Shown one piece after another: positions 1-64,000 of a DNA stretch of 64,000 nucleotides. Under the pieces are notes generated by a model. It did not search any database. It worked only from the letters and a program-made list of their open reading frames with translations, and was not told the DNA's origin. The stretch spans positions 140,949-204,948 of the forward strand of contig CAVURJ010000001.1 in assembly GCA_963743885.1 (NCBI GenBank). Direction: 5' to 3'. The stretch comes from Candidatus Moraniibacteriota bacterium (lineage in GTDB: Bacteria; Patescibacteriota; Minisyncoccia; Moranbacterales; UBA1568). A program made the translations under genes and the position numbers. Every line of letters begins with the position of its first letter. The stretch's first letter is position 1.

Positions 1-1644
1 GAGCAGGGTGGGCTCAAAGTGACAACGACGCTTGATTGGGATAAGCAACAGATCGCTGAGCAGGCGGTGCGCGAGGGTGCTGAGAAAAATAAGAAATGGA
101 AGGCGGCGAACGCAGCGCTGGTCGCGGCCGACCCAAAGACAGGACAGATCCTCGCGATGGTCGGGTCTAAGGATTATTTCGGGGCGCTTGAGCCGGCGGG
201 CTGCGTCGCGGGGAAGTCCTGCGCCTTCGAGCCGAATGTTAATGTCGCGGTCTCAGACCAGCAGCCGGGGTCATCCTTCAAGCCGTATGTCTACCTGACG
301 GCGTTTACAAAGGGGTATCTGCCGGAGACGATGCTCTATGATACCGAGACTGACTTCGAGACGGCGGAAGGGAAGAGCTACCGCCCGAATAATTATGATG
401 GCAAGTTCCATGGGCCGATCCCAATGATGAAGGCGCTTGGTGGATCGCTCAACGTGCCAGCAGTGAAGACGTTGTATCTGGTCGGTGTGAACGATGCGGT
501 CGAGGTAGCGCATAGCCTCGGCATCACGGGGATCAGGGATCCTGATCGCGTGGGCCTCTCGCTCGTTTTGGGTGGCGGCGAGGTGAAATTGACGGACCAT
601 GTGAATGCCTACGGGACGCTCGCTCAGGGTGGTATACGGCATGATCAAGTGGTGATTCTCAGGATTGAGGACCCGAAGGGGAATGTGCTTGAGGAGTACA
701 AACCATCCGCGGGCGAGCGCGTCATCGAAGAGAAGTATGTTGCGATGCTCGACTCTGTCATGTCGAACAATGAGAACCGAGCCTGGGTCTTCGGTGAACA
801 GAATCCACTCCGTTTCGATAGCCGGCAGGTGGCGGCTAAGACTGGTACGACGAATGAATTCCGCGATGGGTGGACGATTGGTTATACGCCATCCTTGGCG
901 GTTGGTGTCTGGGCCGGCAATAATGATAATACGCCGATGGCACCTGGTGCGGACGGTGTGAATGTCGCGGCTCCGATTTGGCGCACGTTCCTTGATAAGG
1001 CACTCGCAAATTATGCGGTGGAAGAATTTCCGAAGTATGATCCGGAAAGCGAGATCGGTGACGATGAGGGCAAGACAGATAAGCCGATGCTTGCCGGAAA
1101 GCTCGAGGAGAAGGAGGATGTGAAGGTCTGTGAGATCCCGGGTAAGGATGATAAGTATTGCTTAGCGAACAAGTATTGCCGTGATAAGGACGTCGACAAG
1201 AAGGACTTCGTCAGCCCACATGATATCCTCTATTACGTGAACCGTGAAGATCCTCGCGGACCAGTGCCGGATAAGCCGGACAAGGATGCCCAGTATAAGA
1301 ATTGGGAAGAGGGAGTGAAGGGCTGGTATAAGAAGCAGAAGGGAGTTGTTGTCGCTGAGCCGCCCAAGGATGAATGCGATAAGGATGATTTCGAGGGGTA
1401 TCTTCCGAAAGTGAGCCTGACGGTTCCGGGGAGCACAGGGGCATCACTATCCCTGAGTGCCGACATCGATGCGCCGTACGGTACCAAGAGTGTGAAGTAT
1501 ACCGTTGATGGCAGTGATGCTGGTTCTGGCGGATCATACGACGTGTCAGGAAAGAATGGCTCGTCGGTTACAGTGAAAGTGGAGGTGGAGGATGAGAATG
1601 GCAACAAGGCCTCCGACCAGAAATCCGTCAGCGTGAGCTTCTAA
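1..1644 (+). CDS. Penicillin-binding protein 1A-type transpeptidase, C-terminal part (5' end outside window) with acidic/Lys-rich C-terminal extension
   Basis: ORF open to position 1; KTGTTNEFRDGWTIGYTPSLAVGVWAGNNDN (KTG box) typical of class A PBP transpeptidase domain. Confidence 0.8.
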   Translation, partial: EQGGLKVTTTLDWDKQQIAEQAVREGAEKNKKWKAANAALVAADPKTGQILAMVGSKDYFGALEPAGCVAGKSCAFEPNVNVAVSDQQPGSSFKPYVYLTAFTKGYLPETMLYDTETDFETAEGKSYRPNNYDGKFHGPIPMMKALGGSLNVPAVKTLYLVGVNDAVEVAHSLGITGIRDPDRVGLSLVLGGGEVKLTDHVNAYGTLAQGGIRHDQVVILRIEDPKGNVLEEYKPSAGERVIEEKYVAMLDSVMSNNENRAWVFGEQNPLRFDSRQVAAKTGTTNEFRDGWTIGYTPSLAVGVWAGNNDNTPMAPGADGVNVAAPIWRTFLDKALANYAVEEFPKYDPESEIGDDEGKTDKPMLAGKLEEKEDVKVCEIPGKDDKYCLANKYCRDKDVDKKDFVSPHDILYYVNREDPRGPVPDKPDKDAQYKNWEEGVKGWYKKQKGVVVAEPPKDECDKDDFEGYLPKVSLTVPGSTGASLSLSADIDAPYGTKSVKYTVDGSDAGSGGSYDVSGKNGSSVTVKVEVEDENGNKASDQKSVSVSF

Positions 1645-1684
1645 GAAAGCCAATTAAAAACCCGCCTTAATCAGGAGGGTTTTT

Positions 1685-3574
1685 TTAGTGTTCATTGCCA
1701 GCGGGGTCGCTTTTCGTATATTCTTCTCGCATACGTTTCCATATTTCTAATGACTGGTATTTCGGTTGCTGTATATCAGAAGGATTAAGAAACCCTGATT
1801 TCATAAGGAAGACAAGGGTATTGAGATCAGCCCCGAGGACGAAAGCATATTTTTCCAATCCGTGTCCTTTCAGTTTTTGGAAAAGCCTGACCTGCTCGAG
1901 ATAGACGGTATCTTTACTGTTTGAGAGAGAGGCCTCTTGAGAAGAGAAGTCAGCTCCCTCGCGGAAGAGCCTTTTTGTTCGATTGATTGCTAATTTGAGA
2001 TTCTTCTCAGCTTGTTTTTTGAAATCTTCATCTGAGAGGCTGCCGATGGCCCGCTGCAGACGCGGCCCTTTCAGCGTGCTCTCATAGAAGGCCTCGAGAC
2101 ATTCGGCGTAGTTCCCACCTTCGAGCTTTTTCACCATGGCCCGGATGTAATGAGGATGGGTGGGGGAAGAATACCCGAAGGCTTGGCGAGAAACAGCATC
2201 TTGGTTGCTCATGGCGCCACATTCAGCGAAGATGTCTGTGCGGCCACTCCCAAGCTTCTTGAATAGCCGGAGAGGGATTTTCGATTTGTTTTCGTGTTGG
2301 AGGACATGTCCCTCAATTTCGTGTGCGAGAGTCACTGGTATGAGGGTAGCTGCGGATTGATTTTTTTTACTACAATGAACCACCTTTTGTTTACCGTTGA
2401 CGGACATGGTCTTAGATGTATCGCTTGCGATGAATTGCCATTTGCCGTCAGGTGCTGATCCAGTTCTGTCTGGGGAATAACTTTCAGCGGAGTGCTCGCT
2501 GAGCAATCCGTATGAGTTGAGGACTTCCTGAGCGAGACTCTCCACTTGCGCTATGGGGGTGGTTTCTGAGAAGAGTTTTTCCTGATCTAGTCCGGCAGCC
2601 TCTATCTGCTCGCGCCGCAGCACGAGGCTGGACACGTATTCGCCCTCAAATTCTTCGGCGAATCGGATCAGGTCAGTATCGACTTGCTTTCTCTGTTGAT
2701 CAGGCCCGTAGCCCGGGGCGGCACCGTTGATGAATTTGTCGTAGCGAGAAAGGTTTTTTTCGGGGGCTTCGGTGCCGGAAACGAGTTTGAGTATCGAGAC
2801 TTCATCTTCGGAGAGGGAGGTACCCCCGAGGCTTTTCCGTTTCTGTTCAATCGCGAAAGCGGCAGAGGCATTGTCGGCGAGCATATGGTTTACCCGGACG
2901 CGGTATATGCCGATGATGCCGGAGAGTACGGTTCTGAACGACGCGCTTTTCTTTGCAAGCTCCGATTCAAGTGATTCTTCGTAGTTGCGAAGTTGCGTTT
3001 TGAATTGCCTCAATGCGGAGAGTTTGGCAAGCGTTTTTTCCGGCGTCAATTGGATCTTGGCGATGACCGGGTTGTCCGAGGTCTCCGTTCGGATACTGCC
3101 GTCGGCGAGCATGGATGCAGAGATCTTCTCGAATAGCCTCTGTTCGCTCCAATCACGGGAGCGCCCACAAAGATCACTTCGTTTTTTGGAATCGATCTCC
3201 GCGAGAACTGGCGTCGCGGTGTAGAGGGCACGCAGAACATTTTCTGTGGAGGAGCCGTCTGATTCGAATGACCTCCCGACGACCGCTTCGAAGTCGGCAC
3301 GACCTTCATCACTAGAAAGATAATCGACGTAGAGCGAGGCTGTTTTGTGGGTGATTTCGAAGACCTTTTCAAGCGTTGATCCGAGAGCATCCTCGAGCGC
3401 GCTGATTTCCTTGCGCTCTTCGGGCGAAAGAGGGATTTTTTCAGCTTTGCCGGATTCAAAATCAGCGAGCTGTCGGAGCTTGCTTTCTATGTCGGATGAC
3501 GGACGCTCAGGGTAGAGCGGCCGACGGATGGGCTCGTGATCGGCGGTACCGGTGGTTTTTTCGATGATTTCCAT
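1685..3574 (-). CDS. Large conserved hypothetical protein (629 aa) with HEIEGH motif; possible metallopeptidase-like partner of ATP-grasp ligases
   Basis: Long ORF with GC3-rich codon usage, co-directional with upstream ATP-grasp genes; LAHEIEGHVLQHEN motif; no canonical HExxH. Confidence 0.55.
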   Translation of the reverse strand: MEIIEKTTGTADHEPIRRPLYPERPSSDIESKLRQLADFESGKAEKIPLSPEERKEISALEDALGSTLEKVFEITHKTASLYVDYLSSDEGRADFEAVVGRSFESDGSSTENVLRALYTATPVLAEIDSKKRSDLCGRSRDWSEQRLFEKISASMLADGSIRTETSDNPVIAKIQLTPEKTLAKLSALRQFKTQLRNYEESLESELAKKSASFRTVLSGIIGIYRVRVNHMLADNASAAFAIEQKRKSLGGTSLSEDEVSILKLVSGTEAPEKNLSRYDKFINGAAPGYGPDQQRKQVDTDLIRFAEEFEGEYVSSLVLRREQIEAAGLDQEKLFSETTPIAQVESLAQEVLNSYGLLSEHSAESYSPDRTGSAPDGKWQFIASDTSKTMSVNGKQKVVHCSKKNQSAATLIPVTLAHEIEGHVLQHENKSKIPLRLFKKLGSGRTDIFAECGAMSNQDAVSRQAFGYSSPTHPHYIRAMVKKLEGGNYAECLEAFYESTLKGPRLQRAIGSLSDEDFKKQAEKNLKLAINRTKRLFREGADFSSQEASLSNSKDTVYLEQVRLFQKLKGHGLEKYAFVLGADLNTLVFLMKSGFLNPSDIQQPKYQSLEIWKRMREEYTKSDPAGNEH

Positions 3575-3651
3575 AGGCTTCTTTCAGTATAGATGATAGA
3601 AACAAAAAGAGAAGCCGACGAGGCTTCTCTTTTCTAGCTATGGTCACGCGG

Positions 3652-4647
3652 CTAGCCTCTCTTCAACGACGGGAAAACGCTTTTCAAGAGGAGGAGTGAG
3701 ACGTCGGTGCCCCTGCCTTCCACGAGCGGTTTTTCGTTCATGTTGTAGAACGGATGAGGATTGATCTCGAGGATCACATAAGGAGCCTTCGGAGAAGCGA
3801 TGTTTTCAGCGAGGAAGTCGAGGCCGCCGTAGGTGAGGCCTACAGCCTCCATAGCTGCTACCGCCGCCTTCTTGAGAGATGGATGCATTTCTCTCGTCGT
3901 GTCGATTGCTCTGCCGCCATCGGACATGTTGAGATTGTTCCTGAATTTGAAGAAGTGACCTTTTTTAAGGATGGAGTCGAGCGTCAAGCCCGCCTCTTTA
4001 AGGGACGCATTCGCCGTATCGTCAAGCTTGATTTCGAATCCCTTGAGACGATTCTTATTGAAGGCCTTGATGAGCTTATTAATGGAGGTCTTCCCATCTC
4101 CAGTGACCCCAGCAGGAATCTTCTGCACGCAGGAGATGACTTTCCCACCAAATACGAGTACGCGGTATTCGTTCCCGACGAACATCTCTTCGACGATGAT
4201 GGATATATTCTTCCGTTTCCCGTAAGCGATGAGGGCGTGTTGGGTAGCCGCGCGGAGCTCTTTTTCAGAGCGGATGTTCCAAGTGACGCCTTTGGCGAGC
4301 GACCCATCAAGCGGCTTCGCGATGAGCGGGTAGCGGAGCTTGGCAGATCGGACTTCACGGATGGCTTCAGTATGCGACCGGGCAGTGATGCCGCGCGGTG
4401 TGCTGATGCCAATCTCTGTGAGGACAGCTTTTGTCAACGTCTTGCGTTTCGTGAAATTCCCCATATTCCTCTTGATGGGGAGGTTGTTCTTGTAGCAGAA
4501 AACAGTTTTCCCTTTGTAGGAGAGCTTGGTGAAGCGGATATCTCCATCGTGCATCACGGAGACGGAGATTCCGAGTTCGACGGCTTTTTTGAGGAAAGAG
4601 CGGAAGCCGCCGTGCTTGATCGCCTTGATGTATTCGTTCATGTCCAT
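3652..4647 (-). CDS. ATP-grasp family ligase (RimK/cyanophycin-synthetase-N-like)
   Basis: 331 aa; ATP-grasp hallmarks (IAKPLDGSLAKGV, EEMFVGNEYRVLVFGGKV, LDFLAENIASPKAPYVILEINPHP); 6-bp gap to next gene. Confidence 0.65.
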   Translation of the reverse strand: MDMNEYIKAIKHGGFRSFLKKAVELGISVSVMHDGDIRFTKLSYKGKTVFCYKNNLPIKRNMGNFTKRKTLTKAVLTEIGISTPRGITARSHTEAIREVRSAKLRYPLIAKPLDGSLAKGVTWNIRSEKELRAATQHALIAYGKRKNISIIVEEMFVGNEYRVLVFGGKVISCVQKIPAGVTGDGKTSINKLIKAFNKNRLKGFEIKLDDTANASLKEAGLTLDSILKKGHFFKFRNNLNMSDGGRAIDTTREMHPSLKKAAVAAMEAVGLTYGGLDFLAENIASPKAPYVILEINPHPFYNMNEKPLVEGRGTDVSLLLLKSVFPSLKRG

Positions 4648-4653
4648 ATGCGG

Positions 4654-6054
4654 CTAGATTGATTTATTAACGTCGATGAGGAACTTCCTGAGATGCTTTC
4701 GTCCGATGATAGCTCGGTATTCGAGGTGCGACCGATCGATGACGGAGACTTTGGCGGGAATAGCGAAGGTGTCGATGATGAGCGAAACGAGCACTTTTGG
4801 CCTATAGGATGTGCCGTGCGAGGATTTTACGGGGACGGTATCCGCAAGATCTGGAATGCCGGCAAAGAGTGATTCACGCTCTAACTTTGACATCTCAGTC
4901 ATGATGTCACGGCCGCCGATCTTTTCCTCGAATGTTCGTATTGCTTCTCCGAAACCGAGTTCGCGGGCGAGTTCGGTATCGATGGAAGTGGAGTCGGCGC
5001 CGGTGTCGATCTTGGCTTCAACTTCGATCTCTTTGCCGCCCTTGCCGATGAGCTTCACTTTCTCAACAGCACCGATGACGCGCTTGCCGGAGAGTTCCTC
5101 GACCGCCTCTTCGATCTCACCACCGAAGAGGTTTTGGCCGACGCGGATGCCACGATCAGTGGTCTTGATCTTGAGCCCGGCGACGCGATCGAGCCGGCCG
5201 CGGAGGCCGGAGAGGTTGGCCAGCTGGATGGAGAGGCCTGGGCGAGCGTTGAGCTCGAGGATGACCGGGCCACGCTCGCGGTCGATGGCGATGTCAGCAC
5301 CGAGGAAGCCAAGTCCTGAAAGATTCTGTGACTCGACGGACATGCGGAGGATCTCTTTCCAATAAGGGATGCGAATGCCGGAGAGGGCGAGGCGGGCGCC
5401 AGGGACGTACTCGATGATGTTGCCCTTGCCGAGGATGGCGGTCGTCGTCGTGCCGGTCGCGAGGTCGATGCCGACGCCGATAGCTCCCTGCTGGAGGTTG
5501 GCCTTGCCGTCGGAAGCGCGGGTCGGGAGGCGGAGCATCGCCATGACCGGGACGCGGTTGAAGACGATGACACGGATATCAGGAATGCCTTTGTAGGCGT
5601 AGGGCTTGAAGAGTTTGAGGAGCGTGAGCCGCTCTTCAAAGAAGGCAATATCAGGGATATTGGAAAGCGAGAAGGACCCGTCGAGGATGTTTTGGATATG
5701 CGTCTTCAAGTCCTCGATGGTGATGATGGAACCGTCGGCCTTGACCCAGGCGTCGGGTCGGTTCTTCTTCCTCGCGTAGACGACCAGGATGCCTTCGCCG
5801 CCAAAGCCGCGGTTCGGCTTGAGGGCGAAGCTTGCCGGCAGGGCGGTCCAGTCGAAATGCTCGAGCTCTTCGCGGGTGCTGATTTTAGCGATGAGACCAG
5901 GCACACCCAAGCCAGCCTTCTTCAGGGTGCGCTTGGAGAAGAGCTTGTTGTCGGCGAGCTCTCGGCTCCGTTTGCGATTGAGCGGGCGCACGTAGTCGAG
6001 GTTGCGCGCGTTCATGCCGAGCACCGAGCGGCTTTTTCGGAAGAAATCGAACAT
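4654..6054 (-). CDS. Alpha-L-glutamate ligase-like (RimK-related) ATP-grasp protein fused to C-terminal retropepsin-like (DUF785/RimB-like) domain
   Basis: N-term VLGMNARNLDYV...LADNKL resembles the alpha-L-glutamate-ligase-related family; C-term EVEAKIDTGADSTSID has the D-T/S-G-A aspartic-protease signature. Confidence 0.7.
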   Translation of the reverse strand: MFDFFRKSRSVLGMNARNLDYVRPLNRKRSRELADNKLFSKRTLKKAGLGVPGLIAKISTREELEHFDWTALPASFALKPNRGFGGEGILVVYARKKNRPDAWVKADGSIITIEDLKTHIQNILDGSFSLSNIPDIAFFEERLTLLKLFKPYAYKGIPDIRVIVFNRVPVMAMLRLPTRASDGKANLQQGAIGVGIDLATGTTTTAILGKGNIIEYVPGARLALSGIRIPYWKEILRMSVESQNLSGLGFLGADIAIDRERGPVILELNARPGLSIQLANLSGLRGRLDRVAGLKIKTTDRGIRVGQNLFGGEIEEAVEELSGKRVIGAVEKVKLIGKGGKEIEVEAKIDTGADSTSIDTELARELGFGEAIRTFEEKIGGRDIMTEMSKLERESLFAGIPDLADTVPVKSSHGTSYRPKVLVSLIIDTFAIPAKVSVIDRSHLEYRAIIGRKHLRKFLIDVNKSI

Positions 6055-6096
6055 ACGATGTGGGAGCTGAAAAGAATGGACTGTAGGAAGATGCAG

Positions 6097-6756
6097 TTAC
6101 TGCATGTTGCGGAAGACCTTGCGGAAGCGCAGGTATTCTGAGAGACGGAGGCCCGTCCATTTGCCGAGCGAAAAGTTGACTGCGAAGGTGAGGAGGACAG
6201 CCCACGGGTATTCGAGAATGAGCGCAGTGAGTGCGTCCCAGCTGATGAGGAAGTATCCTGCGACGGAGATGATGAGTGTTTCGAGTGCGAGGAGCGAGGC
6301 GACTTTGTTGCCCTTCTCGATCTGGGTCGCGACAAATTTTTCCGCGAGCGTAATCATGATGAGGAGCGGGAAGATGTCGATGCCGGCGAGGCCGGTGCGA
6401 TGAAATGATCCGCCAACGACCAGGATGCCGAGGATGGAAAGCGAAACGATAGAGAGCGTGATGGCAACGCGCGGAAGATAGAGCAACCGGAAGTATTTCA
6501 GGATGTAGCGCGAGATCATGCCGACCAGGATGACCGAGAGGAAGATCGCGATGCCGTACTTGAGTCCGTTCGGGTCGAAGGCGATGAGCGCAAAGGTGAT
6601 GATGGACGGTGTGTAGATGCCGAAGGCCTTGATGCCGACGACCTGGCGGAAGAAAGCGACGAGCGTCGCGACGATCGGCAGCATGAGAAGGAGCGCGACC
6701 GTTTCGAGCGGCACACCCTGTTCGACGAAATAGGCGATGAGAGGATGGTATTGCAT
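6097..6756 (-). CDS. Polytopic membrane protein (6-7 TM), 7TM partner of ATP-grasp ligase operon
   Basis: 219 aa, almost entirely hydrophobic helices; first gene of co-directional operon. Confidence 0.6.
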   Translation of the reverse strand: MQYHPLIAYFVEQGVPLETVALLLMLPIVATLVAFFRQVVGIKAFGIYTPSIITFALIAFDPNGLKYGIAIFLSVILVGMISRYILKYFRLLYLPRVAITLSIVSLSILGILVVGGSFHRTGLAGIDIFPLLIMITLAEKFVATQIEKGNKVASLLALETLIISVAGYFLISWDALTALILEYPWAVLLTFAVNFSLGKWTGLRLSEYLRFRKVFRNMQ

Positions 6757-6842
6757 ACTACGAGAAAGTTATTCCGTTAACGAGTTCACGAGTTAACGGG
6801 TTGGATGATAGTTTTGAACGCGTGAACGCGTTAACTGGTCAA

Positions 6843-7331
6843 CTATTTTTTTATCAGTTCCATTTTTCGGCGGCTGGCGTGGCAGACGGCGAGTGCGAGA
6901 GCGTCGGCAGCATCGTCCGGCTTCGGGATGCTCGTGAGCTTCAGGATATTCTTGACCATGAGCTGTACTTGGGCCTTGTCGGCGCGGCCGTAATTGGTGA
7001 GTGCTTGTTTGACTTCTAATGGAGTGTAACCAGCTATTCTAACACCAAAACGCTCCAAAGTCAAGAGTATGACGCCGCGGGATTGAGCCACGGAGATGAC
7101 GGTTTTCTGGTTGTTATAGAAGAAGAGCTCCTCAACTGCTGCTTCTTCTGGCGAAAATTGCTTAATAAGGGCCTCGATATCGTTGGCTATTTCAGCCAGG
7201 CGCTTCTCGGCGGGAAGGTCTTTGGAGGTGGAAATATGCCCGAAACTGACGGAAGAGACTTTCCCCCCGTCTGATTCGATGACGCCCCAGCCGACCGTCG
7301 CCGTGCCGGGATCGATACCAAGAATCCTCAT
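6843..7331 (-). CDS. ruvC: Holliday junction resolvase RuvC
   Basis: MRILGIDPGTATVGWGVIE N-terminus, 162 aa. Confidence 0.9.
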   Translation of the reverse strand: MRILGIDPGTATVGWGVIESDGGKVSSVSFGHISTSKDLPAEKRLAEIANDIEALIKQFSPEEAAVEELFFYNNQKTVISVAQSRGVILLTLERFGVRIAGYTPLEVKQALTNYGRADKAQVQLMVKNILKLTSIPKPDDAADALALAVCHASRRKMELIKK

Positions 7332-7371
7332 GTTTTTGCTAGCAATCTGATGAAGCGAGCGTAGCTATAAG

Positions 7372-8088
7372 CTAGGCGAGGTTGTCCCACACGGTCTGGA
7401 CGTCCTGGTGGTCTTCGAGGATTTCTTTGAGCTTCTCGTAGCTTTCGAGATCCTTGTCGTTCAGGGAGACCGTCTGTGTCGGCATATAGCCGAGCTCGGC
7501 GGATTCTGGAGCGATGTCTTTACCTTCGAAGTAAGCGCGGACAGCCTGGAGATCTTCCGGCTTGGTGATGACGAGGAAAACCTCTTCTTCGACGCGGAAG
7601 TCATCAGCCCCGGATTCGATCGTCTCCATCTCGAGCGTTTCGGCGGAGTGTTTGTCGAGCGAGAAGACGATGATGCCACATCGATGGAACATGAAAGAGA
7701 CAGACCCGGACGGAACGAACTTACCGTTGTTCTTCGTGAGAAGTGACTTCACTTCGCTGACGGTTCGGTTCTTGTTGTCGGTCAGTCCTTCGATAAGGAG
7801 TGCGACCTGGCCGGGGCCGTAAGCTTCGTAGACGACCTCTTCGAACTGTGCGCCATCTTTGCCCTCACCACTGCCGGCCTTGATGGCGCGCTCGATATTG
7901 TCTTTGGGCATGTTGTAGCTCCGGGCGTTGTCGATCGCGAGGCGAAGTTTGAAGTTCATCTCGGGGTCAGCCCCTTCGCGCGCGGCGATAGTGATGAGCC
8001 GGCCGAATTTGGTGAAGACGGCGGCGCGTTTGTTATCCTGTGCTTCTTTACGGTGCTTGATTCCGGACCACTTGTTATGTCCTGACAT
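7372..8088 (-). CDS. yebC: YebC/PmpR family DNA-binding regulator
   Basis: MSGHNKWSGIKHRKEAQDNKR...AIKAGSG signature; 238 aa. Confidence 0.9.
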   Translation of the reverse strand: MSGHNKWSGIKHRKEAQDNKRAAVFTKFGRLITIAAREGADPEMNFKLRLAIDNARSYNMPKDNIERAIKAGSGEGKDGAQFEEVVYEAYGPGQVALLIEGLTDNKNRTVSEVKSLLTKNNGKFVPSGSVSFMFHRCGIIVFSLDKHSAETLEMETIESGADDFRVEEEVFLVITKPEDLQAVRAYFEGKDIAPESAELGYMPTQTVSLNDKDLESYEKLKEILEDHQDVQTVWDNLA

Positions 8089-8310
8089 AGTATTATATCG
8101 TCTCGGCTGTCTGGCGCATTCCTTTGCCAGAACCTTACGGTGCGCGACACCGTATCCTACGGATACGCCTTACGGCGCTCCGCGGTTCTTTCGTGGACTG
8201 CATCCAGCCAACCAAGGCTCGGATTCCTGGAGATAATCGGTACTTTTTCGCTCTGTAACGAAGGAATTCTAGCCGGGAAAACAGAAAAAATCAACCCCTG
8301 CCAATAAGTA

Positions 8311-8877
8311 TCAAGCTTGATCTTTGATGGTGGCGACGGCGGCGCGTAGGTCGTGCTGACCGCGGTCGCGTGCGAGCTTGATCACCATGTCTTTGATGCT
8401 GTACGGATCGCCGACTTGTCGGAAGACGAAGCGTTCCGTCTCGGCGGCTGTCTGGATATAGACATCGCCGTAATTGAGTATGGTTGGGAGAATGCCTTTT
8501 ACCTCAGTTGTGACATCCTGTACCTGAGCGAGATTGAGCTCGCTCATGTGTCGGACGAAGAGGCCTTTCTGTTCGATATTGACGATGCGTTCGGTCGTGA
8601 CGACCCAGACGTCGAAGTAGTAATCGACCCAGATGAGGAAGGCATAGATCCAGACGAAGAGAAGGAGCGTGTTCTGCATGAACGAGAAGGCTCGGTAGTT
8701 ATTCGGATCGAGTGTTTCAGGAAAGATGACTGGAAGGGTGAGGAAACTTCCCGCGATGAGGAACGCGAAGGTGATGACGGCAAGGAAGTGTGAGAGCAGG
8801 TTGAACCAGTGGCGATGGATAATCCGGATCACCTCTTCGTCCTCATGCTGGCCGCGGAAATGGTAACTCTGGGACAT
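8311..8877 (-). CDS. Membrane protein with bacterial PH (bPH_2/YdbS-like) domain
   Basis: Two N-terminal TM helices followed by a PH-like region (GDVYIQTAAETERFVFRQVGDP). Confidence 0.5.
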   Translation of the reverse strand: MSQSYHFRGQHEDEEVIRIIHRHWFNLLSHFLAVITFAFLIAGSFLTLPVIFPETLDPNNYRAFSFMQNTLLLFVWIYAFLIWVDYYFDVWVVTTERIVNIEQKGLFVRHMSELNLAQVQDVTTEVKGILPTILNYGDVYIQTAAETERFVFRQVGDPYSIKDMVIKLARDRGQHDLRAAVATIKDQA

Positions 8878-8879
8878 AT

Positions 8880-9098
8880 TTAGAAATGCTTCGGGAGGAG
8901 CGAATCGAGCGGGAGCGAGAAGAAGAGCGCCATGTTCGAGAGGAGCAGTGTGATGAAGACTGAGAGGAAGAGTGTCAGCCCGAAGATCATCGCGGTCCGG
9001 CTCATGGAGTAGCGGACGATATGGAACGCGATGAAGAGCGCCGCCATGATGTAGCTGAAGAAGAGGATGAGGTAGAGCGATCCGAAGAGCGATTTCAT
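8880..9098 (-). CDS. Small 2-TM membrane protein
   Basis: 72 aa hydrophobic ORF ending 3 bp before next gene. Confidence 0.4.
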   Translation of the reverse strand: MKSLFGSLYLILFFSYIMAALFIAFHIVRYSMSRTAMIFGLTLFLSVFITLLLSNMALFFSLPLDSLLPKHF

Positions 9099-9160
9099 GT
9101 GTGTATGTGTTTCAGAGTGCCTTCATTCTACCATTTCGCGCACTTGATCCAAAGGCCCAG

Positions 9161-10174
9161 CTAGACCAGCTTGTCCTGGTGGTTCTCGGGGACATCGAGG
9201 CCGAGGTGCTGGTAGGCTTCCGGTGTGACGACGCGGCCGCGCGGGGTGCGGGCGAGGAAGCCGAGCTGGATGAGGTACGGCTCGTAGACGTCCTCGATCG
9301 TCTGGATCTCTTCACCGGCGACAGCGGCAATCGCCTGGATGCCAGCCGGTCCTCCGCGGAATTTCTTCATGATGCTTTCAAGGATATGCCTATCAGTCGG
9401 TTCGAGGCCGAGGCGGTCGATCTCATAGAGCGCGAGCGCTTCGCGAGCCGTCTCTTCATTGATGATGGCGATGTCCTTGATCTCCGCGTAGTCGCGGACG
9501 CGTTTGAGGATTCTATTGGCGACGCGCGGTGTCTGGCGGCTAGAATGAGCGATCGCGCTCGCTCCGGATGGGTCGATGCCGATGCCCAGGATGCGGGCGG
9601 AACGAGTGACGATCCTCTCGATTTCTTCTGGCGTGTAGAATTCGAGCCGGTGAGTGGAGCCGAAGCGGTTGCGGAGCGGGTTGGAGAGCGATCCGAGTCG
9701 GGTTGTGGCGCCGATTAGAGTGAAATGGGGCAGATCGAGCTGGATAGTGCGCGCGGCCGGGCCCTTTCCGATGATGATATCGAGCTTGTAGTCCTCCATG
9801 GCTGGGTAGAGGACCTCCTCAATCTGCTTGTTGAGGCGGTGGATCTCATCGATGAAGAGGACGTCACCGTCGTCGAGATTGGTGAGGATGGACCCGAGGT
9901 CTCCGACACGCTCGATGGCGGGGCCTGAGGTGACCTTGATGCTCACGCCCATCTCTTTAGCGATGATATTAGCGAGCGTGGTCTTACCGAGGCCAGCCGG
10001 CCCGTAGAGGAGGACATGATCAATGCTTTCCTCGCGCTTCTTGGCGGCGCGAATCACGATATCGAGGTTGCGCTTGATCTTTTCTTGGCCGACATAGTCG
10101 GTGAAGCACTGTGGCCGGAGCGTGATATCGAGCGTCTGCTCATCGAGTGGCGCTCCTTCGGCTGAATTTATCAT
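9161..10174 (-). CDS. ruvB: Holliday junction branch migration helicase RuvB
   Basis: [17 protein letters not shown] Walker A, RuvB-type AAA+ fold, 337 aa. Confidence 0.92.
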
Positions 10175-10403
10175 ACTAGTGGCTTGAATAAGGGAAGAAA
10201 TACTATGGCAGTCATCTTATTTTACCACCTCTTGACCCCGGTTACAAATTCAGAGAAAGATGTTTGTAATCGGGTATTTGAAGGCGAAGCCGTCTATCGG
10301 CTCAGCTGGGAGAATGTCTGGATTTCGGCCTAATTTGTAACGGGGTTGACAAAAAAACAAAGCCATGCTATCATCCAAAGTCGCTTTACAAAGAATTTAT
10401 GTT

Positions 10404-10446
10404 CCCGGCCCGCCCGCAACGCTTCGCGTAGCGATGCGGGCGGGGC
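10404..10446. repeat. GC-rich palindromic element copy A (CCCGCCCG-loop-GCGGGCGGG family)
   Basis: cccgcccgcaacgcttcgcgtagcgatgcgggcggg; homologous copies at 15398, 18216, 33190, 35541, 52163. Confidence 0.7.
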
Positions 10447-10636
10447 TGTCTCACATGTAGACAATTGGGGATTACTATCTTTTGTCCTCAATCATGGGGA
10501 TGGGCGGGCCTTCGGGTTCCCTAGTCAAGATCGGGTAGGGTGGTTCCGGCTGCGCTACACCTCGACACCATTCCTTTTCTCGGGCTCCTATGTCTGGGAT
10601 TTGTCTACAGCTGAGACAGTGACATAAGCGAACAAA

Positions 10637-10672
10637 AAGAGGCCCATCCGCCAGCCGGCGGAGGGCCTCTTT
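10637..10672. terminator. Bidirectional rho-independent terminator
   Basis: agaggccc-[ccgccagccggcgg]-gggcctct hairpin flanked by A/T runs; 3' of gspE-like gene. Confidence 0.6.
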
Positions 10673-10695
10673 TGCTTTGCCTGTGGAATGATTGG

Positions 10696-13600
10696 TCAGA
10701 GATTCGCGACGCGACGGACTTCGTCGAGTGACGTTTTGCCTTCGATGACCGAGAGTATGCCGTCCTGTGCGATGGTGATCATGCCGTTCTCGATGGCCTT
10801 CTCTTCAATCTCATGAGTGAGCGCTCCGCGGGCGATGAGGTCTTTGATGGTATTGTCGATAGGGATGGTTTCCGAAAGGACGAGCTGCCCCGCATGACCG
10901 GTTCCATTGCAATTCTGGCAACCGGCACCACTCCAGATTTTTAGTGCGTCCTTTGGTAGGGTATCAACGTGTTCCGGCGAGAGCGCAGAGAGGACTTTTG
11001 AGATGATGGCGTGTTCCTCATCGGTCGGTTTTCTCGGTTGTTTGCACTTCTCGCAGAGCCTACGGACGAGGCGCTGTGCGATGAGGAGACCACCGGCATT
11101 AGCGATATCATCACCGGAGATGCCCATTTTCATGAGGCGCGATATGGCTCCGGCAGCAGAATTGGCATGGAGTGTTGAGAGTACGAGGTGGCCGGTATTG
11201 GCGGCTTGTATAGCGATGCGCGCTGTATCATCGTCGCGGATTTCGCCTACCATGAGAACATCTGGGTTCTGACGGAGCAAGGCACTGAGAGCGGTTGAGA
11301 AAGTGTATCCTTCAGCTTCGTTTATCTGGGTCTGTAGAATGCCAGGCATCTGGTATTCGATCGGATCTTCGACGGTGATGATTTTCGTCTCTGGTTTATT
11401 AAGGAGTGCAAGCGTTCCGTAGAGCGTCGTTGTCTTTCCGGATCCTGTCGGTCCGGTATTGAGAATGATGCCGTTTGGAGCATGAATTGCGGAAAGAATC
11501 CTTTTCAAGTTTTGCGATCGGAGAGCGAGGTTTTCAAGGTTGAGCGCGGCATTTGATTGGTTCAGAAGGCGTATAACTGCGGTTTCGCCAAAACCTCCGA
11601 GTATGAGAGAAAGTCGAACATTGATTATTTTGTCCGGCGCGCCATCGGGTTGTTCAATAGCAATAGAGAAACGTTTATCGGTAATTCCGGCGCGCTCGCT
11701 TGTCTTGAGGCCCACTAGGTTCTTGATGTCATTGATAAAGCTCGGATATTCGTTGAGCGGGAAGCGTGCGATCGTTTGAAGCATGCCGTCTATGCGGAGC
11801 CTAATGGAAAAATCTTTGTCGGAGGGTTCGATATGGATGTCGCCAGCATGCATATGTATTGCCGCAGCGAAAACGATCTGTAATCTCGTTTTGGATTCTG
11901 AGTGCAAAACGTATTCCTCGAATACCTGGAAAGAAGAGAGGTGTCGCGCTGTTTCGGTGACGATATCGGATGGAATGAACGATGAGCGCGAAAGGTCGCT
12001 CGACATCAAATCGAGGTAGATATTTTTCAGCATATCAGATTGGTCGGTGACGCGGGAAATCTCCTCAAGTGTTGTGATTCCATCGAGCATCTTTAAGATG
12101 CCATCCTGAGTCATGGTGACCATGCCGTTTTCGAGAGCTGCACGAAAGAGCTCCTGTTCAGTTCCGAGATTTTCGATAATCTTGATGATATCCGGCGTCA
12201 TGGCGAAGACCTCAAAAATTCCGATGCGGCCTTTGTATCCCGTAAAATGACAATTTGGGCATCCAGATGCTTTCCAGAGAACCCGCACCTCTTTCGGAAG
12301 CACGATTTTTGCTTTGGGGGATATGATAGTGATGAGGCGGATGATGGAGTCGATAGTTCCTTTCGCTGGTTCGTATGATTGTTTGCATTGGTCGCAGAGT
12401 TTGCGGACGAGCCGTTGCGCGATAAGGACGTTGACTGAGGCAGCAAGGACCGAGGGCTTCACTCCGAGTTCGATAAATCTTGGGATGGCGCCAGGGGCAC
12501 TGTTGGCGTGGAGCGTCGACATGACGAGGTGGCCGGTGAGTGCGGCGTTGACAGCAATATCAGCCGTTTCGTCGTCTCGAATCTCGCCGATAAGAATGAT
12601 GTCCGGGTCTTGACGGACGATAGCTCGGAGCGCCGAAGCGAAAGTATAGGATTTGTCTTTTGAGACTTCAGTCTGTACGATGCCAGGAAGCGAATATTCG
12701 ATCGGATCTTCGACGGTGATGATCTTAGCCCCTGGCTGGTTGATGATATTGAGGAGAGTGTAGAGCGTCGTTGTCTTTCCGGATCCTGTCGGCCCGGTAT
12801 TGAGCACCATGCCGTTCGGCTTTTCAATCTGGCGGAGCACTTCCTCGCGGGCGAGCCCTCGCAGCCCGAGCGAGTCGATATCGACGATGACATCTTCGCC
12901 TGATAGAAGGCGCATATTTATGCTTTCCCCGTATTTTCCAGGGATGATGTTGACGCGGACATCGATGCGTTTTTGGTCGAGCGTGATGAAAAAGTGACCG
13001 TCTTGGGCTTTATCGCGGATATTGAGCCGCATTTTTCCGATCATTTTGATGCGGGAGATGAGTTGCCGGTAGACCGCCTGAGAAAGCGACCCGATATTTT
13101 GGAGTACGCCATCGACGCGATAACGGAGGCGTACAGTATCTTCTTCTGGCTCGAGGTGGATATCGCTTGCGTCGAGCTTTCTGGCGCCAGCAAGAACGAC
13201 CTCGATGGAATGCGAAGTGGTTGATGGCCGATTTTCTTTCAGGCTGATGAGTTCACCGAAATCCTTTTCGAATTGCTCAAGGTCATTGCCTTTGAGCGAG
13301 ACGCGGACGAGGTCAAGGCTATCGCTGACCGATTGTTTTGTATAAGCTTCCCAGGCGCTTTCAATGGATGGTTTTGAGACGACGTAGAGCTCTCGGCCGA
13401 ATCCTTTTTTCTCTACGAACGTATCGATATAGGAAAGCGCTTCTTGGTTTGCTGGGTCGGTAATCGCAAAGAGTGCCTGTAAGCCTTTCTTTTGGAAAAG
13501 GATAAAGCCGAGGCGTCGAGCGTCCGCCTCCGGGATAAGCAGGGCCTCTTCCGGTTCGACAGGAAAAAGACTGAGGTCTATATATGGGAGGCCGCATGAG

Positions 13601-13719
13601 GCGGCGAAACGAGCGGTAGTTTCCTCAATGGAGACCTCCTTCATCTTCTGTAGGAGCTCCTCTGTCTTCCCTGTTTTTTCATCAGGAAGCTGGCTGCTCT
13701 GATGGGTGACTTTCACCAT
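10696..13719 (-). CDS. Tandem-duplicated GspE/PilB-family secretion ATPase (two complete ATPase cores in one 1007-aa polypeptide)
   Basis: Two Walker A boxes (LNTGPTGSGKTTTLYTL and ILNTGPTGSGKTTTLYGTL), two tetracysteine motifs (CDQCKQ...GCPNCHFTG; CEKCKQ...GCQNCNGTG), N-terminal GSPII_E_N-like domain. Confidence 0.8.
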   Translation of the reverse strand: MVKVTHQSSQLPDEKTGKTEELLQKMKEVSIEETTARFAASCGLPYIDLSLFPVEPEEALLIPEADARRLGFILFQKKGLQALFAITDPANQEALSYIDTFVEKKGFGRELYVVSKPSIESAWEAYTKQSVSDSLDLVRVSLKGNDLEQFEKDFGELISLKENRPSTTSHSIEVVLAGARKLDASDIHLEPEEDTVRLRYRVDGVLQNIGSLSQAVYRQLISRIKMIGKMRLNIRDKAQDGHFFITLDQKRIDVRVNIIPGKYGESINMRLLSGEDVIVDIDSLGLRGLAREEVLRQIEKPNGMVLNTGPTGSGKTTTLYTLLNIINQPGAKIITVEDPIEYSLPGIVQTEVSKDKSYTFASALRAIVRQDPDIILIGEIRDDETADIAVNAALTGHLVMSTLHANSAPGAIPRFIELGVKPSVLAASVNVLIAQRLVRKLCDQCKQSYEPAKGTIDSIIRLITIISPKAKIVLPKEVRVLWKASGCPNCHFTGYKGRIGIFEVFAMTPDIIKIIENLGTEQELFRAALENGMVTMTQDGILKMLDGITTLEEISRVTDQSDMLKNIYLDLMSSDLSRSSFIPSDIVTETARHLSSFQVFEEYVLHSESKTRLQIVFAAAIHMHAGDIHIEPSDKDFSIRLRIDGMLQTIARFPLNEYPSFINDIKNLVGLKTSERAGITDKRFSIAIEQPDGAPDKIINVRLSLILGGFGETAVIRLLNQSNAALNLENLALRSQNLKRILSAIHAPNGIILNTGPTGSGKTTTLYGTLALLNKPETKIITVEDPIEYQMPGILQTQINEAEGYTFSTALSALLRQNPDVLMVGEIRDDDTARIAIQAANTGHLVLSTLHANSAAGAISRLMKMGISGDDIANAGGLLIAQRLVRRLCEKCKQPRKPTDEEHAIISKVLSALSPEHVDTLPKDALKIWSGAGCQNCNGTGHAGQLVLSETIPIDNTIKDLIARGALTHEIEEKAIENGMITIAQDGILSVIEGKTSLDEVRRVANL

Positions 13720-13785
13720 AGGTATTTGTGTTTCTTTCTTTTCTACACCTGGTATTGTACCTCAAATGCGCGCTCTTGGGAAAAC

Positions 13786-13815
13786 AGAAATCCCGCACCA
13801 TGTGGAGGTGCGGGA
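13786..13815 (-). terminator. Rho-independent terminator
   Basis: cccgcacc-atgtggag-gtgcggg hairpin with T-run on minus strand; 3' of DHH gene. Confidence 0.55.
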
Positions 13816-13847
13816 CGATAGCATCTGCTTGAGGATACGCTTCGCGA

Positions 13848-14984
13848 TCAGGCTTTCGGCTGGAGGGCGGCGATGACGATCTGCTCGGCCTCGTCGAGAC
13901 TCTGTGCGGTCTTGGTGAATCGGAAGATATCGCCTTGGATTTCGCCGTCGCCAATCTCGAGCGCAGCCTGGGAGAGGCCTTCTGGCGAAGCACTTTTGAT
14001 GATGCCAGTGATCGACCCAGGCGTTTCCGGAAAGAGAATCATGTAGTGGCTCGCGATGGAATAGTTACCGCGGATCTTTTCGAGGATGACGGGGAGGTCT
14101 TCGACACGGGCGCGTGACTGGACCAGGTCTTCGATGGATACGAGGGCCCAGATAAGCCTCAGTTGCTCATTCCAGCGGACGCCGGCCATGACGCGGCCCC
14201 AGAGCTTCAGGAGGTTGAGCGGCTGGGTCTTGTAGAGCGACCGGATAATCTTCTGCTGGTCGATACCGTGGTCCATGAGGCGTGAGGCGGTCTGGAGCGC
14301 CTTCGGTGTCGTGTTTTTCTTCTGGAAGCTTTCGGTCGCGGAGATGATGCCTGAGAGCAGGCTTTCGCCGACCTTTGTGTCGATGCGGTCCGGGAATGAT
14401 TGTTCGAGGATCTCCGCGAGGATCTCCGCGCTCGACGATGCGGTGATATCGACGAGGTTGATCTGGCCGAAGAGCTCGTTCTCTGGGTGGTTGTCGATGG
14501 TGATGACTGGCATCTCGTAGAAGATGTCCGGGTTGTTTTCGTAGACTCTGCCGAGGTGCTCCTTGTCCGGGCTGCCGATGACGATGGCGAGGTCAAATTT
14601 GAACTGCGCCGGGATAAACGAAAAGTCGCGCGGGTCGATGGAGCCGTGTTCGGGTGTGAGGTAGATGCGGAGCTCATCTCCGACCGTTTCTGACCGTACG
14701 TTGCTGATCTTGTTGTGCTCGGTATTGAAGGAGAGGACGAAGTCGCGAGCGCCGGTGATATCCGGAAGCAGCCGAGATGGCTCGCCGATGAAGGCGAGGA
14801 GCTCCTTGTCTTTCACGATGTTGTCGCCGGCAATATGAGGCTCCTGGCCGAGGCTTTCGAGCGCAAATGCAAGCGCAAATGCAGTAGCGACAGCATCGCG
14901 GCTCGGGTAGGCTGGTAGCAAAATGAGCGGCGTGCGGGATTTTTTGAGGAGTTCCTGGAATTGCTGGGCAGGAGAGAGGGACAT
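13848..14984 (-). CDS. DHH/DHHA1 family protein (NrnA-like; catalytic motifs appear partly substituted)
   Basis: 378 aa; GSPDKEHLG and ITIDNH (DNH instead of DHH) motifs. Confidence 0.5.
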   Translation of the reverse strand: MSLSPAQQFQELLKKSRTPLILLPAYPSRDAVATAFALAFALESLGQEPHIAGDNIVKDKELLAFIGEPSRLLPDITGARDFVLSFNTEHNKISNVRSETVGDELRIYLTPEHGSIDPRDFSFIPAQFKFDLAIVIGSPDKEHLGRVYENNPDIFYEMPVITIDNHPENELFGQINLVDITASSSAEILAEILEQSFPDRIDTKVGESLLSGIISATESFQKKNTTPKALQTASRLMDHGIDQQKIIRSLYKTQPLNLLKLWGRVMAGVRWNEQLRLIWALVSIEDLVQSRARVEDLPVILEKIRGNYSIASHYMILFPETPGSITGIIKSASPEGLSQAALEIGDGEIQGDIFRFTKTAQSLDEAEQIVIAALQPKA

Positions 14985-14995
14985 ACAGGGAAAAT

Positions 14996-15023
14996 ATCTA
15001 ATACCTAATATCTAATACCTAAT
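14996..15023. repeat. Tandem 14-bp direct repeat (atctaatacctaat x2) in promoter region of DHH gene
   Basis: Perfect tandem duplication directly upstream (minus strand) of start at 14984. Confidence 0.7.
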
Positions 15024-15184
15024 TTTTCGAGTCGCAAACGTGCTCAAAAAAGATGGATAGTCAAAGGTATCAGAGACTGGCAGCAGTGTCAAATATTCGG
15101 CTTTTCCTCGCCAAAAAACGGGTTTTACGCTAGGATGAATATGTTTTTCCTGTCATTCTGAGCGAAGCGAAGAATCTCGCATAT

Positions 15185-15664
15185 ATGATGCAAAATATCT
15201 TTACCACGCATTCGGCAGAGGAAACCAGGGGGCTGGCGAAGGAGCTGGCGCGGGAAATAGCGCCAGGGACGCTCCTGTGTCTCCGTGGTGATCTTGGTGC
15301 GGGCAAGACGACTTTTACACAAGGATTGCTTGAAGGCCTGGGTGCGGCGCGGCCATATGTCAGCCCAACTTTCGTCATCATGAAGCAATACGAGCTACCT
15401 GCCCGAAACACTTCGTATAGCGATGTGGGCGGGCCTGTGCCGACCGCGACTGGTATTGAGTGTATCTATCACGCCGATGCCTATCGCGTTGAAGCGAAGG
15501 ACTTCGAGGGGCTCGGATTTGCCGAGTGGTGCGCCGATCAGAGAGGCATCGTTATCCTTGAGTGGCCGGAGCGCATCGAGGCTATCCTGCCAGAAAAAAG
15601 GGTCGAGATCTCGCTCCAATCGCTTTCGGAAAATGAACGGGAAATCACGATAGAAAAAAAGTAG
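15185..15664 (+). CDS. tsaE: tRNA threonylcarbamoyladenosine biosynthesis protein TsaE, carrying an in-frame ~16-aa insertion from a GC-rich palindromic element
   Basis: LRGDLGAGKTTFTQGL P-loop, SPTFVIMKQY...YHADAYRVE; extra segment ARNTSYSDVGGPVPTATG encoded by element copy B. Confidence 0.8.
   Translation: MMQNIFTTHSAEETRGLAKELAREIAPGTLLCLRGDLGAGKTTFTQGLLEGLGAARPYVSPTFVIMKQYELPARNTSYSDVGGPVPTATGIECIYHADAYRVEAKDFEGLGFAEWCADQRGIVILEWPERIEAILPEKRVEISLQSLSENEREITIEKK
15398..15436. repeat. GC-rich palindromic element copy B, in-frame within tsaE
   Basis: cctgcccgaaacacttcgtatagcgatgtgggcgggcc, ~80% identical to copy A. Confidence 0.65.
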
Positions 15665-15690
15665 GCCGCCGAAAGGCGGTTTTTGCTTTT
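15663..15690 (+). terminator. Rho-independent terminator after tsaE
   Basis: ggccgccgaaaggcggttttt. Confidence 0.7.
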
Positions 15691-15717
15691 CTCTTGCTGC
15701 GGAAGTATACTGAAAAC

Positions 15718-18423
15718 ATGGAAAAGAAGCCGAAAATCCTGGTTTTATTGGATGGAAACGCGCTCATACATCGCGCGTATCATGCGTTGCCGCCGCTCAC
15801 GGATAAGGCGGGGCATCCGGTCAATGCGGTGTATGGGTTCGCCATGACGCTCCTCGCGGTGCTTGAGAAGTTCCATCCGGAATATATTGCGGCGTCTTTT
15901 GATCTTTCTGGCCCGACTTTCCGCGATGAGCTATACAAGGATTACAAAGCTACCCGGACGAAGGCGCCGGACGATCTATATGAGCAGATCCCGCGTGTGA
16001 AGGATGTGGTGCGCGCATTCAATATCCCAATCTATGAGAAGGAAGGGTACGAGGCGGATGATTGCGTGGGGACGATCGCACGGCAGGCAGAAAAAGAAGG
16101 TGTGCAGACGATTATCGTGACGGGGGACAATGATGCGCTTCAGTTGGTGACGCCGCTCGTCAACGTGTTTTCGATTCGCAAGGGCATCAAGGACCTCGTG
16201 CTCTATGATGAGGCGGCTGTGAGGGCGAAGTACGGCTTCAATCCGATGCAGCTCGTCGAATATAAGGGGTTGTGTGGGGATGCGTCGGACAATATCCCGG
16301 GCGTGAAGGGTATCGGCGCCAAGACAGCGACCGATCTCATCGCGGCGCACGGTACGCTCGAAGGCATCTATACGTCGCTTGAGACGCTCAAGCCAGCTGT
16401 GAAGGCCAAGCTTGAGGCGGACAAGGAGAATGCTTTCCTCTCGCGCACGCTTGGTACGATCGATACGTCGGCTCCGGTGACACTCGCGCTCACGGATGCA
16501 GTGACGCATGAGTATGACCGGGCGGCGGTCGTGGCGCTCTTTACTGAGCTTGGATTCTTCAGTTTGGTCAAAAGATTGCCGGGTGGCGAAGCCAAGAATC
16601 AAGAATCAAGAATCAAGAATCAAGAGGGGAAGAAGCCGAAAAAGACGAAAACGTTCAAGAATGCGGAAGAGCTTGAGGAGTGGCTTGAGGCGAACAAGGG
16701 GAAGGGTGTTGCGGTCTGGATCGAGAAGGGCGAGGCATCGCTCTTTGGCGGAGCTGGTATCGCAGAGGTGAGGCTTTCGATAGTGGAGGATGCGGAGGTG
16801 GTGGTTGTATGGAACAGCGAGACGAAGCCGGCTCTTAAGGGATTCTTCGAGGATGCGAAGCGCCCGAAGATTCTCTATGATTCGAAAGAAGCGATGCATC
16901 TTCTCGTGAATGAGTATATGGCGCTGGCTGGTGTGGCACGCGATGTGAAGCTCATCGCGTATCTCCTCGATGCCGGTGGTAATGTTGGTTTCGATGAACT
17001 ACTGCTCAAGGAGTTCGGTCTAGAGCATGCCGAAGCGAAGGCCGCTGCGCTCTACGCGCTCAATGCGCGGCTCGGCGAGCGGATCAAGGCAATTTCGGCG
17101 GAGCAGCCGGCGGGCCAGCCCGCAGGAGCTACGCCCACAGCGTTGCTGGCGGGAAAGTCGCTCCTTGATGTTTATGCGGATATCGAACTACCGCTCATCC
17201 CAGTGCTCTTCGAAGTAGAGGAGAATGGCATCTTTCTCAATACGGAAAAATTTAAGGTGCTGTCGGAGCAGCTCGCGGAGGAGCTCAAGACGCTCGAGCA
17301 GGATATCTATGCGTTCGCCGGTCGTGAGTTCAATATCAATTCTCCCAAGCAGCTCTCGGAGATTCTCTTTGAGGATCTTAAGATTCCGACGACGAATATC
17401 AAGAAGACGAAGACGGGTATCTCGACGGCTTCAGCTGAGCTTGCGAAGCTTGCTGAGTATCCGATCGTCGCGAAGATCGAGAGCTATCGCGAACTCTTCA
17501 AGCTGAAGACGACCTATCTTGATGCATTGCCGGCGCTCGTGGGAGCGGACGGGCGGTTGCACACGACCTTCCATCAGACGGTTGCGGCGACGGGGCGGCT
17601 CTCGTCATCTGATCCAAACTTGCAGAATATCCCCGCGAGGAACGCATGGAGCGAGCGTATCCGAGGAGCGTTCGAGGCGAAGCCTGGGTATCTCTTCGTC
17701 GGTGCGGACTATTCGCAGATCGAGCTTCGCGTCATGGCGCATCTTTCGGGAGATGAGTCGCTTGCCGAATCCTTCCGCAATGGTGAAGATGTCCATACGC
17801 GCACGGCTTCTGTGGTCTTCAAGGTGAAGCCGGAGGAGGTGACGGCCGATATGCGCCGGCAGGCCAAGGTCTTTAACTTCGGCATCATGTACGGTATGGG
17901 TAGCTTCGGCCTCGCACAGGCGGCTGGCATCAATCAGAAGACGGCAGCACAGTTTATCAAAGCATATTTCGAGAAATTCTCCGGCGTGACGCGATTTATT
18001 GAGGAGATGAAGGAAGGCGCGCGGAAGCATCACTTCGTTGAGACCGAGCTCGGACGTCGGCGCTATGTGCCGGAGATCGAGAGTGGCAATGTGCAGATAG
18101 CGCGTGCGGCCGAGCGCATGGCGATCAACATGCCGATTCAGGGATTGGCGGCTGATATCATGAAGCTCGCGATGCTCCGCGCGCAGAGAGTTGTCGATAG
18201 GTTTAATGATGCGAACCCGCCCCCGCCCGCATCCCGCTTGAAACGGGAAACGTGGCGGGCAAGGATGGTGCTCCAGGTGCATGATGAGCTCATCTTCGAA
18301 GTGAAGGCGGAGCTTGCGGAAACGTTCGCGAAGGAAGTGAAGGAAGCGATGGATGGAGCCTACCCGCTCCGCGTGCCGCTCATCGCTGCCGTCGAGATCG
18401 GGAAGAATTGGGGAGAGATCTAG
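15718..18423 (+). CDS. polA: DNA polymerase I
   Basis: N-terminus ILVLLDGNALIHRAYHA (5'-3' exo), Pol A motifs (RRQAKVFNFGIMYG, VHDELIFE); carries two in-frame repeat insertions (16594-16624 and 18216-18260). Confidence 0.9.
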   Translation: MEKKPKILVLLDGNALIHRAYHALPPLTDKAGHPVNAVYGFAMTLLAVLEKFHPEYIAASFDLSGPTFRDELYKDYKATRTKAPDDLYEQIPRVKDVVRAFNIPIYEKEGYEADDCVGTIARQAEKEGVQTIIVTGDNDALQLVTPLVNVFSIRKGIKDLVLYDEAAVRAKYGFNPMQLVEYKGLCGDASDNIPGVKGIGAKTATDLIAAHGTLEGIYTSLETLKPAVKAKLEADKENAFLSRTLGTIDTSAPVTLALTDAVTHEYDRAAVVALFTELGFFSLVKRLPGGEAKNQESRIKNQEGKKPKKTKTFKNAEELEEWLEANKGKGVAVWIEKGEASLFGGAGIAEVRLSIVEDAEVVVVWNSETKPALKGFFEDAKRPKILYDSKEAMHLLVNEYMALAGVARDVKLIAYLLDAGGNVGFDELLLKEFGLEHAEAKAAALYALNARLGERIKAISAEQPAGQPAGATPTALLAGKSLLDVYADIELPLIPVLFEVEENGIFLNTEKFKVLSEQLAEELKTLEQDIYAFAGREFNINSPKQLSEILFEDLKIPTTNIKKTKTGISTASAELAKLAEYPIVAKIESYRELFKLKTTYLDALPALVGADGRLHTTFHQTVAATGRLSSSDPNLQNIPARNAWSERIRGAFEAKPGYLFVGADYSQIELRVMAHLSGDESLAESFRNGEDVHTRTASVVFKVKPEEVTADMRRQAKVFNFGIMYGMGSFGLAQAAGINQKTAAQFIKAYFEKFSGVTRFIEEMKEGARKHHFVETELGRRRYVPEIESGNVQIARAAERMAINMPIQGLAADIMKLAMLRAQRVVDRFNDANPPPPASRLKRETWRARMVLQVHDELIFEVKAELAETFAKEVKEAMDGAYPLRVPLIAAVEIGKNWGEI
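16594..16624. repeat. (AAGAATC)4 heptanucleotide microsatellite in polA linker, encodes KNQESRIKNQE
   Basis: aagaatc x4 + aag; identical arrays at 26519 and 34554. Confidence 0.9.
18216..18260. repeat. GC-rich palindromic element copy within polA (in-frame)
   Basis: cccgcccccgcccgcatcccgcttgaaacgggaaacgtggcgggc; encodes ~NPPPPASRLKRETWRA inserted just before the VHDEL motif. Confidence 0.55.
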
Positions 18424-18488
18424 AGCGGCTTTTAGTTTGCAGCTTCGTTAGCTTTTAGGGGGGGGAATAATTCTTAGCGGATGATGGT

Positions 18489-19133
18489 ATGAGAATGGAA
18501 CTGATGCCAATGAAAAAGAACAACGAGTCCATGCGGCTCGCAGAGGCATTCAGGATTGCAAGAACGAATGAATTTATCAGCAAGGATTTGCTTTTGGATT
18601 TGGAGTTGGACCTTGAGAATGGGGGGTTTTTACTTGCGAAAACGAATGAGGTTTTCGAAAAAATGCACAATCAAGAATTGCTTTGTCGTAGTGAATCTTT
18701 CAGTGAAGTGATGAGCGCTGTTATTGATGGAAAGGATATTGAACTTAGGAATCCGGAAAATGATGCTAATATGTGTGTTGTAGCTGGCGGATCAGGTTTT
18801 CGTACGGCTATGATAGAGGGGTTTTCCGGTAAGGATGTCAGCGGAACAGTGAAAGCCGTTGTCACTTTCAGGAAGAATCATCTAGTATCTATTGATCCAA
18901 TAACGAGAGATTCTCGACTCTGGGAATTGAAGCCAGAAACAGCTCAGGTTTCATTGAGAGGAGAAGGAATAATATCTCCCGATGACATTGAGATGGTATC
19001 GTTGAGGTTTCCAGTAAGATTCTTTCCAGAAGAGATGCTGACGGAAGAGGAGGCTGATAGGCTGGGCGACGAACAGATACGGTTTATCGTGAGGCATTAC
19101 ATAAAAACAAAAAGCCGCCCCATACATCATTGA
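18489..19133 (+). CDS. Hypothetical protein (low-GC islet, ~42% GC)
   Basis: 214-aa ORF with markedly lower GC than flanks; G8 tract 23 bp upstream of ATG. Confidence 0.45.
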   Translation: MRMELMPMKKNNESMRLAEAFRIARTNEFISKDLLLDLELDLENGGFLLAKTNEVFEKMHNQELLCRSESFSEVMSAVIDGKDIELRNPENDANMCVVAGGSGFRTAMIEGFSGKDVSGTVKAVVTFRKNHLVSIDPITRDSRLWELKPETAQVSLRGEGIISPDDIEMVSLRFPVRFFPEEMLTEEEADRLGDEQIRFIVRHYIKTKSRPIHH

Positions 19134-19147
19134 TGATTGGTGCGGCC

Positions 19148-19417
19148 TTAATGTGTCTCGATGGATTTGGCGCATTTTGAGCAGAATGGCGTCTCAGGGA
19201 TGAGTTCCAATCGCTTTTCCTCAATTGGTGTTCCGCAGTTGGTGCAGAGGCCGTATTGTCCGTCTGCCAGGCGTCTGACAGCGAAGTCGATCCGCTTGAT
19301 ATCGTCGTAGGAATGCGACAGCGCTTGTTCTCCGCCTTTGTGCAAAATTCCAAGCTTTGATTTCCTGCGTATAGCGAGCCGCCTCCCTATTTGTACAAGG
19401 AACTCCTGCGTAAACAT
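19148..19417 (-). CDS. DksA/TraR-family C4-type zinc-finger protein
   Basis: 89 aa; YGLCTNCGTPI...PETPFCSKCA four-Cys zinc finger. Confidence 0.65.
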   Translation of the reverse strand: MFTQEFLVQIGRRLAIRRKSKLGILHKGGEQALSHSYDDIKRIDFAVRRLADGQYGLCTNCGTPIEEKRLELIPETPFCSKCAKSIETH

Positions 19418-19512
19418 GATAACTCCCGAGTTGTTAAGGAAAAAACAGGATAGTATATTTATAAAGCTTTGTCAACAGTGCTAATCATTTATTGTTTTAT
19501 ATAAGCCATAAT

Positions 19513-20364
19513 ATGCCGGAACTACCGGAAGCGCAGACAGTTGTATCGCAGCTTGGGAAGAAGGCTATCGGCAAGATGGTTTCTGGTTTTTCGAGTGAGT
19601 GGAAGAAGAATGTGCGGCCTTCTTTCGCTGCTTTTGTTCGTAGGGCGAAGAGTGGATCGGTCGTCGCAGTACGTCGTTTCGGCAAGCATATCGTCATCGA
19701 TCTCGATAATGGTTTCTCAATCGTCATCCATCTCAAGATGACCGGGCACCTGCTCTGGAAGACCGATGAGAATCGCGAGAGCAAAGCGTTCGTTGATGAT
19801 CCGTATAATGGTTTCATCCGACATACCCTTTCCTTCTCTGACGGGTCGACGCTTGAATTTTCTGATATGCGCAAGTTCGGCTGGCTCCATGTGATGCCGA
19901 CCAAGGAAGTGGAGGAGCTCCCGTCGATCAGTGGCCTTGGTATCGATGCGCTTTCGCCCGAGCTCACCACGAAGCGTTTCCGTGAGATCGTCTTGTCTCG
20001 GCCCAAGCGGACGATTGGTGAGGCACTGCTCGATCAGGACCGTATCGCTGGCATTGGCAATATCTACCGGAGCGAAGCGCTCTTCCTCGCGTGCGTGCGT
20101 CCAGATCGTATCGTCGCGAGTATTACTGATGAAGAATGGCAGCGGCTCCTGCCAGCAGTGAAACAAGTGCTCCGTCACGCAGCACGTCTTGGTGGACTCT
20201 CTGGTGGTGACTTCCGTGATACAGATGGCAGAGACGGGCGTTTCCAGCGTGCGGCGTATACGTATCAGCGCGACGGTGATCCGTGCAAGATATGTGGTAC
20301 AATTATAAAGCGTAAAAAACTCGGGCAGCGCAGTGTTTTCTATTGCGCGCATTGCCAAAAGTAA
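19513..20364 (+). CDS. mutM: Formamidopyrimidine-DNA glycosylase (Fpg/Nei family)
   Basis: MPELPEAQTV N-terminus (catalytic Pro2), C-terminal zinc finger CKICGTIIKRKKLGQRSVFYCAHCQK. Confidence 0.85.
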   Translation: MPELPEAQTVVSQLGKKAIGKMVSGFSSEWKKNVRPSFAAFVRRAKSGSVVAVRRFGKHIVIDLDNGFSIVIHLKMTGHLLWKTDENRESKAFVDDPYNGFIRHTLSFSDGSTLEFSDMRKFGWLHVMPTKEVEELPSISGLGIDALSPELTTKRFREIVLSRPKRTIGEALLDQDRIAGIGNIYRSEALFLACVRPDRIVASITDEEWQRLLPAVKQVLRHAARLGGLSGGDFRDTDGRDGRFQRAAYTYQRDGDPCKICGTIIKRKKLGQRSVFYCAHCQK

Positions 20365-20381
20365 CAGCTATCAAAAAACAT

Positions 20382-21515
20382 ATGGATGGAAGGAAGAAAG
20401 TCATCATCGCGGTCATCGCGATCGTTGTCGCTATCGCTGTGTGGTATTTTGCCTTCGGCAAGCAGGGCGCCCGCAAGCCGATCGAGCTCAATAACAAGCA
20501 GCAGTCGATGACAGAAGTGCAGACCTCCCCGGTGAATGAGGGCAATGTCAGCCCGCTCTCGGGTCTACCGTGCGACAACTGGAACCGTCGCCCGATCGCG
20601 GTCATGCAGCCTGGTGATGTGACGGCCCGTCCAGCTGCTGGTTTCTCTGAGGCAGACATGGTCTTCGAGATTCCGGTCATCACGTCGAGCATCACGCGGC
20701 TCATGGGCGTATACCTCTGCAACACGCCGGCGGAGACCGGATCAATGCGGAGTGCGCGCCATGACTTCATCAGCCTCGCCAAGGGTCTTGATGCCATCTT
20801 CGTCTCATGGGGACGCTCGGAGTCGCATGACGATTCTGATCCGGTCGGCCTCGCTAAGGGTATCCTCGATCGCGGTGAGGTTGAGAATATCAACTGCAAT
20901 GGCGATGCTGGCAAGTCGGCCAACGCCTGCCCGGAGAATCCTTGCTTCCGCAAGGACGGGATCGCCCGCGGTGTGGATAGCGGCTACGGCAAGCCGGCTG
21001 GGTTCTTCCAGTGCGCCAAGGATTTCGGGTACCGTCTTGAGAACAAGTTCGTTGGTTACAAGCATGTGGCTGAAGCGGCAGCTGATAGCCGGCCGAAGGG
21101 TGGACACTTGCGCGTAGCATTCGCTGGACCGTATGCGGCCGAGTATGACTATGACAAGGATACGAATAGCTATCTCCGTACCTGGGGCAATGTGCCGGAT
21201 ACCGATCGTAATACGAAGGCTCGTGTCGCTCCGAAGAACGTCGTGGTATTGATCGCACTTTCCGAGCAGATCGAGGGGCAGTACAACAATGTGCAGCTCG
21301 GTGATCCGTGGTACGACCGGACCGATAGCGGTGATGCTTTCTACTACGTGAACGGACAAGAGATCCGTGGTACTTGGAAGAAGGACAAGTCAAACATCTC
21401 GAGCAAGCTCTTCTTCTACGATCAGTCAGGTAAGGAAATGGAGTTTGTCCCAGGCCAGATCTGGGTCGAGGTGCTCGAGCCGGGCCAGACGCTCCGGTGG
21501 GAACCTGTGAACTAG
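20382..21515 (+). CDS. DUF3048-like (YerB-like) secreted/membrane-anchored protein
   Basis: N-terminal TM anchor; RPIAVMQPGDVTARPAAGFSEADMVFEIPV resembles the DUF3048 N-terminal motif. Confidence 0.5.
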   Translation: MDGRKKVIIAVIAIVVAIAVWYFAFGKQGARKPIELNNKQQSMTEVQTSPVNEGNVSPLSGLPCDNWNRRPIAVMQPGDVTARPAAGFSEADMVFEIPVITSSITRLMGVYLCNTPAETGSMRSARHDFISLAKGLDAIFVSWGRSESHDDSDPVGLAKGILDRGEVENINCNGDAGKSANACPENPCFRKDGIARGVDSGYGKPAGFFQCAKDFGYRLENKFVGYKHVAEAAADSRPKGGHLRVAFAGPYAAEYDYDKDTNSYLRTWGNVPDTDRNTKARVAPKNVVVLIALSEQIEGQYNNVQLGDPWYDRTDSGDAFYYVNGQEIRGTWKKDKSNISSKLFFYDQSGKEMEFVPGQIWVEVLEPGQTLRWEPVN

Positions 21516-21519
21516 CTTC

Positions 21520-21640
21520 TTAGCTTGTAGCTTCTTTAGCTTCGTTAGGGCAAAAACAGACCACAAGTCTGTTTTTTGCTATACTGAAGGGAGTTTTCTA
21601 GCTGAAAGCTAATGCAGCTAACGAAGCTAATGCAGCTACT
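21520..21640. repeat. Inverted pair of TAGCTTCGTTAGC-family repeats flanking a bidirectional terminator
   Basis: tagcttgtagcttctttagcttcgttag ... ctaatgcagctaacgaagctaatgcagcta around the acagac-cacaa-gtctgt-TTTTTT hairpin; a related copy lies at 18437-18458 after polA. Confidence 0.6.
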
Positions 21641-21643
21641 GTT

Positions 21644-22618
21644 ATGATTCTCTTCCTCCACGGTGATGATGATTTCTCGGTGAGCCGGCGCCGCCGGGAT
21701 TTGCAGAAAGCCTTTACGGAAAAATATCCACAGTCAGAAGTGTCCGTCTTCGATTTCGAAGATCAGTCCGGTCCGGAAGATCTGCGGCGGGCGTTTGGCG
21801 TCTGCGAGGGCGGCCTTTTCGCGACGCGCAAGATGATCGTCTTCCTCCATCCATGCGCGCTTGAGGACAAAGCGGAAGATATGCTCAAGGCCTTCCTCAA
21901 GGAGCAAGCGAAGAAGGAGGATGACGTCGTGCTCCTCTTCGTGGAGCCAGGAAAGATCAAGAAGACGCATCCGGTCGCGAGTTTTCTTCTCAAACATGCT
22001 GGCAAGGAAGAAGCGTTCCCGAAGCCGGATGCGAAGGACCAGTCCGCGCTCGCAAAGATCGCGGAGCGTGAGCTCGCGTCGGTCGCTTCTGGGGTGACCT
22101 TTTCGCGCGAGGCACTTCGTATGTTCGTTTCGATCATCGGGACTGATCGTGCCCGCATGGCTTCGGAATCGGAGAAGCTTGCGGCGTACAAGGGCGGAAA
22201 TGGGACTGTCGAGGCTGAAGATGTGGTACTCATGCTCGAGGGCGCGAAGGAGAGTGCTATCTTCGATGCGCTTGATGCGCTGGGGCAGGGTGATAGGGCG
22301 CGGGCACTTACGTTGCTTAGCCGTGAGACGGACGGTGGCGAAGGCGCGTATCCGGTGCTCGCCATGTGTGCGTGGCAGGTGCGGCGCATGCTCCTTGTGC
22401 GCGAGGCCTATGACCAAGGCATGCGGCGTGCGGGGGATATTGCTTCCGCTACCAAGCTCGCGCCGTTTGTCGTAGGGAAGGCACTCGGTACGATTGCGAA
22501 TTTTCCGCTCGTTCGGCTCAAGGCCGGGCTCGCGCTCCTTTCCGAATCCGACACCAAGCTCAAGACCGGCGCCATGGATCCGCAAGTAGCACTGAGTTTG
22601 TTCATTTGGAAATTTTGA
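21644..22618 (+). CDS. holA: DNA polymerase III delta subunit (HolA-like)
   Basis: 324 aa; MILFLHGDDDF N-terminus and overall delta-subunit architecture. Confidence 0.6.
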   Translation: MILFLHGDDDFSVSRRRRDLQKAFTEKYPQSEVSVFDFEDQSGPEDLRRAFGVCEGGLFATRKMIVFLHPCALEDKAEDMLKAFLKEQAKKEDDVVLLFVEPGKIKKTHPVASFLLKHAGKEEAFPKPDAKDQSALAKIAERELASVASGVTFSREALRMFVSIIGTDRARMASESEKLAAYKGGNGTVEAEDVVLMLEGAKESAIFDALDALGQGDRARALTLLSRETDGGEGAYPVLAMCAWQVRRMLLVREAYDQGMRRAGDIASATKLAPFVVGKALGTIANFPLVRLKAGLALLSESDTKLKTGAMDPQVALSLFIWKF

Positions 22619-22658
22619 GCTTTAGCTCATCCTGGTTTTTTGGTTGGTATTTTTGTTT

Positions 22659-22694
22659 TCCTCCTCCACTGCCAAGGGGAGGGTAGGGAGGGGT
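22659..22694. repeat. Hairpin repeat, left flank of DUF559 gene
   Basis: cctcctccactgccaaggggagggtagggagggg; inverted/near-identical partner at 23053-23087. Confidence 0.6.
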
Positions 22695-22700
22695 TATGAT

Positions 22701-23051
22701 ATGTACCGGATATTCAATAAAAAAGATACGACTGAATTCCGAAGGAAGCTTCGGAAAGAATCTACACCGCAAGAGATAATCCTCTGGTCGCGATTGCGGA
22801 GAAAAGCTCTTGGATATAAATTCCGTCGCCAGCAGGCTATAGACGGATATATCGTTGATTTTTTCTGCTCAGAAAGGAATCTCATCATAGAATTGGATGG
22901 GTGGCAGCACAAGGAATCGGTGAAGCATGATGAAAAGCGGACGGAGTATCTCAATGGTCTCGGTATGAGGGTTTTGCGTTTTTGGAATAATGAAGTCAAT
23001 GATGACTTGGAAGGGGTGGTGTTGAAGATTGAGGAGAGCCTGAAGAATTGA
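22701..23051 (+). CDS. DUF559 (Vsr-like endonuclease fold) domain protein, low-GC
   Basis: ESTPQEIILWSRLR...GYKFRRQQAIDGYIVDFFC...LIIELDGWQH; ~43% GC. Confidence 0.65.
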   Translation: MYRIFNKKDTTEFRRKLRKESTPQEIILWSRLRRKALGYKFRRQQAIDGYIVDFFCSERNLIIELDGWQHKESVKHDEKRTEYLNGLGMRVLRFWNNEVNDDLEGVVLKIEESLKN

Positions 23052-23052
23052 C

Positions 23053-23087
23053 CTCCCCTCAATCCCCTCCTTGGCAGGAGGGGAGGA
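23053..23087. repeat. Hairpin repeat, right flank of DUF559 gene
   Basis: cctcccctcaatcccctccttggcaggaggggagg. Confidence 0.6.
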
Positions 23088-23092
23088 AGAAC

Positions 23093-23122
23093 GAAAAAAC
23101 CTCCCGGAAGGGAGGTTTTGCT
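23093..23122. terminator. Bidirectional rho-independent terminator
   Basis: aaaaaacctcccggaagggaggttttg. Confidence 0.7.
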
Positions 23123-23148
23123 ATATACGGTATACGGTATACGATATA

Positions 23149-23418
23149 CTACTTTGTTGCTGCCTTCTTTACGAGGGCGTTCAAGCGGGACTTCTTGCGG
23201 GCAGCGGTGTTCTTCTTGATCACCTTCTTCTGCGCGGCCTTGTCGAGAGCCTTGATGGCCTTCTTGAGAGTCTCCTGCGCCTCGTCTACCTTGCCGGCAG
23301 CGATGGCTTCGCGAGTCTTCTTGACGGCGCTCTTCACGACACCGTTCACGACTTTGTTGCGGAGCGTGTTCTTGGCGGTGACGCGCATGTACTTCCTGGC
23401 GGCTTTCTTAATCGGCAT
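23149..23418 (-). CDS. rpsT: 30S ribosomal protein S20
   Basis: MPIKKAARKYMRVTAKNTLRNKV... Lys/Ala-rich 89 aa. Confidence 0.9.
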   Translation of the reverse strand: MPIKKAARKYMRVTAKNTLRNKVVNGVVKSAVKKTREAIAAGKVDEAQETLKKAIKALDKAAQKKVIKKNTAARKKSRLNALVKKAATK

Positions 23419-23563
23419 AGTAGCTATATCAAAATTAAAATATCAAAACGAAAAACTGATAAAACAAGGAACCTGAGACCTATTCTTTCTATCATGGTCC
23501 GAGTGTTTTGGCAAGAGTACGGCATTTTTTCGACTTTGTATATCAGGGGTATGTTATTGAAAT

Positions 23564-23612
23564 TACCGGGAATCCTGGTATATTTGACAAGTACCGGGAA
23601 TCCCGGTAAAAT
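23564..23612 (+). promoter_or_regulatory. Sigma70-type promoter (TTGACA-17-TAAAAT) with two copies of the 17-bp palindrome TACCGGGAATCCCGGTA; -10 abuts start codon
   Basis: taccgggaatcctggta (23564-23580), ttgaca (23584-23589), taccgggaatcccggta (23592-23608), taaaat (23607-23612). Confidence 0.6.
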
Positions 23613-23618
23613 ATGGTC

Positions 23619-24584
23619 ATGAAGATATCCATACCAAATAGCGCGTTTCTTGGCAATATTAACCCTTTTTTGAGGGGTTTTGACCCTAAGAATAAGGAAA
23701 TTTTTGAGATAGCAGCGAACGAGAAATGGATATCTGTCCATCCTGTCGCGCTGGCTATGATTGCCGCTATTGGGCTACCACTCAAGGCGAATGAGGTGTT
23801 CTTCGATAGGCTGACGGCGAAATCGGGGCACTATCTCGAAAGGATGGGATTATTCAAGTTTCTCGGGATCGATTCTGGGATAAAGATCAATGAGCATGAG
23901 CCGGCAGGAAGATTCATCCCGCTGACGCAGATAAACAATTCCGATGAGCTTTCAAAATTCGTAACGGACATCATCCCGTTGCTCCATCTCAATCCGCTCC
24001 AGACCGATGCACTCCGTTATGTCATCAGCGAACTCGTGAGGAATGTCATCGAGCATGCTGATTCCCCAATCGGAGCAATCGTCGCTGCTCAGTATTATCC
24101 GGATAACACTATACGGATCGGCATTGCCGATACCGGAGTAGGGATACGGTCTACCATCAGCAAGGCGCATCCGGCGAAAACCGATATTGATGCGATCAGG
24201 CTCGCTCTGACACCAGGGATAACCGGTACGACGAGCCGGGAAGGAGGCACGGAATCCAATGCCGGTGCCGGTCTGTTCTTTATAAAATCCATATCAAAGG
24301 TGAGTAGGGAATTCTTCATGATATACAGCGGCGACGCCATGTACAAGCTTCTCAAGGAGCCGCTCCGGGCGAAGAGACCAATAAGGCTTTTCGCGGATCC
24401 GTTCAATGATAGGTATACAGCCGAAGAAGGTTTGCCGGTCTGGCAAGGGACGGTTGTCGGGGTGGATATATCGCTTGATGACACGCAAGAATTCTCGGAC
24501 CTTTTAGATCTTATCAGGGACGTGTATGCGAAAACAGTGAGAGAACGGAGACGTGAAAAATATAAGAAACCGAAATTCATATGA
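23619..24584 (+). CDS. GHKL/histidine-kinase-like ATPase domain protein (low-GC), probable leaderless start
   Basis: ALRYVISELVRNVIEHADSP ... IGIADTGVGI ... GAGLFFIKSIS (N, G1, G2 boxes); alternative ATG at 23613. Confidence 0.6.
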   Translation: MKISIPNSAFLGNINPFLRGFDPKNKEIFEIAANEKWISVHPVALAMIAAIGLPLKANEVFFDRLTAKSGHYLERMGLFKFLGIDSGIKINEHEPAGRFIPLTQINNSDELSKFVTDIIPLLHLNPLQTDALRYVISELVRNVIEHADSPIGAIVAAQYYPDNTIRIGIADTGVGIRSTISKAHPAKTDIDAIRLALTPGITGTTSREGGTESNAGAGLFFIKSISKVSREFFMIYSGDAMYKLLKEPLRAKRPIRLFADPFNDRYTAEEGLPVWQGTVVGVDISLDDTQEFSDLLDLIRDVYAKTVRERRREKYKKPKFI

Positions 24585-24871
24585 TTATCGTAGAATTATT
24601 CGGGAAAACGGGAGCGTTCGCCGAAAACAAGGATATCGCGCGGGATATCCGGGTGCATACCATATTGCCGGCCCTCGATAAGGGTGAGGATATTATCCTT
24701 GACTTCAGTGGTGTCACCTCGGCGACACAATCGTTTGTCCATGCTATGATCAGTGATGCTCTTCGGAAACACGGAGACGTTGCTCTTGAGAGAATCTCGT
24801 TCAAATCCTGTAATGATGTTGTGCGGAAGATAATCGGCATAGTGGTTGATTATATGCAGGAGAGCAATTGA
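24581..24871 (+). CDS. STAS-like (DUF4325-like) small protein, translationally coupled to GHKL ATPase
   Basis: 96 aa; ATGA start/stop overlap with upstream gene. Confidence 0.5.
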   Translation: MIIVELFGKTGAFAENKDIARDIRVHTILPALDKGEDIILDFSGVTSATQSFVHAMISDALRKHGDVALERISFKSCNDVVRKIIGIVVDYMQESN

Positions 24872-24883
24872 TTAATATCGCTT

Positions 24884-25453
24884 ATGATAGGAAGATTGGA
24901 AGGAAAAATCGCCGGAATCCGCGGAAATGCCGCTATCGTCATGGTTGGAGGCGTGGGCTATCTCGTGGCTGCGTCTGCCTATACGCTCGGCAAGATCGCC
25001 GGAGAGAGCGAAGTGTCACTCCATATCCATACGCATGTACGAGAGGACCAGCTGGCGCTTTATGGCTTCTTGTCCGAGGAGGAGCTTTCTATGTTTGAGC
25101 TTCTCATCTCTATCTCCGGCATTGGGCCGAAGGTCGCGCTTTCTATTCTCTCTATCGCTGATCCCAAGACTATCCGCACTGCAATCGTGAACAAGGATCC
25201 GTCCATCCTGACGCGCGTGTCGGGGGTCGGCAAGAAGACGGCCGAGCGCGTCATCGTGGAGCTTCAGAACAAGGTGGATGCGATCGGCATCGAAGACCAG
25301 GGGACAGCACTGGCTGGCCAGGACGCTATCGAAGCGCTGGTCTCGCTCGGCTACTCTGTCACAGAGTCCCGCGAAGCGCTCAAGCAGGTGCCGGCCGATA
25401 TCACGGATGTCAGCACGCGTATCCGCCAGGCTTTGAAAAATCTGGGGAAGTAG
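24884..25453 (+). CDS. ruvA: Holliday junction DNA helicase RuvA
   Basis: MIGRLEGKIAGIRGNAAIVMVGGVGYLV ... HhH motifs GIGPKVAL / GVGKKTAERV. Confidence 0.9.
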   Translation: MIGRLEGKIAGIRGNAAIVMVGGVGYLVAASAYTLGKIAGESEVSLHIHTHVREDQLALYGFLSEEELSMFELLISISGIGPKVALSILSIADPKTIRTAIVNKDPSILTRVSGVGKKTAERVIVELQNKVDAIGIEDQGTALAGQDAIEALVSLGYSVTESREALKQVPADITDVSTRIRQALKNLGK

Positions 25454-25461
25454 GGCTGATA

Positions 25462-25486
25462 TTTCAGCTAAATAGCATAAAATATG
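25462..25486 (+). terminator. Rho-independent terminator after ruvA
   Basis: ggctc-tgat-gagcc + tattttt. Confidence 0.55.
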
Positions 25487-25633
25487 GCTCTGATGAGCCT
25501 ATTTTTGTTTATCACTCTCGACAGAATCGATAAAAAGTGCTATAATGGAACGTTACTGGGACTGTCGAAAGATTGTTTTGGAACCGCCATCTTCCCGGGC
25601 GCAATGGGAATGTACTTTGAGAAGGAGCGAACC

Positions 25634-26194
25634 ATGGCTAACGCCGTGAATCTGCCGGGCGATCGTCTGGCGGGCATGATGATGGATCTTTGCGCGAAGT
25701 TGCGTGCGGAAAACCTCACGCTTGACCAATTCGATCTCTTTTTGCAGCACAAGAATCCGTTCGAAAAGATGGGCGATGATATGTTCATCCGTCATGTCAC
25801 TGTGAGTCGTACCCGGACCCCGATGGAAGCGATTGATGCGACTGGTCGGAACAAGTATCTCACCAATGATGCCATCAAGACGATGCCGCGAGGTGAGGGC
25901 GACGAAGCATACGTGATCTTTTTTAAGCTCGGCCGCGAGGTGAGCGACGCCGATCTGGACAAGGAATACGAACTGCGCGACCTCAAGCCTGCCGACCCGT
26001 ATACGCTTGCTGCTGTCAACGAAGCCGACCCCGCCTTTGCTGACGAGCATCCCAATGGTACCCACTGGCAGGATGTGCATGGCAACTGGTGCTATGCGGC
26101 CTTCGGTCGGTGGCGCGACGAGCGTCACGTGGGCGTCTACCGGATCGACGACGGCTGGGGTGACCACTGGTGGTTCGCTGGCCTGCGCAAGTAG
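25634..26194 (+). CDS. Hypothetical protein
   Basis: 187-aa ORF with SD gagaaggagcg; promoter-like tcgaca-17-tataat at ~25521-25550. Confidence 0.45.
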   Translation: MANAVNLPGDRLAGMMMDLCAKLRAENLTLDQFDLFLQHKNPFEKMGDDMFIRHVTVSRTRTPMEAIDATGRNKYLTNDAIKTMPRGEGDEAYVIFFKLGREVSDADLDKEYELRDLKPADPYTLAAVNEADPAFADEHPNGTHWQDVHGNWCYAAFGRWRDERHVGVYRIDDGWGDHWWFAGLRK

Positions 26195-26257
26195 TCCTCT
26201 GGACTTCGGATTCTGCTCTGACCTTTGAGCTTGGTCCTTAGTCCTTTGACCCCGCAT

Positions 26258-26296
26258 TTTACCAACATGGTAGTGCGGGGTTTCATTTTTTCAATT
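26258..26296 (+). terminator. Rho-independent terminator
   Basis: ccccgca-(17-nt loop)-tgcgggg followed by tttcatttttt. Confidence 0.5.
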
Positions 26297-26361
26297 TCTT
26301 GCTTTTTTATATATCGCATCTTGGATTGCCTCAGTATGCGAATGACTATACACTAGGAAAT

Positions 26362-27375
26362 ATGAATACAAGCGAATTCCTCCAATCAGAAGCCTGGGCG
26401 AAGCTGCAGGTCGCGGCTGGACATGAAGCGGTGCGTATCGGGGACGATGCGTATGGTTTTGTGCATGTGTTGCCGCTGGTTGGGCGTTACCTCTATACGC
26501 CGAGATGGCCGGCAGATGGAATCAAGAATCAAGAATCAAGAATCAAGAATCTACTTGCGGAAGCGGAGAAAGTCGGAGCGAAATGGATACGGATTGAGCC
26601 GGAGACGGAGGGGATGAAAGAGATACTTCTCCGCCAGCTGGCGGATCAGAATGGTACTGTTTCGGTAGAAAAATCTCCACATGACATGCAGCCGCGGGAG
26701 ACTTTTGTCATTGATATCGCGAAGAGCGAGGATGAGTTGCTCGCAGCAATGAAGCCGAAGACTCGCTACAATATCCGACTGGCAGAGAAGAAGGGTGTTC
26801 GGGTCTTCGCGACACAGGAAAAGAAATATCAAGAAGCCTTTCTTGATCTCATTACCGCGACCGCTGAGCGCAAGGACATCGTGCCGCATCCAAGGAGCTA
26901 TTATGAGAAATTCTTTACCGAGCTACCGGAGGAGATGTGTCACCTCTTCGTCGCGGAATATGAGGGTGTCGTCGTTGCGGCCAATCTCGTGATGATCTAT
27001 GGTGATACGGCGACGTACCTTCATGGCGGGTCAGGCGACCGGTATCGCGAGGCGATGGCGCCGTTCCTCCTCCAGTGGGAGCAGATCAAGTTCGCGAAAA
27101 GCAAGGGTTGTGCGAAGTACGACTTCGGAGGAGTGAGGACAGTCAACAGTCAACAGTCAACAGTCAACGGAGAAACTACAAACTACAAACTACAAACTAC
27201 AAGCTCGTGGGGAGGAATCACGAGATTCAAAACGGGATTTTCGCCGAAGACCGAGCCGACCGTCTTTCCTGGATGCTATGATATCGTACTCGACAAGAAA
27301 GCGTACTGTCTCTATGGGAAGCTGCGGCTGATCCAGGGTGTTCTCGTGCGGATAAGGAGGCTTTTCGGTCTGTAG
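26362..27375 (+). CDS. FemAB-family peptidoglycan aminoacyltransferase, with three in-frame heptamer arrays
   Basis: FemAB-like architecture (FVAEYEGVVVAANLVMIYGDTATYLHGG); arrays at 26519-26551, 27141-27168, 27174-27201. Confidence 0.65.
   Translation: MNTSEFLQSEAWAKLQVAAGHEAVRIGDDAYGFVHVLPLVGRYLYTPRWPADGIKNQESRIKNLLAEAEKVGAKWIRIEPETEGMKEILLRQLADQNGTVSVEKSPHDMQPRETFVIDIAKSEDELLAAMKPKTRYNIRLAEKKGVRVFATQEKKYQEAFLDLITATAERKDIVPHPRSYYEKFFTELPEEMCHLFVAEYEGVVVAANLVMIYGDTATYLHGGSGDRYREAMAPFLLQWEQIKFAKSKGCAKYDFGGVRTVNSQQSTVNGETTNYKLQTTSSWGGITRFKTGFSPKTEPTVFPGCYDIVLDKKAYCLYGKLRLIQGVLVRIRRLFGL
26519..26551. repeat. (AAGAATC)4 heptanucleotide microsatellite in femAB, encodes IKNQESRIKN
   Basis: gaatcaagaatcaagaatcaagaatcaagaatc. 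Confidence 0.9.
27141..27201. repeat. Adjacent (AGTCAAC)4 and (AACTACA)4 heptanucleotide arrays in femAB
   Basis: agtcaac x4 (27141-27168), ggagaa spacer, aactaca x4 (27174-27201); encode TVNSQQSTVNGETTNYKLQTT. Confidence 0.9.
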
Positions 27376-27619
27376 AAGAAACTCAATCGAAAACGAGACT
27401 TTACACGGCCTCTTTTTGTATGTTTTTATCCGCGGTGCTTTACGGGAAGACAGAAGAGTACTATACTCAGCTGTTCGTTAAAAACTGAAGAGTTTTTGCA
27501 ACAGAGAGCATCGGTTGTTGTGCGCGGCAGATTTTGTAGCTAATGACCGGATAAGGGAGGGGAACCACAGCATGACGCCCCTTTCATTCAGGGGGGGGCA
27601 TCATTTTGAGGAGAATAAC

Positions 27620-28243
27620 ATGATAAATATCCATGATTTCCCCGAAGAGCTTGTGTGTCAATTCATAGAAGCGCTTGAGAAGATCGGGCGCGGGCCGAAA
27701 GATCTTGAGAATCTTGTTCATAATGAACGGCTGTTGCGAAGCGCTTTCACGAAAGGAGATGATGAGTCGGGTATAATCGCAACGGATTTTTTTCCGGAAT
27801 TCGATCCGGTCGAGTGTATGGGCAAGGGCTGGAAACATGGTCATCATTCAGCATTATGCAACGGCATATGGGAGGAGCGCCGTCGCGGACATCCGTTCGG
27901 GCATTCCTGCGTAGATATCTCCGCCATCCTTCTGGAGCATGCGCTGTCAGATGATGAATCAGAAATATCTGGTATAGAAATGAAGCGGCGTCTCAAAGGA
28001 AGCGGGCGTGTCTGTCTCGGGGCGAAGGTATGCATGATTTTTTGGAAGTTCAGGATCCTCATTCCACAGAGTTGGAAAAAGAACGGGTGGGTCATTTATT
28101 TCGATGGCTCGTACGTTATCGATCCGCTTGGTCATCCATACACACTGTATCTGTGGTGCGTGTGCAATAAGTGGCGTTTGGGGTGGCGTTCAGTGTTCGA
28201 TAATCGGGGAAGGGATCATCGTTCCGCCGTGCTTAAGATCTAA
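27620..28243 (+). CDS. Hypothetical Cys/His-rich protein (low-GC islet); alternative start 27572 would place a G8 tract inside the CDS
   Basis: 208 aa from ATG 27620 (SD gaggag); upstream ATG 27572 also has SD gggagg; G8 at 27591-27598. Confidence 0.45.
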   Translation: MINIHDFPEELVCQFIEALEKIGRGPKDLENLVHNERLLRSAFTKGDDESGIIATDFFPEFDPVECMGKGWKHGHHSALCNGIWEERRRGHPFGHSCVDISAILLEHALSDDESEISGIEMKRRLKGSGRVCLGAKVCMIFWKFRILIPQSWKKNGWVIYFDGSYVIDPLGHPYTLYLWCVCNKWRLGWRSVFDNRGRDHRSAVLKI

Positions 28244-28343
28244 TCTCTGAATCGAAGCGCCTTTTCGCATATTCCGTGTCTTGGTATCCGCCTCGGCACG
28301 GGATTTTCTTTTTTTAAGAAATATCTATACACTAGGAAGTACT

Positions 28344-29600
28344 ATGAAACGATTCATTTCGCGGCTTCTGCCGCAGCAGGCCAAGAATTGGTATCATTTC
28401 GCGCAGGCGGTCGTCGCATGCGTCTTCTTCGGCTTTCCTGGGAAGAAGCTTCGGGTGATCGGTGTGACTGGGACGAACGGTAAGACGACCACGACGCAGA
28501 TGATCGCGCGCATTCTCGACAAGGCCGGGAAAAAAATAGCGATGGCCTCGACAATCAATTTTCAGATTGGAGAGAGGAAGTGGACCAATGCCTCGAAGTT
28601 CACGACACTCTCGCCGTGGAAGCTGCAGAAGTTTCTTTCCGAGGCGGTGGCGGCTGGTTGCGAATATGCGATCGTCGAGACATCGTCGCATGCACTCGAT
28701 CAGGGCCGGGTATGGGGTATTCCGTACGCGATTGCTGTCATGACCAATGTGACGCGCGAGCATCTCGACTATCACAAAACGATGGAAGGATATCGTGCGG
28801 CCAAGCGGAAGCTTTTCGAGATGGCGGACAAAGCGGTCATCAATGCTGATATGGAGGAGCCGGAGTACTTCCGTATCCCTGGAAGAGAGTCTATCGCGTA
28901 TAGTGTAAAGGACGTGAGCGCACATCTCTTTGCCCAGCATGTCGAGCTCGATTTCAAGGGGACGGAGTTTGCAGTCGATGGGACAGAGTTCCGTTTGCAT
29001 CTTCCGGGACTTTTCAATATCGAGAATGCGCTCGCAGCACTCGGTGTCGCTCGGCTGCTCCAGATTGATTTCTCGGTCGCTCGGGAAGCGCTTGAGAGCA
29101 TCGCGGGTGTGTCGGGGCGCATGGAGCTTGTGCCGAACGCGGTCGAGGCGGATATCTTGATTGACTACGCGGTGACGCCAGACGCTTTCGAGAAGCTCTA
29201 TGCCTCTATCATTCCGCTCAAGATCCCGGGTTCGAAGATCATCCATGTTTTCGGTGTGTGTGGCGAGCGCGATCGGGGCAAGCGGCCGATGCTCGGCGAG
29301 ATCGCTTCGTCCAATGCGGATATCATCATCCTGACGAACGAGGACCCGTACTATGAGGATCCGGAACAGATCATTGATGATATAGAAAAAGGAGTGACGA
29401 AGAAAAAGGATAAGGACTATTTCCGTGTCTTCGACCGGCGCGAAGCGATCCGGAAGGCGCTTTCGATCATGGAGATCGGCGACATCGTGCTCATCACTGG
29501 CAAGGGCGCGGAGGAGACGATGGCGCTCGGTGGCAAGCGCATCCCGTGGAATGAACGCAGGGTGGTTGAGGAAGAACTCTCACAGTTATCAAGTTTGTAA
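28344..29600 (+). CDS. murE: Mur ligase family enzyme, MurE-like (UDP-MurNAc-tripeptide synthetase)
   Basis: GVTGTNGKTTTTQMIARIL P-loop, Mur ligase middle/C domains. Confidence 0.75.
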   Translation: MKRFISRLLPQQAKNWYHFAQAVVACVFFGFPGKKLRVIGVTGTNGKTTTTQMIARILDKAGKKIAMASTINFQIGERKWTNASKFTTLSPWKLQKFLSEAVAAGCEYAIVETSSHALDQGRVWGIPYAIAVMTNVTREHLDYHKTMEGYRAAKRKLFEMADKAVINADMEEPEYFRIPGRESIAYSVKDVSAHLFAQHVELDFKGTEFAVDGTEFRLHLPGLFNIENALAALGVARLLQIDFSVAREALESIAGVSGRMELVPNAVEADILIDYAVTPDAFEKLYASIIPLKIPGSKIIHVFGVCGERDRGKRPMLGEIASSNADIIILTNEDPYYEDPEQIIDDIEKGVTKKKDKDYFRVFDRREAIRKALSIMEIGDIVLITGKGAEETMALGGKRIPWNERRVVEEELSQLSSL

Positions 29601-29654
29601 AGTTTTTAAAGTCATAAAGTCTGCGAGTCTGAAAGACGGAGAAAAAAAAGAAAA

Positions 29655-29692
29655 GCCGCCCGACGATGAGTCGAAGGGCGGTTTTTGTTTGG
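29655..29692. terminator. Bidirectional rho-independent terminator
   Basis: aaagccgcccgacgatgagtcgaagggcggttttt. Confidence 0.7.
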
Positions 29693-29707
29693 CGCGTTGG
29701 CCGTGGA

Positions 29708-30100
29708 TCAGCCGGACGCGTTTTGAGCGAGCAACTGAGCCGCAAGAGTGGGAGGGCTTGTATCGCTGTCTTTTTCAGGATCAACGATGGCGGGCTGGGT
29801 CGGTCGGGAACTGAGTGTGATGGCGCCTTCCATGGCGCGGCACAGAAGGTCCCGAGTCGTACTGTCGGTCTGTTGTTTCGGAAGTCCATCGTAGAGCTTC
29901 TGGATCAGCATCGAGTAGACGAAGTCTTCTTCAAGAGAAGTAAGACTGTAGATTTCTTCGCCTGCGATTTTCAAGACCTCTTTCGGGGTCAGCTTTTGAC
30001 GATGCTTCATGCCCTCATCGGTTACTTGAGCGGCATAGAAGAAGTAAGACGGGTTGTCGTTACGATGCCGTTTGCCGAAGCAGTAGAAAATACGGATCAT
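29708..30100 (-). CDS. Hypothetical protein
   Basis: 130-aa ORF convergent on terminator; downstream of PAP2 gene on same strand; weak coding signal. Confidence 0.35.
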   Translation of the reverse strand: MIRIFYCFGKRHRNDNPSYFFYAAQVTDEGMKHRQKLTPKEVLKIAGEEIYSLTSLEEDFVYSMLIQKLYDGLPKQQTDSTTRDLLCRAMEGAITLSSRPTQPAIVDPEKDSDTSPPTLAAQLLAQNASG

Positions 30101-30219
30101 AGGGCCCTCCTTTCGGGCGTTTGGTTGTTAAGGAAGGGGTTCGCTTTGTGAGGCTTTGTGGACAAAAAAAACGATGAGAGCAGTATGCGCTCCCATCGTG
30201 GCTCTTGTCAAGATTGGCT

Positions 30220-30666
30220 CTAAGCGAGGACGGCGATGAAGAGAAGAGTGAGGAAGAAGCCGATGATGGCGCCGCCGATGACCTCGCTCGTGCGATGACC
30301 GACGCGCTCCTTGAGGCGGGGGAACTTCTCTTCGTCGATCTCGCCTTTCAGCTGGTCGATGAGCATATTGAGGTAGCGGCCCTGGTCGCCTAAGTGCATG
30401 CGGATGCGAGCGGCGTCATCGACGACGATGAAGGCGAGGACGGCCGCGAGGGCGAAGGTGCCGGAATGGATGCTTTCGTAATAGCCGACCGTCGTGAGGA
30501 GTGAGACGACGAGCGCGGTGTGGGCACTTGGCATGTGGCCGTGGGTGAAGACATATTCCGGCTGCCACCCGTGCTTCATGGTGAAGAGGATGAACTTGAT
30601 GATTTGGGCGATGACACCAACTGTGATCGGGATCGCGAAGAGGTAGTATGTCTGCACAGAATCCAT
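30220..30666 (-). CDS. Divergent PAP2-family (YuiD-like) membrane protein
   Basis: HGHMPSAHTALVVSL motif, 4 TM. Confidence 0.6.
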   Translation of the reverse strand: MDSVQTYYLFAIPITVGVIAQIIKFILFTMKHGWQPEYVFTHGHMPSAHTALVVSLLTTVGYYESIHSGTFALAAVLAFIVVDDAARIRMHLGDQGRYLNMLIDQLKGEIDEEKFPRLKERVGHRTSEVIGGAIIGFFLTLLFIAVLA

Positions 30667-30739
30667 AGCCTTTTTGGTTAATGTTTCGTTTTTAGTATAG
30701 CATTTTTGGTGTGGTATAATAAGGGTGTCTTAAATCGTA

Positions 30740-31306
30740 ATGTCAAATCATATGGGTATTGGATTGATCCTGCTGATAGTTCTGGCAGTCGTCGTGCTGT
30801 ACGTGGTCGGTGCATACAACGGCTTGGTTCGCCTCAAGAACCGTGCCGGGGAAGCCTGGAGCGATATTGATGTGCAGCTCAAGCGTCGTTATGATCTCAT
30901 CCCGAACCTCGTGAGTACGGTGAAGGGGTATGCCGCGCATGAGAGTGGTGTTTTCGAGAAGGTGACTGAGGCGCGTACTAAGGCTATGTCAGCGACCGGT
31001 GTCGCCGAGAAGGGTGAGGCGGAGAATATGCTTGCCGGCGCACTCAAGTCTGTCTTTGCGATCGCGGAAGCATATCCGGATCTCAAGGCGAACCAGAACT
31101 TCCTCGAGCTGCAGCGCGAGCTCTCCGATACGGAGAACAAGATCCAGGCGTCCCGCCGCTTCTACAATGGCAACGTCATGGAGCTCAACACTAAGATCGA
31201 GATGTTCCCGTCGAATATCATCGCGGGCATGTTCAACTTCGCGAAGCGCGAGTTCTTCGAACTGAACGAAGAGGCAGCCAAGGAGCCGGTCAAGGTCGAG
31301 TTCTAA
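30740..31306 (+). CDS. lemA: LemA family protein
   Basis: N-terminal TM + VVGAYNGLVRLKNRAGEAWSDIDVQLKRRYDLIPNLV; extended -10 (tggtataat) upstream. Confidence 0.85.
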   Translation: MSNHMGIGLILLIVLAVVVLYVVGAYNGLVRLKNRAGEAWSDIDVQLKRRYDLIPNLVSTVKGYAAHESGVFEKVTEARTKAMSATGVAEKGEAENMLAGALKSVFAIAEAYPDLKANQNFLELQRELSDTENKIQASRRFYNGNVMELNTKIEMFPSNIIAGMFNFAKREFFELNEEAAKEPVKVEF

Positions 31307-33035
31307 TTGCTGGCTATGAGCCTTCTCAATAAGGCATTAAAAGGGAGTCTTGGACTTATTGCCCTCGGCTTCCTTTTCTTTTGTGCGGAACCGGTGCGAG
31401 CCGAGGAAATCAGCCGTTTCTCTACCGATATCGTGGTAGGGAGCGATGCATCGATGGCTGTTGTTGAGACCATTGACTATGATTTTGGCGAGGAGATGCG
31501 TCATGGCATTTATCGTGATATCCCGACGGAGTACGTGACGAAGCTCGGGGCGGATCAGAGTATCGATATCAACGTAGAGGGCGTGGAAGACGCTTCTGGG
31601 AAGAGCTATACGTATGAGACGTCCTCTTCTGGTGGTGTCTTGAAGATCAAGATTGGCGATGCCGATACGCTGATCACTGGGCGGCATACGTATGTCATCC
31701 GTTACCGGGCCCGGTATGCATTCGGATATTTCGATGGCTTTGATGAGCTCTATTGGAATGCGACGGGCAATGGTTGGCAGGTGCCAATAGGTCGAGCCGA
31801 AGCGAGGCTGACGCTGCCCGAGAATGTGCCGTCGGACAAGATCCAGACGAGTTGTTATCTCGGCGCATACGGGAGCAGTGAATCCTGCGACGACGCCGCT
31901 CATTTCGATGGACGTGCCTACGTCGCTTCTGCTTCTCGGGTCCTCCAGCCGAGTGAAGGACTGACGATCGCGGTCGGTTTTCCAAAGGGGGTCATTCGTG
32001 AGGTCGGTACGCTTGAGCGGATCTGGAATTTCATCAAGGATAATCCGGTCTCGCTCCTGCCACTTCTCGTCTTCGGGTATATGTTCCGGCACTGGTATCG
32101 CTACGGGCGCGACCCGGAAGGTCGTGGGACGGTCATCCCAGAATACGATATGCCGGGAAGGACTGTCTGTTATCGAGGTGGCGGGACTGATGAAGAGCTC
32201 TGTCTCGGCTGAGCAGGTCTCGGCGGGTATCGTCGACCTTGCCGTGCGCGGCTATTTGAAGATTGCGAAGACTGAGAAAAAGGTCCTCGTTTTCTCAAGC
32301 GATGAGTATGTCTTTACCCGGACGGAGAAGCCAGCTGAGGATGCTATCGATCGAGCATTCCTTGAGGCACTTTTCGGCGAAGCGGACGGTTTTGGCAAGG
32401 CGGTCGAGCTCTCGTCGCTCAAGCAGAAGTTCTACAAGTCCATCCCGGAGATAGAGAAGCTCGCTATGGGGCGGCTCGTCGAGAAGGGATACTTCCCGAA
32501 GAACCCGAAGGATGTCATCGGTAAATACATCTTGTTCGGGGTCTTAGGTATCTTTGCGGCTGTTTTCGTTTTTCCGGGTGGTCCGGTGGCGGTCATCTCG
32601 GTCATTATCTCGTTCGTCGCCTATTTCGTTTTTGCTGCGCTCATGGGTACCGTGACGAAGGACGGGGCGATCGTGAAGGAGCACATCTTGGGTCTCAAGG
32701 ATTATCTTTCCATTGCGGAGAAGAATCGTATCGAGTTTCACAACGCTCCTGAGAAGCGGCCGGAGCTCTTTGAGAAGCTCCTGCCGGCTGCGATGATCCT
32801 CGGTGTGGAGAAGCTTTGGGCTAGGGAATTCGAGGATATGTATATGGCGGAGCCACAGTGGTATAGCGGTGCGCATGGGGCGGCGTTTTCGGCATCAGCG
32901 TTCGCATCGGATCTCGGCGGCTTCCAGACGGCAGCATCGCAGACGCTCGCTTCTGCTCCGGGCGGATCGAGCGGCTCTGGTGGCGGTGGATTCTCCGGCG
33001 GAGGTGGCGGCGGAGGTGGCGGTGGGAGCTGGTAA
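31307..33035 (+). pseudogene. DUF2207 (TPM-associated) membrane protein split by a frameshift near 32153-32157
   Basis: ORFs 31307-32212 and 31998-33035 are N and C halves (EYDMP | EGLSVIEVAGL...DLAVRGYLKI; Gly-rich tail); deleting one G in ccggg restores the frame. Confidence 0.55.
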
Positions 33036-33078
33036 TCCACTGGCGTTTCAGGTAAAATTTCTGTTTTTAGGGTATACT

Positions 33079-33118
33079 GGATGTCGCAGAGTATACCCTT
33101 TTCATTTTTTTATCTTGA
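33079..33118 (+). terminator. Rho-independent terminator
   Basis: gggtatact-ggatgtcgcag-agtataccc + ttttcattttttt. Confidence 0.6.
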
Positions 33119-33137
33119 ATTGTGAAACCTCTTTTTC

Positions 33138-33239
33138 TGTCATCCCGGGCTCGACCCGGGATCCAGAAATATGACTAAATAAAGAAGTCCTGGATTCCCG
33201 CCTGCGCCAGCCTCGACGTCTAGGCGGGCGGGAATGACA
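33138..33239. mobile_element. MITE-like ~100-bp element with terminal inverted repeats TGTCATCCCGG / CGGGAATGACA, containing GC-palindrome copy D
   Basis: tgtcatcccgggctcgacccgggatccagaaa ... cccgcctgcgccagcctcgacgtctaggcgggcgggaatgaca. Confidence 0.5.
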
Positions 33240-33278
33240 ACTGAAAGCGGAGCTTCATAATCCAAAGTTTTTACGCCT

Positions 33279-34172
33279 ATGGCAACTCTCTATACAAGTT
33301 ATGATCGGAACAGCCGGCTGACCTGGGTCTATCTGACCGGGTTCCTCGTCTTCGTGATCGGCGTTGGCTATGTCTTCGCTGGTGCGATGCAGTCGAGTGC
33401 GATTCTTTATGGCGCGGTGGCTTTTTCAATCATCATGAGCGTCTCGTCGTACTGGTATAGCGATCGGATCGTGCTCTCGATGAGCGACGCGAAGCTGGTT
33501 GAATTTGAAAGCAACAAAGAGCTGTACCGTCTCGTGGAGAATCTCGCCATCACAGCGGGCCTGCCGACGCCAAAGATCTATGTCATCGAGGATACGGCGA
33601 TGAACGCCTTCGCGACGGGGCGTGATCCGGAGCACGGCGTGATCTGTTTCACGACTGGCATCCTCTCGCGGCTCGATCGTGCGGAGCTTGAGGGTGTCGC
33701 CGCACACGAGCTCTCGCATATTGGCAACCGGGATACGCTTGTCGCGACTGTTGTCGTCATTCTGGTCGGCTTCGTGGCGCTCCTCGCTGATTGGTTCCGA
33801 CACTGGGCCTGGTATGGCAGTCGGGATAATGACAACCGTGATGGTCGGCTACAGCTGATCTTGTTCGTGGCGGCAATCATCCTTTCGCTCTTGGCGCCGC
33901 TCGCAGCGACCCTCATGCAACTTGCCATCTCGCGGAAGCGCGAATTCCTGGCAGATGCATCAGGAGCTCTCCTGACGCGTTATCCAGAAGGATTGGCCCG
34001 CGCTCTTGAGAAGATTTCGGGCGATACTGAACCGCTCGAAGCTGCCAACCGTGCCACCGCTTCGCTCTATATATCGAATCCTTTCAAGGGAAAGAAAGTG
34101 TCCAAGTTTTTCATGACCCATCCGCCGATGGAAGAACGTATTGCGGCGCTCCGGGGGATGAACCTTAAGTAG
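33279..34172 (+). CDS. htpX: Zinc metalloprotease HtpX (peptidase M48)
   Basis: HELSHIGNRD HExxH motif, 4 TM, 297 aa. Confidence 0.85.
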   Translation: MATLYTSYDRNSRLTWVYLTGFLVFVIGVGYVFAGAMQSSAILYGAVAFSIIMSVSSYWYSDRIVLSMSDAKLVEFESNKELYRLVENLAITAGLPTPKIYVIEDTAMNAFATGRDPEHGVICFTTGILSRLDRAELEGVAAHELSHIGNRDTLVATVVVILVGFVALLADWFRHWAWYGSRDNDNRDGRLQLILFVAAIILSLLAPLAATLMQLAISRKREFLADASGALLTRYPEGLARALEKISGDTEPLEAANRATASLYISNPFKGKKVSKFFMTHPPMEERIAALRGMNLK

Positions 34173-34262
34173 AATTATTATTCGGCTAACGGGTTTTGCG
34201 GGTTAACGAGTTCGTATTTAACCCGTTAACGCGTTAACTCGTGAACTGATCAATTTCTAATT

Positions 34263-34775
34263 ATGGCATCTCCATATCAAGATTTCGTCGCGAAGGCTCG
34301 GGAGCGTTTCGAGGCCAAGCGGCAGGCGAAAGCACAGAGTACTGGCCAGTATCGTTTCACGCTGCATGCGCAGTTCAAGATGCAGCAGTACGGGTTGTCG
34401 GATCAGAAGGTGCGGAGTGTCATCCGCAATCCGCGTCGCCGCGAGGAAGGCATTGTGAAAGACACGGTCGCGGTGATGCAGCCGGTTTCGGTGAAGCGGG
34501 GTGCTGATGGCAAGGATACCTGGAAGCAGGAAATCTGGGTGATGTTCGTTTTGAAGAATCAAGAATCAAGAATCAAGAATCAAGAACAAAAGAAGAAAAA
34601 GGCTGGAAGCGACCAATCGGAGTCTCATGATTCTCAATTCTCAATTCTTAATTCTGCGGGCCGACAGGTCCGCATTATAAGTGCCTGGCGGTATCCGGGA
34701 ATCAGCCCGAAAAGGAACCCTATACCAGAGGATATTCTTTTGGAGCTTGAGAGAGAAGATGTTCTGGAGGGCTGA
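34263..34775 (+). CDS. Hypothetical protein (DUF4258-like N-terminus) containing an (AAGAATC)4 array
   Basis: YRFTLHAQFKMQQYGLSDQKVRSVIRNP; array at 34554-34587 encodes KNQESRIKNQEQ. Confidence 0.45.
   Translation: MASPYQDFVAKARERFEAKRQAKAQSTGQYRFTLHAQFKMQQYGLSDQKVRSVIRNPRRREEGIVKDTVAVMQPVSVKRGADGKDTWKQEIWVMFVLKNQESRIKNQEQKKKKAGSDQSESHDSQFSILNSAGRQVRIISAWRYPGISPKRNPIPEDILLELEREDVLEG
34554..34587. repeat. (AAGAATC)4 heptanucleotide microsatellite, third copy
   Basis: aagaatc x4 + aagaac; inverted degenerate (GATTCTY)4 at 34629-34656. Confidence 0.9.
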
Positions 34776-35003
34776 CGGAAGCCTGTCTCTGCCTGCCCAC
34801 TTCGATTGATGTTTCATCGAGGCGAGCAGGTAGGCGCCTTTGACGGGATATTTTGCGGGAAATCGAAGAGGGGGATATAATAGAGGTAGGAGAATAGTGG
34901 GTGCTTCCCGCTCCGTCAGTAAGATAATTAATCGGTATCGCGCCGAATCCGTCTGTTATCCGCCAACTAGCGGAGGCGGAGGAGAGGTGGTGGACCAATA
35001 CGT

Positions 35004-35519
35004 ATGGAAAGTATAAATAATGAAGGACAGGCCGCTCCGGCTCCAGAGACACCAGCCGCTGCGCCGGTCAACAAGGAGCAGATGAAGTCGGATGTGAAGG
35101 GTATGCTTGGCCAGCTTGAGGCATGGCTCGAGGGTGTGATGGTCAAGAAAGCTCCGTTTCAGATCCCGATGGGCGGCAAGAATTTCCTGGCGATGGTCGC
35201 TCCGTATCTCGTGATCATCGGCATTGTGCTCGCCATTCCGGCGACGCTCTTCGTGCTGGTAACTTCACCGATTCTCATATTGGGTGGTGGGGGCATGGCT
35301 ATTGTGAGCTTCCTGTTTTCCATTGCTGCACTCGTCATCGAGGCAATCGCGCTTCCAGGACTCTTCAAGCGCACCCAAGCGTCGTGGCGGTTGCTCTTCT
35401 ATGCGTCTGTCGTCAGTGTCCTCGGCAGCATCGTCAGCTTTCAGATCGTCAGCGCCCTTATCGGTGCTATCGTCGGCTGGTACATCATCTTCCAGGTCAA
35501 GGAAGTGTACAAGAACTGA
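35004..35519 (+). CDS. Hypothetical membrane protein (3-4 TM)
   Basis: 171-aa ORF with hydrophobic core; TATAAT at ~34872. Confidence 0.5.
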   Translation: MESINNEGQAAPAPETPAAAPVNKEQMKSDVKGMLGQLEAWLEGVMVKKAPFQIPMGGKNFLAMVAPYLVIIGIVLAIPATLFVLVTSPILILGGGGMAIVSFLFSIAALVIEAIALPGLFKRTQASWRLLFYASVVSVLGSIVSFQIVSALIGAIVGWYIIFQVKEVYKN

Positions 35520-35531
35520 CACTTTCCAAAA

Positions 35532-35622
35532 TGTCATCCCGGACTCCTGCCCGAATCGCTACGCGAAGCGTTGCGGGCGGGTGATCCGGGATCCAGAAAC
35601 GGGCCTTTAGCCCGTTTTTTGG
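35532..35622. repeat. TGTCATCCCGG-type element carrying GC-palindrome copy C, fused to a terminator hairpin
   Basis: tgtcatcccggactcctgcccgaatcgctacgcgaagcgttgcgggcgggtgatccgggatccagaaa + gggcctttagcccgtttttt. Confidence 0.6.
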
Positions 35623-35666
35623 TTTCAAATAATGCTTTGTTTAAGCAATAAACACGATAATATGCT

Positions 35667-35698
35667 TGACTTTTTTTATTTTTGGGTGTATAATGTTT
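35667..35698 (+). promoter_or_regulatory. Strong sigma70 promoter TTGACT-17-TATAAT
   Basis: gcttgactttttttatttttgggtgtataatg upstream of 35773 CDS. Confidence 0.6.
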
Positions 35699-35772
35699 AG
35701 TCAAGTAGTTTTTTGACAACCCATTCGATTTCGGCACTGCTTGTGCCATCCACTTTGTCCAAGGAGGACATT

Positions 35773-36189
35773 ATGAACGGTTCAATTCGCCGTATTTCCA
35801 CCGCTGTCATCATCGGTTTCACGTTGGTCATGATCGGCACTATCGGTCTTCCGACCAGGTCGTACGCCGCACAGGACCTCGAGACCTTGGTAGCGATCTC
35901 TGCTGTTGCCGGTGTAGAGGGTGCTTCGTGCGCCATCGAAGCCAATATCAATCGGATTGGTCGTGGCAATTATGTCGGCAGTCGCTCCATGCGCGCCGCT
36001 GACTACGATCGTTGCAAGTGGCAAGCTGAAGCTCGTCGCCAGCAAGCGTACCACCAGCAGCAAGCAGAACTGCGGCAGGCGCGGTACGAAGCCCGGCAGA
36101 ATGCTCCGCGTTGCCGGTACTATGAGCAGAATGGTCAGCAGTATCGCACGTGCACCGAAACGGTGTATGGTCAGTGGCGGCAGCGATAA
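35773..36189 (+). CDS. Small secreted Gln/Arg-rich hypothetical protein
   Basis: Signal peptide-like N-terminus; SD ccaaggagg; 138 aa. Confidence 0.5.
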   Translation: MNGSIRRISTAVIIGFTLVMIGTIGLPTRSYAAQDLETLVAISAVAGVEGASCAIEANINRIGRGNYVGSRSMRAADYDRCKWQAEARRQQAYHQQQAELRQARYEARQNAPRCRYYEQNGQQYRTCTETVYGQWRQR

Positions 36190-36376
36190 CATCACGACTC
36201 GTCGAACGATCGGTCGGTTTCAAAGAAGATAACTCTTCTGCGAGACCGGCCGCTTTTCTTTTTCCGAAACTTCTTTTGCGGTATACTTGTATGTGTCATC
36301 CTGAGCTCGTTGGGGGATGACAAAAAAAGTTGTATCTTTTCTATACCCTATTCCCTAAACCCTAATCCCTACAAAA

Positions 36377-37807
36377 ATGAAGCAGACAAAAATCGTCGCG
36401 ACTATCGGGCCGGCATCGGAATCGAAGGAGATGCTCAGGAAGCTCGTCGAGGCCGGCATGAACGTCGTGCGGCTCAATTTTTCCCATGGCGAGCATGCGT
36501 GGCACAAGGAAGTGATCAACCGCGTGCGCGAATTGTCGCATGAGATGGGCTTGCCGATTGGTATCTTGGCCGACCTCCAGGGTCCGCGTATCCGTACCGA
36601 GGTGAAGGAAGCGTTCGACGTGAAGAAGGGCGATAAGATACGCGTGAGCGATATCTTTGAGAAGGACCGGTTGCCGTCTGATGAGAGCTTGCCGACGATT
36701 CTTCTCGATATGTCCGGCATCTCCCGCGGCCTCGAGCCGGGGCACGCTATCCTTATCGAGGACGGCCTCATCGAGCTCACGACCGTGGAGCGCAAGGAGA
36801 ACTATGTCATCGCCGAGGCCAAGAACGACGGCACGATCAAGGGCCGCAAGGGTGTGATCCTGCCGGACTCCAAGCTTGATCTGGCTATCCTTTCGGAGAA
36901 GGACCGCAAGGATCTACGCTTCGTGCTTGAGGAGGGTGTCGACTTTGTCGGCCTCTCGTTCGTTGGTTCCGTGGATGATATCAAGGATGCCCGGGCGGAG
37001 ATGCGTTCGGTGCTCGGCGAGGATGCTCGGCTGCCGCAGATCGTCTCAAAGATTGAGCGCAAGGAAGCAATCAAGAACCTTGAGTCCCTCGTGAAGGAAA
37101 GCGATGCTGTGATGGTGGCGCGCGGCGATCTCGGTATCGAGATGCCGGAGAGCGAAGTGGCCATCCTGCAGAAGCGCATCATCGCGGAGAGTCTGCGCTC
37201 GGCCAAGCCGGTGATCGTGGCGACGCAGATGATGAAGAGTATGATGGATAATCCGCGCCCGACCCGCGCCGAGGTTAGCGATGTCTCGAATGCGGTCATC
37301 GACCATGCCGATGCCGTGATGCTCTCAGAAGAGTCTGCGATGGGCAAGTATCCGGTGGAGACGGTCGCTATGATGGCGGAGATTATCGGCAAGACGGAAG
37401 AGTCCCCATTCGATGACCTCTACAAGGCGCTCGACCTCAATTTCAGCAATGACTACGCCACGATGATCCGGAGCGTCTACGAGCTCGCGCAGAGCTTCGG
37501 TACCAAGGCGATCCTCCTCCTCTCGATGAGCGGGCTGACCGCACGGCTCATCTCGCATTTCCGTCCGGAGAGCAAGATCCTCGTCGCGACCAATAGTCGG
37601 GAGACCTGGAACGGGCTCGCGCTCGTCTGGGGCGTCGTGCCGTACCTCTATGAGGATGACAAAAATCTCGAGGGTTTCATCGGTCGGATGATCGATGATG
37701 CCAAGAAGGGTGGTCGGCTCGCTGCGGGGGAGAAAGCGGTTGTCTTCCATGGCCGCACTCCGGACCATGATACCTTGAAGCTTGTCGGAATCCGGGAAAT
37801 CAGGTAG
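36377..37807 (+). CDS. pyk: Pyruvate kinase
   Basis: MKQTKIVATIGPASESKEMLRKLVEAGMNVVRLNFSHG. Confidence 0.92.
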   Translation: MKQTKIVATIGPASESKEMLRKLVEAGMNVVRLNFSHGEHAWHKEVINRVRELSHEMGLPIGILADLQGPRIRTEVKEAFDVKKGDKIRVSDIFEKDRLPSDESLPTILLDMSGISRGLEPGHAILIEDGLIELTTVERKENYVIAEAKNDGTIKGRKGVILPDSKLDLAILSEKDRKDLRFVLEEGVDFVGLSFVGSVDDIKDARAEMRSVLGEDARLPQIVSKIERKEAIKNLESLVKESDAVMVARGDLGIEMPESEVAILQKRIIAESLRSAKPVIVATQMMKSMMDNPRPTRAEVSDVSNAVIDHADAVMLSEESAMGKYPVETVAMMAEIIGKTEESPFDDLYKALDLNFSNDYATMIRSVYELAQSFGTKAILLLSMSGLTARLISHFRPESKILVATNSRETWNGLALVWGVVPYLYEDDKNLEGFIGRMIDDAKKGGRLAAGEKAVVFHGRTPDHDTLKLVGIREIR

Positions 37808-38048
37808 AATCATTTCTCAGTGAACAGCTAGCAGTTAACGGGGATAAGGAATTTCCTGATTCGTTTCTTGTTGATTGCTGATTGTTGACTGATAAAGGAA
37901 AGGTGGCCCCAGCCCAAGGCTGGTCCGCCTCGGGCGGAGAGTCCCGCCAGGGGCGGGCAGGGGTTTAAGGCAAGCGTAGGGAGAAACTTTACCTGTCGGC
38001 GGCAGGCCTACCGAGGAGATGTAAAAACAATTGATTTCTGGTCAGAGC

Positions 38049-38135
38049 GGAAAGGTGGCCGAGTGGTTGAAGGTACTTGCTTGGAAAGCAAGCGTAGGGG
38101 AAACCCTACCGAGGGTTCGAATCCCTCCCTTTCCG
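38049..38135 (+). tRNA. tRNA-Ser (anticodon GGA), long variable arm, no encoded CCA
   Basis: GGAAAGG/CCTTTCC acceptor, GCCGAGTGGTTGAAGG D-arm, anticodon loop ttGGAaa, GAGGGTTCGAATCCCTC T-arm. Confidence 0.85.
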
Positions 38136-38171
38136 CTCTGTTCAGAAAATTTTCAAAAAACCTTGCTTTCT

Positions 38172-38618
38172 ATGGCGAGGTTTTTGGTTTATAGTGAGGG
38201 GAAAGAGAGGTTAATATTGGTTTTTAGAAAAAAGAAATTATCAAGGATGTCTATTAAATTTGATAAATTAAGAAAGGACTGGAAGGAGGCTGGATATACC
38301 GGGTACTTGATGCTTCCGATTAAAATAGATGATAATCAGGAAGAAATTAGAAAAGAGATGCTGAACGTTTCACTGGGCTTAGGCGATTACCATAAATTTA
38401 TGGATTTCTATCAGAAAAGCGGAAAGCAAAGAGTGGGCGAGTATCTGAATCGGATATGTAGAGATGCAGTTGCTCATGGTAAGCTTTCTTCGAAAACAAT
38501 TAAGTCGCAAGAAAACTTTAAGGATTATTTTGAAATGTATTTTGCAAATCAATTCATCAAATCAGCAGCGTTTTTGGCTATAATGGAGCATCTTAATACA
38601 GAGATTACTGTTGAATAG
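38172..38618 (+). CDS. Hypothetical protein in low-GC islet adjacent to tRNA-Ser
   Basis: AT-rich ORF (~38% GC) immediately 3' of tRNA; alternative start 38247. Confidence 0.4.
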   Translation: MARFLVYSEGKERLILVFRKKKLSRMSIKFDKLRKDWKEAGYTGYLMLPIKIDDNQEEIRKEMLNVSLGLGDYHKFMDFYQKSGKQRVGEYLNRICRDAVAHGKLSSKTIKSQENFKDYFEMYFANQFIKSAAFLAIMEHLNTEITVE

Positions 38619-38641
38619 CGTTCATAATAAATTGTTTTTTT

Positions 38642-38959
38642 ATGAAAAAATATTTTTCTTTCACCTTGGCGTTTATGATTGTTGTAGGTATTACTGGGTA
38701 CTATTTGTTTTTTGCAAAACCATCCGTAGCGCCGGTAGCGGCACCTGAGGGTGTGACCAATAATGACGGCCAGCCCGCAGCAACCACTCCTGCTCAGACC
38801 GGGCTCGCCAATCCTGCGTCGGTCAATTGTGTGAAGACCAAGGGTGGGACGCTTGAGATAGTTGATATGCTGGAGGGTCAGCAGGGCATATGCCATCTGC
38901 CGGACGGCACGACGTGCGAAGAATGGGCGCTCATGCGTGGCACGTGCGGTAGCAAATAG
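38642..38959 (+). CDS. DUF333-like small secreted protein
   Basis: Signal peptide; NPASVNCVKTKGGTLEI...CHLPDGTTCEEWALMRGTCG. Confidence 0.55.
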   Translation: MKKYFSFTLAFMIVVGITGYYLFFAKPSVAPVAAPEGVTNNDGQPAATTPAQTGLANPASVNCVKTKGGTLEIVDMLEGQQGICHLPDGTTCEEWALMRGTCGSK

Positions 38960-38973
38960 TTTTTACAGAAGAT

Positions 38974-39975
38974 ATGCACCTACGCTTCCTTTTCCTGCTG
39001 ATGATAATCGTGGCCTTGGCCGGATTTTTTTTCGCGTTTCGCCACATGCATCGGGTGGCCGCGAATGAGGACTCTTCTTCTATTGTTGCTCATAGTAGTA
39101 GTCAGGTCACTCCGACTCAGGCGATCAAACCCGTAATCGCTCCGGGTGAACATAGGATCGACATGCCGGATGGGCGGAAATACATCCTCTTCGTACCTCG
39201 GACCTACGATCCATCTCTGCCGGCACCGCTCGTGCTCTTTTTCCATGGTGGTATGGGAGATATGGAACAGGCGGCTGCCGAGTATGGCTGGGAAGAAAAA
39301 GCGGAACAGGCAGGATTCATCCTGGCCTTTCCCAATGGCTCGAGCCCGCTGCCGCGTCAGCATCTCGCGACGTGGAATGCGGGCAATTGCTGCGGGTATG
39401 CCATGGATAAGGCTATCGATGATGTCGCTTTTGCCCGGTCGGTCGTGAAGGATATACAGGAGCGCGCGAATATCGATGCCGGAAAGGTCTATGCAGCCGG
39501 GATGTCGAACGGCGGAATGATGGTGCATCGGCTGGCGTGCGAGATGGCGGATACATTCCGTGCGGTGGCATCGGTCGCGGGAACCGATAATACGATAGCC
39601 TGTTCTCCGTCGAAACCGATATCGGTCATGCATATCCATGCGAAGGATGATACGCACGTGCTCTTCAATGGTGGGGCCGGCAAGGATGCTTTCAGGGACA
39701 ATACGAAGGTGACTGATTTCACATCGGTCGCTGAGACGGCGGATCGCTGGATCAGGCGTGATCGTCTCAATCCGAGCCCGAAGAGGGTACTCGAGGTGCC
39801 TGGCGCCTATGCCGATCTCTATATTTCCTCTCAGAATGAGTCGCGCTTCGAACTAGTCGTGACGGAAACGGGCGGGCATTCTTGGCCCGGGAAGAAGACA
39901 GTCAATGGCAAGTCTTCATCCCAGGCTGTTGTCGCGAACGATTTCATCTGGGATTTTTTCGTGTCTGCGAAGTGA
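38974..39975 (+). CDS. Secreted alpha/beta-hydrolase esterase (PHB-depolymerase/LpqC-like)
   Basis: Signal anchor; HGGMGDMEQ and GMSNGGMMVHRLA (GxSxG) motifs. Confidence 0.55.
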   Translation: MHLRFLFLLMIIVALAGFFFAFRHMHRVAANEDSSSIVAHSSSQVTPTQAIKPVIAPGEHRIDMPDGRKYILFVPRTYDPSLPAPLVLFFHGGMGDMEQAAAEYGWEEKAEQAGFILAFPNGSSPLPRQHLATWNAGNCCGYAMDKAIDDVAFARSVVKDIQERANIDAGKVYAAGMSNGGMMVHRLACEMADTFRAVASVAGTDNTIACSPSKPISVMHIHAKDDTHVLFNGGAGKDAFRDNTKVTDFTSVAETADRWIRRDRLNPSPKRVLEVPGAYADLYISSQNESRFELVVTETGGHSWPGKKTVNGKSSSQAVVANDFIWDFFVSAK

Positions 39976-40239
39976 GTGACAGGAACATGGGGTTGAATAC
40001 CCCACGGCTTACTTGCCTCGATTCGAGTCGAAGCGGGCCCGCCTAGTTGTCGAGGCCGGCCGCGGTAAATACCCGTTATTTCGTCTTTTCGATAGCCATC
40101 GCTATATGTGTTATTGATACCCGCTTAGCGCGGTTATTTGTCTAAAATTACGCATTTGTCTGTTGAAACGCGTATTGGGCCATTTTTTATAGTATGGTAG
40201 ACTAGGAAGGCAATAAAGCCATTAATTAGACAAGTTCGT

Positions 40240-40935
40240 ATGGAAATCATAGAAGAGGGGACATTGAAGGAAGCAGTGACAGAAAGTAAAGCGGAGGCTG
40301 TGGTTGAGGAGAAGTCGAAGTGGTCGAGGTTTCCGATGCCCAATCTCAAGCGGAAGACGTTGATTGTCATTGCTCTTATCGTGGCAGTCGTTGCCGGGGC
40401 GTCGTACGTCGCGTACGCGAAGCGTGGCTGGTTCGTAGCGGCGACAGTGAACGGCGGATCAATCAGTCGTCTCGCGGTCATAAAGGATCTTGAGAAACAG
40501 GCTGGCAAGCAGGCGCTCGATGCGCTCATCACCAAGAAGCTGATTATCGATGAAGTGAAGAAGCTTGGAATATCTGTGAAGACCGAGGATGTCGATGCTG
40601 AGATAAAGAAGGCTGGGGAGCAGGTGTCGGCGCAGGGCGGTACACTTGAGGAAGTGCTCGCGCAGCAGGGCATGACGGAGGCCGATCTTCGTGAACAGAT
40701 CATGATTAAGAAAGAGCTTGAGCAGATCCTAGCTGACAAGGTTTCGGTGAGCGATGCAGATGTCGATCAGTACATCAAGGACAACAAGATGGTGCCGGCC
40801 AAGGGTGCGGTCTCGGAAACGCTCAAGGCCCAGGTCCGCGAACAGCTCCAGTCTCAGCAGTTCAATGCCGCGGCACAGGGGTATATCGCTGATCTTCGGG
40901 CGCAGGCATTGATCGTCAAGTACGTCGAGTACTAG
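40240..40935 (+). CDS. SurA N-terminal-domain-like periplasmic chaperone-like protein
   Basis: TM anchor then helical domain resembling SurA_N/PpiD N-terminal region; no PPIase domain evident. Confidence 0.45.
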   Translation: MEIIEEGTLKEAVTESKAEAVVEEKSKWSRFPMPNLKRKTLIVIALIVAVVAGASYVAYAKRGWFVAATVNGGSISRLAVIKDLEKQAGKQALDALITKKLIIDEVKKLGISVKTEDVDAEIKKAGEQVSAQGGTLEEVLAQQGMTEADLREQIMIKKELEQILADKVSVSDADVDQYIKDNKMVPAKGAVSETLKAQVREQLQSQQFNAAAQGYIADLRAQALIVKYVEY

Positions 40936-41141
40936 CATCAAGGTGTACCGAGGAGGATTTTTCGGAAATACCAACAAAAACCAGCTTCGAAGGCTCGAGG
41001 CTGGTTTTTTTGCACGCAAAATCTGGAGCCGAAGTATCTTTTGGGGCCGTATCGTGGTAGGATGCCTTACTTGGGAAGACGGAGAGGCCTTTGAAAACAC
41101 CGGAAGATAAAGAGCGATTCTTGCATAATATAGAGCGGAGT

Positions 41142-42687
41142 ATGGCGAAGAATCATCACGCCGCATCCGAATGGCATATCGCGCACATCGCGTCAGAAGT
41201 GGATCCGTTTTCGAAAACGGGCGGACTGGCGAGCGTGCTCGGTTCTTTGCCGCGTGCGCAGCAGGTGCTCGGGACGGATACGATCATCATCACGCCGTAT
41301 TATGGTAAACATATCGATGCCGAGGCGTATGGGCTCGAGAGCATCGGTAAGTCGGAGAGGATAGAGGTGGAGCCAGGAGTCTTCGAGCGAGTCGCTTTCC
41401 GCAAAGGATTTCTCGGGGACGAGAAGATTCCAGTGTATTTTATAGAGAACAAAAAGTTTTTCGGATCACGCAAGAAATTTTACGGAGCGGACAATGATAA
41501 CGCGCGGTTTCTCTTTTTTGATAGGGCCGCGCTTTTTCTTTTGAAAAAGATCGATTTTAGGCCAACGGTCATTCACTGTCATGATTGGCATGCTGGTCTC
41601 GTGCCTTTTCTCCTCAAGACCCGGTATGCGGAGGATTCATTTTTCGAGCAAGACAGCGACGCTCTTTACGATTCACAATCTGTCTTTCCAGCTCGGTCAT
41701 GATTGGCGCGATATTCCGGAGAGAGAACATGATGACGGATATTCCGAGTTGCCTCTGGTTTCGGATACACGAAGGATAGAGCGGCTCAACTTTGCGAAGC
41801 GAGCCATCCTTTTCGCCGACGCCATCAATACCGTCTCGGAGACGTATCGTGAGGAGATACTGACCAAAGCTTTCGGGGAGGAATTGCATCGCCTACTCAA
41901 GGAGCGCAAACGCAGCGTTTTCGGTATCGTCAACGGCATTGATTATCATGATTTCAATCCACTCACGGACCCAGGTCTCGTGCGGCACTACAGCAATCGG
42001 TCCGTTCAGCTCCGCAAGTACAACAGGAAAGCGCTGCAGAGGCGCTATGGGTTGGCCGAGGATGCGTATGCTCCGATCCTTTGTACGACGTCTCGTATTA
42101 GCGAGCAGAAGGGGTTCAAACTCATACTGCAGGTCATCCGTCCGGTGCTCGAGCGGGGCGCACAGTTCATCATCATGGGCGACGGCGATGGGCAGACCAT
42201 CCGCGCACTTCAGGTGCTCGAGCGGGAGTTTCCTGGGCAGTTTGTCTATACGCCTTTTGATCACGAGCAAGAGACGCTGCTGTATGCCGGAGCGGAGATA
42301 TTCCTCCTGCCTTCGCGTTTCGAGCCGTGCGGCATCAACCAGATGATTGCGCTTCGTTATGGCTGCATCCCTATCGTCCGTCATATCGGCGGCCTGGCGG
42401 ATACTATCGAGGACTACGATCCTCGGACCAAGACTGGCAACGGATTTGTCTTCAAACAATACGACTCGACGAGTCTGTTTATCGCTATCATCCGGGCGCT
42501 CGAAAATTTCAAGCATGCGCGTGCCTGGCGTGATCTGTGCGTTATGGGTCTTAATGAGGCACATTCATGGAAGATACCGGCTCAGAAATATATCGACCTC
42601 TACGGCGTGACGCTTCGCCTCAAGCAGCGTCATGGGCGTGAGTGGTCGAGGCGCTCTGTCGCATCGCAGCATCCATCACCCGTATGA
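41142..42687 (+). pseudogene. glgA: Glycogen synthase GlgA interrupted by a frameshift in a T5 run (41640-41644)
   Basis: ORF1 ...EVDPFSKTGGLASVLGSLP...HCHDWHAGLVPFLLK; ORF2 (+1 frame) KTATLFTIHNL... through C-terminus; removing one T joins LK..SSKTATLFTIHNL. Confidence 0.6.
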
Positions 42688-43847
42688 TCACCTGGATCAA
42701 TTTTTTGCATTTGTATCAGCCGCCGACCCAGACGAGGGGGTCGGTGGATCGGATTGTCCGTGAGTCCTATGCTCTCATCCCGGAGCTTCTCAAGCGGTAT
42801 TCGAAGCTCCGGCTCACGCTCAATATCTCAGGGTCGCTTCTCGAGCTTCTTGAAGACTACGGGTATCAGTCTTTGCTCGTGGAGTATCGCGAGCTTGCGG
42901 TAGCTGGGAGGATCGAGTTCGTCGGCAGTGCTATGTATCATCCGATCCTCGCGCTGCTTCCCGAGGCGGAGGTGCGTCGGCAGATGGCGCTTCATACAGA
43001 GATCAGTCAGAGAATCTTCGGTTCGGTGTATCAGCCGAAGGGATTTTTCATTCCCGAGATGGCCTATGGCCGGGCAGTGGCGGATACCGTACGATCTCTC
43101 GGCTTCCAGTGGATCATATTGGATGACGTACATTTCCCATCAGGAAAGCCGGATCCATCCATCCACTACCAGATCGGCGATAGCGGATTGACCGCGCTCT
43201 TTCGGAATCGCGCCCTCTCGAAGACGTTCCCGCCGGAATATGTTTATGAGCACCGTCGAGACTTGGATGGCCAGATAGTCATCACGGCCCACGATGGTGA
43301 GCTCTACGGACATTGGCATTCGGATGATCGCGGATATTATGAGCGGGCCTTTGCTCATCCGGATATCGCATTCCTCACAGTATCGGAATACCTTGGTATG
43401 CTTGGGAAGACGGAAAGCATCGAGCCGCGGCATGCGAGCTGGGAGTCGAGCGAGGAAGAGATTGCTCAGCATGAGCCGTATGCGCTCTGGGATGCTCGTG
43501 GCAATGCAATCCATCGGGAGCTTTGGCAGTTTGTTCGCTATGTGCTCGATGCTGTGAACGCTCGTGCGGAGGATGACAATTTTGTATCGGCGCGCCGGCA
43601 TGCGGATCGCGGGCTGGCTAGCTGTGCATGGTGGTGGGCGACGGGCGCGAAGCTTGGAGCGTTCGGACCGGTCTCTTGGAATCCGACTGAGATAGAGAAG
43701 GGGGCTCGGGAGCTGCTTTTGTCGCTTCGTTCAATCGAGGTGATGCCTCTTGAAACAAGATTGGCAGCGGAAGCGATGTACGCGCGGCTCAGCCGGCGGA
43801 TCTGGGAGACGCATTGGAAAACAGGGGCCTCCGTATCTTCTCCATAG
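42684..43847 (+). CDS. GH57-like glycoside hydrolase (glycogen metabolism)
   Basis: MITWINFLHLYQPP N-terminus and AHDGELYGHWH motif; ATGA overlap with glgA stop. Confidence 0.5.
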   Translation: MITWINFLHLYQPPTQTRGSVDRIVRESYALIPELLKRYSKLRLTLNISGSLLELLEDYGYQSLLVEYRELAVAGRIEFVGSAMYHPILALLPEAEVRRQMALHTEISQRIFGSVYQPKGFFIPEMAYGRAVADTVRSLGFQWIILDDVHFPSGKPDPSIHYQIGDSGLTALFRNRALSKTFPPEYVYEHRRDLDGQIVITAHDGELYGHWHSDDRGYYERAFAHPDIAFLTVSEYLGMLGKTESIEPRHASWESSEEEIAQHEPYALWDARGNAIHRELWQFVRYVLDAVNARAEDDNFVSARRHADRGLASCAWWWATGAKLGAFGPVSWNPTEIEKGARELLLSLRSIEVMPLETRLAAEAMYARLSRRIWETHWKTGASVSSP

Positions 43848-43860
43848 AGCTGGCTTTTTG

Positions 43861-44070
43861 TGATAAACTGTTTTAGTAACTGTTCAGTCTCTCATCGCCT
43901 GTATAAAAACAAAAAAGTTGCTTGTCTGATAAACTGTTTGGATTTCGGCTGGAAACCCCTCAAAGCTCGTCGGGTTATCTCGATAGCCCTTCTCACTTTT
44001 CACGGTTTCTATCACGAAATCCAAACAGTTTCTCAAGACATGAGATACTGAACAGTTACTTGGAAACAAA
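43861..44070. repeat. ~200-bp AT-rich nested imperfect palindrome
   Basis: Outer arms agtaactgttcagtctctcat (43875-43895) / atgagatactgaacagttact (44040-44060); inner arms tgataaactgtttggatttc (43927-43946) / gaaatccaaacagtttctca (44016-44035); direct repeat tgataaactgttt at 43861 and 43927. Confidence 0.65.
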
Positions 44071-44080
44071 AAGGAAACGT

Positions 44081-44164
44081 ATGAAATACATTATCATTAC
44101 TCTAGCGCTCGCGATTGTTGGGAGCATCACTGGTTATGGGTATTTCCTGTTGACCGAGTGGTAG
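44081..44164 (+). CDS. Candidate 27-aa hydrophobic peptide ORF upstream of mscL
   Basis: SD aaaaaggaaacgt; MKYIIITLALAIVGSITGYGYFLLTEW. Confidence 0.25.
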   Translation: MKYIIITLALAIVGSITGYGYFLLTEW

Positions 44165-44203
44165 AGGTGGTATACTAGAAAGCGTAAGAGTAGTTTTTAT
44201 CCT

Positions 44204-44518
44204 ATGAAAAAGCATATTACGGGGTTTTTGGAGTTTGTGAGGAAGCAGGGCGTGGTCGGCCTCGCGGTCGGCTTTCTGCTTGGTGGTGCGGTGTCAAAGG
44301 TAGTGACAGCGCTCGTGACCGATATCATCAACCCGCTCGTCGGGATGGTGCTCGGTTCGGCGGAGGGTCTCAAGGCTGCCAGCTGGACCGTCGGCGATGC
44401 GACCATCATGTGGGGTGATTTCGCGGCCGTTTTGGTTGACTTCATCATCATCGCTGCCGTGGTGTATTTCGGTGTGAAAGGTCTGGGTCTGGATAAGCTG
44501 GATAAGGCCAAAGATTAA
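44204..44518 (+). CDS. mscL: Large-conductance mechanosensitive channel MscL
   Basis: GFLEFVRKQGVVGLAVGFLLGGA...IINPLVG. Confidence 0.9.
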   Translation: MKKHITGFLEFVRKQGVVGLAVGFLLGGAVSKVVTALVTDIINPLVGMVLGSAEGLKAASWTVGDATIMWGDFAAVLVDFIIIAAVVYFGVKGLGLDKLDKAKD

Positions 44519-44577
44519 GGGGAAGGATAAGTGATGTAGGATAAGAGATAAAAGATAGGGGACTGAAGCGATAGGAG

Positions 44578-44612
44578 AGAGCCCCGCACTTTCAGAAAGT
44601 GCGGGGTTTTGA
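44578..44612 (+). terminator. Rho-independent terminator after mscL
   Basis: agccccgcacttt-cag-aaagtgcggggtttt. Confidence 0.75.
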
Positions 44613-44661
44613 TTGTCTGTCTTCGGCGGGGTATACTATGGAGGTCTCATCTGTTAATGAT

Positions 44662-45810
44662 ATGGCTATGAAAAAGGTTGATTATGGGAAGAAAGCGCTT
44701 GCAATCCACAAGAAGCTCCGCGGCAAAGTCGAGGTGACACCGAAGGCGAAAGTGAGGAACAAAGCGGATCTTTCCGTCTATTATACGCCTGGCGTCGGCG
44801 CCGTCTCGACGTATCTTGCGGAACACAAGGACAAGACGCGTGACTATACGATGAAGCGCAATATGGTAGCAGTCGTCTCAGATGGATCGGCTGTTCTCGG
44901 TCTCGGCAATATCGGCCCGGAGGGGGCGCTGCCGGTCATGGAAGGCAAGGCGATGCTCTTCAAGGCGCTCGCGGGGGTGGATGCGTTTCCGATCGTACTC
45001 TCGACGCAGGATACGGAAGAGATTATCCGGACGGTGAAGCATATCGCTCCTGGCTTTGGTGGCATCAACCTTGAGGATATCGCTGCGCCGCGCTGTTTTG
45101 AGATTGAAGAACGGCTGCGTGACGAGCTGGATATTCCGGTTATGCATGACGATCAGCACGGGACGGCCATGGTGGTGCTTGCGGGGCTTATCAATGCTTT
45201 CAAAGTAGTCGGTAAGAATCCAAAGAAGGCGAAGGTAGTCATCGCCGGAGCAGGGGCGGCTGGCAATGCGATTGCGGAGTTGCTCATCCTGTTTGGGGTA
45301 GGGGACCTGCTTATGGTGGACAGCCAAGGCATCATCTGCGGAGAACGCGCGGATCTGAGTGGATACAAGCGCGATATCCTGAAACGGACCAACAAACAGG
45401 GTATCTGTGGGACTTTAGCTGGTGCACTTCAGGGCGCGGATGTCTTTATTGGCGTTTCGAAGGGAAATACAGTGACGGCGGAGCATGTAGGGAGCATGGC
45501 GTCTGGTGCTATCGTCTTCGCGCTGGCTAATCCGGTGCCAGAAATCATGCCGGACATCGCCCTTTCGGCTGGGGCGGCGGTTGTCGCGACTGGGCGGTCT
45601 GATTTTGCCAACCAAATCAACAACTCGCTCGGTTTCCCGGGTATCTTCCGTGGAGCGCTCGATCGCCAGGTGCGGCGGATCACTGATGAGATGCTTATCC
45701 GGGCCGCCAAGAATCTTGCAGCGCTCGTGAAACAGCCGAAAGCTGATGCGATTATTCCGGATACTTTTGACAAGCGTGTCGTCATAGCCGTCTCGAAGGC
45801 GATTCGATAG
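44662..45810 (+). CDS. NAD(P)-dependent malic enzyme (short form)
   Basis: VRNKADLSVYYTPGVGAV..., Rossmann GAGAAGNAIA; start uncertain (44638-44668). Confidence 0.8.
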   Translation: MAMKKVDYGKKALAIHKKLRGKVEVTPKAKVRNKADLSVYYTPGVGAVSTYLAEHKDKTRDYTMKRNMVAVVSDGSAVLGLGNIGPEGALPVMEGKAMLFKALAGVDAFPIVLSTQDTEEIIRTVKHIAPGFGGINLEDIAAPRCFEIEERLRDELDIPVMHDDQHGTAMVVLAGLINAFKVVGKNPKKAKVVIAGAGAAGNAIAELLILFGVGDLLMVDSQGIICGERADLSGYKRDILKRTNKQGICGTLAGALQGADVFIGVSKGNTVTAEHVGSMASGAIVFALANPVPEIMPDIALSAGAAVVATGRSDFANQINNSLGFPGIFRGALDRQVRRITDEMLIRAAKNLAALVKQPKADAIIPDTFDKRVVIAVSKAIR

Positions 45811-45882
45811 CATATCGTAAGTTGAAGCATAGTCGCAAGTACAGATCGTGTGATATAATCTGAGTATTGTTAACGCGATCGT

Positions 45883-47064
45883 ATGAGCTTGCGTCTTAAG
45901 GCGTTTCTCGTTCTTGGTGTCGTCATGACGGCGCTCTTTTTCATCGCCAACCAGGCGCTCTCACGTCTCATGGTGAGTGAGTTTGTTGTCCTTGAGCGCC
46001 AAGAGATGGAAACCGATGTTGCGCGCGCGGCTGAGATGATGCGTTTCCGTATGGACGATCTTTCAGTCAAGCTTACCGATTGGGCACAGTGGGATGATAC
46101 ATATCAGTATGTTTCTGACCAGAACGAGGAATATCGAGGAGAATATGTCGAATCCAATCTTACGGATGAGACATTCGGAACGCTTCGGGTCGATCTGATT
46201 GTGATTGGTGACCGTTCCGGCGCACCGATCTATGCGAGACAGATGATAAATGGCGAAGAGAAGCCATTTCCTGAGAGTTTCAAGGAACATCTAGCCGAAG
46301 ATGTCCCGGAATTGTTCGATGATCGGAGAGAGCGTTTTGAGGAAGTTATCAGTCTACCCGAAGGACTACTCGTCTACGCTGTCCGGCCGGTGACGTCGAG
46401 CGATGGCAAGGCCGAGACGAACGGTTTTATGGTGTTCGGCTATTTCTTCGATCAGGCTGATGCTGATGTGCTCGGAAGCATGGCACACCTCCGTGTGCGG
46501 TATGCGCCGCTTTCGTTTGACCAGCCGCTTCCAGATGATTTTGCTAGCGCTAATGAACACCTTTCTCGCGAGCATCCGGTCTATGTGCCAGACCCAGGGG
46601 AGGCCGACAAAGTGTCCGGATACATGCTTGTCGAGGGCGGGCATGGCAAGCCAGTGATGCTCTTCCGTGTCGAGAAGACCCGCGATATCTATGATAAGGG
46701 CCAGGAAAGCATCGCGCTGTTTGCGAAGTTTCTCGCGGCATCTTCAGCAGTTCTCGTTTTGGCGTTGTTTTTCATCTCCGATTGGTTGGTGCTACGAAAA
46801 ATTGCTCGTCTTGCTATCCAGGTGAAGAAGGTTCGGGAGAGCGGCGATCTTGAGGCATCGGTGCGTCTGCCAGGCAAAGATGAGTTCGCAAAGCTGGCTC
46901 AGGAAGTGGACGGTATGCTCGAGTCGATGCGTGAGACTGAGGCACGGAGGCAGCAACAGATGGACGAGGTAGAGAAGCTCAACCGGCTCATGGTGAACCG
47001 CGAGCTCAAGATGATTGAACTCAAGCAGCAGATCCGCGAGATGAACAAGAAAAAAGATGAATAG
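45883..47064 (+). CDS. Sensor histidine kinase N-terminal part: TM-periplasmic sensor-TM-HAMP
   Basis: Two TM segments flanking ~270-aa extracytoplasmic region, then HAMP-like LRKIARLAIQVKKV...; ends at A6 run. Confidence 0.6.
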   Translation: MSLRLKAFLVLGVVMTALFFIANQALSRLMVSEFVVLERQEMETDVARAAEMMRFRMDDLSVKLTDWAQWDDTYQYVSDQNEEYRGEYVESNLTDETFGTLRVDLIVIGDRSGAPIYARQMINGEEKPFPESFKEHLAEDVPELFDDRRERFEEVISLPEGLLVYAVRPVTSSDGKAETNGFMVFGYFFDQADADVLGSMAHLRVRYAPLSFDQPLPDDFASANEHLSREHPVYVPDPGEADKVSGYMLVEGGHGKPVMLFRVEKTRDIYDKGQESIALFAKFLAASSAVLVLALFFISDWLVLRKIARLAIQVKKVRESGDLEASVRLPGKDEFAKLAQEVDGMLESMRETEARRQQQMDEVEKLNRLMVNRELKMIELKQQIREMNKKKDE

Positions 47065-48739
47065 CACCGAAGAAGAAAAGAAGGCGCTGGACGGAGCAGC
47101 TGCTCGTCCGGCCGCAGCGGATATCGATCGGCTCAAGGAGCAGAATCGATTCCTTGAGGATGCTCGCCAGGCAATCGGCAATATTCTTGAGGATATCGCC
47201 GAATCCGAGGCAAATCTCCGCAAGCAGACGGAAGAACTTAAGAAATTCCAGGAAATTGCTGATTCCAGCTTCGACCAGATCATCATTACGGATCCAGATG
47301 CGGTTATTCTCTATGCCAATCATGCGACAGAAATATTGACTGGTTATTCGAAGGAAGAGCTTGTTGGGAAGAAGCCGTCTATTTGGGGCGGAAAGATGCC
47401 GCAAGAGGTGTATCAGAAGCTTTGGAAGACGATCAAGGAGGAGAAACTGCCGTACGCGGGAGAATTCACGAATCAACGCAAGAATGGTGAGAAGTACCTG
47501 GCGAGCACGCGTATCTCTCCGCTTTTGGATAAGAATGGCGATGTGAAGTTTTTCGTGGCGGTGCAGCGCGATATCACTGAGGAGCGCAAGTCGCAGGCGA
47601 GAATTGTCAGGCACGCTGCAGAGCTCGAAAGCGCCAATGCTAGGATTGAGGCTGAGAAGGAACGTGCTGAGAGTATCCTTGGCTTCCTCAAATCGATTGG
47701 CGAGGGCGTCTTCGCGACTGATCTTGAAGGCAAGGTCATATTCATGAACGAGGCGGCGGAGCTTCTGACGGGCACGACGTTCGCCGAGGCGGAGCACAAG
47801 CTTTCCAAGGAAGTATTTCGTTTCGTTGAGGAGACCGGGGCGGAAGGTCACCCGTTCTATTTGGTCGACAACGTCCTCGGCAAGCGCCGAGCGAAGAACC
47901 TCTCGAGCAAGGTATTCATCATCCGTGGTGAGAAGAAGATTCCGGTTTCTGGTACGTGCTCTCTCATCCGTGATGCGCAGGATCAGATCATTGGTGCGAT
48001 TGCCGTCTTCCAGGATATCACCAAGAAGCATGAGCTTGATCAGATGAAGGACAGCTTCCTTTCGGTGGCGGCGCATCAGCTGCGGACACCGCTCGGCAGC
48101 ATGCGCTGGAGCATGGAACTCCTGCTCAATGGCGATCTCGGGGAGCTGCCGCCGGATGCCAAGGAAGCCGTGACGCAGCTGTATGACAACAGCCAGCGCA
48201 TGGTGATGCTCGTGAATGACCTCTTGGATGTGTCGCGCATCGATCAGAACAAGGGCAAGGAGGAGAAAAAGACAGTCGATGTCATCTCAGTCATCCGGGA
48301 TGCTGTGGCATCACTTGCAGCCGAGGCAGAGAAACGGTCGGTCACAGTACATCTTTCCGTACCGGAGGCATCTGTTCCGGGAATCATGGCTCCGCCCAAG
48401 CGGCTCTATGAGGCCTTCGAGAATCTTATCTCGAACGGTATCAAGTACAACCGGAAGGATGGCCGGTTGGATATCGCTGTCACGCAGGATGATAAGGGCA
48501 TCGAAGTGATGATCAAGGATACTGGCATCGGTATCCCGAAGGACGACCAGTCAAAGATTTTTTCGAAGTTCTTCCGCGCCTCGAACGCCGTCCTCAAGGA
48601 GACGGAAGGTAGCGGATTGGGGCTTTCGGTGGTAAAATCCTATCTGGAAGAGGCGGATGCACGTATCTTTTTTGAGAGCGTCGAAGAAGTCGGGACGACA
48701 TTCATGATTCGGTTCCCGTTCAATCCGCTGGATACCTAA
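47057..48739 (+). CDS. Histidine kinase cytoplasmic part: coiled coil-PAS-PAS-HisKA-HATPase_c
   Basis: DSFLSVAAHQLRTPL (H-box), DTGIGIP / GSGLGLSVV (G-boxes); start overlaps upstream stop (ATGAATAG). Confidence 0.8.
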   Translation: MNSTEEEKKALDGAAARPAAADIDRLKEQNRFLEDARQAIGNILEDIAESEANLRKQTEELKKFQEIADSSFDQIIITDPDAVILYANHATEILTGYSKEELVGKKPSIWGGKMPQEVYQKLWKTIKEEKLPYAGEFTNQRKNGEKYLASTRISPLLDKNGDVKFFVAVQRDITEERKSQARIVRHAAELESANARIEAEKERAESILGFLKSIGEGVFATDLEGKVIFMNEAAELLTGTTFAEAEHKLSKEVFRFVEETGAEGHPFYLVDNVLGKRRAKNLSSKVFIIRGEKKIPVSGTCSLIRDAQDQIIGAIAVFQDITKKHELDQMKDSFLSVAAHQLRTPLGSMRWSMELLLNGDLGELPPDAKEAVTQLYDNSQRMVMLVNDLLDVSRIDQNKGKEEKKTVDVISVIRDAVASLAAEAEKRSVTVHLSVPEASVPGIMAPPKRLYEAFENLISNGIKYNRKDGRLDIAVTQDDKGIEVMIKDTGIGIPKDDQSKIFSKFFRASNAVLKETEGSGLGLSVVKSYLEEADARIFFESVEEVGTTFMIRFPFNPLDT

Positions 48740-48781
48740 TATATTTCTTCTCGAGGTGATTATCTTTTAATACATAAGACT

Positions 48782-49159
48782 ATGAGCCAGGAAAAATTTG
48801 TTCTCGTCGTCGAAGACGATCCGTTCTATTCCAAGATTTATAAGACGAAGCTTGCGAAGGAGAATATCCATGCCGAGATCGTGAGCAATGGCAATGAGGC
48901 CATCAAGCTGTCGCGTGAGAAGCAGCCGGCGCTCGTGTTGCTCGATCTCATCATGCCGGGCAAGGACGGTTTCGAGACACTGGCCGAGCTCAAGGCTGAC
49001 CCGGTGCTCAAGAACATCCCGGTCATTATCCTCTCCAACCTGAGCCAGGAGGAGGATATCAAGAAGGTCATGGACCTCGGAGCTGCCGAGTATCTCATCA
49101 AGGCCAACGTCCCGATCAGCCAGGTCGTCGAGAAGGTGAAGAACGCTCTCGGAGCCTAG
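48782..49159 (+). CDS. Stand-alone response regulator receiver (CheY-like)
   Basis: VLVVEDDPF...LLDLIMPGKDGFE...KA; 125 aa. Confidence 0.85.
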   Translation: MSQEKFVLVVEDDPFYSKIYKTKLAKENIHAEIVSNGNEAIKLSREKQPALVLLDLIMPGKDGFETLAELKADPVLKNIPVIILSNLSQEEDIKKVMDLGAAEYLIKANVPISQVVEKVKNALGA

Positions 49160-49229
49160 CCTATTTCACCTAGGCGGTGATTTTAACGGTTATTTGGGCG
49201 CCCGGACGTCTTTTTTGCATAATTCCAGC

Positions 49230-50942
49230 ATGTATATCAGGGATATGGAGGATGTCCTCGGACATGATGAACTCAAGGCGCTCCTGCTTGATGCAGGGCT
49301 CGTAGAGGAGAAGGACCTCGAGATGGCCGAGGAGCATTTCCGCACGAGCGGTGGGACGTTCGCGCAGGCTATTCTTTGGTATAGTCTCGTCTCGGATGAA
49401 GAGCTCGGCCGCCTTATGGCGGATGCGCTTGGTGTGCCGTTCGCCGATCTTTCGCAGAAGTCGATATCGGACGAGGTGCTTCGTATTGTTCCTGAGGCGA
49501 TCGCGAAGCATCGCCATGTGATCGCCTTTTCCGTCGATAGTGATGGTCTTCATGTGGCCATGGCTGATCCTCGCGACCTTGAGATGCGAGGGTTCCTCGA
49601 GAAGAAATCAGGGATGCCTGTCATCGTCTCGTACGCATCCGAACGCGGATTGGAGAATGCGCTTTCGCTCTATCAAAAGGGAGTGACCCAGGCGTTCGAT
49701 GATCTCATCGCTTCCGATCTCGAGGCGGCCGGCAAAGCTGGCAAGGAGACTGATCCTCCGATCATCCGCATCGTCGATACGCTCATCGCCTATGCGTACC
49801 AGAATCGTGCATCCGATATCCATCTCGAGCCGCGCGAGCGCGATATGCTGGTGCGTTTCCGCATCGACGGCATGCTCGTCGATATTGTGAAGCTGCCGCC
49901 GGAGCTCCATCCACAGATCCTTTCGCGCATCAAGGTGCTCGGTGGGTTGCGCACCGATGAGCATAAGGTGCCGCAGGACGGCAAGGTAGAATTTCCGATT
50001 GAAGGCCGCGAGCATCTCGATGTCCGCGTCTCCATCATCCCGACGACCGAAGGGGAAAAGGCAGTGCTCCGGTTGCTGTCCGACCGATCGCGTCAGTTCT
50101 CGCTCGCCAATCTTGGTTTTTCCCAGGATACGCTCGAGATACTCAAGACGGCCTACCGCAAGCCGTATGGCATGGTGCTGGTCACTGGTCCGACCGGCTG
50201 CGGCAAGACGACGACGCTGTATTCCGTGCTCAAGCTACTCAACCGCCGCGATGTGAATATCGTGACGATCGAGGATCCGGTGGAGTACGACATGGAAGGC
50301 GTGAGCCAGATCCAGGTCAACCCGGAGGTGAATCTTACGTTCGCTACGGGTCTCCGGAGTATCCTGCGCCAGGACCCGAATATTATTCTGGTCGGCGAGA
50401 TCCGCGACAAGGAGACTGCCGGCATCGCCGTGAATCTCGCGATGACGGGCCATCTCGTCCTCTCGACGCTCCATACGAACGACGCCGCGACGTCCATCCC
50501 GCGCCTGATCGATATGGGCATCGAGCCGTTCCTTATCGCATCGACCGTCAATATCATCATCGCACAGCGACTTGTGCGCAAGATTCATGAGCCGTGCCGC
50601 GTGAGCGAGGAGGCTGACAGTGAGGAGATCCGGAAGCGGATCGGTGACGAATCGTTCAGGGCGATCTTCGGCTCGGATTGCCAGAGCAAGACGGTGCGCG
50701 TCTATCGTGGTAAGGGTTGTGACGCCTGTCATGGTACTGGTTATGAGGGTCGCTCCGGCATCTTTGAGGCGCTCGTACTCGATGATGCTTTGCGTGAAGC
50801 GGTAGCGGATTCCAAGGATGCTGGCATTATCCGCGACCTCGCGGTGCGCGCCGGGATGCTGACGATGTTCGAAGATGGCTTGCTCAAGGCATTCCAGGGT
50901 CTGACGACGCTCGATGAAGTCATGCGCGCCACTAAAGAGTAA
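49230..50942 (+). CDS. pilB: Type IV pilus assembly ATPase PilB (GspE family)
   Basis: GSPII_E_N-like N-terminus, LVTGPTGCGKTTTLYSVL Walker A, CRVSEE...GCDACHGTG tetracysteine; start could be 49194. Confidence 0.85.
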   Translation: MYIRDMEDVLGHDELKALLLDAGLVEEKDLEMAEEHFRTSGGTFAQAILWYSLVSDEELGRLMADALGVPFADLSQKSISDEVLRIVPEAIAKHRHVIAFSVDSDGLHVAMADPRDLEMRGFLEKKSGMPVIVSYASERGLENALSLYQKGVTQAFDDLIASDLEAAGKAGKETDPPIIRIVDTLIAYAYQNRASDIHLEPRERDMLVRFRIDGMLVDIVKLPPELHPQILSRIKVLGGLRTDEHKVPQDGKVEFPIEGREHLDVRVSIIPTTEGEKAVLRLLSDRSRQFSLANLGFSQDTLEILKTAYRKPYGMVLVTGPTGCGKTTTLYSVLKLLNRRDVNIVTIEDPVEYDMEGVSQIQVNPEVNLTFATGLRSILRQDPNIILVGEIRDKETAGIAVNLAMTGHLVLSTLHTNDAATSIPRLIDMGIEPFLIASTVNIIIAQRLVRKIHEPCRVSEEADSEEIRKRIGDESFRAIFGSDCQSKTVRVYRGKGCDACHGTGYEGRSGIFEALVLDDALREAVADSKDAGIIRDLAVRAGMLTMFEDGLLKAFQGLTTLDEVMRATKE

Positions 50943-51066
50943 TTTCCAATGATCAATTCGCAATTTACATTGAATTTCCAATGAGACAATGATCAATTTT
51001 TGAAAATCACAACATTGGAATTTGAAAATTGATTGAAAATTGGAAATTGAAAATTTCTTAAAATAT
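50943..51066. repeat. AT-rich direct-repeat region (ttccaatga / caatttt / tgaaaat units) between pilB and pilC
   Basis: tttccaatgatcaattcgcaatttacattgaatttccaatgagacaatgatcaatttttgaaaatc...gaaaattgattgaaaattggaaattgaaaatttc. Confidence 0.55.
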
Positions 51067-52119
51067 ATGTTCTCTTCCGTATCTCATATCGACAAGCTGC
51101 TCTTCACCCGCGAGCTCTCGGTCATGCTCCGAAGCGGCGTGCCGATCGGCGAGGCGCTCGCGTCATTTTCTTCGCAGGCGAAGCGCGGACCGATGAAGCG
51201 ACTCGTCCTCTCGCTCCTCTCTGACATCGAGAACGGACAGCTTTTTTCAGCTGCGCTCACCAAATTTCCGAAGGCGTTCGATGCGCTTTATATCAACCTC
51301 GTGCGTATCGGCGAGACATCCGGGACATTACCAGAAAATCTCGCTTTCCTCTCGCGCGAGATGGATAGCTCGTACGCATTTCGGAGGAAGATCCAGGGCA
51401 TCATTCTGTATCCGGCGCTCGTCCTTTCGATGGCGCTCGTCCTTGGTGCTGCTATCAGCATCTTCATCCTGCCGAGGCTCATTCGGCTCTTTGATTCGTT
51501 CGATATTGTGCTGCCGCTCTCGACGCGCATCCTGCTTTCCATCGCATCCGTCATGGATCGGTACGGCATCATCGTTTTCGCGCTGCTTTTTGCTGCCATC
51601 ATGCTTTGGCGCATCATCATCGCACTGCCGGCCGTGAAGCCATTCTGGCATCGGCTGCTCCTGTCACTCCCTGTATTCGGTAGTTTTTCCCGCGATGTCG
51701 CGCTCGCGCATTTCTGTCGCGATATGGGGGTGATGCTCCGGAGCGGCTTGCCGCTTTTCGAAGCGCTTACTACCGAGTCGGCAGCCATGGAGAATAGGGC
51801 GTTCGCCCGTCTCGCTCAGTCGCTTGCACTCGCTGTCTCACAGGGGCGTTCGCTCGCTCTAGAGCTTGTGCGTCCTCAGTATGCTGTCATTCCGCCAATC
51901 GTCGTCCGGATGATCACGGCCGGTGAGAAGACGGGGCGTCTCGCAGAGACATTTGCCTATCTCGAGGAATTTTATGAGGCAGAGACTGATCGCCGCATCA
52001 AGGGGATGACAGTGATCTTCGAGCCGCTGCTCCTGGTTGTCATTGGTCTCATCGTCGCGTTCCTCGCCACGGCTATCATGACGCCTATCTATTCCCTTAC
52101 AGGCTCCATCCACCGGTAG
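51040..52119 (+). CDS. pilC: Type IV pilus inner-membrane platform protein PilC (GspF family), N-terminally short
   Basis: Two T2SSF repeats; alternative start 51067 (MFSSVSHIDKLLF). Confidence 0.75.
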   Translation: MEIENFLKYMFSSVSHIDKLLFTRELSVMLRSGVPIGEALASFSSQAKRGPMKRLVLSLLSDIENGQLFSAALTKFPKAFDALYINLVRIGETSGTLPENLAFLSREMDSSYAFRRKIQGIILYPALVLSMALVLGAAISIFILPRLIRLFDSFDIVLPLSTRILLSIASVMDRYGIIVFALLFAAIMLWRIIIALPAVKPFWHRLLLSLPVFGSFSRDVALAHFCRDMGVMLRSGLPLFEALTTESAAMENRAFARLAQSLALAVSQGRSLALELVRPQYAVIPPIVVRMITAGEKTGRLAETFAYLEEFYEAETDRRIKGMTVIFEPLLLVVIGLIVAFLATAIMTPIYSLTGSIHR

Positions 52120-52162
52120 GACTCGGAGATTCGGCGCGCTTCTTCGTTGCAAGCTCTGGTAC

Positions 52163-52197
52163 CCCGCCCGAAGCGTACCGCTCCGGTGCGGGCGGGT
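52163..52197. repeat. GC-rich palindromic element copy E
   Basis: ccccgcccgaagcgtaccgctccggtgcgggcggg. Confidence 0.65.
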
Positions 52198-52229
52198 CGC
52201 CGCGGTGTTGAGTTGATAAGTATGGAAAA

Positions 52230-52658
52230 ATGAAAGGATTTACACTTATTGAAGTCATACTTGTCGTCGGGCTCGCCATAGCGATCGCGGCGGTTGCTCT
52301 GCCATCGCCGGCGCGTTTTGTCTTTTCGCAGCAGGCAGCAGTCGTCGCGGATGAGCTTTCGGGGAGCCTACGTAAGGCCCAAGGCTATGCCATGTCTGGC
52401 AAGGGCGGGGCGTCATGGGGAGTCGCTGTCCGGGATGGTTACATCGTGCTGTTTCAGGGCGGCTCGTACGATAGCCGGGATGTGTCCTTTGATGAAACGT
52501 ATACTATACCCGATCGGATCAATGTTTCCGGTATTGATGAAGTGATTTTTGTGGGGCCATCCAGCCATCCGTCGGCGACACCAGAGGTAACGATAACTTG
52601 GAGGGATGACAGCTGGTCATATGTGCTGAATGCCGAAGGCGTCTTGGAGGAACGTTGA
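52230..52658 (+). CDS. Type IV pilin-like (pseudopilin) protein
   Basis: MKG/FTLIEVILVVGLAIAIAAVAL class III signal peptide. Confidence 0.75.
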   Translation: MKGFTLIEVILVVGLAIAIAAVALPSPARFVFSQQAAVVADELSGSLRKAQGYAMSGKGGASWGVAVRDGYIVLFQGGSYDSRDVSFDETYTIPDRINVSGIDEVIFVGPSSHPSATPEVTITWRDDSWSYVLNAEGVLEER

Positions 52659-52662
52659 ACTT

Positions 52663-53124
52663 ATGCGGACCGTACAAAAAGGATTTTCGCTGATTGAGCT
52701 GCTCCTGGCGGGAGCGATTTTTTCCGTGTCCGCCTGGGGGATGGCGGAGGTGCTTATGTCGGCGCTCACGACTGATCGGCTGAGTGAGGAGACAGCGATT
52801 GCGTCTTTGTACGCCGAAGAGGGGATTGAGGCGGTCCGGTCGATCCGGGCAGGGAGCTTCGATGCGCTCGTTGAGACGGGGTCTTCGGGAGTCGCCGTTT
52901 CGGGTGATCATTGGGAATTCGCTGGCTCTGAAGATACGTATGGGAAATACAGGCGCGTCATTGGGGTCGCCGAAGTGCGCCGCGATGCCAGTGGGAATAT
53001 TGTGGAGAGCGGTGGCGATGCGGATCCTGATACTCGCAAGGTGACAGCGACGGTCACATGGAATGTCACGTCATCCAGAGAGGATTCGGTGGTGTTGGAA
53101 ACATATCTCACACGCTGGAAGTAA
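52663..53124 (+). CDS. Type IV pilin-like (minor pilin) protein
   Basis: MRTVQKG/FSLIELLLAGAIFSV. Confidence 0.7.
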   Translation: MRTVQKGFSLIELLLAGAIFSVSAWGMAEVLMSALTTDRLSEETAIASLYAEEGIEAVRSIRAGSFDALVETGSSGVAVSGDHWEFAGSEDTYGKYRRVIGVAEVRRDASGNIVESGGDADPDTRKVTATVTWNVTSSREDSVVLETYLTRWK

Positions 53125-53160
53125 TATACAATCGGTGTATCATCACACCTGAGAAACTTT

Positions 53161-53697
53161 ATGGACTTGAGGGGCTTTACGAACTTGCGTGGCTTTACTC
53201 TCTTCGAAGTGCTGCTCTACCTGGGCATCTTTTCGATTATGTCCCTCGGGCTGCTTATGTTTAATTGGAATATTTCTGATCTCGGCGTGAAGGAGAATGT
53301 GAGCCGGCAGACCGCATCCGATGCGCGTTTCGTCGCCATGAGGCTGGAGACACTCATCCGCGAGGCGGCTTCCGTTGATGAGGGAGCATCGGTCTTCGAT
53401 GATGCGGACGGACGGCTCGTGCTCGGGCAGCCTGGATCGTCCGATACAGTGACTATAAGCGTCGCAGGCGGCCGCGTGACGCTCATGGGGACAAACATCG
53501 ATCCGGTGGCGTTCCATTCTTCTGCAGCAGCTGTTTCTGAACTCCGATTCGAGCATCACGGAGCAGCCTCGGATGGATCCGAATACGTCGGTTTTGTCCT
53601 GACGCTCGGTTCTGTCCAGTCCGGCCATACCCGCGCATCGTATGATGCCGCTACGACCGTACGTTCGGGAGCTTTTCTAAGGAATCAGGACCTATGA
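53161..53697 (+). CDS. Type IV pilin-like (minor pilin) protein
   Basis: ...LRG/FTLFEVLLYLGIFSIMSL. Confidence 0.65.
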   Translation: MDLRGFTNLRGFTLFEVLLYLGIFSIMSLGLLMFNWNISDLGVKENVSRQTASDARFVAMRLETLIREAASVDEGASVFDDADGRLVLGQPGSSDTVTISVAGGRVTLMGTNIDPVAFHSSAAAVSELRFEHHGAASDGSEYVGFVLTLGSVQSGHTRASYDAATTVRSGAFLRNQDL

Positions 53698-54182
53698 GTC
53701 CCGTTAGAAAAAAACAGATACTACCGATTACAGCAGTGACGCCCCGTGATTCCGGCGAGGGGGGCGCTTCTTTTGGTCGAGCGTTTTTTTCTAACGGGAT
53801 GAGACAACAGGGATTTGTCGCCATGATTGTTGTGCTTTCCATGCTCGTCTTTTCGGCGGTGCTCATCTTGGGCGCGACGTATCTTTCCATTGGTGAGGCA
53901 CAGGTCTCGCTCGCTCTTGTGGAGGGGGAGGCGGCATTCACTGCTGCCGAAGGATGTGCGGAGAATGCACTCCTCCTCTCGCTCCGCGATGAAGCCTATG
54001 ACGGCGGGACATATGATTTGCTCGGCGCTACCTGTACGGTGGATGTCGCGATTGACGGTGTGCGGTATACGTTTTCCGTGGCGGCTGAAAAGGACGGCTT
54101 TGCGCGTTCTGTCGAGATAGCGGCCGATCGTGAGGTGGGGCCACCGGCTGCCTTTTCCGCTGTGCGCTGGCTCGAGCGGTAA
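53694..54182 (+). CDS. PilX-like minor pilin / pilus-associated protein
   Basis: MRQQG/FVAMIVVLSMLVFSAVLILG hydrophobic segment (alternative start ~53799). Confidence 0.5.
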   Translation: MSPVRKKQILPITAVTPRDSGEGGASFGRAFFSNGMRQQGFVAMIVVLSMLVFSAVLILGATYLSIGEAQVSLALVEGEAAFTAAEGCAENALLLSLRDEAYDGGTYDLLGATCTVDVAIDGVRYTFSVAAEKDGFARSVEIAADREVGPPAAFSAVRWLER

Positions 54183-54205
54183 AAACGCGCTAGAATGGGA
54201 TATAT

Positions 54206-55051
54206 ATGCTGTTCCCCAAGAAACGATACACACTATTCATCGGGAAGGATCGCATCGATCCTGGACTCGTCGTACTTCGTGACGAGCCTGTTTTTTATGC
54301 TGATGAAGCGTTCGCGTATACCGAAGAAACGTTCGCCTCGGTGCTTGCGGATGTCGGCCGGCTGGCGAAGGGCAGGAAGGCCCGCATCGTCCTCTCCGAG
54401 AGCCTGGTCTATGTGACGACGCTCCGGTTGCCGGCAGGGACAGCTCTCACTCGCGAACGTATCAGACAGGAGGCTGAAACATCGATACCGGAGGATTTGC
54501 AGGTGACAGACTGGGATTTCCAGGCGATCCGTTATGCATCCAAGCCGGGAGCGGATGGCGATGTGACGGTCCAGATAGCGGTTGTCCAGTCCGCATTCTC
54601 GCGGATGCTTCGGGAGGCATTGCCTGGAAGCGGCCTTTCCGTCGAGAGTATCGTGCCGGAATCATACGCACTCGCTCTCCTCGAGCCATCTCTCGCAGAG
54701 CTCTCAGTCATCATCGCGCAAAACGGTCCGGCGACGCTTCTGGCTGCTGTTCATGATGGATTTGTCGTCGCTTCCGAAACGAAGCGTGCTCTCATACCTG
54801 GAGATATCGAAGTATTTATCGCATTCGCTGAGCGGAAATCCGGTTTGTCTGTCGCGCGTCTTATGTGTTCTGGTGCCGATCTGCCGCTTCCGACCGCGTA
54901 TGCTCGCGAAAGCCGTGATCTGAATCCGCTCATCGGGGCGGCATCCGAGGAAAAAGTCTCAGGTGATGACGAAGCCGTGCTCAACCTCGCTTCAGCGGGA
55001 TCATTCCGCCGTACAGCACTCGGTTTCATCTCTTGGAATTCACGCCCCTAG
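54206..55051 (+). CDS. Hypothetical protein in pilus cluster (possible divergent PilM-like)
   Basis: 281-aa ORF between minor pilins and major pilin; no clear motif. Confidence 0.35.
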   Translation: MLFPKKRYTLFIGKDRIDPGLVVLRDEPVFYADEAFAYTEETFASVLADVGRLAKGRKARIVLSESLVYVTTLRLPAGTALTRERIRQEAETSIPEDLQVTDWDFQAIRYASKPGADGDVTVQIAVVQSAFSRMLREALPGSGLSVESIVPESYALALLEPSLAELSVIIAQNGPATLLAAVHDGFVVASETKRALIPGDIEVFIAFAERKSGLSVARLMCSGADLPLPTAYARESRDLNPLIGAASEEKVSGDDEAVLNLASAGSFRRTALGFISWNSRP

Positions 55052-55086
55052 CTGGTATCATGGACTCATGTAACCGATCGGACTAT

Positions 55087-55551
55087 ATGCAGCAGAAACA
55101 GAAAGGCTTTACTCTCATCGAGATCCTCCTCGTTATTGGCATCATCGCGGTTTTGGCGACGGTTGTTATCGTCGCACTCGATCCGGCTAAACGTTTTGCA
55201 GATGCTCGTGATGCGCGGAGACTGTCCGATATCCAGAGTATTCTTAATGCCACCCAGCAGTACATTATCGATAACAAGGGAGTGCTGCCATCGGGGCTTG
55301 ATACGACAGAGCGGCAGCTCGGTACGGCGAGTTCTGGCTGCAGCATCAGTGGTAACTGCGGTGTTTCTGGTGATGGGGATTGCCTCGATCTTTCGGGAGG
55401 ACTCGCCAAGTATTTGAAAGAGATGCCGTATGATCCACAGAATGGATCTTCTAGCACTACGCATTACTCCATCGTCGCTGATAGCAATGGTATCGTGACT
55501 GTGACCGCATGCGATTCTGTTGATACGACCATCGCATCGGTTTCCCGCTGA
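55087..55551 (+). CDS. pilA: Type IVa major pilin (PilA-like)
   Basis: MQQKQKG/FTLIEILLVIGIIAVLATVVIVAL; C-terminal Cys pair. Confidence 0.8.
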   Translation: MQQKQKGFTLIEILLVIGIIAVLATVVIVALDPAKRFADARDARRLSDIQSILNATQQYIIDNKGVLPSGLDTTERQLGTASSGCSISGNCGVSGDGDCLDLSGGLAKYLKEMPYDPQNGSSSTTHYSIVADSNGIVTVTACDSVDTTIASVSR

Positions 55552-55561
55552 TATCCTTTTT

Positions 55562-56131
55562 ATGCCAGAAAACGAATCAATCGAACAACCAGCAGTCTCC
55601 GATATCCCGGCCTCGAGGCCGTCCCGCGAGCCGCTTCTTGGGGCACTTCTTTTCGGCGTACTTATCATTGTGACGCTTGCTGCGGTGGCTGGCGCTGGAT
55701 ATGCCGCATACTCCGGATGGAAATCAGGCAAAGAACGCTCCGCCCGCCCGTCGATTGCTGAGCTTGCCGTGAAAGAGCGAGAGGCTGATCCGGCTCCGCA
55801 GGCCGCCGCACCAGCTGTCGAGACACCTGCTCAGCCCGCAGCCGATGCCAAGAGCAAGGAGATAAGTGTCATGAACGGCGGTGCAGCGAAGGGAACAGCT
55901 GGCACAGTCGCTGAGATGCTCAAGCAAGCAGGCTATACCAAGGTGACGCCCGGCAATACGGTGAAGGACTATTCCGGCACGGTCATCTATCATGCCGCCG
56001 GTCTCGAGCAAGAAGCCGCCGCGCTCAAGGAAGCGCTTATCAAGAAATATCCCACCGTCTCGATAAGCCCAGCTGTCGCCGGTAACAAGGAGACGAGCAT
56101 GGCACCGCTTACAGTCATCATCGGGAAATAG
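55562..56131 (+). CDS. LytR_C (LytR cell-envelope-related C-terminal) domain membrane protein
   Basis: TM + KEISVMNGGAAKGTAGTVAEMLKQAGYTKV...TVIYHAAGLEQEAAALKEAL. Confidence 0.6.
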   Translation: MPENESIEQPAVSDIPASRPSREPLLGALLFGVLIIVTLAAVAGAGYAAYSGWKSGKERSARPSIAELAVKEREADPAPQAAAPAVETPAQPAADAKSKEISVMNGGAAKGTAGTVAEMLKQAGYTKVTPGNTVKDYSGTVIYHAAGLEQEAAALKEALIKKYPTVSISPAVAGNKETSMAPLTVIIGK

Positions 56132-56177
56132 CGCCGGTCCTCGGGAGGGGCCGGCTTTTGTCTTGTATCAAGAGAGT

Positions 56178-57692
56178 ATGTCCGCACGAGCATATTCCGC
56201 CGCGACCATTGGCCTCGAGAGCGTTCTTGTTGAAGTGGAAGCCGATGTGCTTCCGCAGGGGCTGCATCATTTCAATCTGGTCGGTTTGCCGGATACGGCG
56301 ATCAAGGAATCGCGCGACCGCGTGGGAGCGGCGCTCAAGAACAGTGGCTTCCGTCCGCTCCATCAGTCCGGCCGCGTCACGGTCAACCTGGCGCCGGCGG
56401 ACCTGCCGAAGAATACGCCGATCTATGATCTGCCGATGGCGCTCTGTCTGCTCCTTGCGACCGAACAACTCTCGTTCGATCCTAGGCAGAAGCTTTTCAT
56501 CGGCGAGCTGGCGCTCGACGGAACGCTCCGACGCGTCCAGGGTGCGCTACCGATCGCGCTCTTCGCTCGGGAGAAGGGGTTTGCTGAAATCTATGTGCCA
56601 GAGGAGAATGCCAAGGAAGCAGCACTTGTTTCTGGCGTCGATGTCATACCAGTGAAAAGCCTGTTTGAGACGGTCCGGCATCTGAAAGGAGAGGCTCAAG
56701 TAAAGCCTTTTATCCGGGAAGACCGGACAGCAGCGCGCGCGGATGCTATGCTGGATATGGCCTATGTGCGCGGTCAGGAGCACGCCAAGCGAGCGCTTGA
56801 GATCGCCGCCGCTGGCGGACACAATGTGCTTTTCGTCGGACCGCCTGGGAGCGGCAAGACACTTCTTGCCAAGACACTTCCGACTATTCTGCCGGATCTC
56901 GATTTTGAAGAGAGTCTTGAGGTGACGAAGATCTTTTCGGTTGCGGGCCGTCTACCGAAAGACGCGCCGCTTGTCTCGACCCGGCCGTTCCGCGCGCCGC
57001 ACCATACAGCGAGCGCCGTCTCGCTCATCGGCGGCGGAGCCTTCCCCAAGCCCGGCGAGATCAGTCTCGCTCACAGGGGCGTACTGTTCCTCGACGAGTT
57101 TGCTGAGTTCTCGCGTCCTGTGCTCGAGAACCTGCGGCAGCCACTCGAAGACGGCACCGTGACGGTCTCACGTGTTCGGGGTTCGCTCGATTTTCCGGCG
57201 CGATTTATGCTCATTGCGGCGATGAATCCCTGTCCGTGCGGATACGCCGGCGACCCGGAGCGCATGTGCTCGTGCGCACCGCACCAAGCTGCCCGGTACA
57301 AGCAGAAGATTTCGGGGCCGATCATGGATCGTATCGATCTCCATGTCGAGGTGCCGCGGCTCAAGGTGGAGAAACTCCATGATGCGACGGAATCAGGTGA
57401 ACGGAGTGAAAGTATTCGGGAGCGCGTCGAGCGGGCGAGAGCCTTCCAGAAGCGGCGGTTCGAGAGTCCTCGCACCAATGCCGAGATGTCTTCGCAGATG
57501 GTGAAGGAACACTGTTCCCTCGATCCGGCTGCGAGCGATCTTCTCCGGAATGCCGTCTCACAGATGAAGCTGTCCGCCCGCGGCTATATGCGTGTGCTCA
57601 AGGTAGCGCGGACCATCGCGGATATCGAGGAGACGGAACGGATCAGCCAGTCGCATATCGCTGAGGCGTTGCAATACAGATTCAAAGAATGA
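56178..57692 (+). CDS. comM: YifB/ComM family Mg-chelatase-like AAA+ ATPase
   Basis: ARAYSAATIGLESVLVEVEADV..., VLFVGPPGSGKTLLAK Walker A. Confidence 0.85.
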   Translation: MSARAYSAATIGLESVLVEVEADVLPQGLHHFNLVGLPDTAIKESRDRVGAALKNSGFRPLHQSGRVTVNLAPADLPKNTPIYDLPMALCLLLATEQLSFDPRQKLFIGELALDGTLRRVQGALPIALFAREKGFAEIYVPEENAKEAALVSGVDVIPVKSLFETVRHLKGEAQVKPFIREDRTAARADAMLDMAYVRGQEHAKRALEIAAAGGHNVLFVGPPGSGKTLLAKTLPTILPDLDFEESLEVTKIFSVAGRLPKDAPLVSTRPFRAPHHTASAVSLIGGGAFPKPGEISLAHRGVLFLDEFAEFSRPVLENLRQPLEDGTVTVSRVRGSLDFPARFMLIAAMNPCPCGYAGDPERMCSCAPHQAARYKQKISGPIMDRIDLHVEVPRLKVEKLHDATESGERSESIRERVERARAFQKRRFESPRTNAEMSSQMVKEHCSLDPAASDLLRNAVSQMKLSARGYMRVLKVARTIADIEETERISQSHIAEALQYRFKE

Positions 57693-58663
57693 CGATGTAC
57701 GGAAGAACTACAAAAGCAGAGCTCTGGAAAAAAAGAGGGATGTATTCTCTCTTTTTCATCCTGCTCGTATCTGTGATTTTCTTTTTCATGCACGATAATC
57801 AGACAGTATGGGATACTGATGTGGTGAAGCAGGCGGTCATCGTCGATGACGGGTCGGCGTACCGAGTCTCTTTTTCCGGGACACCGAACATCAGTGATCT
57901 GCTCGCGTCTTCTGGTGTGCCAGCGGGCGAGCATGATGATGTGTTCCCGGCTCGGGATGCGAGGGCTTTGCCGGGCATGGTGGTGTCTGTAAAGCGCGCG
58001 AAGCCGCTCTTGGCATCCGTCGACGGTGGGACGAAGGAGTGGGAGACGCTTTTTGGTACTGTGGAAGAGGCACTGGCCGATGCCGGGATCGCGCTCGATG
58101 AGGACGATATCGTGAAGCCTGGCCGAGACGAAGCGGTGCATGACGGCATGAATATCACGATCATCCGGGTCGAGGTGCGCGAGGAATCCGTCGAGAAAGC
58201 GGTTGCCTTCGACAAGAAGGCGAATGAGGATGACAAGCTCTCCTGGAGGAAGACGGTAGTGACACAGAAAGGGGAGAAAGGCGTTGATCGTCTCACGTAT
58301 AGGGTGAGTTCACATGACGGCAAGGAGGTGGCGCGCAAACTTATCAAAACGGAGCGGATTAAGGAGCCGGTGACGGAGATCACGACCCAGGGGACGTATG
58401 TGAAGACAGGTAAGAGTCACACAGGCGCGGCTTCGTGGTATGCTTGGACTGGGACGATGGCCGCCGCCAACCCATGGCTTCCTATGGGGAGCTATGTGCG
58501 GGTGACCAACGTCGATAACGGCAAGTCGGTCATCGTGAAGATCAATGATCGTGGGCCATTCGTACCGGGACGCATCATCGACCTCGACAAGGTGGCTTTC
58601 CAGAAGATCGCTTCTATCGGCGCTGGTGTCATCAATGTGAAGATGGAAGAGATAGTCAATTAA
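57689..58663 (+). CDS. G5 + RlpA-like double-psi beta-barrel (3D/YabE-like) cell-wall protein
   Basis: TM anchor; C-terminal GAASWYAW...MAAANPWLPMGSYVRVTNVDNGKSVIVKINDRGPF. Confidence 0.55.
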   Translation: MTMYGRTTKAELWKKRGMYSLFFILLVSVIFFFMHDNQTVWDTDVVKQAVIVDDGSAYRVSFSGTPNISDLLASSGVPAGEHDDVFPARDARALPGMVVSVKRAKPLLASVDGGTKEWETLFGTVEEALADAGIALDEDDIVKPGRDEAVHDGMNITIIRVEVREESVEKAVAFDKKANEDDKLSWRKTVVTQKGEKGVDRLTYRVSSHDGKEVARKLIKTERIKEPVTEITTQGTYVKTGKSHTGAASWYAWTGTMAAANPWLPMGSYVRVTNVDNGKSVIVKINDRGPFVPGRIIDLDKVAFQKIASIGAGVINVKMEEIVN

Positions 58664-58679
58664 CAGTGAACAGCGAACA

Positions 58680-59486
58680 ATGAACATGGAACAAATGCCA
58701 GTACGGGCGAAGAAATCATTAGGGCAGAATTTTCTCAACGATGCCGAAGTCATCGAGCAGATCTTCGAGGCGGCCGGGCTCGTGAAGACTGACCACGTGC
58801 TTGAGATCGGCCCCGGGACGGGCGCGATGACCTTTCGCCTTTCTGATCGGGTAGAGAAGTTGGTCGCGATCGAGCTCGACCATCAGCTGGTGGAGCGTTT
58901 GCAGCAGCACTTCATCGATTCGAAGAGCGTCTCTATTCTCGAGGGAAATATTCTCGACGTGCATCTCGAAGAACTGCTCCATAGTGTCGGCTTTGCTGAC
59001 CATCCATACAAGATCGTCGCCAATATCCCGTACTACATCACGGCGCCGATCATCCGGACGCTCCTTTCGCTCGAGCATCAGCCACTCTCGATGACGCTCA
59101 TGGTTCAGAATGAAGTCGCTGACCGGCTCTCGGCCAAGCCGGGGGATATGAGCCTGCTCTCGATGATGGCGCAGTACTATGCTGAGGTCGAGAAGAAATT
59201 CGTCGTTCCGAAGGAAGCATTCGATCCGATACCGAAAGTGGATAGCGCTATCGTGCATATCACTCCAAGGCGGCCATATGATCCCGAAGAGGATCGCAAG
59301 GTGTTCAGATTGGCGCGGGCCGGCTTCGCAGCGCGGCGCAAGACCTTGGCCAATAATCTCGCCACGAGCCTTTCTGTGCCGCGCGAGGAGATCGAGCGCG
59401 GGCTTGAGTCAGTGGGACTACGGAAGGATATCCGCGCTCAAGCGCTTTCAGTGGCTGATTGGGAGGCTCTAAGGAAGATATGGTAA
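58680..59486 (+). CDS. rsmA: 16S rRNA (adenine1518/1519-N6)-dimethyltransferase RsmA/KsgA
   Basis: KSLGQNFLND...VLEIGPGTGAMT...IVANIPYYIT. Confidence 0.9.
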   Translation: MNMEQMPVRAKKSLGQNFLNDAEVIEQIFEAAGLVKTDHVLEIGPGTGAMTFRLSDRVEKLVAIELDHQLVERLQQHFIDSKSVSILEGNILDVHLEELLHSVGFADHPYKIVANIPYYITAPIIRTLLSLEHQPLSMTLMVQNEVADRLSAKPGDMSLLSMMAQYYAEVEKKFVVPKEAFDPIPKVDSAIVHITPRRPYDPEEDRKVFRLARAGFAARRKTLANNLATSLSVPREEIERGLESVGLRKDIRAQALSVADWEALRKIW

Positions 59487-59521
59487 GATAGGATACCAAG
59501 AGAGTCAGAGAGCTTCTGCTT

Positions 59522-60055
59522 ATGCGCTCCCAAGCGACCGAACAACTTTTTCTCGAGGTCTATGATGAGCATGCTGATGCTATCTATCGTTTTTGCTATT
59601 TCAAGCTGTTCGACAAGGAGAAGGCGGAAGAGCTGACACAGGAGGCTTTCATGCGGACGTGGGAGTACCTCGCTTCCGGCAAGGAGGTAGATAACCTCCG
59701 CGCGTTCGTCTACCGCGTGGCGCGCAACAGCATCGTCGATTATTTCCGCAAGAAGAAAGAGCTCTCGCTTGATGAGCTTCATGAGCAGGGCTTCGATGCT
59801 TCGATTGAAGATGCATCCCGCTGGGAGAATATCATCGATGGCGCCGACGCCATCCAGGCAATCCGGCTTCTGGATGAGAAGTACCGTGAGGCGCTCCTTC
59901 TGCGGCATGTCGACGGGATGGCGGTCAAGGAGATCGCTCTCCTGTGCGGAGAGACGGAAAACGCCATCTCGGTGCGGCTGCACCGGGGGCTCAAGCAGCT
60001 CAAGGAGGTCCTGCGGCCGGTACCCCGTAAGGAAAGCCGTCCCGGAACGTTGTAA
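59522..60055 (+). CDS. ECF-type sigma-70 family RNA polymerase sigma factor
   Basis: Region 2 (FMRTWEYL, VYRVARNSIVDYFRKK) and region 4 (AVKEIALLCGETENAISVRLHRGLKQLK). Confidence 0.8.
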   Translation: MRSQATEQLFLEVYDEHADAIYRFCYFKLFDKEKAEELTQEAFMRTWEYLASGKEVDNLRAFVYRVARNSIVDYFRKKKELSLDELHEQGFDASIEDASRWENIIDGADAIQAIRLLDEKYREALLLRHVDGMAVKEIALLCGETENAISVRLHRGLKQLKEVLRPVPRKESRPGTL

Positions 60056-60057
60056 CT

Positions 60058-61047
60058 GTGTTGTTATCAGGCCGTATTACTATGGATGAGGGATTTTTTA
60101 TACAAATCGTGAAGAAGGCTGGTGAAATGAGGCTTTCTCCCGAGAAGAAGGCCGCGTTCCGCCAGGAGCTCGAGCTAGCGATGGCGGTGCAGCCGCTGCC
60201 TCGCCGCGAATCAGTTGTCTTTGCTGTGCCGGATTGGCTTCGCGCCCATGGGTTGGCCTTCGCCTGCTCGATGGCTGGTGTCGTCGTCATCGTTTCCGGG
60301 ACAGGTGTCAGCTTGGCGGCCGAGCAGTCGCTTCCGGGTGATCGGCTCTATCCAGTGAAGACAGAAGTGAATGAGCGGTTGAAAGGAGCCTTTTTGCTAA
60401 CGCCTGAAGCGAAGATCACTTGGGAGATGGAGCGGGTGGAACGTCGCCTCACTGAAGCGGATGAGCTTTCTTCTGAGGGCCGGCTAGCTGACGATGTCCG
60501 CTCCATGATCGAGGATGATGCGACTGAACATGCTGACCGGGCCGAAGAGCTCGCTTCGGATGATGAGAAGGGGCATGTCGAAGAGCAGATCAAGGAGATG
60601 CTTGAGAGCCGGACGCGGGTCAAAGCGTCCTTCGAGAAGCGCAAGATAATCATCTCGGAGCGCGAGGAGGGCGAGCACGATGAGGAGAGCGAGCCATATG
60701 ATGACGAGGAGAATGATGAACGCGAACATCGCGGGTCTGAGGAAGAGAGCGATGATCAGCGGACCGCCTCTGTGAAGAGATCAGTGACAGGCGCCTCAGG
60801 GGTGACTGTCAGATCGGCCAGCGATAAGCGTGACGATAAGCATGATGAGGAGAAGCCGCCTACGAATGAGTCGTCTTTCGGTACGGCGGAGAAGAGTGGT
60901 GAGATTGAGAGCCATGCGTCATCAGGCGATTCTGATAAGGATGGAGGAGGAGATTCTGCGGATAGTGGAGATAAGGATGGGCATGGCGATGAGGATCAGG
61001 GGAACGAGAGTTCTGATGGATCCGGCAGCGATACGAGGAACGAGTAA
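60058..61047 (+). CDS. Putative anti-sigma factor-like membrane protein with acidic low-complexity C-terminus
   Basis: Immediately follows ECF sigma gene; single TM (LAFACSMAGVVVIVSG); alternative start 60082. Confidence 0.45.
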   Translation: MLLSGRITMDEGFFIQIVKKAGEMRLSPEKKAAFRQELELAMAVQPLPRRESVVFAVPDWLRAHGLAFACSMAGVVVIVSGTGVSLAAEQSLPGDRLYPVKTEVNERLKGAFLLTPEAKITWEMERVERRLTEADELSSEGRLADDVRSMIEDDATEHADRAEELASDDEKGHVEEQIKEMLESRTRVKASFEKRKIIISEREEGEHDEESEPYDDEENDEREHRGSEEESDDQRTASVKRSVTGASGVTVRSASDKRDDKHDEEKPPTNESSFGTAEKSGEIESHASSGDSDKDGGGDSADSGDKDGHGDEDQGNESSDGSGSDTRNE

Positions 61048-61055
61048 AGAAAAAA

Positions 61056-61090
61056 ATCAGCTCCAGCGAAGGAGCTGATTTTTTTTGAGA
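61056..61090. terminator. Bidirectional rho-independent terminator
   Basis: aaaaaaatcagctcc-agcgaa-ggagctgattttttttg. Confidence 0.75.
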
Positions 61091-61096
61091 CAGTGG

Positions 61097-62734
61097 TCAT
61101 TTGAAGAGCATCACCGCGATGATAGTGCCATAGCAGGTGATGAGTCCGAGGACGATACCAGGAAGCCGGCGGAATGTGAAGAAAGATTGCTCATCAGCGT
61201 TTCCTTGCTGGAGCGCCCAGAAGACAAGCGTACCGAAGAGGAAGGCGAAGAGGAAGAGCGATCGAGCGCTTAGGATGATCGGACTGGCCATGAAGAGGAT
61301 GAAGAACAGGCTGCCGATTAGGAGCTTGGCGATCGGTGCACCGAGTAGCACGGGAAGCGTATAGACATGGTCGAGTGCATCGCCCGCGATGTCTTTGAAA
61401 TCCTTGAGCGGGATGCAGAGCGCGTAGCCGATGAAGAGAAAGGAAAGAATCGGCAGGGGCAGCGTGTGGAGGCTATGTTCCGGTGAGACCGTGAGGAATC
61501 CCGTGATGAGCACGAGGAGTCCGGCGAAGGCGGCGAGGAGCGTGGCGATGCCGGGGAGGCGTTTGAGACGGAAGGGTGGAGCCGAATAGAGCCAGGCAAG
61601 CGCCTGATAGGCGAGCATGATGAGGAGCGCCGTGAAGCTCATGATGCCGGCGAAGAGGAGCGAAGCGATGAAGAAGAGGACCCCGAACGCCTTATAATGG
61701 TCGAGCGGGATAGTGTCTTTGATGAGCGGTCGCGTCGCGTTGGTCTTTTCGTCTATGCGTATGTCGTAGATGTCATTAGCGATCACCGAGGCGAGCCAGG
61801 CGCTTTCGACGGCCGCGAGGAGGACGAGGGCTCCTGTGATATGGAAGAAATCGATTTTAAAATCGGCGCCGGCGAAGACGGAAGCGAATCCCATGCCGAG
61901 AAAGAGTAATCCGCCATGCCAGATCATCTGCGGGAGCCTCGCGTTCTTCCAGAGAGCGATGAAATACCCGCGACATCCGCTCCAGAGAAGCTGGCCGACG
62001 AGCAGGACGGAGAGGGCGGCATAGATGATGCTCATCTTGGTGTTCAGGACACTGCGGAAATCGGAGAGGTCCCTCGCGAAGATATGTTCCGGTGTGAGGA
62101 AGAGTGCGGCGACGTCGGTTGCACTGATAGCGAGAAGACTCTTTTGGAAGACGAGGATACCGAGCGTAATCCATGACGGAAAGGTACCGAGTACGAAAAG
62201 TATGGCATAGGCCAAGAGAGCGACCAGGAGCGCCTTGCCGGGCTTCTCTGATTTGATGTAGGCATAAAGACCGAGGAGGATGGTCACGATGACGACTTCG
62301 ACGCGCACGCCATAGGTGATGCCGATGTCCGGCGTGTCGCCGAAGAGCGTGAAGAATCGGAGGATGAGCCCGCGGAGCCCATCGAATTCATAGAAGCTCC
62401 AAAAGTAGGATCCTTGGAAGATGAGGGTATCGATGATGGGTGGCGTGAGGATGATGAGGAAACCGAAGAGGAGGACATTTGCAGCTTTCCGGAAGTCGAC
62501 ACGGCCGGCGAAGCGGACGAGCGGCAGGATGAGAAGGAACGAGCAGAGGAAGAAGAGGAAGGTATGGGTGAACTCGAAGAAGTAGAAGAAGAACGAACGC
62601 GCTTCGAAGAGTCCGAGCGTATTCTCGACGGTGAGCCGGGCGATGATGAGCGCGAAAAACGCCGCGACGAACGTCGGTAGCGTGAGGGGTGTGTCTTCGA
62701 TGTTTTTGATGACGGAATCGACGAATCGACGCAT
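61097..62734 (-). CDS. Polytopic membrane protein with C-terminal UbiA-family prenyltransferase domain
   Basis: NDIYDIRIDEKTNATRPL matches UbiA NDxxDxxxD...RPL signature; start re-assigned to Met148 of the 61097-63175 ORF (MRRFVDSV), the N-terminal 147 aa being non-coding-like and overlapping a divergent gene. Confidence 0.6.
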   Translation of the reverse strand: MRRFVDSVIKNIEDTPLTLPTFVAAFFALIIARLTVENTLGLFEARSFFFYFFEFTHTFLFFLCSFLLILPLVRFAGRVDFRKAANVLLFGFLIILTPPIIDTLIFQGSYFWSFYEFDGLRGLILRFFTLFGDTPDIGITYGVRVEVVIVTILLGLYAYIKSEKPGKALLVALLAYAILFVLGTFPSWITLGILVFQKSLLAISATDVAALFLTPEHIFARDLSDFRSVLNTKMSIIYAALSVLLVGQLLWSGCRGYFIALWKNARLPQMIWHGGLLFLGMGFASVFAGADFKIDFFHITGALVLLAAVESAWLASVIANDIYDIRIDEKTNATRPLIKDTIPLDHYKAFGVLFFIASLLFAGIMSFTALLIMLAYQALAWLYSAPPFRLKRLPGIATLLAAFAGLLVLITGFLTVSPEHSLHTLPLPILSFLFIGYALCIPLKDFKDIAGDALDHVYTLPVLLGAPIAKLLIGSLFFILFMASPIILSARSLFLFAFLFGTLVFWALQQGNADEQSFFTFRRLPGIVLGLITCYGTIIAVMLFK

Positions 62735-62911
62735 ATGTATGGCTATAATCCATTGAATATATGCTCTTATAGTAGCATCGCTTGGCGGTCTGGACAAAAT
62801 CGTTATTTTCTGGTATAAAGGACAGTTCGCATCAGATAGGGGAAATCCCTGAAAATGCGATATGGGTAGTTCGTGAACAATTTCTTTTGCAGTTTTTTCG
62901 AGGAGAAGACC

Positions 62912-64000
62912 ATGGCCGGAAAAACGAAGTATTCTGAGCACGTTCTCATGTTTGCTGTACAGCAGTTGCGTATGTTGGGAATCTCGATTTCTATCATCGC
63001 AGAGTTGCTTGATGTTGCGATCGGGACGGTCCAGAAGCGCGTCAAGGATATCGTGCCGCAGACAGGCAGTGTATTCGCGGCCGCATGGGAACGGTTCTGC
63101 AAGCTCGAGGAGGAGGCTATTTCGCATAGGGAGCCTTCTACACAGGAATTGACTCTCTATACTGCGCTCCGCCAATACCTGGATATCGATTCATGTCTAG
63201 TGGTAGTGGATCAGGTACTGCTTACGATGCGGGAGCTTATGCTGCCGCATGTACCGGAGAGCGAGATGGGCTATTTCGACCTTCTGGATAAAGCGTTCGA
63301 GTTGTCGGAAGAAAAAATCTCACTGCCCAAGGTGGGTGATCGACAGGTCAGCGAGCCTATCGATTACCTGATTCTCTATGCTCCGAAGCAGCCGGTGTCG
63401 ATGAAGGACATCATGGCGGCATTCCGGACCGGTATCGCGGATTTGCGCCGTGTCCAGGTAGCTGTGCCGTGGCCGGAGAATGCTAGGCAGGTCGTGGAAG
63501 ACACTCTCCTCACGCTCCCTTTGCGTGAGAGCAAGGTGCTAGCCGATCGTTTCGGGCTTTACGGCGGACGCAAGAAGACGTTTCGGGAAATAGGCCAGGA
63601 CTTCGGCCTGACGTCCGAGAGCATCCACCGGATCGAGTCTATCGCGATTCGGAAACTGCTGCGTTCGCCTTGCTGGGAATTATTGGCGCCATTGGTTGCG
63701 GATTTCAGCGTGGTACTCGAGGAGCGTGATTCCTTGAAGCAGAAGAATGGCGAGCTCGAAAGCGCGATGATGAGCTGCCGCTCCCTGATTGCGAAGCTGA
63801 CCCGGGGAATGAGCGAGGCGGGCATGTCCGTGGACAAGTCGGTCAAGGTCGACCCGGTCCTTCTCCGATCGATAGACAGTCTCGATCTCACGATCCGTTC
63901 GTCGAACTGCCTTGTGGCTGAGAACATCCGTTGCATCGGTCAATTAGTGCAGCGCAGCGAATTCCAGCTTCTCAGGTTGCCGAATCTCGGACGCAAGAGT
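62912..64000 (+). CDS. Protein combining sigma-70 region-4-like HTH and RNA polymerase alpha C-terminal domain (alpha-CTD), 3' end outside window
   Basis: SD aggag; [42 protein letters not shown] (sigma r4.2-like) and [50 protein letters not shown] (near-identical in pattern to E. coli alpha-CTD); open to window end. Confidence 0.6.

Follow-up and report, generated by a model that had tools for sequence, protein, structure and literature searches.

A 1007-residue protein encoded by a Candidatus Moraniibacteriota bacterium almost certainly carries, in one chain, an N1 docking domain and, behind it, a pair of complete motor cores (A and B) of a type IV filament ATPase of the PilB/GspE clade, with every residue for ATP binding and hydrolysis present in both cores. 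The gene occupies positions 10696..13719 on the minus strand of the window (the whole 64,000-nucleotide stretch of DNA analyzed), where the ORF listing and translation gave an ATG start, 1007 codons, zero internal stops, and one terminal stop. The tandem-core ATPase is 100% identical to the database protein P0001 (NCBI/ENA), and is currently annotated as 'GspE/PulE family protein', nothing more. Indeed, the uninterrupted frame and the duplicated motifs uphold the proposal of an earlier, sequence-only reading that two complete GspE/PilB cores reside in a single polypeptide.

The N1 domain, of the GSPII/MshEN type, spans residues 43-130 (13330..13593, minus strand, as for all parts of the gene) and precedes module A as a single copy; it was matched by Pfam PF05157 (MshEN; E 6.1e-9; 36.2 bits, cut-off 23.1) and was modeled by AF2 as an alpha/beta fold with pLDDT 80-92. 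Motor core A (12046..13206), delimited by Pfam, motifs, conservation, and Foldseek, comprises N2D-A (residues ~172-290) and CTD-A (~291-558), and motor core B (10699..11886), delimited by Pfam, motifs, and conservation, comprises N2D-B (~612-737) and CTD-B (~738-1007), with no N1 domain of its own. Domain annotation, suggested earlier as a check, placed Pfam T2SSE twice on the protein (E 1.7e-219, 728 bits; the stronger stretch at 172-556), and the predicted order of one GSPII N-domain followed by two tetracysteine motifs was recovered as MshEN at 43-130 and CxxC pairs at 442/487 and 889/934. Regarding the features by which clade membership is judged, the N-terminal GSPII/MshEN domain was found in one copy, none being present in module B, and two motor cores per chain were found in place of one. 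Modules A (172-559) and B (613-1006) are similar far above chance, since 43% of 394 aligned residues are identical (E 6e-117), and core A reached target-normalised TM values of up to 0.94 against PilB chains in Foldseek (best 5tsg_B, rmsd 1.9 A). The cores are joined by a linker of ~50 residues (559-611; 11887..12045), identified from column conservation and AF2 pLDDT, which starts with a conserved amphipathic stretch (consensus DQxxxLxNIYxxLMxSxLSRSS), passes through a hinge at ~572-577 with pLDDT <50, and continues as two helices into N2D-B (pLDDT 88-90 over 581-610). For the full tandem-core protein, AF2 was confident in the domains and not in their arrangement (pTM 0.52), and for a fragment covering CTD-A, linker, and N2D-B the pTM was 0.61, with the hinge again at pLDDT <50.

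Catalytic, inter-unit, and pore positions were mapped onto the residues of G. metallireducens PilB (PMC5424180), and their conservation was scored in 65-117 family members. The Walker A motif GPTGSGKT occurs at 309 and 756, with K315 and K762 invariant in 65 homologues. Also invariant or at least 90% conserved were the Asp box EDPIE at 337-341 (E337/E341) and 784-788 (E784/E788), the atypical Walker B motif GEIRD at 378-382 and 825-829 with catalytic E379 and E826, the His box TGHxxxxxxH at 395-404 (H397/H404) and 842-851 (H844/H851), and the putative zinc tetracysteines C442/C445/C487/C490 in A and C889/C892/C934/C937 in B. Arginine fingers, which in the N2D of G. metallireducens PilB are R271/R286 (PMC5424180), were assigned to R255/R270 in A and R702/R717 in B by a constant offset and not by structure superposition, all four being invariant and spaced by 15 residues in both cores. 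Furthermore, the inter-packing-unit residues T395/T842 and R439/R886 are conserved in both cores, as are the acidic pore-loop residues D382/E384 (A) and D829/D831 (B). Mean column conservation was 0.74/0.76 for N2D-A/CTD-A and 0.69/0.71 for N2D-B/CTD-B, with 0.51 for the linker, and the two cores are under similar constraint. Module B additionally carries invariant changes of its own, namely R498->Q945, H242->R683, R223->D/E664, and D371->N818.

Judged by profile scores, both halves are PilB/GspE-like and not PilT-like. Against TIGR02538 (PilB equivalog, cut-off 675.65 bits), the whole protein scored 847.7 bits because its two cores are summed, and each half alone fell below the cut-off (A, 471.7; B, 384.3), as did the canonical PilB of the window (524.3 bits); likewise, neither half reached the GspE equivalog cut-off. 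Both halves remained below the cut-off of 319.1 bits for TIGR01420 (PilT/PilU), at 186.8 (A) and 152.6 (B); half B alone scored 384-386 bits to PilB/GspE models versus 153 bits to the PilT model. The tetracysteine motif, which PilB and GspE have and PilT and PilU lack (PMC5424180), is carried by both halves. By the clade definition used, FlaI is also without this motif.

The tandem arrangement is widespread. Among the 120 best database clusters, drawn from NCBI, JGI, ENA, and Logan assemblies, 117 were 1000-1050 residues long and 48-79% identical to the query, with 97-100% query coverage (100% save for a handful); grouped at 50% identity, the full-length tandems fall into about 14 clusters. 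Two cores within one ORF were also found in 31 of the best 80 species-representative genomes (38-79% identity), whose named hosts were all Patescibacteria, mostly Moraniibacteriota. The survey of CPR genomes for tandem GspE proteins that had been suggested thus yielded at least 117 clusters and these 31 species genomes. Of 149 two-core proteins, 115 had their two Walker A motifs 447-448 residues apart (overall range 429-451), and the tandems constitute a length-conserved family confined, among named organisms, to Patescibacteria. A three-core orthologue (P0006) was found at the same syntenic locus, with identities of 54% (A-B), 58% (B-C), and 46% (A-C), and its third module clearly arose by internal duplication. 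Further variants were P0217, a tandem fragment at a contig edge, and P0136 and P0201, which are truly single-core and A-like, lie on short contigs, and have no B module following them as far as the contig extends; these two may have lost B secondarily or may preserve the ancestral condition. A tandem-core PilB/GspE was not found in the open-access full-text literature, including a 2024 PilB review and a CPR protein-family paper, nor was a tandem core found among solved structures, where every matched chain of the PilT/VirB11 family has one core. A tandem-core PilT/VirB11-like ATPase therefore appears undescribed in the open-access literature.

Regarding the origin of the second core, the intragenic duplication claimed by the sequence-only reading was not established, as A and B are no closer to each other (42-43% identity) than either is to the canonical PilB core (42.6% for A, 40% for B), and A and B together were not monophyletic in neighbor-joining trees. 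In these trees, B modules formed their own clade (61% of bootstraps), and A modules were scattered among stand-alone PilBs; mean identity was 45% for B-B versus 50% for A-A. The sequences are compatible with both an ancient duplication followed by faster evolution of B and a fusion of two paralogues. Had the A-B linker been copied from the N1-N2D linker, the extent of the duplicated unit would follow, but hhalign on the linkers alone detected no profile similarity (E 0.14) and gave this idea no support.

The tandem gene lies ~35 kb from the pilB-pilC-pilin cluster of the window, among housekeeping genes, and no pilus gene was found beside it in any locus examined. Its upstream neighbor encodes a 378-residue DHH-like protein (13848..14984, minus strand), assigned from a weak Pfam DHH match (E 0.003) and synteny, the equivalent gene beside P0006 having an unmarked precomputed DHH match (E <= 1e-5). 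Downstream lies ruvB (9161..10174, minus strand; Pfam RuvB_N, AAA_lid_4, and RuvB_C; synteny), and the intervening gap of 521 bp gave no Rfam or tRNA matches. In Moraniibacteriota, tandem loci have the DHH-like gene, ruvB, and a bPH gene as conserved neighbors, ruvB synteny being seen in 19 of 31 tandem loci; divergent tandem loci are flanked by tRNA synthetases, Translin, metallophosphatase, and UvrA. A conserved upstream partner gene was considered and rejected: the DHH-like gene is a conserved neighbor within Moraniibacteriota only, and the divergent loci (L020-L025, L050) carry an unrelated, probably membrane, protein to which BLASTP found no similarity. The separate canonical pilB placed at 49230 by the earlier reading was recovered as ORF 49194..50942 (plus strand; ATG at about 49230), which encodes a single-core PilB with Pfam T2SSE and MshEN matches and a core 40-43% identical to A and B. 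It is followed by pilC (51040..52119, plus strand), whose PilC-type product (Pfam T2SSF in two stretches, E 7.6e-51) is the one protein in the window that qualifies as a candidate platform partner, and by pilins recognized by their N_methyl motif (52630-53124 and 55033-55551). Consequently, the functional hallmark of PilB, i.e., being encoded with PilC, PilM/N/O, and pilins, is absent from the context of the tandem gene. No PilT-like gene was found in the 64-kb window, which covers about 10% of the contig.

How such chains assemble can be approached from the number of cores. We consider that three chains may close into a single ring of six cores, A alternating with B, a reading about which we are evenly divided. 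Such an (A-B)3 ring would operate as the PilB hexamer does, rotating and raising a PilC-type platform protein so that pilins polymerize, but its N1 domains would number only three and its active sites would be of two chemically different kinds. The filament so driven could be a second pilus or a DNA-uptake pilus. Two chains of the three-core orthologue P0006 would give the same six-core ring, and the model draws support from the fact that the core numbers in the family, 2 and 3, are each a divisor of six. PCNA is built as three chains of two domains, and the beta-clamp as two chains of three, to which the two-core and three-core versions may be likened. We also count in favor of the six-core ring the full conservation of motor, inter-unit, and pore residues in both cores, the similar constraint on the two, the size of the tandem family, and the PilB/GspE-like character of both halves, and the acidic pore residues retained in B would fit a B core that faces the platform protein. 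Moreover, the PilB family is known to take C3 OCOCOC conformations (PMC6858323), hence an alternating ring geometry is within its reach. Conserved charge reversals between A and B, in N2D (R223 vs. D/E664) and in a CTD loop (K354/K356 vs. E801/E803), would favor A-on-B packing if these positions touch, and we take them as a lead only. Against a fixed packing stand the AF2 results, in which the full protein remained at a pTM of 0.52 and N2D-B was not rigidly placed on CTD-A (fragment, 0.61). The distance of the gene from pilus genes in every locus examined also weighs against the model, as do the two-ring stacking usual for tandem domains in other ring ATPases and the coaxial second ring reported for a GspE-Hcp1 fusion.

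A stricter version of the alternating ring is, in our judgment, rather unlikely: an obligate (A-B)3 assembly enforced by charge-complementary N2D and CTD surfaces, with three-fold chemical symmetry, two specialized kinds of active site, a two-fold version built from the three-core orthologue, and possibly extension and retraction combined in one motor. This version builds on the same charge reversals between A and B. In single-core PilBs, no clear co-variation of the 354-356 loop with R223 was seen, R223 being near-universal and the loop being negative in 66, neutral in 52, and positive in 43 proteins. If true, this would place an (A-B)3 three-fold motor in a family whose rotary cycle is believed to be two-fold (CCOCCO), and two-core and three-core proteins would offer natural tests, constrained by covalent linkage, of stepping in PilB-type motors.

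A serious rival, which we hold to be possible yet distinctly less probable, is that six chains build a two-tier barrel of 12 cores, with ring A and its N1 domains facing the membrane platform and ring B beneath. Tandem domains in other ring ATPases (KaiC, p97/NSF, ClpA/B) generally stack as two rings, and in an engineered GspE-Hcp1 fusion (GspE fused to Hcp1 in PDB 4KSR/4KSS) the C-terminal, hexameric Hcp1 reportedly forms a coaxial ring beneath the GspE C-termini, which are said to lie on one face and to tolerate a second ring. The head-to-tail topology, in which the linker exits CTD-A and enters N2D-B, suits stacking as well, as do the lack of an N1 domain in module B and the AF2 models, which give a flexible hinge and not an in-plane packing unit. 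However, a distal B ring would miss the platform, and yet the pore-loop acids and motor residues of B are as conserved as those of A; the three-core orthologue would need three tiers, 18 cores, and roughly 1 MDa; and no stacked assembly of the PilT/VirB11 family is known, the solved chains being single-core. The six-core ring of three chains is favored over stacked rings.

More improbable still is a division of labor in which A extends the filament and B either retracts it, as a built-in substitute for PilT, or acts as a regulatory nucleotide sensor that is no motor. This reading would make sense of a B module that forms its own clade, evolves faster by mean identity, and has its own invariant changes, and of the missing PilT-like gene in the window, which nevertheless says little given the share of the contig covered; P0141, in which one core is dead (Walker A Lys->Thr), indicates that asymmetric use of tandem cores occurs. 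On the other hand, B retains every catalytic residue and is thus not a pseudo-enzyme, scores far higher with PilB/GspE than with PilT models, and keeps the tetracysteine motif that PilT and PilU lack. Finally, two adjacent pilB-like genes might have been fused in this genome only, through loss of a stop codon or through an error in sequencing or assembly, a scenario to which we assign almost no probability and which is effectively refuted by the uninterrupted ORF of ~1004-1050 residues in 117 clusters from four independent sources and by the 31 species-representative genomes, as well as by the fixed module spacing, the conserved first part of the linker, and a module B with neither an N1 domain nor a start-codon context of its own.

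Motors of the PilB/GspE/PilT type have been studied as homohexamers. Chains that naturally hold two or three intact cores differing slightly from one another would allow mutation of alternate sites, or of one site in three, around the ring without protein engineering, an approach that, in covalently linked ClpX, has reportedly been informative. The rotary mechanism proposed for these motors rests on symmetry arguments drawn from crystal and cryo-EM structures (PMC5424180, PMC6858323), and the number of sites that must fire, their firing order, and C2 versus C3 working symmetry would become directly testable. Type IV pili are believed to play a central part in the episymbiotic lifestyle of CPR/Patescibacteria (PMC6744442, PMC11623550), and for the biology of these bacteria the family represents a lineage-specific, strongly conserved extra motor outside the pilus operon.

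Compared with known systems, the tandem protein most closely resembles PilB, the type IVa pilus extension ATPase, as represented by that of G. metallireducens (5TSG/5TSH/6OLJ), which leads the solved structures in sequence similarity (E 2.5e-102) and also gives the closest fold (42% identity, rmsd 1.9 A, target-normalised TM up to 0.94). Both share the N1-N2D-CTD order, the Walker A, Asp box, Walker B, and His box motifs, the Arg fingers, the tetracysteine, the inter-chain Arg, and the acidic pore loop. In contrast, the homohexamer of PilB, of C2 CCOCCO symmetry, is assembled from single-core chains, whereas the tandem protein adds a second N2D-CTD core without N1, is encoded outside the pilus operon, and has halves that score below the PilB equivalog cut-off (472 and 384 vs. 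675.65). GspE/EpsE of Vibrio, the type II secretion ATPase (PDB 1P9R, 4KSR, 4PHT), belongs to the same clade, with the same motifs, including the tetracysteine, and with scores comparable to those of PilB; GspE is single-core, however, and each tandem half falls short of its equivalog cut-off. Patescibacteria have no outer membrane and hence no classical T2SS (PMC6744442).

Internal repetition has also enlarged PilF of Thermus thermophilus (6F8L, 5OIU), a long ATPase of the PilB family with a 913-residue chain in 6F8L, but PilF repeats its N-terminal GSPII domains before one motor core, whereas the tandem protein repeats the motor core. Two cores with a spacing similar to that of the tandem family occur in P0141 (T2SSF + T2SSE + T2SSE, from the non-CPR MAG GCA_964384625.1), which has a PilC-like domain at its N-terminus in place of GSPII and whose first core is without the Walker A lysine. 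P0141, whose architecture was represented by only one sequence cluster, branches from a T2SSF+T2SSE family of ~615 residues (one member named Brocadiia) and is of independent origin. By analogy, KaiC, p97/NSF, ClpB, PCNA, and the beta-clamp may be set beside the tandem protein, as they also carry two to three homologous ring-forming modules per chain, in folds and families unrelated or distantly related to it.

The gene at 10696..13719 on the minus strand (ATG start, 1007 codons, one stop) is an uninterrupted ORF which encodes, as the sequence-only reading had claimed, one polypeptide with two full GspE/PilB cores. The proposed Pfam check for two T2SSE stretches matched this domain twice (E 1.7e-219; best stretch residues 172-556), and a single MshEN/GSPII copy (N1, residues 43-130) was confirmed ahead of the cores. 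Each PilB/GspE motor motif occurs twice, namely Walker A GPTGSGKT (residues 309 and 756), the Asp box EDPIE (337 and 784), Walker B GEIRD (378 and 825), the His box (395-404 and 842-851), and the CxxC pairs (442/487 in the first module, A, and 889/934 in the second, B); both the paired Walker A boxes and the paired tetracysteine motifs already noticed were thus recovered. Alignment of A (residues 172-559) with B (613-1006) gave 43% identity (E 6e-117). From domain matches, duplicated motifs and this alignment, the layout reads N1, N2D-A and CTD-A, a linker of ~50 aa, and N2D-B and CTD-B.

This architecture is not restricted to one assembly. In a cluster search against a collection of 5.8 billion proteins, 117 of the best 120 clusters considered were 1000-1050 aa long, with essentially full coverage and 48-79% identity to the tandem protein, and came from NCBI, JGI, ENA and Logan assemblies. 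Furthermore, when 1.84 billion representatives clustered at 50% identity were scanned exhaustively with HMMER, ~14 proved to be full-length tandems (978-1018 aa, 39-55% identity), below which scores dropped to single-core level. The survey for tandem GspE fusions in CPR genomes suggested earlier was likewise positive, with a single two-core ORF in 31 of the 80 best loci on one-genome-per-species contigs. Where named, the lineage was Patescibacteria (Moraniibacteriota, Paceibacterota/Parcubacteria, Falkowbacteria, and Minisyncoccota); some tandem-bearing MAGs are labelled otherwise as deposited (e.g., 'uncultured Bdellovibrionales'), and a family member from a Parcubacteria-group MAG (KKU82539.1) is present in GenBank as 'General secretory pathway protein E'. 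Of 149 two-core proteins, 115 have their Walker A motifs 447-448 residues apart. Frameshift or misassembly was dismissed, since the same full-length ORF recurs in independent assemblies with this near-constant spacing.

Functional residue roles were taken from G. metallireducens PilB (PMC5424180) and transferred to the tandem protein with the same 16-residue shift throughout. Retained in both modules are the Walker A Lys (K315 in A, K762 in B), the Asp-box Glu (E341, E788), the catalytic Glu (E379, E826), the His box (H397,H404; H844,H851), the Arg fingers (R255,R270; R702,R717), the Thr contacting the adjacent packing unit (T395, T842), the PilB/GspE-specific inter-chain Arg (R439, R886), and the acidic pore loop (D382,E384; D829,D831). 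Across 65 homologues, nearly all of these residues were invariant in A and B. Mean column conservation was high in A (0.74-0.76) and B (0.69-0.71) compared with the linker (0.51) and N1 (0.54). Neither module looks like a decayed copy; conservation shows both to be under strong purifying selection, and both are competent PilB-type engines as far as sequence can tell. Scored alone, the halves reached 472/448 bits (A) and 384/386 bits (B) with PilB/GspE models and 187 and 153 bits, respectively, with the PilT model, each under every curated equivalog cut-off; the whole protein 'passes' the PilB equivalog (848 bits) because the scores of two cores add up. Moreover, the AF2 model has confident PilB-like domains (mean pLDDT 84) and superposes on PilB chains in Foldseek (target-normalised TM up to 0.94), the solved chains spanning <= ~37% of the model; a sequence search of the PDB returned no two-core sequence.

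Module B lacks N1 and carries family-wide signature substitutions (R498 to Q945, H242 to R683, and D371 to N818). Conserved charge reversal was confined to three aligned A/B positions: R223 versus D/E664 in N2D, and K354/K356 versus E801/E803 in a CTD loop. Since the R223 equivalent is near-universal in single-core PilBs (159/180), its loss is particular to B. As a lead rather than evidence, the reversed charges would make mixed A-B contacts more favourable than A-A or B-B ones, if they meet within the N2D(n):CTD(n+1) packing unit; single-core sequences gave no clear co-variation of these positions.

The intragenic duplication put forward by the sequence-only reading was not demonstrated. A-B identity (42-43%) is no higher than that of A or B to the canonical single-core PilB of the window (42.6 and 40%, respectively), the three cores being, on these values, equally distant from one another. 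In neighbour-joining trees of 147-155 cores, B modules formed one clade with <=2 intruders in 61% of bootstraps, while A modules were scattered among stand-alone PilBs, and A+B was not monophyletic. Some stand-alone single-core PilBs match A halves at identities above the A-B value: P0201 (L086:908-2584) shares 62% identity with the first module of the tandem protein P0133, and P0136 (L084:354-2159) 50-52% with several A halves. P0136 closes with a vestige of the conserved linker helix, and the 286 bp past its stop codon encode no B module; both proteins could be secondary losses of B or a pre-fusion state. Equal distances, tree and single-core relatives indicate that the event joining A and B is old, and its origin would be either duplication with faster B evolution afterwards or fusion of paralogues. 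Internal duplication does happen in this lineage, as seen in P0006, an orthologue of 1460 aa with three complete cores (L081:8001-12383; JGI 3300022698 Ga0248662_100121) and the same TsaE - DHH - gene order, found on one contig only. Its motifs are intact in all three cores, its linker is repeated, and its core identities are 54% (A-B), 58% (B-C), and 46% (A-C).

The tandem gene lies upstream of ruvB (9161-10174, minus strand) and downstream of a gene (13848-14984, minus strand) for a 378-aa DHH-like protein (weak match, Pfam E 0.003), a conserved neighbour within Moraniibacteriota only. This protein, which reads ITIDNHPEN where the DHH motif may lie, may belong to the NrnA/RecJ type but with a degenerate catalytic site. 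Beyond ruvB come a bPH-domain gene, yebC and ruvC, and beyond the DHH-like gene come tsaE, polA and fpg; this order is preserved in 19 of 31 tandem loci, and divergent loci (L020-L025, L050) have TyrRS, ArgRS, Translin, metallophosphatase, and UvrA as neighbours. No pilus gene adjoined the tandem gene at any locus examined, divergent group included. The sole pilus cluster of the window, at 47-56 kb, comprises a histidine kinase, pilC, pilins and, in agreement with the earlier reading, a separate canonical pilB (49194-50942, plus strand); the 64-kb window has neither a pilT nor any T2SSE-like gene besides these two ATPase genes. Canonical PilB has three of four zinc-motif cysteines (KIHEPCRV in place of CxxC, second pair CDAC intact), unlike the tandem cores, which both retain all four.

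The 521-bp non-coding gap between the tandem gene and ruvB (10175-10695) looks long against the 128 bp upstream of the gene; Rfam (E<=1) and tRNA searches of it found nothing, and its sole ORF (93 aa, plus strand, 10346-10627) may well not be real. Holliday-junction genes are dispersed (6843-7331, 9161-10174, 24884-25453), with ruvC and yebC on the minus strand near ruvB, the bPH-domain gene between, and ruvA 15 kb off on the plus strand. The tandem gene lies in a part of the window rich in DNA repair/replication genes (ruvC, ruvB, polA, fpg, holA-like), a setting which may be coincidental. Elsewhere, a DUF2207 membrane protein is split between ORFs 31307-32212 and 31998-33035 (plus strand), which carry its N- and C-terminal halves in different frames with a 215-bp overlap, suggesting a frameshift, from sequencing error or as a pseudogene.

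One tandem chain comprises two PilB-type engines and one docking domain, and its cores would, like those of PilB, be arranged as a ring that drives a PilC-type platform. We prefer an in-plane geometry, to which we give about an even chance, where three chains would build an alternating six-core ring. Six chains could instead stack as two rings, as most other tandem ring ATPases do, and GspE-Hcp1 fusion structures reportedly make a coaxial ring beneath the GspE C-termini sterically possible; we consider this arrangement less probable than the in-plane ring but a serious rival. AF2 monomer models (pTM 0.52 and 0.61) did not discriminate between the two. The in-plane ring is favoured because B retains pore and inter-unit residues, because only two-core and three-core versions were seen and both 3x2 and 2x3 give six, and because the family can take alternating OCOCOC rings (PMC6858323). 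Since B is PilB-like with its catalytic residues intact, we think it less likely that B has a regulatory function or makes the motor bifunctional.

In brief, the tandem-core architecture is well established and conserved, and is of use for mechanistic work, with quaternary structure and cellular role offered as proposals only. Its sequences were already public under generic names, and no description was found in the open-access literature searched, a 2024 PilB review or the CPR protein-family paper. The only other tandem-core protein found, P0141 (one sequence cluster; non-CPR, GCA_964384625.1; L082:8001-11144 and L083:3275-6418), joins an N-terminal PilC/GspF-type T2SSF domain to two T2SSE cores. 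Its first core reads GPTGSGTTT at Walker A, with Thr in place of Lys, and its Asp box there is degenerate; the gene lies directly downstream of an ECF sigma/anti-sigma pair. The relatives of P0141 are single-core T2SSF+T2SSE fusions of ~610-620 aa (e.g., P0298, P0302, and P0326, named Brocadiia), in which a platform domain is fused to its own ATPase. P0141 is derived from this ~615-aa family, so tandem cores have arisen at least twice. By every sequence criterion the tandem protein belongs to the PilB/GspE clade, without being assignable to T4aP PilB, GspE or ComGA in particular, but it departs from the single core per chain that is otherwise the rule in this family; in T. thermophilus PilF the N-terminal GSPII domain is repeated and the motor is not, whereas here it is the motor that is repeated.

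Follow-up and report, generated by a model that had tools for sequence, protein, structure and literature searches.

A decayed copy of a 36 bp palindromic repeat inserted in frame in tsaE of a Candidatus Moraniibacteriota bacterium, and the wider distribution of the repeat

How can an essential gene come to carry, in the middle of its reading frame, a piece of DNA resembling a repeat that also lies between genes? The question is raised by a 64,000 nt stretch of a contig from a Candidatus Moraniibacteriota bacterium, referred to below as the window, in which the essential tRNA-modification gene tsaE is extended between two of its conserved blocks. A reading made from the letters of this DNA, without database searches (the sequence-only reading), had proposed that a GC-rich palindromic element is inserted there in frame, much as the Rickettsia palindromic elements (RPEs) colonise coding sequences, and the comparisons described here bear out this central claim while correcting the extent of the element. 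The two features concerned are the following.

15185 to 15664, + strand: tsaE, an intact ORF of 159 aa, with an insert in the turn that joins strands 66-70 and 93-98
15398 to 15433, + strand: decayed copy of a 36 bp palindrome, in frame in tsaE, encoding PARNTSYSDVGG

The ORF at 15185-15664 matches the TsaE family of Pfam, PF02367, with E=9e-34 and 116.6 bits against a cut-off of 26.6, and TsaE structures in the PDB also match it, down to E=7.5e-26. It retains the Walker A (GxxGxGKT), SPTF and HxDxYR motifs, which are invariant in an alignment of the best 120 of 6,053 homologues. The profile match places 146 residues on 127 profile positions, which indicates an insertion of about 19 residues. 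Similarly, the distance from SPTF to HADAYR is 42 residues in the window protein and 29-31 in 102 of the 120 closest homologues, the consensus of the short loop being SPTFVIMKQYDLPxPSxTGIxRIYHADAYR. At the codon level the window gene reads CTA [CCT GCC CGA AAC ACT TCG TAT AGC GAT GTG GGC GGG] CCT GTG CCG ACC GCG ACT GGT, where relatives without the insert have CTC CCG GCG CCG TCG GCA ACT GGT at the same point. The inserted DNA at 15398-15433, CCTGCCCGAAACACTTCGTATAGCGATGTGGGCGGG, is exactly 36 bp long, sits between the Leu codon CTA and CCT GTG, and gives TsaE 12 additional residues; the sequence-only reading had made the unit 39 bp long and had counted VPTATG, which is ancestral loop, as part of the insert. 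Neither the other 119 of the best 120 of 6,053 TsaE homologues nor the TsaE proteins of solved structure contain the segment, as expected of a lineage-specific insert, and no distant TsaE was found to share it at the protein level without nucleotide likeness to the element. These comparisons support the lineage specificity of the insert, whose DNA is, as shown below, homologous to a palindromic repeat that occurs in dispersed copies. The neighbourhood of tsaE and polA is syntenic in relatives L002, L004, L005 and L007; the relatives are contigs of the candidate phyla radiation (CPR)/Parcubacteria type.

The position of the insert within the protein can be judged from both solved and predicted structures. 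At this point B. subtilis TsaE (5NP9) has only YNDGVLPLYH, and the solved structures of the B. subtilis and T. maritima proteins show a tight turn. In an AlphaFold2 model of the window protein, with a mean pLDDT of 90, residues 71-92 form a coil of pLDDT 63-68 flanked by strands 66-70 and 93-98. The insert is accordingly modelled as a 12-residue hydrophilic coil at the tip of a beta-hairpin, a placement that leaves the ATPase motifs intact. This turn probably lies at the far end of the hairpin from the nucleotide site, because SPTF starts the first strand and HxD closes the second.

The DNA at 15398-15433 represents, in decayed form, a 36 bp palindrome with sharp boundaries, CCCGCCCGCAACGCTTCGCGTAGCGATGCGGGCGGG, which is present elsewhere in the window, along with further members of the same family:

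10409 to 10444, + strand: canonical copy, CCCGCCCGCAACGCTTCGCGTAGCGATGCGGGCGGG; intergenic, 36/36 against the cross-phylum consensus, 66 bits
15694 to 18423, + strand: polA, 909 aa against 872 aa in relative L007, with two in-frame family inserts
17115 to 17153, - strand: decayed 39 bp family copy in polA, an in-frame 13 aa insert, AGQPAGATPTALL
18222 to 18263, - strand: family copy with an enlarged centre in polA, an in-frame 15 aa insert, ANPPPPASRLKRETW, just before the QVHDE motif
33197 to 33232, no strand assigned: 36 bp palindrome, a weak family member; intergenic, arms only, within one mismatch
35546 to 35581, - strand: near-canonical copy, 34/36 to the consensus, 60.5 bits
52163 to 52196, no strand assigned: 34 bp variant; intergenic, with the same 8 nt arms, CCCGCCCG/CGGGCGGG, and a different centre

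Compared without gaps with the copy at 10409-10444, the tsaE insert is identical at 30 of 36 positions, whereas the best score on either strand among 200 shuffles of the window, drawn from its dinucleotide model, was 25, with a mean of 22.1. Likewise, blastn-short aligned the insert with the element at 84% over 38 nt (E=0.009), and a covariance model (R1) constructed from 45 distinct element copies gave it 46.9 bits (E=4e-9), the tsaE copy being included in this training set. The boundaries of the insert, obtained independently from the protein alignment, are those of the repeat itself, and the tsaE copy retains the 36 bp length and the polarity of the element. It is read in the commonest coding frame of the element, and its centre, ACNCTTCGNNTAGCGAT, is common to copies in other phyla. 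A variant found at locus L123, CCTGCCCGAAACGCTTCGCGTAGCGATGCGGGCGGG, is identical to the inferred ancestor of the tsaE insert, and the four differences between this variant and the tsaE copy are all CpG transitions; relative to the consensus there are six differences, five of which are CpG transitions. With 16 of the 36 positions lying in CpG, this bias has p ~0.06, and methylation is not claimed.

Of the two intergenic copies named in the sequence-only reading, the one placed at 10404 is a perfect consensus copy that in fact occupies 10409-10444, with ruvB on one side and the gene for a T2SSE ATPase on the other, and the one at 52163 has only the arms in common with the element, its centre being a different one; it scores 26.7 bits (E=4e-4) with the covariance model and has a T2SSF gene and a pilin-like ORF as neighbours. 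Missed altogether were the copy at 35546-35581, downstream of ORF 35004-35519 and enclosed by an outer palindrome, ATCCCGGA..TCCGGGAT, and both of the copies in polA. In the alignment, the insert at 17115-17153 is missing from polA of L007 and L004, and each of its arms is at most one mismatch from CCCGCCCG/CGGGCGGG; it is assigned to the family mainly because of this indel and these arms, its covariance score being weak (11.6 bits, E=2). The insert at 18222-18263 is missing from polA of L007 and scores 24.7 bits (E=0.001), while the palindrome at 33197-33232 reaches 14.1 bits (E=0.46). Pairs of arms with at most two mismatches occur at seven loci in the window, two of them within polA, against 0.7 in shuffles. 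Folded as single-stranded DNA, the intergenic copies give -21.3 kcal/mol (10409-10444, z=-4.7), -20.6 kcal/mol (35546-35581) and -13.7 kcal/mol (52163-52196), and the three coding copies -9.8 kcal/mol (tsaE), -10.9 kcal/mol and -13.8 kcal/mol (18222-18263).

The element consists of a 10 bp GC stem, a conserved A.A mismatch, a 4 bp inner stem, CGCT/AGCG, and a TCGCGT loop, making 14 base pairs in 36 bp and ending exactly at the base of the stem; because the mismatch is conserved and the loop asymmetric, the element has polarity. A scan of one genome per species, 185,579 species in all, with the pattern CCCGNNNCGCTWCGCGWAGCGNNNCGGG returned at least 119 stretches in at least 77 assemblies, where by our own estimate about 0.3 matches would be expected by chance. 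The consensus of 119 copies with unique flanks among the matches listed, oriented by their loop, is CC[C/T]GCCCGCAACGCTTCGCGTAGCGA[T/G]GCGGGCGGG; each of its 36 positions is conserved, and the consensus base is present in 72% and 81% of copies at the C/T and T/G sites respectively, and in at least 87% at the other pattern-free positions; in the same 119 copies, conservation falls to background at the first base beyond the 36 bp. Among the matches listed, the CPR hosts include Moranii-, Davies-, Giovannoni-, Jorgensen-, Falkow-, Collier-, Nealson-, Buchanan-, Nomura-, Magasanik- and Saccharibacteria, as well as others, and the hosts outside the CPR comprise many Verrucomicrobiota (including a 5 Mb contig), Acidobacteriota, Methylomirabilis (Methylomirabilota) and Margulisiibacteriota, along with MAGs labelled Gammaproteobacteria and Bdellovibrionales. 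Copies occur both between and inside genes, with flanks that are unrelated from copy to copy, and 13 more, less perfect copies lie within the same fetched loci. Among the matches listed, some assemblies have diagnostic variants in every one of their copies (5/5 in CAYHPU, 6/6 in CAVWMS and 4/4 in DASUWQ), as amplification from a lineage-specific master copy would give.

Several known kinds of structured sequence were considered as identities for the element and rejected. Searched against Rfam, the whole window yielded only a tRNA-Ser at the gathering threshold, and an E-value scan of 10150-10720 gave no credible family; on these scans the canonical copy does not belong to any known RNA, nor is a neighbouring tmRNA gene supported. 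CRISPR repeats were dismissed on the grounds that the copies are single and dispersed, without arrays, and integron attC sites on the absence of GTTRRRY from the consensus and the occurrence of single, dispersed copies, while a protelomerase site was rejected on architecture.

The effect of the element on reading frames follows from its length and composition. It is 36 bp, or 3 x 12, long, and five of its six frames are open, TAG occurring in one only, so that an insertion always leaves the frame of an ORF unchanged and seldom cuts the protein short. In loci with a GC content below 0.55, 28 of the 86 copies among the matches listed are inside ORFs of at least 200 aa, counted where at least 40 aa lie on each side of the copy. 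The frame encoding PARNASRSDAGG is favoured, accounting for 13 of these 28 coding copies; PPASLREALRAG is encoded by six, PARIATRSVAGG by three, and PPATLRVAMRAG and RPHRYAKRCGRG by two each, with two further copies of mixed centre having no orientation assigned, and the TAG-containing frame is used by none of the 28 among the matches listed. Host genes confirmed with Pfam encode UvrA, LeuRS (in the editing domain), UvrB, RecJ, RecG, PNPase, a MiaB-like radical-SAM enzyme and a VirD4-like ATPase, the Pfam domains either flanking the insert on both sides or spanning it, and exact-core copies are present inside uvrA, uvrB, leuS, recJ, recG, pnp and the MiaB-like gene of other genomes. The proposal that coding sequences are colonised with their frame kept is thus upheld by these genes as well as by the two copies in polA. 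Being 36 bp long with open frames, the element is almost harmless to reading frames, while being shared nearly unchanged across phyla, and its copies provide a catalogue, drawn up by nature, of the places where conserved proteins tolerate an insertion.

The loop of TsaE is one such site, and it has been struck independently by the element family in at least two other lineages. The tsaE gene of L006 (P0049) contains a 42 bp family copy whose arms are identical and whose centre differs (R1 E=1.6e-4); its reading frame is displaced by 1 nt and it lies 4 nt upstream of the window's site, so the insertion is independent of that in the window. L138, the TsaE of which is 38% identical to that of the window, has a 36 bp family copy, PARNATQSVAGG, in the same loop (E=1e-3), and in L130 (P0059) the loop holds a decayed family copy in the opposite orientation. 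Other sequences also accumulate here: one or two copies of an unrelated 21 nt hairpin (CTGCCTASACGGCAGRCAGGC, peptide PxRQxGL) lie at the same point in 15 of the 120 close homologues; hairpins unrelated to the element are found in the loop in L001, L004, L005, L131, L133 and L199, of which the last two are more distant tsaE genes, L199 having a 19 bp stem and L133 another hairpin; and simple tandem repeats are found in L135, L136 and L198. This recurrence probably reflects, in the main, survivorship at the one permissive site of a compact protein, to which the CTGCC/CCTG microhomology at the Leu-Pro codons may contribute.

Taking these observations jointly, the tsaE insert is an old, decaying copy of the 36 bp stem-loop, and it is likely that this repeat is selfish and mobilised in trans, the copy having survived in a permissive loop. 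The repeat would be non-coding selfish DNA multiplying within genomes and spread between phyla, and selection would retain only those insertions in permissive surface loops, hence the same TsaE loop holding independent insertions in several lineages. Once inserted in tsaE, the hairpin would no longer have been maintained, and would have eroded, mostly through CpG transitions. Mobilisation in trans might be performed by an enzyme that recognises the single strand once folded, as do HUH/Y1 transposases, for example RAYTs and the TnpA of IS200/IS605. The weak scores of the window copies at 17115 and 33197 count against this reading, as does the near-identity across phyla of a selfish element of 36 bp, which drift alone hardly accounts for, and no source of such an enzyme is apparent near the element. 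Pfam detected no transposase or Y1 domain in the roughly 60 ORFs of the window, which covers 64 kb of a 652 kb contig, and no protein family recurs beside the copies in 119 loci of 8 kb among the matches listed, all-against-all clustering of the 2,375 ORFs of these loci giving only housekeeping clusters, e.g. SmpB, LeuRS and EF-G. The 700 bp interval between two inverted copies in L017 likewise has no transposase-like ORF. Insertion of the IS200/IS605 type predicts a conserved target tetranucleotide, and its absence counts against that route: there is none in the 119 copies among the matches listed, the four positions on each side being unconserved. Nor is there a fixed target-site duplication, adjacent repeats of 3-5 bp being at chance level in copies among the matches listed. 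Direct repeats of 7-11 nt, by contrast with the null of 1.2%, flank 12% of these copies, two being perfect 8 bp repeats that abut both ends of the element; this excess fits neither a simple mechanism without duplication nor one with a fixed duplication, and keeps templated insertion or uptake alive.

According to such a scheme, the element would not have been transposed into tsaE; it would have arrived either by templated repair or copy-choice, a polymerase or break-repair intermediate at the tsaE loop jumping by way of a short microhomology to another hairpin copy and back again, or by ligation into a gap of a nuclease-resistant hairpin oligonucleotide taken up from outside the cell. Several junctions have the appearance this would produce: the window element and its right flank both start CCTG, the junctions of L006 have YTGCC in common, CTGCC(T) flanks the 21 nt hairpins of L001, L004, L005 and L131, and a 12 nt repeat lies on either side of the copy in L138, in addition to the tenfold excess of flanking direct repeats of variable length in copies among the matches listed. 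The lack of a transposase in the window ORFs or beside the copies is also consistent with it, as is the coincidence of the end of the element with the stem base, at which an exonuclease trimming a folded strand would come to a stop, and among the genes of the window are those for components of a type IV pilus and T2SS, such as competent CPR bacteria typically have. However, 88% of copies among the matches listed have no flanking repeat of at least 7 nt, there is no general microhomology to the ends of the element in these copies, and the A.A mismatch and loop polarity show faithful, full-length copying, which is required of any mechanism; we consider arrival by these routes unlikely. The 12-residue loop could instead be an adaptive extension of TsaE, for instance one contacting TsaD/TsaB or another partner, its likeness to the repeat being secondary. 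The intact ORF with all catalytic motifs, and the recurrent extension of this loop in related TsaE proteins, are in keeping with such a role, but the segment is found in one genome only among the best 120 of 6,053 homologues, the peptide PARNASRSDAGG recurs at unrelated positions of unrelated proteins, other lineages have different peptides at the site produced by different frames of the same DNA element, and the model predicts a low-confidence coil, making this account very improbable.

Extremely improbable is that the likeness arose by chance, the loop having grown by local slippage or duplication of its GC-rich codons. The loop is indeed an indel hot spot, as the simple tandem repeats in L135, L136 and L198 attest, but chance resemblance was tested and rejected on the shuffle scores (30/36 against a maximum of 25, n=200), the exact coincidence of the 36 bp boundaries, the occurrence of the centre ACNCTTCGNNTAGCGAT in copies of other phyla and the identity of the L123 variant to the insert's inferred ancestor. 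An artefact of sequencing or assembly, in the form of a chimeric join or an adapter-like hairpin, has to be considered for a metagenome-derived contig, as hairpins can trouble assembly; it is scarcely conceivable for an insert that is in frame and six substitutions from the consensus, belonging to a repeat that many laboratories, using many technologies, have assembled with unique flanks, a 5 Mb long-read contig being one example; none of 72,556 plasmids or 50,697 phage records contains this repeat, which indicates that it is not laboratory sequence. With selfish mobilisation in trans as the preferred reading, the further claim that the insert represents a minimal 36 bp mobile DNA not described before, compatible with coding, near-identical across phyla, and amplifying and colonising essential genes without a linked transposase, is a tentative one, about which we are more doubtful than confident. 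If it is true, either a widely shared host enzyme copies the hairpin or the hairpin itself spreads horizontally.

Intragenic palindromic repeats are already known, and the element is a variant of them that was not found in the literature searched. RPEs, as relayed by two later papers, are about 100-150 bp long and occur only in Rickettsia, where ten families are distinguished; 44 of their insertions in R. conorii are in frame (Ogata et al. 2000, via PMC10969869 and PMC3733652). The parallel with RPEs that was drawn in the sequence-only reading holds for behaviour: both are palindromes that occur intergenically and in frame at tolerated positions of functional housekeeping genes, here tsaE and, twice, polA, and elsewhere uvrA, uvrB, leuS, recJ, recG and pnp, with no linked transposase known. 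It does not extend to family membership, as the element has a length of 36 bp, shows no sequence relationship to RPEs and extends beyond a single genus, being near-identical across several phyla with hosts in the CPR, Verrucomicrobiota and others. Closer in size are the GTAG/CGTC REPs (Di Nocera et al. 2013, PMC3733652), stem-loops of 20-40 bp with stems of 5-13 bp, the defining mark of which is a GTAG or CGTC tetranucleotide left unpaired at one end. A minority of them are inside ORFs, conspicuously often tRNA synthetase genes or uvrA, uvrB, polA and recB; Opitutus, Rickettsia and Xanthomonas are among the bacteria concerned. The element resembles these in being a palindromic unit of 20-40 bp, in the kind of genes it enters and in its occurrence in Verrucomicrobia, but it has no terminal tag, its flanks being random and GTAG occurring only inside the loop. 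Its peptides differ from those of the Opitutus terrae REPs, VGPALAAG and GTGVPPV, and are not in the tables of that paper, including the supplementary ones (PMC3733652).

With REPIN/RAYT and IS200/IS605 systems the element shares a unit of mobility defined by a hairpin, the lack of MITE-type terminal inverted repeats and, mostly, of target duplication, but there is no RAYT/Y1 gene in the window or beside copies, no conserved flanking tetranucleotide and no REP doublets. The GC clusters of yeast mitochondria are GC-rich palindromes of about 30-60 bp that proliferate and are found, for example, in frame in var1; no transposase is known for them, and they are not known to be shared between phyla. 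They resemble the element as GC-rich palindromes placed in frame in a protein gene, although they are organellar. MITEs such as Correia/NEMIS, ERIC, RUP and BOX are likewise small, non-autonomous repeats occasionally forming in-frame fusions with ORFs, but they are 70-300 bp long with terminal inverted repeats and fixed target duplications, whereas the element is 36 bp long without a fixed duplication. Whether by sequence, by encoded peptides or by topic, no description of the element was found in the full-text literature searched, the coverage of which is incomplete.

In-frame colonisation by palindromes has so far been documented mainly for Rickettsia and for the tagged REPs of Proteobacteria and Opitutus. 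The same process is now seen in the reduced genomes of the CPR, in the essential genes tsaE, polA, uvrA, uvrB and leuS, where the element gives rise to loops peculiar to single lineages, which can mislead the alignment and annotation of CPR proteins. As the unit is small and sharply defined, the movement of REP-like elements without a transposase becomes a directly testable question. Not found in the plasmid and phage records, the element is also nearly absent from the viral contigs of IMG/VR, with three matches, one of them to a different variant.

Coding sequences within the window host members of this palindrome family beyond tsaE. DNA polymerase I (polA) contains two more in-frame inserts, of 13 aa (17115-17153) and 15 aa (18222-18263), both encoded by decayed copies of the palindrome, the longer of which directly precedes the catalytic QVHDE motif. 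A further decayed copy is possible within a DUF333 ORF, where the score from the covariance model, built from 45 distinct copies of the 36-bp element, is not significant:

38770-38807, decayed candidate in the DUF333 ORF (12.5 bits, E = 1.2)

The surface loop of TsaE also harbours a different hairpin repeat, 21 nt in length (CTGCCTA(C/G)ACGGCAG(A/G)CAGGC) and encoding PxRQxGL, at loci L001, L004, L005 and L131 from other genomes; of the 120 closest homologues, 15 carry this repeat at the same position, singly or as a tandem pair. Immediately 5' of the tsaE start, the segment 15153-15180 contains another hairpin-repeat motif, GTCATTCTGAGCGAAGCGAAGAATCTC, which includes a GCGAAGC mini-hairpin core; the loop of the 36-mer has this core too, on its minus strand.

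At 35535-35595, a second palindrome, ATCCCGGA..TCCGGGAT, encloses the 36-mer copy at 35546, suggesting that this copy entered another hairpin repeat at its loop. Direct repeats of 7-12 nt, in the geometry of a target duplication, flank some copies of the family (the Verrucomicrobiota loci L032, L059, L060, L069 and L082, and L138); most copies of the 36-mer are without them.

Some copies lie at tmRNA or tRNA genes. In four genomes the 36-mer lies directly against the tmRNA gene at its 5' end, with an overlap of 2-3 nt; at L012 it is found alongside a tRNA gene:

L018 3479-3514, 36-mer at tmRNA 5' end
L031 7574-7609, 36-mer at tmRNA 5' end
L109 3438-3473, 36-mer at tmRNA 5' end
L124 7195-7230, 36-mer at tmRNA 5' end
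L012 1270-1700, tRNA-Val, small ORF and duplicated tRNA 3' part with 36-mer

At L012, tRNA-Val is followed by the small ORF, judged by eye to be GIY-YIG-like, and then by the second copy of the tRNA 3' part, with the 36-mer sitting in the T-arm of this duplicate; the arrangement resembles an integrated element within which a second insertion is nested. The sequence 3' of the 36-mer, GGGGGTTCGA(A/C)CCC, is common to L012, L015 and L116; in the latter two, this flank and an upstream tRNA-Val were the only parts of the arrangement observed.

The canonical intergenic copy lies in a region upstream of ruvB that matched no family in Rfam and may represent a previously undescribed structured RNA:

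10346-10690, promoter-like sequence, canonical 36-mer (+) and downstream structure

The 36-mer is here preceded by a promoter-like TTGACA-17-TATCAT and followed by approximately 175 nt closed by a long-range helix, in which 10447-10465 pairs with 10602-10620, and then by a terminator hairpin at 10636-10672.

Two other loci in the window were noted:

41091-42687, glycogen/starch synthase, split into two overlapping ORFs
22644-23051, DUF559 ORF (Vsr-like endonuclease fold)

The synthase ORFs match positions 1-157 and 154-239 of the Glyco_transf_5 profile, and the split is a frameshift or sequencing error near 41640, where no hairpin repeat is associated with the break. Apart from the DUF559 ORF, no nuclease-like orphan gene was seen in the window.

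Follow-up and report, generated by a model that had tools for sequence, protein, structure and literature searches.

DNA polymerase I and its additional segment

The stretch of DNA analysed here, in the following called the window, comprises 64,000 nucleotides and contains an intact polA gene for a DNA polymerase I of 901 aa on the + strand at 15718-18423 (ORF 15694/15718-18423). The catalytic motifs DYSQIELR, RRQAKVFNFG and QVHDE are all intact in its product, which aligns with Klentaq at E=2.8e-111. The Pfam 5'-3' exonuclease and DNA_pol_A domains were found on the database protein P0001, which is 100% identical to the product, and its database relatives are Moranbacteria/Patescibacteria by name.

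Compared with insert-free Pol I alleles, the gene contains 15 extra codons at 18214-18258 (+ strand; N833-R847, NPPPPASRLKRETWR). These correspond, with an offset of 2, to the same 45 nt at 18216-18260 that a previous sequence-only reading had quoted together with their translation (...NDANPPPPASRLKRETWRARMVLQVHDELIFE), and both quotations match verbatim. The extra residues directly precede the catalytic strand MVLQVHDE; according to the alignment with E. coli, Taq and Bst Pol I, they are placed between RF(N)D(A) and ARMVLQVHDE, i.e. between the long helix after QGLAADIMKLAM and the strand with the catalytic HD of motif C. The three reference enzymes as well as approximately 105 of the 120 closest homologues are without this segment. 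The comparison with close relatives proposed in the sequence-only reading thus characterizes it as an insertion relative to most of them, and it is not conserved across Pol I proteins (13 of 120 carry it). In the AlphaFold2 model of the polA product (mean pLDDT 88.6), a helix at 448-486 is followed by the insert at 486-507, with a pLDDT of 79 and then 58, and by a strand at 504-510. Hence, immediately ahead of the motif C strand, the insert is predicted to form a loop, modelled with low confidence, and a short helix. The surface-loop position that had been assumed before is in line with this model and with the Klentaq alignment, and Pol I would tolerate the insert as a surface loop that is probably not used for catalysis.

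The copy of the repeat element proper was assigned to 18222-18264 (+ strand) from its sequence parts and model matches. It consists of the left arm CCCGCCCGCA (18222-18231), an inner hairpin TCCCG/CTTGAAA/CGGGA (18232-18248), the hexamer AACGTG (18249-18254) and the right arm GCGGGC (18255-18260), followed by a decayed 3' tail AAGG. Just upstream, CCCGCC at 18216-18221 repeats the start of the arm, which results in PPPP where relatives have PP; the reading frame of the insert gives PPAS(LR)EALRA. The perfect stem of this copy is only 6 bp long, and it is missing from the list of stems of at least 7 bp. Therefore, the hairpin alone is unconvincing, and the significance comes from the match to an element family.

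The 36-nt element and its copies in the window

The consensus of this family is CCCGCCCGCATCGCTACGCGAAGCGTTGCGGGCGGG, and 5-7 copies exist within the 64-kb window. The window was searched with two covariance models, R1 and R2, the latter built without any copy from the main polA site. The polA copy scored 31.7 bits with R1 (E=1.4e-5, window-wide search), while the match with R2 was moderate (22.3 bits, E=0.0056). The insert at the same polA site in a related genome (L084) is found by R2 at E=1.7e-6 and shows 33/36 identity to the consensus. Moreover, the ends are identical when the polA inserts are aligned with the dispersed copies. The block-shuffled window gave no consensus match at up to 7 mismatches, and 5 instances of the arm pattern CCCGCC-N10-40-GGCGGG were counted against 0.15 expected for the window, with none of 100 shuffles reaching 5. 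The nucleotide similarity noticed in the sequence-only reading is therefore significant in the window-wide search, and we regard it as very probable that the polA segment belongs, as a translated copy in frame with the gene, to a family of hairpin-forming mobile repeats and lies in a loop. Its translation is suggested by reading-frame statistics.

The element is a sharply bounded unit. Across 110 copies, exactly 36 columns depart from random composition; they start with CCCGCC... and finish with ...GGCGGG, and the five columns that flank them on each side are random. It folds into an irregular hairpin, (G)CCNGC-C-CGC-A-TCGC-TAC-GCGA-A-GCG-TT-GCN'GG(C), then a GGG tail, in which the A-A mismatch, the TT bulge, the TAC loop and the GGG tail are kept as irregularities. 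Among 107 copies, this staggered pairing is backed by 20 double compensatory changes at one pair (CG 74, AU 10, UA 9), a value that was reached in none of 500 shuffles. The simple 10-bp stem CCCGCCCGCA/TGCGGGCGGG showed no covariation and was dropped for the staggered pairing. Hence, the CCCGCCC and GGCGGG arms described earlier stand as shared ends of the element but not as partners of a simple stem. The polA orthologues also preserve the fold (TCGC/GCGA vs TCGT/ACGA; TCTCGCT/AGCGGGA vs TCCCGCC/GGCGGGA), and the outermost arm pairing is decayed in the polA copies. G-T wobble patterns were considered as a clue to the functional strand; they were inconsistent between arms and sites, and no strand was called.

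The element inserts as exactly 36 nt without target-site duplication. Copies nested at the loop centre of other copies (L096, L100, L107, L137, L138 and L161) add exactly 36 nt to the copy that they interrupt, and removing them restores ACGCTTCG^CGTAGCG without any duplication. Presence/absence differences of exactly 36 nt were also observed in tsaE and, within polA, at a second site that follows NLQNIP. The combination of terminal inverted repeats with a target-site duplication was accordingly not seen in the nested copies or in the tsaE insertion. Insertion often occurred at the tip of another hairpin or beside native sequence resembling the element's own arm. Five of the six reading frames are free of stops, and in-gene copies are never found in the single frame with TAG; their lengths are all multiples of three (33, 36, 39, 42 and 45 nt) and they contain no stop. 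The element is read in at least three frames, giving PARNASRSDAGG, PPASLREALRA and ARIATRSVAG.

Two further repeats are located in polA itself. The sequence-only reading had counted two repeat insertions in this gene; the (AAGAATC)4 array is indeed present at 16593-16620, but the number rises to three with a second, in-frame element copy at 17115-17153 (+ strand, CCAGCCCGCAGGAGCTACGCCCACAGCGTTGCTGGCGGG; E=0.024 with R1, E=0.03 with R2). This copy adds 13 codons (QPAGATPTALLAG), is present among the 120 homologues in this genome only and is predicted as a disordered loop by AlphaFold2 (pLDDT <50). Upstream of polA, a canonical 36-nt copy lies in frame in tsaE (15398-15433, - strand; ORF 15185-15664; peptide PARNTSYSDVGG) and represents an exact 12-codon insertion compared with the tsaE genes of the loci L083 and L091; it is the one that the sequence-only reading called the first in-frame copy.

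Intergenic copies exist as well. A canonical one at 10409-10444 (- strand) has 0 mismatches to the consensus and forms the 5' hairpin of a conserved structured non-coding RNA of approximately 290 nt on the + strand (10380-10680); the related genome L084 has a copy at the same relative position. Another canonical copy (35546-35581, + strand) sits within the loop of a palindromic repeat of another kind (TGTCATCCCGGA...TCCGGGATCCAG). Without an assigned strand, a divergent 34-nt copy was found at 52163-52196 (CCCGCCCG...CGGGCGGG; E about 0.002-0.004). The segment at 33196-33233 is a weak and doubtful relative that has the arms alone in common (E about 0.4 with R2) and is more likely a CGTC-type repeat (GGATTCCCGCC...GGCGGGAATGACA) than an element copy. 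Rfam 15 searched over the whole window at the gathering score gave tRNA-Ser as sole match and none for the hairpins, while at permissive E-values in 10150-10720 only chance-level matches covered the 10409 copy.

Distribution and history of the insert

The element was detected in at least 120 metagenome stretches with a GC content of 0.32-0.66, including Portnoybacteria/Parcubacteria-like and Verrucomicrobia contigs, and with its 78% GC it occurs unchanged in contigs of 32-45% GC. In Patescibacteria, copies are located between genes and also, in frame, within many housekeeping genes. The in-frame hosts are polA (3 sites), tsaE and the genes for Mur ligase, DnaG, UvrC, RsmH, a class I tRNA synthetase, a release factor, transketolase, an LCP protein, a GT4 glycosyltransferase and a DUF2298 protein, and in 9 metagenomic host ORFs the element is flanked on either side by Pfam domains. 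The in-gene repeat is not peculiar to polA or to this organism. BLAST of the consensus against plasmid and phage collections gave no match and a scan of viral contigs 3 stretches with the element and no more, so that it is not obviously phage- or plasmid-borne. A tblastn search with approximate IS200, IS608 and RAYT protein queries in about 1.1 Mb of loci, with the window covering about 10% of the host genome, yielded a single match in L108; this IS200/RAYT-like gene is flanked by a repeat family other than the 36-nt element. A tRNA T-arm beside the element, considered for the loci L093, L106, L110, L129 and L130, was rejected; in these loci, ARAGORN found no tRNA containing the element, and the nearest one, tRNA-Val, is about 270 nt away. 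A literature search retrieved neither the 36-nt sequence nor such repeats in Patescibacteria.

At the main polA site, 13 of the 120 nearest Pol I homologues have a homologous insert in the same position, and it is therefore old and not private to this genome. In a neighbour-joining tree, i.e. a simple distance tree, the insert-bearing proteins are scattered over at least 8 clades with insert-free nearest neighbours, a distribution that requires many precise losses or recombination. Among the matches listed in a profile search of genome contigs with the Pol I alignment, 6 loci belong to Moranbacteria, none of which (0/6) has the full insert. We lean towards one old insertion as the source of all copies at this site, because they have the decayed 3' end and the flanking N-x-D in common: 9 of 9 long copies share the altered end ...CGGG(C/T)AA(G/A) together with N(N/K)D. 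Furthermore, in the 15-20 residues upstream, insert-bearing proteins are by 0.20 more alike mutually than compared with insert-free ones, while the gene-wide value of this measure has a mean of 0.00 (sd 0.048). Later on, the inner stem of the old insertion would have grown symmetrically, and in this genome a 6-nt duplication of the arm would have added further length. The patchy distribution of the insert may be due to precise deletion mediated by the hairpin, to recombination of alleles from different lineages, or to a combination of the two. That the element instead entered a preferred main site repeatedly and independently appears rather doubtful, even though each of the clades has insert-free nearest neighbours and insert-free sites such as GAC GCG CGC ATG resemble the arm GCCCGCAT. 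The site after NLQNIP could serve as a precedent, where four distant lineages contain different element variants and the elements of two lineages are 36/36 identical amid saturated flanking synonymous sites. However, independent insertions at the main site must each time have recreated the same non-consensus 3' end and the N-x-D change.

The conservation at the nucleotide level deserves separate consideration. Synonymous codon identity is 0.75 in the insert compared to 0.48 elsewhere in the gene (rank 1 of 894 windows), the excess is confined to the columns of the element, and the third codon positions in the insert are near-perfectly conserved. Recent co-conversion of the flanks was rejected as its cause, since the synonymous sites of the flanks are saturated up to the element boundary. 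The strong third-codon conservation is not fully explained by the proposed history, and the hairpin could have a function in polA; selection on the hairpin itself or homogenisation of hairpins may be involved. A hairpin kept as local RNA or DNA signal on polA, such as an mRNA pause or stability element or a protein-binding site, with an incidental mobile origin, would be consistent with the limitation of this excess to the hairpin and with the compensatory changes among polA orthologues, and the 10409 copy within a structured RNA indicates that the host can put copies to use. Nevertheless, we consider such a signal improbable as the explanation: the element is found in numerous unrelated genes and spacers, oriented with as well as against transcription, the large majority of close Pol I genes do without it, and the polA copies have lost the outermost arm pairing. 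In another reading, to which we assign a limited though not negligible probability, the cross-phylum hairpin is under nucleotide-level selection even in essential genes, with the fold as recognition site of a horizontally travelling enzyme. The element would then spread between alleles in a homing-like or recombination-driven manner, which would explain why the inserts at one polA site are so patchily distributed, why a flank variant is linked to them and why third codon positions are conserved; as a variant, the host may recruit copies, as in the 290-nt RNA at 10380-10680.

The remaining explanations dispense with the repeat or with its presence in the protein. Ordinary lineage-specific expansion of a Pol I loop, whose palindromic and GC-rich appearance would be a by-product of Pro/Ala/Arg codons, might be suspected from the short perfect stem of the window copy and from a peptide that is conserved in 13 relatives like a functional loop. 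It is very unlikely given the 33/36 match of the L084 insert to the dispersed consensus, the detection of the insert by a model without copies from the main site, the restriction of the synonymous conservation to the element boundaries and the same element in other reading frames of unrelated genes. A GC-rich hairpin of 36-45 nt in a coding sequence also recalls the sizes of yeast mitochondrial bypass elements, but absence of the insert from the mature protein by ribosome skipping or removal is hardly credible for copies that are all multiples of three, stop-free and never in the TAG frame, and that encode conserved peptides. An assembly or binning artefact, for example a chimeric join at a repeat, has to be kept in mind for a metagenome-assembled genome and has practically no probability here: homologous inserts at the same codon are present in at least 11 independent assemblies (JGI, ENA, NCBI and Logan), the reading frame is kept and the copies show divergence among themselves. 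Hence, the polA segment would best be described as a 36-nt hairpin-forming, non-autonomous mobile repeat that is REP-like and analogous to Rickettsia palindromic elements. The family may, as a tentative proposal, move as single-stranded hairpin DNA through a trans-acting enzyme in the style of an HUH/Y1 tyrosine transposase.

Significance and relation to known systems

In bacteria of the candidate phyla radiation, one tiny mobile hairpin has repeatedly lengthened enzymes that are essential and strongly conserved, among them Pol I (at three different positions), DnaG, UvrC, RsmH, TsaE, a release factor and a tRNA synthetase. Such inserts account for some of the unusual additional loops in proteins of these phyla, and alignments, phylogenies and annotation based on structure can be led astray by them; recurrent peptides such as PARNASRSDAGG and PPASLREALRA look like protein motifs, but actually represent footprints of the repeat. 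With its sharp 36-nt ends, the lacking target duplication, a covariation-backed fold, the occurrence in two phyla and coexisting alleles with and without insert, the family offers a clean system for studying the spread and persistence of palindromes in coding sequence.

Similar cases have been described with the intragenic REPs of the GTAG/CGTC superfamilies (Di Nocera, De Gregorio and Rocco 2013, PMC3733652). REPs are dispersed palindromes of 20-40 bp that reside mostly in spacers and also in frame in genes for known proteins, among which are many replication and repair genes, for example DNA polymerase I of R. palustris, UvrABC, DnaE and tRNA synthetases, and many genes with intragenic REPs were reported in the verrucomicrobium Opitutus terrae (PMC3733652). 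Their inserts of approximately 10-30 residues are thought to lie in loops or linkers, and subfamilies show compensatory variants of the stem (PMC3733652). Patescibacteria, in contrast, are not among the phyla treated there (PMC3733652). Our element resembles REPs as a short (20-40 bp), imperfect and dispersed palindrome with many copies; however, the GTAG/CGTC tag at the end of the stem-loop is absent, its only GTAG being located in the loop on the complementary strand. Furthermore, one 36-nt consensus is common to different phyla.

Rickettsia palindromic elements (RPE) were reportedly described by Ogata and co-workers in 2000. RPE-1 has a length of about 100-150 bp and is specific to Rickettsia. 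The likeness to our family consists in mobile palindromes that lie in frame in unrelated housekeeping genes of small-genome bacteria, are kept in orthologues and are compatible with the protein fold. Whereas RPE are read in a preferred frame giving a conserved peptide, our element is used in at least three frames, and it is also set apart by its size of 36 nt, its unrelated sequence and its hosts, Patescibacteria and Verrucomicrobia. The Rickettsia elements are reviewed in PMC10969869.

With IS200/IS605 and RAYT-mobilised elements, the family shares the missing target-site duplication, hairpin-defined ends with conserved irregularities and apparent insertion beside specific short sequences, and a single-stranded hairpin is plausibly the active form. 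However, it is much shorter than known non-autonomous IS200/IS605 derivatives, and no Y1 transposase is linked to it in the window and the approximately 1.1 Mb of loci; we read the resemblance as a possible mode of working, not as membership. Mobile GC clusters of yeast mitochondria are likewise short GC-rich palindromes that invade AT-rich genomes including coding regions. The GC-rich bypass elements of a yeast mitochondrial genome, which are said to have been presented by Lang and colleagues in PNAS in 2014, have lengths not divisible by three, and the ribosome skips them. In contrast, our element is in frame and stop-free at all its lengths. Altogether, palindromic repeats within genes, Pol I included, are already published (PMC3733652, PMC10969869), and the polA insert is a new example of them.

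The insert in polA belongs to a 36-nt element family

The 45 bases at 18216-18260, found verbatim in the window, lie on the + strand inside the ORF 15694/15718..18423, which encodes a DNA polymerase I of 901 aa with intact motif A, B and C residues. A single database protein, encoded on a 652,564-bp contig, matches it at 100% identity; the nearest homologues of the polymerase, at 60-77% identity, carry the labels Moranbacteria, Moraniibacteriota or Patescibacteria. When the last 140 residues were aligned with those of the 120 best homologues and of the E. coli, Taq and Bst enzymes, NPPPPASRLKRETWR appeared as extra residues between ...RFNDA and ARMVLQVHDE. A phmmer alignment places the Klentaq gap between ...MKLAMVKLF and ...GARMLLQVHDE. 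In the AlphaFold2 model of residues 345-901 (mean pLDDT 88.6), the insert (model residues 486-507) follows a long helix (448-486) and precedes a strand (504-510), and its pLDDT drops to 79 and then to 58 between flanks of at least 90. The short-loop position claimed in the sequence-only reading is supported by the Klentaq gap and by this predicted dip between helix and strand.

The arm pattern CCCGCC-N10-40-GGCGGG has 5 matches in the window against 0.15 expected; taken alone, such a loose pattern lumps dissimilar hairpins together. The 36-nt family was found via every GGGCGGG context in the window, followed by alignment of the candidates; it is sharply bounded, with the consensus CCCGCCCGCATCGCTACGCGAAGCGTTGCGGGCGGG in the polA orientation. 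Canonical copies lie at 10409-10444 (0 mismatches), 35546-35581 (2 mismatches) and 15398-15433 (5 mismatches), and the block-shuffled window gave zero consensus matches at ≤7 mismatches. At 15398, the copy adds exactly 12 codons to tsaE in frame and proved to be the first in-frame copy, next to which the polA copy had been counted as the second. Since the polA copy of the window is a lengthened variant, the clearest family link comes from polA orthologues: the insert of the related locus L084 (protein P0014), CCCGCCCGCATCGCAAAGCGAAGCGTTTCGGGCAAG, is identical to the consensus at 33 of 36 positions, and that of L081 shares 12 terminal nucleotides on each side. A covariance model including three polA orthologues matched the window copy with 31.7 bits (E=1.4e-5), and a second one, built solely from copies outside this polA site and run over both strands of the entire window, did so with 22.3 bits (E=0.0056) and gave 38.6 bits (E=1.7e-6) for the L084 copy, all E-values being roughly calibrated according to the tool itself. 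Because both models match the polA copy, an insignificant similarity to the element does not hold as an explanation. The insert belongs to the element family, and its interpretation as a real in-frame copy was correct.

Scanning JGI metagenomes with CCCGMATCGCNNNGCGAAGCGT yielded at least 120 matching stretches; among the matches listed, the contigs carrying the element range from 32% to 66% GC. Across 110 distinct copies, 36 conserved columns end abruptly, with five random columns on each side, and the three free loop positions are TAC in >90% of the copies. They fold into a staggered hairpin, (G)CCNGC / C / CGC / A / TCGC / TAC / GCGA / A / GCG / TT / GCN'GG(C), in which one pair occurs as CG 74, AU 10, UA 9 and UG 6 times; its covariation was reached in 0 of 500 shuffles. 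With the arms paired simply over 10 bp, two positions show 26-35 unpaired cells and covariation is absent; covariation thus decides for the staggered form. The element is, hence, a discrete 36-nt unit with a covariation-supported fold.

Some neighbouring features of the window deserve mention. The 10409-10444 copy forms the 5' hairpin of a putative structured RNA gene, about 290 nt long and unannotated, in the RuvB/T2SSE-ATPase spacer (10346-10680, +), with a promoter TTGACA-17-TATCAT (10346-10374), a terminator (10639-10675), a fold of MFE -146 kcal/mol (z=-8), no match in Rfam and good conservation in L084 (3703-4094), promoter included. Adjacent to it, 10696-13719 (-) encodes a 1007-aa secretion/pilus ATPase with an internal duplication (repeats 11330-11478 and 12671-12819), the two T2SSE domains of which are 79-92% identical in DNA over blocks of 60-76 nt. 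The short GC hairpin TCCCGCC-AGG-GGCGGGCA at 37938-37966, which precedes tRNA-Ser (38049-38136) by about 85 nt, scores weakly with the element model (E about 0.1-0.7) and is probably unrelated. A separate palindromic family, TGTCATCCCGGG-loop-CCCGGGATCCAG and GGATTCCCGCC...GGCGGGAATGACA, is found at 33138-33163, 33190-33240, 36294-36319 and 35532-35557 with 35582-35593, the 35532 copy being split by the 36-nt element. Its TGTCATCCCGGG.../...GGCGGGAATGACA palindromes look like the CGTC class in the tables of PMC3733652, where the CGTC-tagged REP translations VIPAKAGI and CHSRESGNP are listed.

Further copies in polA and in other genes

Both covariance models also match 17110-17158 (E about 0.02-0.03), where codon alignment reveals a 13-codon insertion, CAG CCC GCA GGA GCT ACG CCC ACA GCG TTG CTG GCG GGA, modelled as a loop with pLDDT <50. 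This insertion near 17115 is absent from 12 of 12 relatives and from all 120 homologues. A further copy lies immediately 3' of NLQNIP in the homologues P0108 and P0024, with the same 36 nt and no differences between the two, in surroundings where synonymous sites differ in 5 of 7 upstream and in both downstream codons. The variants at that site in P0090 and P0110 are different ones, the P0110 insert reading PARNATRHDAGGPARNW, nearly the translated consensus. With copies at the main, the 17115 and the NLQNIP sites, Pol I of this group has therefore been hit at three different positions. The sequence-only reading had noted two repeat insertions in the gene, an element copy and a heptamer array; both are present, but it missed the second element copy, so that the window Pol I holds two copies plus the array. 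This array (16593-16620), one of three (CAAGAAT)4 arrays in the window (the others at 26523-26550 and 34560-34585), lies in frame in the part of polA that encodes the linker (KNQESRIKNQE). In relatives, the Pol I linker has comparable NQESGI.NQES stretches together with another motif that recurs, (N/D)PST(A/T)LRAG, for which reason translated repeats from several families seem to accumulate in the linker.

Pfam scans placed nine metagenomic copies inside genuine genes, with hosts encoding a GT4 glycosyltransferase, RsmH, transketolase, an LCP protein, a class I tRNA synthetase, DnaG, DUF2298, UvrC and a peptide chain release factor. The verified genes mostly use the frame PA(R/S)NASRSDAGG, next PPASLREALRA (the polA frame) and once ARIATRSVAG; none uses the TAG-containing frame. 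One element-bearing contig has a DnaG closest to Portnoybacteria/Parcubacteria, and a soil contig of 54% GC encodes a LigA that shares 81% identity with a protein of Verrucomicrobia, from which it follows that the family spans phyla. The tsaE site is a second case of patchy same-site distribution: it is occupied in frame in the window genome and in the P0080 genome (L088 1341-1392), holds a shortened remnant in L084 (about 8860-8900) and is empty in L083, L086, L087 and L091. L084 also has copies or weak copies inside Mur ligase and FemAB-family genes (20773-20808, 19195-19250, 19751-19796).

History of the polA insert

The insert is not conserved across bacterial Pol I, the other possibility that could have spoken against the sequence-only reading: it occurs in only 13 of the 120 closest homologues (eleven long forms, window protein included, and two short ones) and is absent from E. 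coli, Taq and Bst. P0015 and P0018 have a 2-residue extension at this site, the relative L004 an 8-residue form. In a neighbour-joining tree of 688 well-aligned columns, with all inserts left out, carriers stand at no fewer than eight separate places, each with insert-free nearest neighbours; the window Pol I has P0108 as its partner, and the group P0004-P0006, sister to these two, is free of the insert. Gene-wide, carriers resemble one another no more than they resemble insert-free proteins (difference 0.00, sd 0.048), but this difference reaches 0.20 in the 15-20 residues directly upstream of the insert. Moreover, every long copy ends at its 3' side in the non-consensus ...CGGG(C/T)AA(G/A) and is flanked by N(N/K)D. 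Because of this common end, the common flank and the upstream likeness, we read the polA-site copies as probably of single origin.

Synonymous-codon identity among nine insert-bearing genes is 0.75 in the insert versus 0.48 elsewhere, the top value of 894 windows, and returns to background just beyond the element. The hairpin is kept by two-sided changes (TCGC/GCGA versus TCGT/ACGA; innermost T-A versus C-G). The 12-codon form (L084, L085, L088) corresponds to the canonical 36 nt; in the forms of 14-15 codons, each side of the inner stem has grown symmetrically by 3 nucleotides, and the window copy adds a CCGCCC duplication to this lengthening. We read this history as probably one old insertion that some lineages retained and others lost or exchanged.

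Mobility and relation to known palindromic repeats

Mobility of the element is shown by several observations: tsaE sites and the second polA site that are either occupied or empty, by exactly 36 nt, copies nested at the loop centre of others (L096, L100, L107, L137, L138, L161) with the host ACGCTTCG^CGTAGCG restored and duplication absent, the 35546 copy at the tip of a different palindrome, and a 78% GC sequence unaltered in AT-rich genomes. Native sequence similar to the element arm occurs at two polA sites, CCC GCC CGC AAT after NLQNIP in L004 (11 of 11 matching) and CCG GCG GGC before the 17115 copy, which suggests possible targeting by homology or base pairing. Insertion proceeds without duplication, in-frame copies occur in many genes, the Pol I copy sits in a loop and nucleotide conservation is in excess. 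Frame statistics indicate that the insert would be translated; its loop position and absence from most relatives are consistent with neutrality for the enzyme. The missing duplication and the conserved irregular hairpin may point to movement as a single-strand hairpin by an enzyme in trans, and precise loss may occur through hairpin-mediated slippage. No mobilising gene was found in the about one tenth of the genome covered by the search. The element-bearing soil contig L108 also encodes an IS200/RAYT-like tyrosine transposase (9599-10063), surrounded by another repeat (translating PQAQSCYPFG) and not by the 36-nt element.

Palindromic repeats translated inside Rickettsia genes were reportedly described by Ogata et al. 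in 2000. These in-gene repeats are summarised in PMC10969869, and Di Nocera et al. (2013; PMC3733652) extended the phenomenon beyond Rickettsia, with REPs inside replication and repair genes, including DNA polymerase I of R. palustris, and most intragenic copies in the verrucomicrobium O. terrae. The element acts like the Rickettsia repeats and the intragenic REPs; it is without the end tag that defines the GTAG and CGTC superfamilies, and both its size and its sequence differ from those of any RPE. In the literature searched, its sequence appears in no paper and repeats of such kind are unreported for Patescibacteria, which does not prove absence. The polA insert adds a new example to a phenomenon already published, and what goes beyond the published picture is the host phylum, the occurrence at three independent sites of a single essential gene, the sharing of one 36-nt consensus by two phyla and the patchy same-site distribution with its nucleotide-level conservation.
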